From an uncultured Methanomicrobiales archaeon (GTDB lineage: Archaea > Halobacteriota > Methanomicrobia > Methanomicrobiales > Methanospirillaceae): a stretch of 22,482 nucleotides of DNA. Shown in pieces: positions 1-22,482 of this stretch. How positions within the stretch are numbered: the first letter of the stretch is position 1; every line of letters begins with the position of its first letter. The position numbers were made by a program, and so were the translations under genes. A model generated the notes under the pieces. The model was not told where the DNA came from. It was given only the letters and a program-made list of their open reading frames with translations, and did no database searches. The DNA lies in NCBI GenBank assembly GCA_963758915.1, contig CAVWXH010000004.1, positions 1 through 22,482 on the forward strand, given 5' to 3'.

Positions 1-115
1 CTGGCGGGATATCATGCATGGATGATTGAAACCCTCCTCTGCAGGGATGCCGGTGAACAGCCCCGGCCGGATTAAATCAATGGGCATATGAACCTGAATT
101 GCTGAATCAATTCAT

Positions 116-694
116 ATGAGATCCATTATTCTGACATTAGCCATCCTTGCACTGGTCCTTGCTATCGCCGGGGCCGGGTGTACTACGACGAATCCCCCGG
201 CCACCACACCAGCCGCAACACCAACGCTCTCTCCGACTGCCATCCCGACATCCACCATGACGGTGAAGCCCACGGCAAACCTTTCTGCCGATGAGCAGCG
301 GTTGTTCGCATTTGTCTCCGAGGGGGTCGTATACAGCCGTGAACACGGGAAGCAGGCCTCGCTCGCAGAATTCAATAACCCGAACGGCTCGTTCGTCCGG
401 GGAGACCTGTACATATTCGCAGCCGATTACAACGGGACATCCCTCGCATCCATTGCCCTGCCCCAGCGGGTGAATACGTCTTTCTACAACGATGTCGATG
501 TGACCGGCCAGTATTACATGCGGAACAAGATCAACATCTCACGGAGCGGCGGCGGGTTTATCGTCATCCATTTCCCGAATCCCGCCCATAACTTAACGCC
601 AGAACCGAAGCTCTGCTACGTGCACGATGTTGACGGGACCTACTGGATTGGGGCAGGCATGTATAACCAGTCAAACGTGATGGCCCGACAGTGA
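116..694 (+). CDS. Secreted/lipoprotein-like single Cache-domain protein (sCache_2-like)
   Basis: Hydrophobic N-terminus ending AGAGC, then a Thr/Pro linker. The rest is a Cache-like domain (EHGKQASLAEFNNPNGSFVRGDLYIFA...GGGF...PNP...KLCYV..VDGTYWIGAGMY) typical of Methanomicrobiales. Confidence 0.85.
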   Translation: MRSIILTLAILALVLAIAGAGCTTTNPPATTPAATPTLSPTAIPTSTMTVKPTANLSADEQRLFAFVSEGVVYSREHGKQASLAEFNNPNGSFVRGDLYIFAADYNGTSLASIALPQRVNTSFYNDVDVTGQYYMRNKINISRSGGGFIVIHFPNPAHNLTPEPKLCYVHDVDGTYWIGAGMYNQSNVMARQ

Positions 695-752
695 GACCTG
701 CTAACTGATGCTCCGCCTTGAGACCTGGAAGAATTGCCTGGAAGCAGGAAGA

Positions 753-777
753 CCGGCAGGTGTGGCCATCTGCCCGG
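753..777 (+). terminator. GC-rich hairpin downstream of the Cache gene
   Basis: CCGGCAGGTG-tggc-CATCTGCCCGG is an imperfect inverted repeat ~60 nt after the stop codon. Confidence 0.3.
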
Positions 778-949
778 CATTTCCCCTGCCACAAGTAAAC
801 CATCGGGGAGGAATATACAATATCCGGCAATTTAAGCCATTTTTTTTAAAAAATACCAGAATGCACCCGGGTAACATAGCAACAGGATAGTAACCGATGT
901 GAAAACCCTCCGCCCTGACAAAAAAGTCGATCAGGGAGGATTTCCAGAG

Positions 950-1200
950 GGACTTGTATTGCCCTGGGGTCCGGGGAAATGTTCGGGAAGATACCGGTTA
1001 AGGTCTCGCTGTTTTATTAAAAAGACAATACGATGGTGGATTATATTCCGGATGCCGAGTCGGTTAATGCTTTTACTGAGTGGATGAGCAGATTGATCAA
1101 GTCCATCCATGCTGAGCAGTTTGTGGCCTGTCCCGGACAGAACTGCAGATATTGTGAGGTTCCCTTTGTGAGGCACAGGAGAGGGATTTGGAAGTGACAG
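950..1200 (+). pseudogene. Remnant C-terminus of a PD-(D/E)XK nuclease domain (UvrD/AddAB/RecB-type helicase-nuclease, Cas4-like Cys tail)
   Basis: Manual translation from ATG 979 gives MFGKIPVKVSLFY*KDNTMVDYIPDAESVNAFTEWMSRLIKSIHAEQFVACPGQNCRYCE. It is preceded by out-of-frame DLYC (951) and followed by out-of-frame SLCEAQER (1161). In-frame TAA at 1018-1020. Confidence 0.6.
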
Positions 1201-1254
1201 GGCTGTCTTGTGATGGACTAGTCGCTTCATTACTTTTTTACTATGCGACTATTA

Positions 1255-1346
1255 CAACAACCCGTTCCAAATAATTCCATAACGTACGGGGCTGTTCTGG
1301 ATTAGCGTTTGTTTATCCCCCATAGCCCCGGCGTTTCGGGTTGTTG
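1255..1346. repeat. Nested inverted repeat / long stem-loop
   Basis: CAACAACCCG (1255-1264) pairs perfectly with CGGGTTGTTG (1337-1346) over 10 bp. Inner stem CGGGGCT (1287-1293) / AGCCCCG (1324-1330). Confidence 0.6.
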
Positions 1347-1454
1347 CACGGGTGTTCTGTAAGTAAACATGAACTCATACTTCGACGAGCCACCGGGCGT
1401 AGCTTCAGCCGCCCCAGCCGTTGATAATCCGCCGGATATCCCGGCTGCCACACA

Positions 1455-2201
1455 TCATCGCGCCATCAGCGCGAACACACCCCATCCAAGGTATTCACGC
1501 GTGTACGTTACGTAGCGTTTTGGTTCCAGCGTCAGTCTGGCTCTCACATCCTTCGCGAAGTCGTCGTCAGGATTCGCTTCGAGCCACCGGCGCATGGTGA
1601 GCCACTTGGCCGCTTCGTACCTGTCCCAGCCTTTCTGGTCAGCCAGGACCATTTCCACGACGTCGTAGTTGAGGTCGCCGAACGAGGCGATCAGTTCTGG
1701 CAGCATGAGAAAGTCGGAGATAGAACTGGCATCGCATCCCCTGGCAACGTCTTCTGTCTGGGGTAACCGCTGCCAGTATGGCTCGCCGATGAGGATGATC
1801 CCTCCGGAGCAAAGACTCTTCGCCAGAAGCTCAATGGTGCCGGCGACTCCCCCACCGATCCACGTGGCACCGAGACAGGCTGCCACACCCACCTTTTCGT
1901 CGGCGACGTAGCCGGCAGCGTCGCCGTGGATAAACTTGACCCGATCGGCGACTCCGAGTTCTTCAGCCCGGAGTCTCGCCTGCCCGGTGAACAACTGACT
2001 CATGTCGATGCCGACGCCGGTGATCCCGTGATCGCGTGCCCATGTGCACAGCATCTCGCCCGAACCGCTGCCGAGGTCGAGCACCCGGGTCCCTGGTTTC
2101 AGGCGCAACGCTGCACCGAGAGAGGCGAGATTTTCTGGTGTGAACGGGTTATGGATGCGGTGAGCACTTTCGGTAATGTTGAAGATACGTGGAATGTCCA
2201 A
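1455..2201 (-). CDS. yjhP: Class I SAM-dependent methyltransferase, YjhP family
   Basis: 248 aa, TTG start, motif I VLDLGSGSG. MDIPRIF..ES.HRIHNPFT and GWDRYEAAKWLTMRRWLEANPDDDFA match E. coli YjhP as I recall it. Confidence 0.9.
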   Translation of the reverse strand: MDIPRIFNITESAHRIHNPFTPENLASLGAALRLKPGTRVLDLGSGSGEMLCTWARDHGITGVGIDMSQLFTGQARLRAEELGVADRVKFIHGDAAGYVADEKVGVAACLGATWIGGGVAGTIELLAKSLCSGGIILIGEPYWQRLPQTEDVARGCDASSISDFLMLPELIASFGDLNYDVVEMVLADQKGWDRYEAAKWLTMRRWLEANPDDDFAKDVRARLTLEPKRYVTYTREYLGWGVFALMAR

Positions 2202-2502
2202 TTGTACAAACTCCTTTTACTAAATTGTGTAATAACCGGAATATATCCTTCGTGACGGTAGCAGATAACGGTTTTAAGTATCAGACCACAGGCTCACCGT
2301 TTTGAGTTGTTGCTTTAGCGTAAACCGGCGCGAGCAATTGGCCCGGGAAATTTTCTGCTACAACCGGAACCCGGCCAAAATTTTTTCCGGTTCATACCGG
2401 CCCCGTCGTCAATTTCCATAATTAAAGGCACTGACAAGCGGATGGAGCATGAAAAAAAGTAGGTATATCTCAATCACGCCCTATTATCTATAACGGTGAA
2501 TC

Positions 2503-3131
2503 ATGCGCACACTCTTTCTCTATATCCTCGATACCATGGCCGACTGGGAGCCGGGCCATGTTCTGGCCGACTCCGTTCCGGACGGTACCTGAAAGATCCG
2601 ACACTCAGGTATTCGGTTGTACTTTGCGGTAATACTTTAGACCCCGTCACCACCATGGGTGGGCTGTATTTGACACCCGAAGTCCTCATAACAGATATCT
2701 GCCCCGTCCCCGGCGACGTGCTCGTACTGCCGGGAGCAGATACCTGGCTTGATCCGGCACAGGCGCCCGCTCTCCGGGTGGCAGGCCGGTTGCTTGATGA
2801 AGGAGTACTTGTCGCTGCGATCTGCGGTGCGACGCTTGGCCTCGCAAACGCCGGCCTGCTGGACAAACGCCCGCACACCAGCAACGATCCTGCTGCCCTG
2901 AAAATGTTCTGCCCGAACTACCAGGGTGAGAATCATTATGTGAACGAACCCGCAGTGACTGACGGCAATCTCATCACCGCAAGTGGACTTGCACCCGCAG
3001 AGTTCGCGTACCATGTATTCCGGAGCCTGGACGTCATGGCACCTGCAACGCTCGAGGCCTGGCACGGGCTTTTCACCACCCGGAAGCCCGAATATTTCTA
3101 TGCCCTGATGGGGTCCCTGCCTCGCCGGTAG
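2503..3131 (+). CDS. DJ-1/PfpI family (type 1 glutamine amidotransferase-like) protein; one frameshift at ~2570
   Basis: GGTGA RBS precedes ATG 2503 (MRTLFLYILDTMADWEPGHVLA). One missing base at ~2570 joins this to LRSGRYLKDP...LVLPG...AAICGAT (catalytic Cys)...HTSN...VTDGNLITASG. Confidence 0.85.
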
Positions 3132-3170
3132 GGATTCATGGGCATGCGTGGAGGGCAAACCTCCGTCCAC

Positions 3171-3350
3171 TCAGTGATTGACGGACACGGAACCGGATTG
3201 GTACCGGACCCGTTGATTTACAAACACGGGCGAATCTCCCTCCGGAACACCAGGATAGTCTACCCTCCACTGGCTCACATATTCTTTAAACGCGATGACG
3301 GGCACATAACGGGGGATATCGGTCTTGAATTTTACATTGACCGGGAGGAA
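3171..3350 (-). pseudogene. Internal fragment of a tyrosine recombinase/integrase
   Basis: Stop-to-stop frame with no credible start: FLPVNVKFKTDIPRYVPVIAFKEYVSQWRVDYPGVPEGDSPVFVNQ. It resembles the KT..PRY...YL.QW..DYP..P.G...VF segment of methanogen XerC/D-like integrases (catalytic Lys hairpin). Confidence 0.6.
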
Positions 3351-3354
3351 CTAA

Positions 3355-3825
3355 TTATTTCTTTTTCCTCTGTACCGGCTTAGGTTCTGCCCTCATTTCA
3401 CAACATACTGCGTTCATCTGCCTGCAGCAGTCCTGGATCCCTTCGGAGTCAGCCTCGAATCTGACCACATTATCCCTTACAATCCCGATCTTTCCGGCAT
3501 CCTCAAACGCTTTCGGGTCTGCTGACAGGTAAACAAAGTTCCATTGGTCCTTTTCAATCTGATTCTTTATCATCGATTCAATCTGCGAGAGGTTGAATTC
3601 CGTGCTTGCATTTTCCTCCCCGTCGGTAAGGATGGCGACAATGACGTTATCCGGTATTTTTCTCTGGTCTTCGGTCTTACTTATCCGGCTTTTCACTTCG
3701 TTGATGGTCCGGCCGATTGCATTTGCTGCCCCCATAAGAAGGCGGCAATTGCCCCGGGGGTCTTCGTCCAAAGGCGGGACCCCTCCCCGCATGGGGATTT
3801 GCAGGCCCTGTTAAAAAGAGTGAAT
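3355..3825 (-). pseudogene. N-terminally truncated vWA-domain protein
   Basis: AIGRTI...VIVAILTDGEENASTEF...DQWNFVYLSA is the C-terminal half of a small vWA family. The N-terminal DxSxS MIDAS motif is missing and the upstream part (TLFN..., VPPLDEDPRG) is degenerate. Confidence 0.7.
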
Positions 3826-3829
3826 TGGG

Positions 3830-4994
3830 TTATCCCGGAAGGAGTGCCTTGCCCGACTGGTATTGGGAGCTCTTCGAGAATTGGCTGATGATGCCACTTG
3901 CCATTGATGTCTCGGAGTAGGAGAAATCAGATGCCTTCGACGGGGCGGCCGGAAGGAGATAATATCCGGATACTGGGGTTTCGAAGGGGATTTCTACCGA
4001 TACATTAGCAACGTTTTCACCCCGTGCTTCCTGGATATGTGCCTTGATGTAGGATGACACAGATCCAAGTGCCGGAGCTGTTGCACCATCGTTCATCGTA
4101 ATTCCCTTTACGTTGATTGCGTAGTTCTGGACAACAGGCATTGTCGCGTCCGTGCCCACAAACCTGTTATTCGCTGAAGTTACAACAGAACCGGTATTCA
4201 GTTGGTACGCAGTTACCCTGCTGGACGATATTACAATAAGCGGGTATGATATCAACCGGCTGATAGGAGAATGGACAAAGCATTCTGTCAGATGCAGACG
4301 TTGTATTACCTGCACCATCAATCAGGATATTTTCCGATCCGACCACCATCCCCCCTTCAGATGCTGTAATGAATTGCATGTTTGTCTTTGCATCGAGGTT
4401 ACTCTGGCCAATAACCTTGTTTCCAGTGTTGGTATTCATTGTTGCAAGGAAGGTGGTTTGTCCCCCGGTTGCCACAACATTCTTATCGTAGGTTGTCGTG
4501 TACCGGACTTCGCCAGGGTTGATTACGCCGGAATGAAGCCCTCCCTGGGTAGTCGCTACGGTGTAACTACCCAGATGGCCTGCAATAAAATCACTCCAGG
4601 TAACTCCCGGGTAACCCACAACCTCCTGGTTCAACATTGAATCTGGTATAGAAAACTGGGCATAAAGGCCTGGACCTGGCAGGATGGGATAGATCTGAAC
4701 CACCGAACCGCCGTTCGCAAGGACCTGGTTAGCAAGATCATCATGGAAATCGCTTAGCGAAACAAATCCAGGTGCTGACGTAACCGTTGTCATCCCTCCG
4801 GTACTCGTGGTAGTAGTCCAGGCAATCGCGTCGGTTTCAGTTATGGCCCCGACAACATTTGCCGAGGTTACCGTTGAAATTCCCTGGGTTTCGGGAGTTG
4901 CCGGAATGACCTGGTCTGCGAAGACGGTACCTGCGAATGCGACAAGGCATACTAATGTTATCAGGGCGAGAAAACTTGTTCTTCGGGACTTTAT
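3830..4994 (-). CDS. Secreted Methanomicrobiales cell-envelope protein, probable homolog of the Methanospirillum major sheath protein; ATA at the expected start, frameshift at ~4213
   Basis: GGAGGT RBS lies 7 nt before ATA (4994). A signal peptide ends VFA-D, followed by IPATPETQGISTVT, GEVRYTTTY, ENILIDGAG and LCPF...PAYCNIVQQG. Removing one base at ~4213 joins TAYQLNTGSV...HIQEARG...YSETSMASG...YQSG, giving ~387 aa. Confidence 0.6.
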
Positions 4995-5035
4995 AGTAAA
5001 TACCTCCTTTGGCTGGCCCGGGGCTCTCGAGGACG

Positions 5036-5095
5036 TCACCTGATGCCTGGCATGGAGAAGCCCGGAGTGCACGGATTAAAATTTCTCACCTGATG
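5036..5095 (-). promoter_or_regulatory. BRE-TATA promoter of the sheath-like gene flanked by a 10-bp direct repeat
   Basis: Minus strand GAGAAA-TTTTAATC at ~5088-5075. TCACCTGATG (+) occurs at both 5036-5045 and 5086-5095. Confidence 0.45.
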
Positions 5096-5269
5096 GGGAT
5101 ATCTAATGTTCGGTTTATGTTTTTAAGAAGGTCCAACCGGCCAGGGAGCATCGCGACGAAGTCTTGGCCGTCAGTATCACCCCGGAGCATTCTGAAAAAC
5201 CAGGGCATGATGTGAAGACGAGGAGGCCCGCAGTGAAGCGAAGCGGAATGAGGACACGAGGAGACAAAC

Positions 5270-5446
5270 ATTGCTGCCCGAACTCGAATGTGCGGCAATC
5301 AATGGTCCTCCTGCCCTCCGCTCCATGATTTCGCCGGGCGAAATTCTTTCGCGAAGCCGAAAGGGAGCGGACAGGAGGCACCGGTGGTGTGGCCCCGCCC
5401 TTTAGGCTTGGTAGGGCGGGGAGTGGGGGTGGGTCGGTCGCAGGGG
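5270..5446. other. Highly structured GC-rich non-coding element (hairpin, three-way junction, hairpin/G-tracts)
   Basis: Stems at 5270-5277/5292-5299; 5307-5324/5364-5378 enclosing 5328-5344 and 5346-5363; and 5393-5401/5413-5421. G-runs at 5414-5446. Confidence 0.6.
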
Positions 5447-5593
5447 CGATTGGATATGCGCTTCCGTGCATCAGATGAATAAATAATGAGAAAAATCTCT
5501 ATTCGACATGATATTTATAAGGAAAATATTTCGAAGAAAATATCGCTAAATTATGCTCCAATTCGCCATCGGATTGGAACACAGTCTCTTTTA

Positions 5594-5666
5594 AGCCTCA
5601 GCCGTGATTTGAACACGGGACCTGCTGATTACAAGTCAGCCGCTCTGCCAACTAAGCCACTGAGGC
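5594..5666 (-). tRNA. trnT: tRNA-Thr(UGU)
   Basis: GCCTCAG/CTGAGGC acceptor stem, D-arm, GCTGA-CT TGT AA-TCAGC anticodon arm, CCGTG-TTCAAAT-CACGG T-arm. No intron, CCA not encoded. Confidence 0.97.
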
Positions 5667-5732
5667 GCCATACTAAATTGTCATTGGTCGGTAAAAAAGG
5701 TGGTGCCTTGGAACACAACGGTGACACAGAAT

Positions 5733-5987
5733 TCATGAAGTTGTACCCCTGATCCATACCGGCTCTCCATCATACAGGATCCGGGTGATCCGGTGATAGG
5801 GGATGGCTGTTGTCCCAAACGGGGACTCCCGCTCGAAATAATAGGCATCCAGGTTTACAATCTGTCCCCCTGTCACAGAGGAGCGGTCATTCTGTGCCCC
5901 ACGGTCAATATACCAGACCTCCACACGGTCAAACGAGTACCGGGGATCGTGAAAATATTTCAGGAGCAGCGAATGGCTCGTCCTCAT
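5733..5987 (-). CDS. DUF504 / MJ1316-family (RNA repair domain) protein
   Basis: 84 aa with HDPRY, V.YIDRG and IPYHRI.RI.YDG..VW.R motifs. Confidence 0.85.
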   Translation of the reverse strand: MRTSHSLLLKYFHDPRYSFDRVEVWYIDRGAQNDRSSVTGGQIVNLDAYYFERESPFGTTAIPYHRITRILYDGEPVWIRGTTS

Positions 5988-6053
5988 CGTCCCTCATCAC
6001 CGTCCGGATACCCAGGTATTCTTGAGAGGCAGAGCAGGTATTGGTTCTTCCCA

Positions 6054-6447
6054 TCACGTTCGCGGGGTTTTACGGTATACCATGCCCTGGAAGATTGCAA
6101 TCTTCTCCCCGTTATCGTCTGTAACCGTCACGGTATAGGTAGCGATCTTCGGGCTGATCGAGAACTCCTCTGCATCTGCATACAGGGTCCCGCCAGTGGC
6201 TGACTTTACGTATGAGATATGGGCGTTGATGGCAGCTGCCGGGACCCCGCGTGAGTTGGAGGCGAGGGCGAACGCAGTATCGGCAAGGGTGAAAATGGCA
6301 CCGCCGTGCACGGTACCGTGGCTGTTCATATGCCGCTCTTCGACCTTCATCTGCACCCTGGCCTTACCATGCGAGACATCCAGGAGTTCGATCAGCTGCC
6401 TCTTTTGCCCATGTGTCCTTTTCAAAGAACGGGTCGGTGGAATTCAT
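6054..6447 (-). CDS. PaaI-family hotdog-fold thioesterase; frameshift at ~6395
   Basis: ATG 6447 (MNSTDPFFEKDTWAKEA). One extra base precedes IELLDVSHGKARVQM...HMNSHGTVHGGAIFTLADTAFALASN. Confidence 0.88.
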
Positions 6448-6620
6448 GCGGGTATCCTTCAGGTACACATGGGACGGGGGAGGGATGAAGGTTACGGGGA
6501 AATGGAAACAAAGGTCAGCAGCAAGGGTTAAGCCGGGTTTGAATAGTGGATCATTCCCCGTTTGTCCATACAAAAAAACAATAAAATACCTTTTTCATAC
6601 CACACGGGAATCACCATACC

Positions 6621-7430
6621 ATGAAACCACTCATTGCCCTGCCGGGAATACTCCTCATCCTCGCAATCCTGTTCACCGGCTGCACGACAGAAAAGCCGGG
6701 TGGAATACCCATACCTACGCCAATCGACACCACACCTGTCACCCCACCAGTGACATCCCCGGTAACATCTTTTGTAACAGGCACCGTTCTTCCACTTACA
6801 ACGCCAGCTCATGGGGACATTTCAATCCGGGTATCGCCTGAAAAGTACATTCCCCTGATGTCGTCCACGGTCGGGATCGGGCTGACCCCCCTCTATACCG
6901 GGACCGGCCCGGTAGTCTACAGCTGGAACACCAGTTATGGCTATTTCGTCAGCTGGAATGCCCCGGACTGGAAAGTTATCCAGCATAACCAAACCGTCGA
7001 TACCATGAACCAGACAATCTACTGGACATATTCGCCTGATGACATGGGAAAGGAGAAACCGCCCGTAACAATCCGCCTTATCATAAAAACACCTCCACGG
7101 ACCCATGGCGGGAACGGGACGATAGCCTGGAAGGACCTCCATATCAACTGGGAAAATACCGATACGGCGGTGATCGAACAGGCTGCATGCGGGATACAGA
7201 ACTGTCATGGCATGGAGATCAGTTGCGGCCCGGATGTCGTAGAAATGTGCACCATGGAGTACCAGCTGGGTGACAAGTGCCGGAGCCTCGCGTCATGCCA
7301 GAATATCAACGGGTCCTGCAGCGTGGTAAAACAGGAGGGATACACGAAATGCGTGTCATGCGTGGAGGAGTGCAACAGGACTGCCGGCACTGATCCAATG
7401 AAGGCATCCGGGTGCGAGAGCAGGTGTTAA
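6621..7430 (+). CDS. Lipoprotein-like surface protein with Thr/Pro linker, beta-rich middle domain and 12-Cys C-terminal domain
   Basis: Signal ending LFTGC, PVT repeats, and C-terminal CGIQNCHG..CG...C...C...C...C...CxxCxxxC...CxxxC. Confidence 0.75.
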   Translation: MKPLIALPGILLILAILFTGCTTEKPGGIPIPTPIDTTPVTPPVTSPVTSFVTGTVLPLTTPAHGDISIRVSPEKYIPLMSSTVGIGLTPLYTGTGPVVYSWNTSYGYFVSWNAPDWKVIQHNQTVDTMNQTIYWTYSPDDMGKEKPPVTIRLIIKTPPRTHGGNGTIAWKDLHINWENTDTAVIEQAACGIQNCHGMEISCGPDVVEMCTMEYQLGDKCRSLASCQNINGSCSVVKQEGYTKCVSCVEECNRTAGTDPMKASGCESRC

Positions 7431-8239
7431 TAGTGGACCTGACGCCGTTCCCACCAACGATAGAGCAGGTCGATCACCTCATGGTCCAGGTACCGGAACC
7501 GGAACAACTCTATCAGCTCTTCAGTGAAGATCTCGGGCTACCCATTGCCTGGCCGATGGTGGACTACGGCCCGTTTAAAAGCGGCGGGGTCTCGTTCGGG
7601 AACGTAAACCTGGAGGTCCTGAACAGCTCGGAAGAGATGAGATCGCAGGGCCTGATCCCGGATGGCAACGGGATCATCGGGATTGCATTCCAGCCATCAG
7701 AACCCCTTGAGTCCACCGTCAACGTCCTCGATGCCGGCAAAGTCCCCCGTGGCCCGATTCTGCCGTTCAGTGTTGTGCAGAACGGGACATCCATGACACT
7801 CTGGAAAAACCTCGAACTCAGTGATATGATGCCCGGTTCCCTGATTTTTTATTGCGAATATACCTTCAGGGACCAGAGCGGTTTCCGCCAGCATATGGAG
7901 CAGATGCTTGCAACTGCAAACGGTGGGGAACTGGGGGTAACCGGTCTGAAGGAGATCACCATTGAATATGCAGACCCTTCAGTCCTCGGACAATGGCAGA
8001 AGATACTTCCCGGAGCTGCAGGAGGGGTACCTGAACAACGGGACGGTGGCAGCGGGGTCACTGTTCACCTGAAAAAATCTGAACGGAACATGATAGCTTC
8101 CATCACGCTTCAGGTGAAATCCCTGGCAGTGGCAAAGGCAGCCCTTGAGAGAAAAGAATTCCTCGGGAAAGTATCAGAGGGGATGATTTCCCTAAACCCC
8201 GGTAAAATATCCGGACTGCAGGTATTTATTACTGAATAG
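7424..8239 (+). CDS. VOC/glyoxalase-like domain protein (start uncertain)
   Basis: VDHLMVQV...LFSEDLGLPIAWP...SGGVSFGNVNLEV resembles Glyoxalase_3-type N-termini. Overlaps the upstream stop codon. Confidence 0.65.
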   Translation: MLIVDLTPFPPTIEQVDHLMVQVPEPEQLYQLFSEDLGLPIAWPMVDYGPFKSGGVSFGNVNLEVLNSSEEMRSQGLIPDGNGIIGIAFQPSEPLESTVNVLDAGKVPRGPILPFSVVQNGTSMTLWKNLELSDMMPGSLIFYCEYTFRDQSGFRQHMEQMLATANGGELGVTGLKEITIEYADPSVLGQWQKILPGAAGGVPEQRDGGSGVTVHLKKSERNMIASITLQVKSLAVAKAALERKEFLGKVSEGMISLNPGKISGLQVFITE

Positions 8240-8429
8240 GGCCGGTTCTATTCAACATTTTTACCGGCCGGGACCAATAACATTCACTGGCCGGCTGTGA
8301 AAAATAGAAAAGCAGCCCTGAATAGATTCATTAAAAAGATATGATATCGACTGGGACGGTGAATCTGAAGCTCAGCATAAACAATTGAAACAATCCGGGT
8401 TATCACTATTGCCTGGTCTGAAAATAAGA

Positions 8430-8663
8430 TTATTTCGGGATGTACTGCTGCAACGATTGCGAGACCGTTTCAGGAACCCCGAGATTCCCGAGGATTGGCA
8501 TCAGGAGCTGCCCCGCAAGAGGCTTTCCCTCGGGACTTCCAATAAACTTCTGAATCATTGCCATCCCTTCAGGGGATGTAAGAAATTGTATGATCTGTTC
8601 CTTGCCCTCGGGAGAGTTGAGTCCCCCGCTGATAATCCCACCTAGTCCTCCAATGTTTACCAT
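8430..8663 (-). CDS. Small hypothetical protein (77 aa)
   Basis: GAGGT RBS before the ATG. Three SPEG-containing helical repeats. Confidence 0.7.
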   Translation of the reverse strand: MVNIGGLGGIISGGLNSPEGKEQIIQFLTSPEGMAMIQKFIGSPEGKPLAGQLLMPILGNLGVPETVSQSLQQYIPK

Positions 8664-9118
8664 ACCGTTTACCTCAGGTCAGATAGAGACACTTATGAAC
8701 AATAAAGATATCCTCTGAATTTTGGGATAGTCCTGGATTATGTAATTGCCGAAACTGCTTTTTTTGGTCACATCTTCGATATCCGGGGAATGTTTCCGGA
8801 TCATGGAATGCCCGGCACCACTTCGGTCCCTGCATCCGGCATTATTAACAGCGTTAACAGTTCCTGAAAGAATAGAGCAAAACGGCAGCCTCATGCAGGC
8901 CTGTCCTGGACCGGGTCACGGTTTTCTCCGTTAGGTATTCCATTAACTCCGTGTTGTCCGGGGGTGGATATGGCCAGAATAAAGAGAATACAGAATAAAG
9001 CAGGCCAGCTGCTTATTGGCAATCCGATTTTGGCTTTCCGGGCGAAAAAAAAGGTTTGGGGGGAGGGGAAGTTGGCAACTCCAGCCATTTTTTAAGGTGG
9101 AAGGGAACGTGAATAATT

Positions 9119-9511
9119 ATGGACATGAAGCACATCACGGAGATGTTTGAACAGGGTGCAGTCCTCTTTCCGGATTTTGAAACAGATGCAGCTGAAATAC
9201 CATGGAGCCCGCATTCAAAATGGAAAGGGGTCTTCTTAAAAGGCCTCGTGACCGGGAAAGATACCGATGGCAAACTCAGTTACCACCTGGTGAAAATTTT
9301 AAAAGACTGTGAGGTCGGGGACCACGATCATGCGACCCAGTGGGAATGGAACCTGATCATCAGCGGGAACGGCGTGTTTGTCATCGGGGACAAGGAAGTA
9401 ACCATAGAGCCCGGCCAGACATTCGTCACACCGCCGGGAATCCATCATATCGTGAGCGCCGGTGATGAAGAGCTCCTGTTGCTGGCGATTTTTACACCGG
9501 CACTGGTCTGA
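9119..9511 (+). CDS. Cupin_2-domain protein
   Basis: HDH...E (motif 1) and PG.....PPGIHH (motif 2). Confidence 0.88.
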   Translation: MDMKHITEMFEQGAVLFPDFETDAAEIPWSPHSKWKGVFLKGLVTGKDTDGKLSYHLVKILKDCEVGDHDHATQWEWNLIISGNGVFVIGDKEVTIEPGQTFVTPPGIHHIVSAGDEELLLLAIFTPALV

Positions 9512-9521
9512 CTGGGATGAA

Positions 9522-10037
9522 TTAACCATTCCCGTACCGGGGATCAAGTCCGGCAGCTTTCCTGTTGCATTCCGCCGCTTCCTCATTTTTCCCCCAGTCA
9601 CGGAATGCCATTCCTTTCAGGTGCCAGGTACCTGCATCATCCGGACTGATCTCCAGGGCGTGGTCATAGCAGGTAATCGCCTCGTCGTAACGTTTCAGGT
9701 TATGAAGGGCGACCCCCTTTGCTATCCAGGCTTCGGTAAAATCCCGGATCGATTGCAAGGGCGGCATCAAAGTAGTGCAGTGACTCGTTGTACTGGCCAT
9801 ATTGTGTAAGGTTGGTCAGTCCCTTAATGAACAGGTCCTTTGCTTCCGGGTAGGATGTCGAAATCCCGTCGCTTTGGAATGAAATTACAATTGCAGAACC
9901 ACCATAATTGGTGACCGGTCGCCGGGGACAGCAGGCAACGGACCCGGTAACGGTTGTGGATTTATTGTATGGGAGACACACCCGCCGGTAAGGCAGGTAA
10001 CAACCAGAAGGATGCTGATAACCAATACCAGTCGCAT
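9522..10037 (-). CDS. Lipoprotein-like TPR protein; two compensating frameshifts (~9918, ~9742)
   Basis: ATG 10037 MRLVLVISILLVVTCLTGGC..., then AKDLFIKG...FDAALAIDP, then EAWIAKGVALHNLKRYDEAITCYDHALEISPDDAGTW. The total span is a multiple of 3. Confidence 0.8.
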
Positions 10038-10295
10038 GTGGATTATTCTGGTTATGGAACGTTATCTCTTATGGTGCAAAGGAAAGGCAGGTCCGGTATC
10101 CGGTTTTCGGTACTTCTTTGAAAAATTCGGGGTTAATGCAGATTTAACCCCCCTTTTGGCACCGGGGGAGTTCTGCGCCAGCCGGAAACATTATTATTGT
10201 ACCATTTTTCCTGCAGGTTCCGGCCTGTCGCGACGTCCAAAAAAATAAGGTTCCCTGCATCCTTTCTTTTATCAACCAACGGAACAGGACACCTC

Positions 10296-10941
10296 ATGAG
10301 TTTCATTTTGTACCTCGTCATTATCCTCATCACACTCGTCATCATCATCGCCCATAGCGTGGCGGTTCGCATCCCGCCGGTACGTTATCCCCTGCCCGGT
10401 ATGGATGAAAGGGATGCTTGATTCCCCCCATTCCGGGGAAATGAGCGAACGTACGCAGAAAACAATCAGGCACCTTGATCTTCGGCCCGGGTTGGATGTG
10501 CTGGACGTCGGCTGTGGCCCTGGCCGGCTCACCATCCCCATAGCTCATGCAGTCGGCCCCAAAGGAGCAGTCACTGCGATCGATATCCAGGAGGGGATGC
10601 TCGAGGAAGCCGGGAACCGGTCCCGTTCGGCGAACCTCACCAATATCCGTTTTCTTCAGATCGGCGCCGGGGAGGGAAAACTTGAGCACAACCGGTTCGA
10701 CCGGGCCGTAATGGTGACGGTGCTGGGAGAGATCCCGGACCGGAATGCAGCCCTGGAGGAGATCTTTCTGGCCCTTAAGCCCGGAGGTTTCCTGGTAATC
10801 GAGGAGACCATCCGGGACCCCCATTTCCAGACCCGGGGCACCGTCAGGAAACTTGCCGCTGCTGCTGGTTTTACTGAACGGGAATTCTCGGGGAGCCGTT
10901 TTTCCTACACCATAACCCTCGGAAAGCCGACCGGTGCCTGA
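10296..10941 (+). CDS. Membrane-anchored class I SAM methyltransferase (UbiE-like); frameshift at ~10352
   Basis: N-terminal TM helix. Removing one C gives IAWRFASRRYVIPCPVWMKGMLD. Contains VLDVGCGPG and VLGEIPD...LKPGG. Confidence 0.88.
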
Positions 10942-10976
10942 CGACGGGCCCAACACCCGAACGTCAGAAAAAAGGT

Positions 10977-11539
10977 TTATTTCTTCTGGTACTTCTTCCC
11001 GGCCGAGAATGCCTTTTCAACCTGACTTCCCAACGCCAAAATAATTCATCTGGGCGTAGACAATCGGGTTGATCTTTTCGACATCGGGTTTTCCATCTGT
11101 CAGGCATGACCGGTCGGCATGGATCTCCATGATCTCCCCGATATACAGCAGGTGACTTCCGCACTCAACTGACTTGAACAGTCTTGCATTCGATGTTGAC
11201 CGGGCACTCTTCTGCCATTGGTGCTGTCTTCAGTTTCCCGTAAAACGACCGGAAGACACCGGTCTTGTCCTCGTTCACACCGGAGACGAGCCCGCAGTGA
11301 TCGGTCTCGACTACCTGGTTTTCAGACGGGACATTCAGGCTGAAGGTCTTGTTCTCATCGATCCCCTTCGCGGTATACCGTACCTTGTTGATCGCCACGC
11401 AGACCATCGGGGGCGCCATGCAGGCGACCGTGGCCCAGGCAGCGGTCATATAGTTCGGCTTTCCTTTCACATTTGCTCCCACAAGGACGGTTGGCATAAC
11501 ACTCATGTACGGCATCGGGCCGAGCGTGATCTTTTCCAT
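10977..11539 (-). CDS. Flavin reductase / flavoredoxin family protein; two extra bases (~11182, ~11025)
   Basis: MPTVLVGA...PNYMTAAW...FSLNVPS...DHCGLVSG...APMAEECPVNIECK, repaired to LFKSVECGSHLLYIGEI...DGKPDVEKINPIVY...KAFSAGKKYQKK. Confidence 0.88.
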
Positions 11540-11708
11540 GGTATTCACTTCGGAATATGGTATGTGGAGGTGTTGTTTAATGGTATCTTCACCGGGTCGC
11601 AGGCTTTACCTATGACAGGTCTCGCATTGATACCTCAATGCTACAATTCTCAAAAATTCGGGGGGGCCCGGGTATTGGGGGATGAACGTTTATCCGGTCA
11701 TGTTCCAT

Positions 11709-12299
11709 TCAGGACTCCGGAATCGTTTTCCGCATGACCCATTCTCTTCCATATACAAATCCGTTCCTGATCGCAGGTCCAAGGGTCAGCCAGAATAATA
11801 CCGTCCCGGCGGTCATGACCCAGAAGATGTTGTTGCCAAAATAACTGATGAATTTACTCTCAAAAGGACGGCCAAAAAAGACGGTCCCACATGTTGCAAG
11901 GAGGGCCATGCAGACGAGGGTAATGACAAATGATACCAGCCAGAAACACCCGGTGCTATAGAACCCCATCCGGATATCGTGCCCTTTCATCAGCCGGTGC
12001 CATACCAGGTACGAGAGATACGGGTAGAGGAAGTTGATGAGAAATCCAAAGATGCTCATCGGGGACCAGGAACCAAAAAGGTCTCCGGCGACGTTCCCGA
12101 TGCAAAGACCCCAGGCAGCCGCCGGGCCCCAGAGGATCCCAAGGACAACCGGAAGGGCTGCTGCCGGACGGAGCGAGACCCCCGCAATATCCCAGTGGAC
12201 CTGGTTGAAGGGAATCAGGATTAGCAGGTAAATAACCGCACTCAGCGCGATAAATACCAGCCCTTTCCTTTCGGTCCAGGCCCCGGCGAGCTCATGCAT
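11709..12299 (-). CDS. QueT-like / ECF S-component-like membrane protein
   Basis: 5-6 hydrophobic segments and LRPAAALPVVLGILWGPAAAWG..IGN..GD motif. Confidence 0.7.
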   Translation of the reverse strand: MHELAGAWTERKGLVFIALSAVIYLLILIPFNQVHWDIAGVSLRPAAALPVVLGILWGPAAAWGLCIGNVAGDLFGSWSPMSIFGFLINFLYPYLSYLVWHRLMKGHDIRMGFYSTGCFWLVSFVITLVCMALLATCGTVFFGRPFESKFISYFGNNIFWVMTAGTVLFWLTLGPAIRNGFVYGREWVMRKTIPES

Positions 12300-12342
12300 A
12301 CTATCCGTTCTGTTTTAACGGCAAAAAAGGACCCGTCCCGCA

Positions 12343-12618
12343 CTACAGCTTAAACCCGGGTATCGTGTCGAACAGTTGCTGGTACAGCCTGTTGAAGAGG
12401 GTAATGTACTCCGCGGCCTGCTCAGTGCTGGCATACAGGGTTTTTCCGTCATTCTGTACCCGGGACAGGTACCCGCGGGATTCGAGAAATTCGAGGTATT
12501 CCTGCCCGGTCTTCGAATTGAGGTCGCAACGGCCGATGATCCCGGTAAACGACCTCGGGGTTTTGCAGAACACAAGGATCTCCCAGTATATCTCGTAGAC
12601 GGTCCGACGCCCGCTCAT
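12343..12618 (-). CDS. Archaeal winged-helix DNA-binding protein (HTH_45-like)
   Basis: RR..YEIYWEIL..C...T.I...C.LN.....EYL..L...GYL. ATGA overlap with the upstream gene. Confidence 0.82.
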   Translation of the reverse strand: MSGRRTVYEIYWEILVFCKTPRSFTGIIGRCDLNSKTGQEYLEFLESRGYLSRVQNDGKTLYASTEQAAEYITLFNRLYQQLFDTIPGFKL

Positions 12619-13256
12619 GTCCGGTCCAACCCCAGTTTTTTCGCCAGTTCAGATTCTGACCGTGAAATTTCATCCTCACGGTGGTCCCAGGTCTTTGAGA
12701 ATTTCATGAAATAGAATGAACTCAGCAGGCTCACCATCCCAACACCAAGCGCCAGGAGTGCCGAGGGTATCAGGAGGTAGCTGTTCAGCGAGAAACTGCC
12801 CGAAGACAGGCTGAAGGAAAAAAATTCCAGGCTGTTGAGAACACCAAGGATGAGGAAACAGAAACCGCCCAGTGTGCAGACAAGGATCATATTACGGATC
12901 GGTTTTTTATTCCCGCGGTAGTGGGCAGTCATCCTTACAATCCAGCAGGTGAGAGTCTCCTCTGGTACCGGCTCTTTATGGTCCCGGAATTCCCTGCGGA
13001 TCATAGTAACCCCTTGGAGAATCTTCGCACTGAACAGTACCCAGCTGAGCCCGAGCCCGAAGCATACCATGGCGAAGATGCCGGTAAGTGCCCGAAGAGT
13101 TGTTGTTGCCGGTAATCCTGTCAGCCCCAGGACGGATGAAACGATAAACTGCATCCCGAACGCCATCGCCATGGCGCCGAATACCAGGTTCAGGAGGACT
13201 AATGCAAAGAAACTGTTGATCTCTTTTTTAAACCGTGGAAGGTTTTCGGGTGTCAT
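12615..13256 (-). CDS. Hypothetical 4-TM membrane protein
   Basis: Four hydrophobic helices, GGTGA RBS, translationally coupled to the wHTH gene. Confidence 0.8.
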   Translation of the reverse strand: MTPENLPRFKKEINSFFALVLLNLVFGAMAMAFGMQFIVSSVLGLTGLPATTTLRALTGIFAMVCFGLGLSWVLFSAKILQGVTMIRREFRDHKEPVPEETLTCWIVRMTAHYRGNKKPIRNMILVCTLGGFCFLILGVLNSLEFFSFSLSSGSFSLNSYLLIPSALLALGVGMVSLLSSFYFMKFSKTWDHREDEISRSESELAKKLGLDRT

Positions 13257-13567
13257 CTGGTTTGTTCACCGGTATACCTGTATATTGGGGTTCTGTAAAT
13301 AAAGACCATGAAACTGAGATACGTACCTCCACCGGAGTACAGACCTCATGCACCCCGTTTTTGGAAGTACCTGGTTTATGAAAGGGCCGGATTCATCGCC
13401 GAACGGGCTGTTCCACATCATGTAGCCTGGGCAATGTCCGCATCACCAGTTCGTATCAGGTCATGGTCGGACTCGTTACTGACAGGGTTCAGATTTAATG
13501 GCTGCAGGGGTGAACTTGATGCAAAAAAATGGATCTGTACCGGATTCTGACAATTATTGTACGTGAT

Positions 13568-14522
13568 TTATGAGTCCAGGAAGAACGTAACAATCCGTTC
13601 GAACTTCTCCGGGTACTGGTACATCATCCCGTGACCACCACCAGGTACCTGGATGACCCATGCACCCGGAATACTCCCTCCAATAACAAATGCATTTTCC
13701 GGGACACTGATTACGTCCTCAGCCCCGTTCAGGACCAGTGTCGGTGACCGGATACCCGGGAGGCGGGAGTATGTCCCGTTCCATGAGCTGATGGCCTCAA
13801 CCTGGCGATCGTAACTCTCCGGAGGCGATGTCTCAGTCGGGAACGGGAAGTAGGTCGCGGGTTCGGTGGTCACGGAGCCAGGCCGCAGGGAACAGGAGCG
13901 AAAACAGCCGTTCACCCCGTTCACGTGCAGAACCGGACGAATTGGTGAGCTGCTCCAGGACGGCCGGCGATGCCGGAATGCTCTCGTTTCCACCGACCGT
14001 CCCGGCATACAGGATGAGCCGGTCGACCTTCCCGGGATGACGGAGTGCCAGTTCCTGGGTGATATCGGCACCCATAGACCAGCCGAGGACATCGGCCCGG
14101 CTGATATTCAGGGCATCCAGAAGCCCTGCCGCATCGTCAGCAAAGAGCGAAATGGAGAACTGCTTGTCAGACGTGGTGGTATTTCCCATCCCCCGGTTGT
14201 CGAAGATTATTACCCGGTGATGTGCAGAAAGGTTCGCGAGGACCGCCGGTGGCCAGAGGTCCATCGTAGACCCGTATCCCATGATGAGAAGGAGGGGTTT
14301 TCCCTGGCCGAAATCCTTGTATGCAACCTCAATGTCATCGACCCGGACTTTTTTAACCGGGACATGGCCTGCCCCCTGTCCAGGGGAACCTGGAGCAGGA
14401 AGCGTAACCACAGGTGAAGAGGTTGCCGGACTTTCAGGGAGCCCCTGCCCAGGTCCGGTACAGCCTGCCAGGAGAAGGAACAGGGCGAGAATAAGGATGA
14501 CGAGGGGGGAAAATGAAGGCAT
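13568..14522 (-). CDS. Lipoprotein-like alpha/beta hydrolase; frameshift at ~13865
   Basis: LLAGC signal, FDNRG.G, nucleophile GWSMG, acid GAEDV and His GGGHG, split across two ORFs. Confidence 0.88.
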
Positions 14523-14642
14523 ATAGCCCAGTTAGCGGCCGGAGGGTAAAAAGATACTGTACAGACCTGTGAAATATTTCCGGTTGCCGTTATTGATATA
14601 GGGTACAGGGTATTGGGCAAAAACGGATTTCAGACCGCCCGG

Positions 14643-15134
14643 TCATGTCCGTACGGTATAACCAGCACTGACCAGGATCCGGATCACATGGTCGTCCCAG
14701 GCGGCATCGTCACACCCTGCCAGGTGGTTGATCTGCTCTTCGAAAAGCCGCGTCAGGGCCTCATCTTCTGAGGCCAGGTGACGCTGGCACATGATTCTTC
14801 CGGCCCTTTTTCCACCCGGATTCAGGATCAGCAGGCGCCAGCAGCCATAGTCCCTGCAGATCTCAGGGCGTGTCTGGTGGATGGTACAATATCCTTTTTC
14901 AGACGGCGCATCATACCGGAAAAACGGGCATGCCTCGGGGCGTTCGGAAAAAATACTCGTATCACAAAAGAGGGATATTTTGTCCGGGTCAACAGATACC
15001 GCTGTTTTTTCACCCGTGTACTGGTTATTCACCAGAAAATGATAATTCCCGGATTCCTCTATTATGGTATGAACCTGCCCCAGGTAGCTGCAGCATTCTC
15101 CACACTGACTACATTCAAACGACAGGGGATCCAA
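14643..15134 (-). CDS. YkgJ-family cysteine cluster (CxxCxxCC) protein; start uncertain (TTG 15134 or CTG 15125)
   Basis: FECSQCGECC...CPFF...CTIH.TRP.ICRDYGC. Confidence 0.85.
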   Translation of the reverse strand: MDPLSFECSQCGECCSYLGQVHTIIEESGNYHFLVNNQYTGEKTAVSVDPDKISLFCDTSIFSERPEACPFFRYDAPSEKGYCTIHQTRPEICRDYGCWRLLILNPGGKRAGRIMCQRHLASEDEALTRLFEEQINHLAGCDDAAWDDHVIRILVSAGYTVRT

Positions 15135-15355
15135 CCTCCAGCCGATACCGGATAGTGAGGTTGTTCGTTGTACTATCACAAAAATATACCCCGGGATTAA
15201 GTTGAAAATGCTAAAAGGGGTTCCGGCTCTTTCACCACGATTCCACAAGCCCTGAAAACAAAAAGAGTTCCCCTCAATTGCGTTTCTTTATCCTTTAAAT
15301 TTTTACGAGTCAGAGAGTACAGCATGAATCTGTCCTGTGTGAGGTTGTTCCCGTC

Positions 15356-16063
15356 ATGAATTGCGAACAACATGTTTCGTGGATCAGCAGGGTTAAAGAA
15401 TCGTTCCGCTGCTCCTTCGGTGAGATTGTCTTTGGCATGTCGGACGGTACCGTCTCGATTTTCGGCCTCGTGGCCGGTATGCTGGCGGGTGCCCAGTCCG
15501 GTGATGTTATCCTCCTTGCCGGTGCAACCGCAGCAATCGCGGCAACAGTCTCCATGATGGCGGGTGTCTTCATGGACCTTGAGTCAGAAAAGGATGCGGC
15601 CCGCGTGGAAGCGGAACGGCGGGCGGCAGAGATCCATCGTGATCCCGATGTTGCTGTGAAGAAACTGATGGGTGATCTGCAGGGCTCCGGCCTGAGTCAG
15701 ACAAGTCTTGATGCGATCCAGGTTGATCTCCAGACGAATCCCCTCACCATCCAGAAGTTTGAGGATGCGGTATCAGCCGAGGAGGAGACGCCGGCAGAGA
15801 AAGCCCCGCCCTATGTCCATGCATGCTGGATGGGGATTGCTGACTTCATCGCTGCGATGACCCCGGTTATCCCGTTTGCGTTCCTGCCAGTTGAAGAGGC
15901 GAAGTATGTCTGCATTGCGGGGACTGCGGTGCTCCTGCTCCTGCTGGGTATCGGGCGGGCACGGCTTGGCCAGCGCCCGTTATTCCGGACGGTGCTCGAG
16001 ACCATGGCAATTGCAACCGCTGCAGGTATTGCCGGTGTGATCTTCGCCCTGATTATCACCTGA
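15356..16063 (+). CDS. VIT1/CCC1-family Fe/Mn transporter
   Basis: EIVFGMSDG.V...GLVAG, SMMAG, Glu-rich cytoplasmic segment, P.IPF and five TM helices. Confidence 0.9.
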   Translation: MNCEQHVSWISRVKESFRCSFGEIVFGMSDGTVSIFGLVAGMLAGAQSGDVILLAGATAAIAATVSMMAGVFMDLESEKDAARVEAERRAAEIHRDPDVAVKKLMGDLQGSGLSQTSLDAIQVDLQTNPLTIQKFEDAVSAEEETPAEKAPPYVHACWMGIADFIAAMTPVIPFAFLPVEEAKYVCIAGTAVLLLLLGIGRARLGQRPLFRTVLETMAIATAAGIAGVIFALIIT

Positions 16064-16263
16064 CGAGGAAGGGGACAAAACCGGCTTCCTTGTGCCCTAT
16101 ATCGAAACACTTTTTTCAACCGGAGATACGGGAATTAATTTCAAGCGTCGTGGGACAACGGATATACAGGATAGTATGTATTCGAAAGCGTCAAATCTGA
16201 TTTTTTCCACCCGGAATCACGGAATGTACTGTTGATTACGAAAAAAAATGAACGGTAAGAATA

Positions 16264-16455
16264 TTATTCATCAAGCGGTTTGAAAACACCTTTTTTTGCC
16301 TTGAGGATTTTGCATTCAGGACAGCGCCAGGTGTCAGGAACATCTTTCCATGCTGTCCCAGGAGTTATCCCATTTTTTGGGTCTCCCTTTATCGGATCAT
16401 AAATATAATGGCATTCGAGACACACATACCGAATCATTTTCACCAACTCTGCCAT
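16264..16455 (-). CDS. Rubredoxin
   Basis: YVCLECHYIYDP..GDP..GI.PGT.W..VPD.W.CPEC. Confidence 0.9.
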   Translation of the reverse strand: MAELVKMIRYVCLECHYIYDPIKGDPKNGITPGTAWKDVPDTWRCPECKILKAKKGVFKPLDE

Positions 16456-16686
16456 GGTTCATTCAACTCTGTTCAATCTCATTAATTGGTTGATCATTTC
16501 AACGTGTATTCTTAAGAATTCTTTTCACGAGGCAATTCTTAATTCTCCTCTCGTACTCTCCACCGTCCGGATGGATAGCGGGTACCTGAAATGTATCGCT
16601 CCCGAAAATTGTTAGAATTCCAGGATTTCAATGAAAAATGCGACAATTCGCAGTAACCAGGCGGGGAATAAAAAAGGATGAGGGGG

Positions 16687-17409
16687 TTATCGGATCAGGT
16701 ATGTCACCGTGACGGTTGCCGTCACGGTCACGTCACCCGGCTGGATCGGTGTTGGCGCTGCCCCGGATGCCGAATCACTCCTTGCATAGTTCTGGAACAG
16801 CACCGGGGTGTACCCCTGGCCGACATCAACCGTCTTTACCGCGGTAATGTTGACACCGAGTGCGGTGGCGACAGTCTGTGCATCGGCGGCCGCCCTGGCA
16901 GTTGCTTCTTTCAGCGCCTCGGTCCTGAGCACCTGTGCCTGTTCATCCGAGAGGAGGAACTGGATGGAGTTCGCCTGGTTAATCCCGTTCGCAACACCGA
17001 TGTCAATAACCTCACCGGTCCGGCTTACATCGTGGAGGGTGACCGTCAGGGTATTCGTTACGCGATAGGCCTTGATCTTCTGCCCGATAGGGAATTTTGA
17101 ATCATCGTATACCGGGTAGATGTTGTAACCGGTCGTCTTGAGGGCATCTTTCGGGATCCCGGCAGCCTTCAGTGCATCCATAACTTTTGTCATTATGGCA
17201 GCATTTTCCGCCTGGGCTGCTTTTACATCAATATTCTCTGTTTCGACAGCGAGTGAAATCTGGGCACGGTCCGGGGTACCGATAACAGAGCCGGTCCCTG
17301 AAGCTGTAATTGTCCGATCATCGCTTGTATCAGCCGCCGAAACAGTTCCAATCGCCAGAAGGGCAACGAGAACCACGAGGGCCGTCAGAATTGCTATTCT
17401 ATTCTTCAT
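16687..17409 (-). CDS. SIMPL-domain (DUF541) secreted protein
   Basis: Signal peptide, TI...G.G.V...PD.A.I...VET, ID.....G.N....I.F, and I.PG...V.A.V.V.Y. Confidence 0.92.
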   Translation of the reverse strand: MKNRIAILTALVVLVALLAIGTVSAADTSDDRTITASGTGSVIGTPDRAQISLAVETENIDVKAAQAENAAIMTKVMDALKAAGIPKDALKTTGYNIYPVYDDSKFPIGQKIKAYRVTNTLTVTLHDVSRTGEVIDIGVANGINQANSIQFLLSDEQAQVLRTEALKEATARAAADAQTVATALGVNITAVKTVDVGQGYTPVLFQNYARSDSASGAAPTPIQPGDVTVTATVTVTYLIR

Positions 17410-17636
17410 GATTGATCAGGACACTGTTTCGCGGCGTTCTGTTTAATCTTTCCCTTGACTGCGAACAGAATGGCAGTCATGATGAGATCGACTGATACCT
17501 GGTATATCCGGGTGAATCACGATATTATTGCCCTGATTGCTTCCGTACATCTTTTTTTTAGAGACCTGGTATAGTAATAAGATGATTATAGGAGTAGGAC
17601 CATACGTTCCGGTGCTGACGAAGTGGTGAAAAAGAT

Positions 17637-17907
17637 ATGATTACGCAGGATATTGTACAGAAACTTTGGGATGCGGCGGGTTATGGGAATGTTGCGGTAT
17701 GGGAGGACGACACCATGACGGTTGTTCCGCCGGATTATCCCGGTGAAACCGAAGGTAAAAAACCGCTTGTCATCCTCAAGCCCATCGCACTCGTGAACCG
17801 GTTTGAGACTGCTTGGTTTCGCCCTCAATGACGAAGAATTGCTGGGGAACATCGAAGAAACAATCCGTGCTGCCGGCGGACAGGTGACAAGAGGCCCGAA
17901 GTCATAG
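17637..17907 (+). CDS. Small hypothetical protein; frameshift at ~17810
   Basis: GGTGA RBS. Removing one base extends the ORF with LGFALNDEELLGNIEETIRAAGGQVTRGPKS to TAG 17907. Confidence 0.65.
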
Positions 17908-18270
17908 CCATTTTTATAGCAGTTTCCCGCTTAGCACCGGGTTACTTCAGGACCCGGCCAACCAGGAAAAACGATGCATAAAACAAAAACAGAGGCCTCT
18001 TTTTTTCACGGAACACGCACAATTCCGGACCTGAAACATTTTTGCACGGGGCCTGCAGCGGGGACGGTGATCCGGGGGAGTGAGGTCCTCCGGGGCATCG
18101 GTCCTGTACCGATAATCAACCTTTTAGAATGTGTTGATCTGCCATCAGGCTCCGAAAAATTGTCAGCCGCCTTCAGGAAAGGTCCCGGTTGTACATCAAT
18201 CAGCTGTGCCCCGATAACACCGCGAAGACCCCCGCTGATTTTCGGGAAGTGTCCTGACCAGCAAGTATAT

Positions 18271-18290
18271 AGTTAGGTAAAGCCTGAGCT
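18271..18290. promoter_or_regulatory. Candidate MarR operator (imperfect palindrome)
   Basis: AGTTAGG-taaag-CCTGAGCT just upstream of marR. The related half-site AGTCAGGTAA recurs at 18717-18726 before lon. Confidence 0.35.
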
Positions 18291-18306
18291 AACGAAAGAT
18301 CGACGT

Positions 18307-18726
18307 ATGACAGAACAGGGAGAGGATCTGTGTGAAGCATTTGAAGGCCTTATCCGGCTCAAAAACGACTGTTCCTGCAGTATCTTCTCTGAATGCGGGT
18401 TGTCGGATATAACGGTCAAACAGATCGCATACCTGAAAGTCATCGATCAACATGGGGAAATCACCTTCAGCAGGCTTGCCGAGATCACCCGGAACTCGAA
18501 ACCTACCATCACAGAGATGATCAACAGGTTTGTCCGGATGGAATGCGTCTTCCGCGAACGATGCCCCGCTGATGGCAGGATCCTGTACATCCGCCTGACC
18601 GAAAAGGGACAGAAGATCGCAAAAGCTGAACAAGCCGCTATGCAGCGGGTGATTGAACGGATGATGAATTCACTGGATGAACATGAGCTGGATCTCCTGG
18701 TTGAGATCCTGCAGAAAGTCAGGTAA
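18307..18726 (+). CDS. MarR-family transcriptional regulator (6 Cys)
   Basis: ITVKQIAYL..I......TFS.LA......KPTIT.MI.R...DGR...I.LTEKG. Confidence 0.92.
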   Translation: MTEQGEDLCEAFEGLIRLKNDCSCSIFSECGLSDITVKQIAYLKVIDQHGEITFSRLAEITRNSKPTITEMINRFVRMECVFRERCPADGRILYIRLTEKGQKIAKAEQAAMQRVIERMMNSLDEHELDLLVEILQKVR

Positions 18727-18783
18727 TATTTTTTGTCCTGATCTTAATTTTTGGTAAATTCGAACTATATGAACGAGGAAACA

Positions 18784-21169
18784 ATGCAACAGGCACAAAC
18801 TGATGACACACAGGAAAAAATTGTCATACCGCTCTTTGAGATCGTCGTCTACCCAAACAACCGGACAAAATTCCAGGTTGACCAGGTCACCGGAGACCTC
18901 CTGCTGGCCGAAATGAAAGATACAGGGGCTGCATATGCAGTCGGGCTTACCGTAAAAAGTGGCACAAGGCCTTCAGAGCTGACCGGGGAGTCCCTGTATC
19001 AGACCGGAAACCGATTTAAGATCTCGCACGTGCAGCCTGCCAACGACGGGTACCTGATCTGTGCGGAAGTTATGCAGAGGGTAAGAGTGGTAACCCTGGC
19101 CGAAAAGGACGGGCGGCTCAGTGCCGTATATACACCGCTCCCGGATATCCAGGACCTTGGAGATGACCTTCAGGCCCGGATCCTCGAAGACATTAAAACA
19201 ACCATCCACGAGATCAGCAGCAGGTTCCCGGGCTCCGAACAGTTCACCGGGCCACTCGACCGGATGGACTCTATCGAGCAGATCATGGGATTCGTTATGC
19301 CCTACCTCCCGGTTGACCTTGCCGAAAAACAGGCACTTCTTGAGCTTGACTCTGTCCTGCTGCGGTACACCACGTTCCTTGAGCTCCTCAATAAAACAAG
19401 AGATGACATCAACATCCGGATAGAGATGGCAAAGAAAGTCTCAGACCGGGTGAGTAAGTCCAACCGGGAAGCAATGCTCCGGGAGCAGCTGAAGGTGATC
19501 CAGGAGGAGCTGAATGAAAGCGAAGGAGATACAGGGGATAGCGGGTACCGGGAACGGGTTGAAAATTCAAAGATGCCGGAAGACGTGCGGAAAAAAGCAC
19601 TGGCAGAGGTGAAGAAACTCGAGACCGGGGGGCCCCACAACCATGAAGGTTCAGTGATCCGTAACTATCTCGACCTCCTGCTCGACCTTCCCTGGGTGAC
19701 GGAAGAGAAGAAGAGCATCGATATCGAAGAAGCCCGTAAGGTACTTGAAAGCCACCATAACGGCCTTGAAAAGGTAAAGGAACGTATCATCCAGCACCTT
19801 GCAGTAATGAAACTGAAGCAGGAGAAGCAGGGCTCGATCCTCCTCTTTGCAGGCCCGCCCGGAACAGGAAAGACGAGCCTTGGGAAGAGCATTGCCGGGG
19901 CCCTCGGACGGAAATATATCAGGATCAGCCTCGGGGGTGTCAGGGACGAGGCCGAGATCAGGGGACACCGGAGGACCTATGTCGGCGCACTGCCGGGCAG
20001 GATTATCCAGGGGATAAAAAAGGCCGGTACGAAAAACCCGGTATTTATCCTCGATGAGATCGACAAGCTGGCAATGTCCTACGCCGGGGACCCGGCCAGT
20101 GCCCTCCTCGAAGTCCTCGACCCCGAGCAGAACAACACCTTCTCGGACCATTATCTTGAGGTCGCCTACGATCTTTCAGACGTGCTGTTCATCGCAACGG
20201 CTAACTCCCTCGCGACAATCCCCGCACCACTCCTTGACCGGATGGAGTTGATCGAGATCTCGGGCTATACGAAAAACGAGAAATTCGCAATAGCAAAGGA
20301 CCACCTGCTGCCCGAAACGTTGAAGGAGCATGGTCTCGATGCAGACCAGCTCCAGGTGGAGGACGAGGCACTGAAGGTAATTATTGAGAAATACACCCGT
20401 GAAGCAGGTGTCCGGTGGCTGAAAAAGCAGCTGGCGAAGATTGCACGGCACGTATCCGAAAAGATTGTTACCGGGAAGGCTGAACTGCCATTCGTGGTAA
20501 AAACAGATATGCTCCCGGGGATCCTCGGGAAAGAACCGGTACGGCAGGAAGTTGCCCGGAAGGAACCGGTCCCCGGTGTTGTTACCGGCCTTGCATGGAC
20601 CCCTGTCGGCGGGGAGATACTCTTCATCGAAGGTACGTTCATGCCCGGGACCGGCAGACTCACCCTCACCGGTCAGCTGGGGGACGTAATGAAGGAGTCG
20701 GCAACGATATCGTTGAGCCTCATCCGGTCACGGCTTGCAGGAACGGAGAACGGTTTCGACTTCATCACGCGGGACATCCATATCCACGTGCCATCAGGAG
20801 TCTACCCCGAAGGACGGTCCTTCGGCAGGTGTGACCCTCTTTACGGCGCTCGCGTCCCTGATCACCGGGAAGACCGTTGACCCCCATGTAGCGATGACCG
20901 GGGAGATAACCCTCAGCGGCGGAGTGTTACCCGTAGGGGGAATCAAGGAAAAGGTCCTCGCTGCTCACAGGGCGGGAATTACCACCGTGATCCTGCCGGA
21001 GGAAAACGAACGGGACCTCGAGGATGTACCTGAAGATGTCCGGAATGAACTTACCTTCATTACCGTTAAAACCATCGAGGACGTGCTCAAAGAGGCGCTG
21101 GGGATTGAACTGCCACAGACCGTTGTGCAGTATTCCGGGAACAGTTTTGTCCCGGTGCAGAATATCTGA
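18784..21169 (+). CDS. lon: ATP-dependent protease La, soluble bacterial-type LonA; frameshift at ~20801 (alternative start 18769)
   Basis: Lon N-domain, Walker [21 protein letters not shown] and Walker B ILDEIDK. The repaired [15 protein letters not shown] (Ser) and GGIKEK (Lys) form the catalytic dyad. No TM insertion. Confidence 0.96.
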
Positions 21170-21344
21170 AGGTCAGGGTATCCGCAAAGATACGGGGAGT
21201 TGTGGGCTTTGAAAAGCCCATTCTCATTTCTTTTATTAAAGTCTTGTACCCTGATAAACCTGAAACGAAGGTGTTTGAGTCATGGTTCATTTAACAACCA
21301 GAACGGCAGAAAAAACAATACTCTCACCGGATAATTAGATCCCT

Positions 21345-22482
21345 GTGATCTCCCTCGTTGAACCGGAACGGGTCCGGGTACTCAATACTGCTCCCGTACG
21401 CACCGGGGACTATGTGTTGTACTGGATGCAGTCCTCGCACCGGACAGAACAAAATCCGGCACTTGTGTATGCAATCGAACGGGCTGACCATGCAAACCTC
21501 CCGCTGATCGTTTATTTCGGGCTCTGGCAGACCTACCCGGAGGCGAACCTCCGTCATTTCCAGTTCATGCTGGAAGGGCTTGTGGACGTCGCACATTCCC
21601 TGGAATCCCTGGGGATCAGGTTTGTGATGAGGATTGAAACCCCGGACGAGGGAGTCCTTTCCTTCGCGAAAAACGCCGCCTTAGTAATAGTAGACCGCGG
21701 ATACCTCCGGCAGCAGCAGGTATGGTACCATGATGTTGCCGGACGGTGCACGTGCCCTCTCGTGCAGGTTGAGGGAAACGTTGTCGTGCCGGTAGAGGTG
21801 GCATCCCAGAAAGAGGAATACTCCGCCGCCACGTTCCGCCGTAAGGTCACCTACCATGTGGACAGGTTCCTGCACCATGTTGAAACGGACAGACCGGAGC
21901 GTTCTTCTCTTGCCCTTGACATTCCCACGCTTGCCGGGGAAACACCCGGTGCACTACTCTCACAACTCACCATCGACCGTTCGGTCCCTCCATCGGCTCT
22001 ATACAAAGGTGGGACAACGGAAGCGAACCGGAGGTTTCTGCAATTTCTCGACAAACGACTCGGGGGATATGGTGATAACCGCAATGATCCCGGTGGTGAC
22101 GGGGGTTCGGACATGAGCCCCTACCTCCATTTTGGGCAGGTATCGCCGGTTACCCTCGCAGTCCTCGCACAGGAACAGGGCGGGAACGGTACCCGGCCTT
22201 TCTCGAACAACTGATTGTGCGCCGGGAGCTTGCCATGAACTTTGTCCGTTACAATGACCACTACGATTCATTCTCATCACTTCCTGCATGGGCACAGAAA
22301 ACGCTGGCGCTTCACCAGGCAGATCTGCGGGAATATAGGTATTCTCTCGATGAACTGGAGCATGCTGCAACCCATGACCCGTACTGGAATGCAGCCCAGC
22401 AGGAGATGGTGAAAACCGGTAAAATGCAGGGCTACATGCGGATGTACTGGGGTAAGAAGGTCCTCGAGTGGAGCAGAACCCC
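21345..22482 (+). CDS. phrB: Class II CPD photolyase; frameshift at ~22196; runs off the window end
   Basis: VLYWM....R...N.AL, RNDP and SPYLHFGQ.S. After repair: [15 protein letters not shown]...[31 protein letters not shown]. Confidence 0.95.

What the first reader, a model, noticed from the sequence alone, without database searches (positions are those of the whole stretch)
3830..4994. Probable homolog of the archaeal amyloid sheath protein inside a tRNA-linked variable region
Seen: a secreted ~387-aa (repaired) Thr/Ser/Val-rich, beta-strand-patterned protein with ATPETQG, LIDGAG, LCPF..PAYCN and HIQEARG motifs, and a distinct ~70-aa segment (GFVSLSDFHDD...HLGSY) that looks like a variable insert. 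Recalled with moderate certainty: these motifs match the Methanospirillum hungatei major sheath protein family, which polymerises into cross-beta hoops. Inference: a mobile or paralogous sheath subunit with a swappable surface domain, i.e. a possible envelope-variation system (virus evasion or partner adhesion).
Basis: partly seen in the sequence, partly recalled or inferred. Interest (0 to 1): 0.75.

Follow-up and report, generated by a model that had tools for sequence, protein, structure and literature searches.

The report
Accessory capped archaeal sheath-protein gene
This gene is a true relative of the known protein that builds the tough tube around some methane-making archaea, one of about twenty copies or fragments in this genome and likely a minor subunit; its variable insert is the already described outer "cap", which close relatives appear to have exchanged by recombination, although no exchange is seen for this copy.

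Summary
Homology is confirmed. The intact natural allele aligns end to end with M. hungatei MspA/SH (WP_011449234.1): 22% identity, E 1e-20, profile probability 99.8%. Both cysteines are kept, and the predicted strands come in the same order. The "insert" is the published cap domain (profile probability 94% against Methanospirillum caps). The +1 frameshift near 4212 is absent from four other records and is probably an assembly error. The genome holds 20 sheath loci or fragments, 4 of them unbroken. Multi-copy sheath genes with variable caps were published in 2024, and this scan found such arrays before, in this genome and others. "Mobile" is not supported: no integrase on the contig, no att repeat, no viral match, and tRNA adjacency at chance level (p 0.17). 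The region is variable, though. No relative carries this gene beside the tRNA, and its 3' flank is a 10-bp microhomology join. Family-wide, some pairs show cap/core mosaicism (core pS 0.69, cap pS 0.13). This copy is a lone long branch with no donor cap and a probable ATA start. Verdict: new member of a known family, modest interest.

The parts
3830..4994 (-). Capped sheath (SH/MspA-family) gene, 387 codons in the intact allele, split here by a +1 frameshift
5002..5009 (-). Shine-Dalgarno-like AAGGAGGT, 7 bases before the ATA
   Evidence: sequence
4992..4994 (-). Probable non-canonical ATA start, 26 codons before the mature N-terminus. Paralogs of this genus mostly start 26 codons up, with TTG, ATG or GTG (inferred, not shown)
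   Evidence: of 35 genes scored, 21 TTG, 10 ATG, 1 GTG, 1 ATA (this gene, scored on L134), 2 none found
4917..4994 (-). Predicted signal peptide (26 aa, hydrophobic helix), aligned with the MspA signal peptide
   Evidence: SignalP not available
4542..4802 (-).
4233..4277 (-). Two conserved cysteines (C266, C280 of P0123), equal to MspA C257 and C271
   Evidence: residue roles from PMC10593813 and PMC6242892 passages
4210..4213 (-). Frameshift: one extra base and one substitution against L134; probably an assembly error
3938..4021 (-). Second variable segment (28 aa, predicted beta-hairpin) after strand 10; much shorter in MspA; inferred from strand order to lie on the cap side
3713..3722 (.). 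10-bp sequence shared by the sheath gene's 3' flank and the neighbouring gene; junction of a probable deletion or rearrangement
3355..3722 (-). 3' fragment of a gene that is ~209 aa and intact in three relatives (vWA-like by a recalled motif; no Pfam match)
5145..5449 (.). Two short dispersed repeats (5145-5280 and 5302-5449), each with matches at 4-5 other places in the genome (71-99% identity)
   Evidence: no Rfam match at E 0.1
5594..5666 (-). tRNA-Thr(TGT), the genome's only copy; borders a region whose gene content differs in each relative examined

Best explanation
This is a divergent, capped member of the known archaeal sheath (SH/MspA) family, one of 20 loci or fragments in this genome, and it likely encodes a minor accessory subunit that would be secreted and built into the beta-ring sheath with its cap facing outward. 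By analogy with M. hungatei, the signal peptide is removed, the twelve-strand core joins edge to edge into rings, and the two cysteines link neighbouring rings (inferred from published work, not tested). The family evolves by duplication, decay and occasional cap/core recombination. This copy sits in a plastic region beside tRNA-Thr that is rich in surface-protein genes. Its cap drifts faster than its core, but it has not been swapped recently. The break in the window is most likely an assembly error (my estimate: about 3 in 4).
For: Homology: 22% identity over 381 columns, E 1e-20; probability 99.8%, E 1e-28; target is WP_011449234.1 / Mhun_2271. Fold: AlphaFold models of P0123 (pLDDT 82) and MspA (pLDDT 82) give the same order of long core strands, with the cap after strand 2 and the cysteine linker after strand 6. 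Cap: profile of 80 related caps against 20 Methanospirillum-type caps, probability 94%, E 1.4e-7; reversed control E 0.4. Copy number: 20 loci or fragments, 4 full-length single ORFs; matches in 12 of 12 same-genus genomes. Intact alleles: P0004, P0123, P0124, P0125. Purifying selection on the core: the diverged allele differs at 5 of 246 core positions against 12 events in 87 cap positions (Fisher p 1e-4). Lone lineage: nearest non-allelic core 64% (median 89% among 152 capped proteins), nearest cap 41%. Minor role is inferred from the probable ATA start, from the absence of the gene at this site in relatives, and from the published pattern that only one or two paralogs are highly transcribed (PMC11576556).
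Against: No expression, proteomic or microscopy data exist here, so a sheath in this organism and the minor role are both inferred. Sheath loci are broken far more often (16 of 20) than other genes tested (5 of 32), so real decay is common in this family, and this break or the ATA codon could be decay too. No 3D superposition with MspA was possible because no model is in the PDB library (only EM maps were deposited, PMC10593813).
Confidence: 0.68

Rival explanations
1. The copy is a decaying pseudogene: ATA is a dead start codon and the frameshift is a real mutation in this strain.
For: 16 of 20 family loci in this assembly are broken or partial, against 5 of 32 other genes. It is the only ATA among 35 starts scored. 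The 3' neighbour is itself truncated.
Against: Four other records hold an open frame. The core is 98% conserved in an allele whose cap is 85-87% identical. Isoleucine at the start position is shared by that diverged allele (P0125). Lon and photolyase are also split on this contig but longer or whole on the sister copy C11 (open frames 806 vs 710 and 430 vs 291 codons).
Confidence: 0.17
2. It is part of an envelope-variation system: caps are exchanged among paralogs or strains under selection by viruses or partners, and this gene is a donor or an expressed variant.
For: Family-level mosaics: L016/L014 core pS 0.69, cap pS 0.13; L011 and this genome's C3:404602 core pS 0.64, cap pS 0.17. MspA orthologs in the Methanospirillum-type genus have core pS 0.31-0.53 with near-unalignable caps, while the second capped paralog in the same genomes has cap pS about equal to core pS. 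Protein pairs exist with cores 95-97% identical and caps 17-31% identical. Viruses of sheathed archaea are known (PMC11576556).
Against: This gene has no donor or recipient among 174 capped proteins (best non-allelic cap 41%), and its 64% core identity to the rest makes recombination unlikely. No recombinase or integrase was recognised in the window. In the alignable non-identical pairs for which DNA was held, cap pN stayed below pS, which fits relaxed constraint. The mosaics are between species, not switching within a lineage.
Confidence: 0.12
3. The gene rides on a mobile element or provirus integrated at tRNA-Thr, like the viral SH-like genes.
For: It lies just 3' of the tRNA, next to two dispersed repeats. 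None of 9 informative relatives has it there. Its 3' flank is a rearranged junction.
Against: No repeat of even the last 12 bases of the tRNA anywhere in the genome. The 4 phage-integrase matches are on C3, C5 and C18, none on this contig. No relative in the viral contig scan (0 confirmed of 509 candidate stretches) or in 50,697 phage records. Published viral SH-like proteins are 159-288 aa and mostly capless (PMC11576556).
Confidence: 0.03

Closest known systems
MspA / SH of Methanospirillum hungatei JF-1 (WP_011449234.1, Mhun_2271; PMC6242892, PMC10593813)
   Same: Collinear over the whole length; signal peptide, twelve-strand core, cap at the same position with a homologous fold, both cysteines.
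   Different: 22% identity; shorter cap (87 vs 109 aa); extra predicted hairpin after strand 10; probable ATA start; not shown to be the main subunit.
Multi-copy SH proteins of Methanomicrobiales (Medvedeva, Borrel and Gribaldo 2024, PMC11576556)
   Same: 3-31 copies per genome, clustered, variable caps, some near tRNA genes, most weakly transcribed, proposed mixed rings.
   Different: That paper describes one cluster per genome and a beta-sheet cap for Methanolinea. Here the copies lie on 9 contigs and the cap is of the Methanospirillum alpha/beta type. Its main text does not contain the words recombination, conversion, selection or swap.
Viral SH-like proteins (PMC11576556)
   Same: Secreted, SH-type core.
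   Different: This protein is longer, capped and chromosomal, with no viral context found.

Membership tests
Archaeal SH/MspA sheath proteins | Sequence homology to WP_011449234.1 | tested here: met
Archaeal SH/MspA sheath proteins | N-terminal signal peptide | tested here: met
   Hydrophobic helix aligned with the MspA signal peptide; no dedicated predictor was available
Archaeal SH/MspA sheath proteins | Core of two six-stranded antiparallel sheets joined by beta-arches | tested here: met
   Same order and length of core strands in both predicted models; judged from secondary structure, no 3D superposition
Archaeal SH/MspA sheath proteins | Methanospirillum-type cap between strands 2 and 3 | tested here: met
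   probability 94%, E 1.4e-7, reversed control E 0.4
Archaeal SH/MspA sheath proteins | Linker and sheet cysteines (C257, C271) | tested here: met
   C266 and C280 align; both columns invariant in the 36-sequence alignment
Archaeal SH/MspA sheath proteins | Match to the published SH profile HMMs | not tested
   The profiles are in the supplement of PMC11576556 but could not be loaded into the tools
Archaeal SH/MspA sheath proteins | Polymerises into cross-beta rings and is present in the sheath | not testable with these tools
tRNA-integrated mobile element | Integrase gene and duplicated tRNA 3' end | tested here: not met
   the assembly is in 18 contigs and 94% complete
Viral SH-like egress proteins | 159-288 aa, mostly capless, in a viral genome | tested here: not met
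   387 aa, capped
Cassette-type surface variation system | Donor copies sharing near-identical flanks or caps with this gene | tested here: not met
   Nearest non-allelic core 64%, cap 41%; best DNA identity to paralogs 67-71%
Cassette-type surface variation system | Cap/core recombination elsewhere in the family | tested here: met
   shown between species, not as switching within a lineage
Cassette-type surface variation system | Diversifying selection on this cap (dN/dS above 1) | tested here: inconclusive
   Only protein-level allele differences were available; DNA of the diverged allele was not held

The most novel reading that the evidence does not exclude
Sheathed methanogens diversify their outer surface by exchanging sheath caps through recombination, even between species. 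The cap of the main subunit is replaced repeatedly under virus pressure while the amyloid core stays fixed, and lone, weakly translated copies such as this one add rare caps to mixed rings.
Probability: 0.3. Interest if true: 0.55.

Novelty: new member of a known kind. Interest (0 to 1): 0.25.

Why it matters
The locus itself adds little: it extends a published family to one more uncultured methanogen. The by-product is more useful. Synonymous-site contrasts indicate that caps and cores have separate histories, and that the main subunit's cap turns over while a second capped paralog evolves by descent. That makes the cap a concrete candidate for the virus receptor of sheathed methanogens and suggests that the sheath core tolerates interchangeable surface domains. 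Both can be tested in cultured Methanospirillum strains.

Tried and rejected
No library names this family. Sequence searches of the PDB, Pfam and NCBIfam gave nothing, and MspA itself also matches nothing in Pfam. Foldseek gave no match at E 0.001 in the PDB or in viral structures. The wide structural search gave best Z 7.1, general beta-sheet likeness only. The order-wide sample gave only two Methanospirillum-type genomes, so the MspA protein was reached through a genus search. The GTG at 5072 was considered as the start and rejected: it would put 26 non-signal residues ahead of the signal peptide, and the Shine-Dalgarno-like motif fits the ATA. A special tRNA link was rejected: 2 of 13 sites in this genome (p 0.17), and 5 of 86 fetched loci held a tRNA, three of them overlapping or related tRNA-Thr(CGT) sites. 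The Fisher test printed used wrong counts; one search has the corrected one. The bacterial promoter and terminator scan is not suited to archaea and was not used. The search of cluster representatives had not finished when I stopped. One paper on archaeal initiation had no AUA passage, so the strength of an ATA start in archaea is unsupported here.

Full report
The observation. The window is the whole of contig C4 of a 2.38-Mb, 18-contig assembly. Its closest named homologs come from Methanoregulaceae and Methanomicrobiales assemblies. The gene runs on the minus strand from 4994 to 3830 in two frames. A protein search returned 133 homologs, one of them a 99% identical unbroken form. Its cluster holds four intact records, P0004, P0123, P0124 and P0125. 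Contig L134 matches the coding region except for one extra base and one substitution at 4210-4213 and one later substitution. Contigs of three runs cross this place with at least one gap each, though the tool did not show where the gaps lie. One of these may be the same record as P0123. Lon and photolyase are also split on C4 but have longer open frames on the 97.8% identical copy in C11. An assembly error is therefore the likelier cause. Decay is not excluded, because 16 of 20 family loci are broken against 5 of 32 other genes.

Identity. No library names the family, so I fetched the reference itself. The 377-aa ORF L088:5901-7034 is listed as WP_011449234.1 / Mhun_2271. Its C257, C271, D43, K363, T86, S144 and N157 agree with the residues named in the structure papers (passages of PMC10593813 and PMC6242892). 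P0123 aligns with it end to end: 22% identity, E 1e-20, profile probability 99.8%. Both cysteines align. AlphaFold models of the two proteins, each with pLDDT 82, show the same series of long core strands, with an alpha/beta insert after strand 2 and the cysteine linker after strand 6. Fold searches found nothing clear, as expected, since only EM maps were deposited.

The insert. It spans 87 residues and is absent from 24 of 87 non-allelic homologs in alignment A1. A profile of related caps matches Methanospirillum-type caps with probability 94% (E 1.4e-7; reversed control E 0.4). It is thus the cap that Wang et al. placed on the sheath exterior (PMC10593813, parts 1-2 of 6 and passages read). 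The diverged allele differs by 12 events in 87 cap positions and 5 in 246 core positions (p 1e-4). A second variable segment, residues 351-378, is a predicted hairpin that should lie on the same edge as the cap (inferred from strand order).

Is the cap swapped? For the family, probably yes. Among 174 capped proteins, some pairs have cores 95-97% identical and caps 17-31% identical, and a few have caps closer than their cores. Where DNA was held, L016/L014 give core pS 0.69 and cap pS 0.13, and L011 with this genome's C3:404602 gives 0.64 and 0.17. MspA orthologs show the reverse: core pS 0.31-0.53, caps near saturation. The second capped paralog from the same genomes has cap pS about equal to core pS, with pN well below pS. 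Saturated values rest on poor alignments, and no formal recombination test was run. For this gene the answer is no. It is a long branch, its nearest non-allelic core is 64% identical and its nearest cap 41%. Its faster cap fits relaxed constraint as well as it fits selection.

Context. The genome has 20 family loci or fragments on 9 contigs, 4 of them full-length ORFs. Homologs occur in 12 of 12 same-genus genomes, in 25 of 151 genomes of the order, nearly all in one family, and in 25 of 25 genomes of the Methanospirillum-type genus. I fetched the tRNA-Thr flank from 11 relatives; 9 had enough sequence. None carries this gene there, and the neighbouring genes differ from one relative to the next, often PKD, beta-propeller or PEGA surface proteins. 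G012 has a distant paralog about 3 kb away; G006 and G004 have sheath arrays about 24 and 57 kb away. The G006 stretch is 86-95% similar to C3:400-441 kb of this genome, and window 1-3722 is a 96-98% copy of C3:424-430 kb. So the gene probably stands at the tRNA end of a plastic region that also holds the main array, and C4 is likely an alternative haplotype. At 3713-3722 a 10-bp sequence is shared by the gene's flank and a neighbouring gene that is whole in three relatives. Other assemblies of the sheath gene stop matching the window at 3713. This suggests a local deletion, not an insertion. There is no att repeat, no integrase on the contig, and no viral or phage relative. tRNA adjacency is at chance level.

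Mechanism. Shown: family membership, cap homology, conserved cysteines, many paralogs, intact alleles, faster cap. Inferred from published work: export by the signal peptide, edge-to-edge assembly into beta-rings, disulfide links between rings, cap outward. Inferred here: a minor role. The grounds are a probable ATA start behind a strong Shine-Dalgarno-like motif (1 of 35 starts scored), absence at this site in other species, and the published 100:13 transcript ratio of the two main M. hungatei paralogs with the rest very low (PMC11576556).

Prior knowledge. Medvedeva et al. 2024 (PMC11576556; parts 1-4 of 6, two parts of one supplement, and supplement searches read) already report 3-31 copies per Methanomicrobiales genome, variable caps, clusters, tRNA neighbours, mixed rings, possible roles with partners and viruses, and viral copies. 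Christensen et al. 2018 (passages) report the paralogs. The 2024 main text lacks the words recombination, conversion, selection and swap. Three further searches of the open library found no other paper on cap exchange; subscription journals and unread supplements were not covered. Earlier notes of this scan describe the C3 array and mosaic caps. They were a lead for the mosaic test, not evidence.

Verdict. A real, correctly recalled homolog, and a new member of a known kind. The locus is ordinary. The family-level cap exchange is a modest, testable addition. Interest 0.25.

Noticed in passing
window 1-3722 and 15229-22482: Both flanks are 96-98% copies of C3:424272-429792 and C11:1-7253, so C4 looks like an alternative-haplotype contig; Lon and photolyase are split here but have longer frames in C11.
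   Followed up: yes
window 5145-5280 and 5302-5449: Two short dispersed repeat families, found across the genus, one with a 99% copy on C10; MITE-like by appearance only, no Rfam match.
   Followed up: partly
L088:5901-7034 with L083, L084, L085, L086, L070: MspA orthologs keep about 90% core identity while their caps are only 19-34% identical; the second capped paralog (L060-L069) has clock-like caps. The main subunit's cap seems to turn over specifically.
   Followed up: partly
L016:1459-2706 and L014:1447-2673: Sheath genes of two species share a cap at 85-98% DNA identity while their cores are synonymously near saturation; candidate cross-species cap transfer.
   Followed up: partly
sheath genes in fetched loci and G000: 21 of 35 scored starts are TTG, which gene callers often miss, so many database entries begin inside the signal peptide.
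   Followed up: partly
G000 C7:21163-22277 and L096:1291-2733: Other sheath genes also follow a tRNA closely (tRNA-Leu at 167 bases; tRNA-Thr(CGT) at about 300 bases, followed by a resolvase gene in L096).
   Followed up: partly
G000 C3:406300-406526, 407460-407728, 419960-420420: An abundant 200-450-base dispersed repeat family with matches on most contigs, beside the main sheath array.
   Followed up: no
L149: A metagenome contig whose match to the query is much shorter than the query span, possibly a capless or deleted form; not examined.
   Followed up: no
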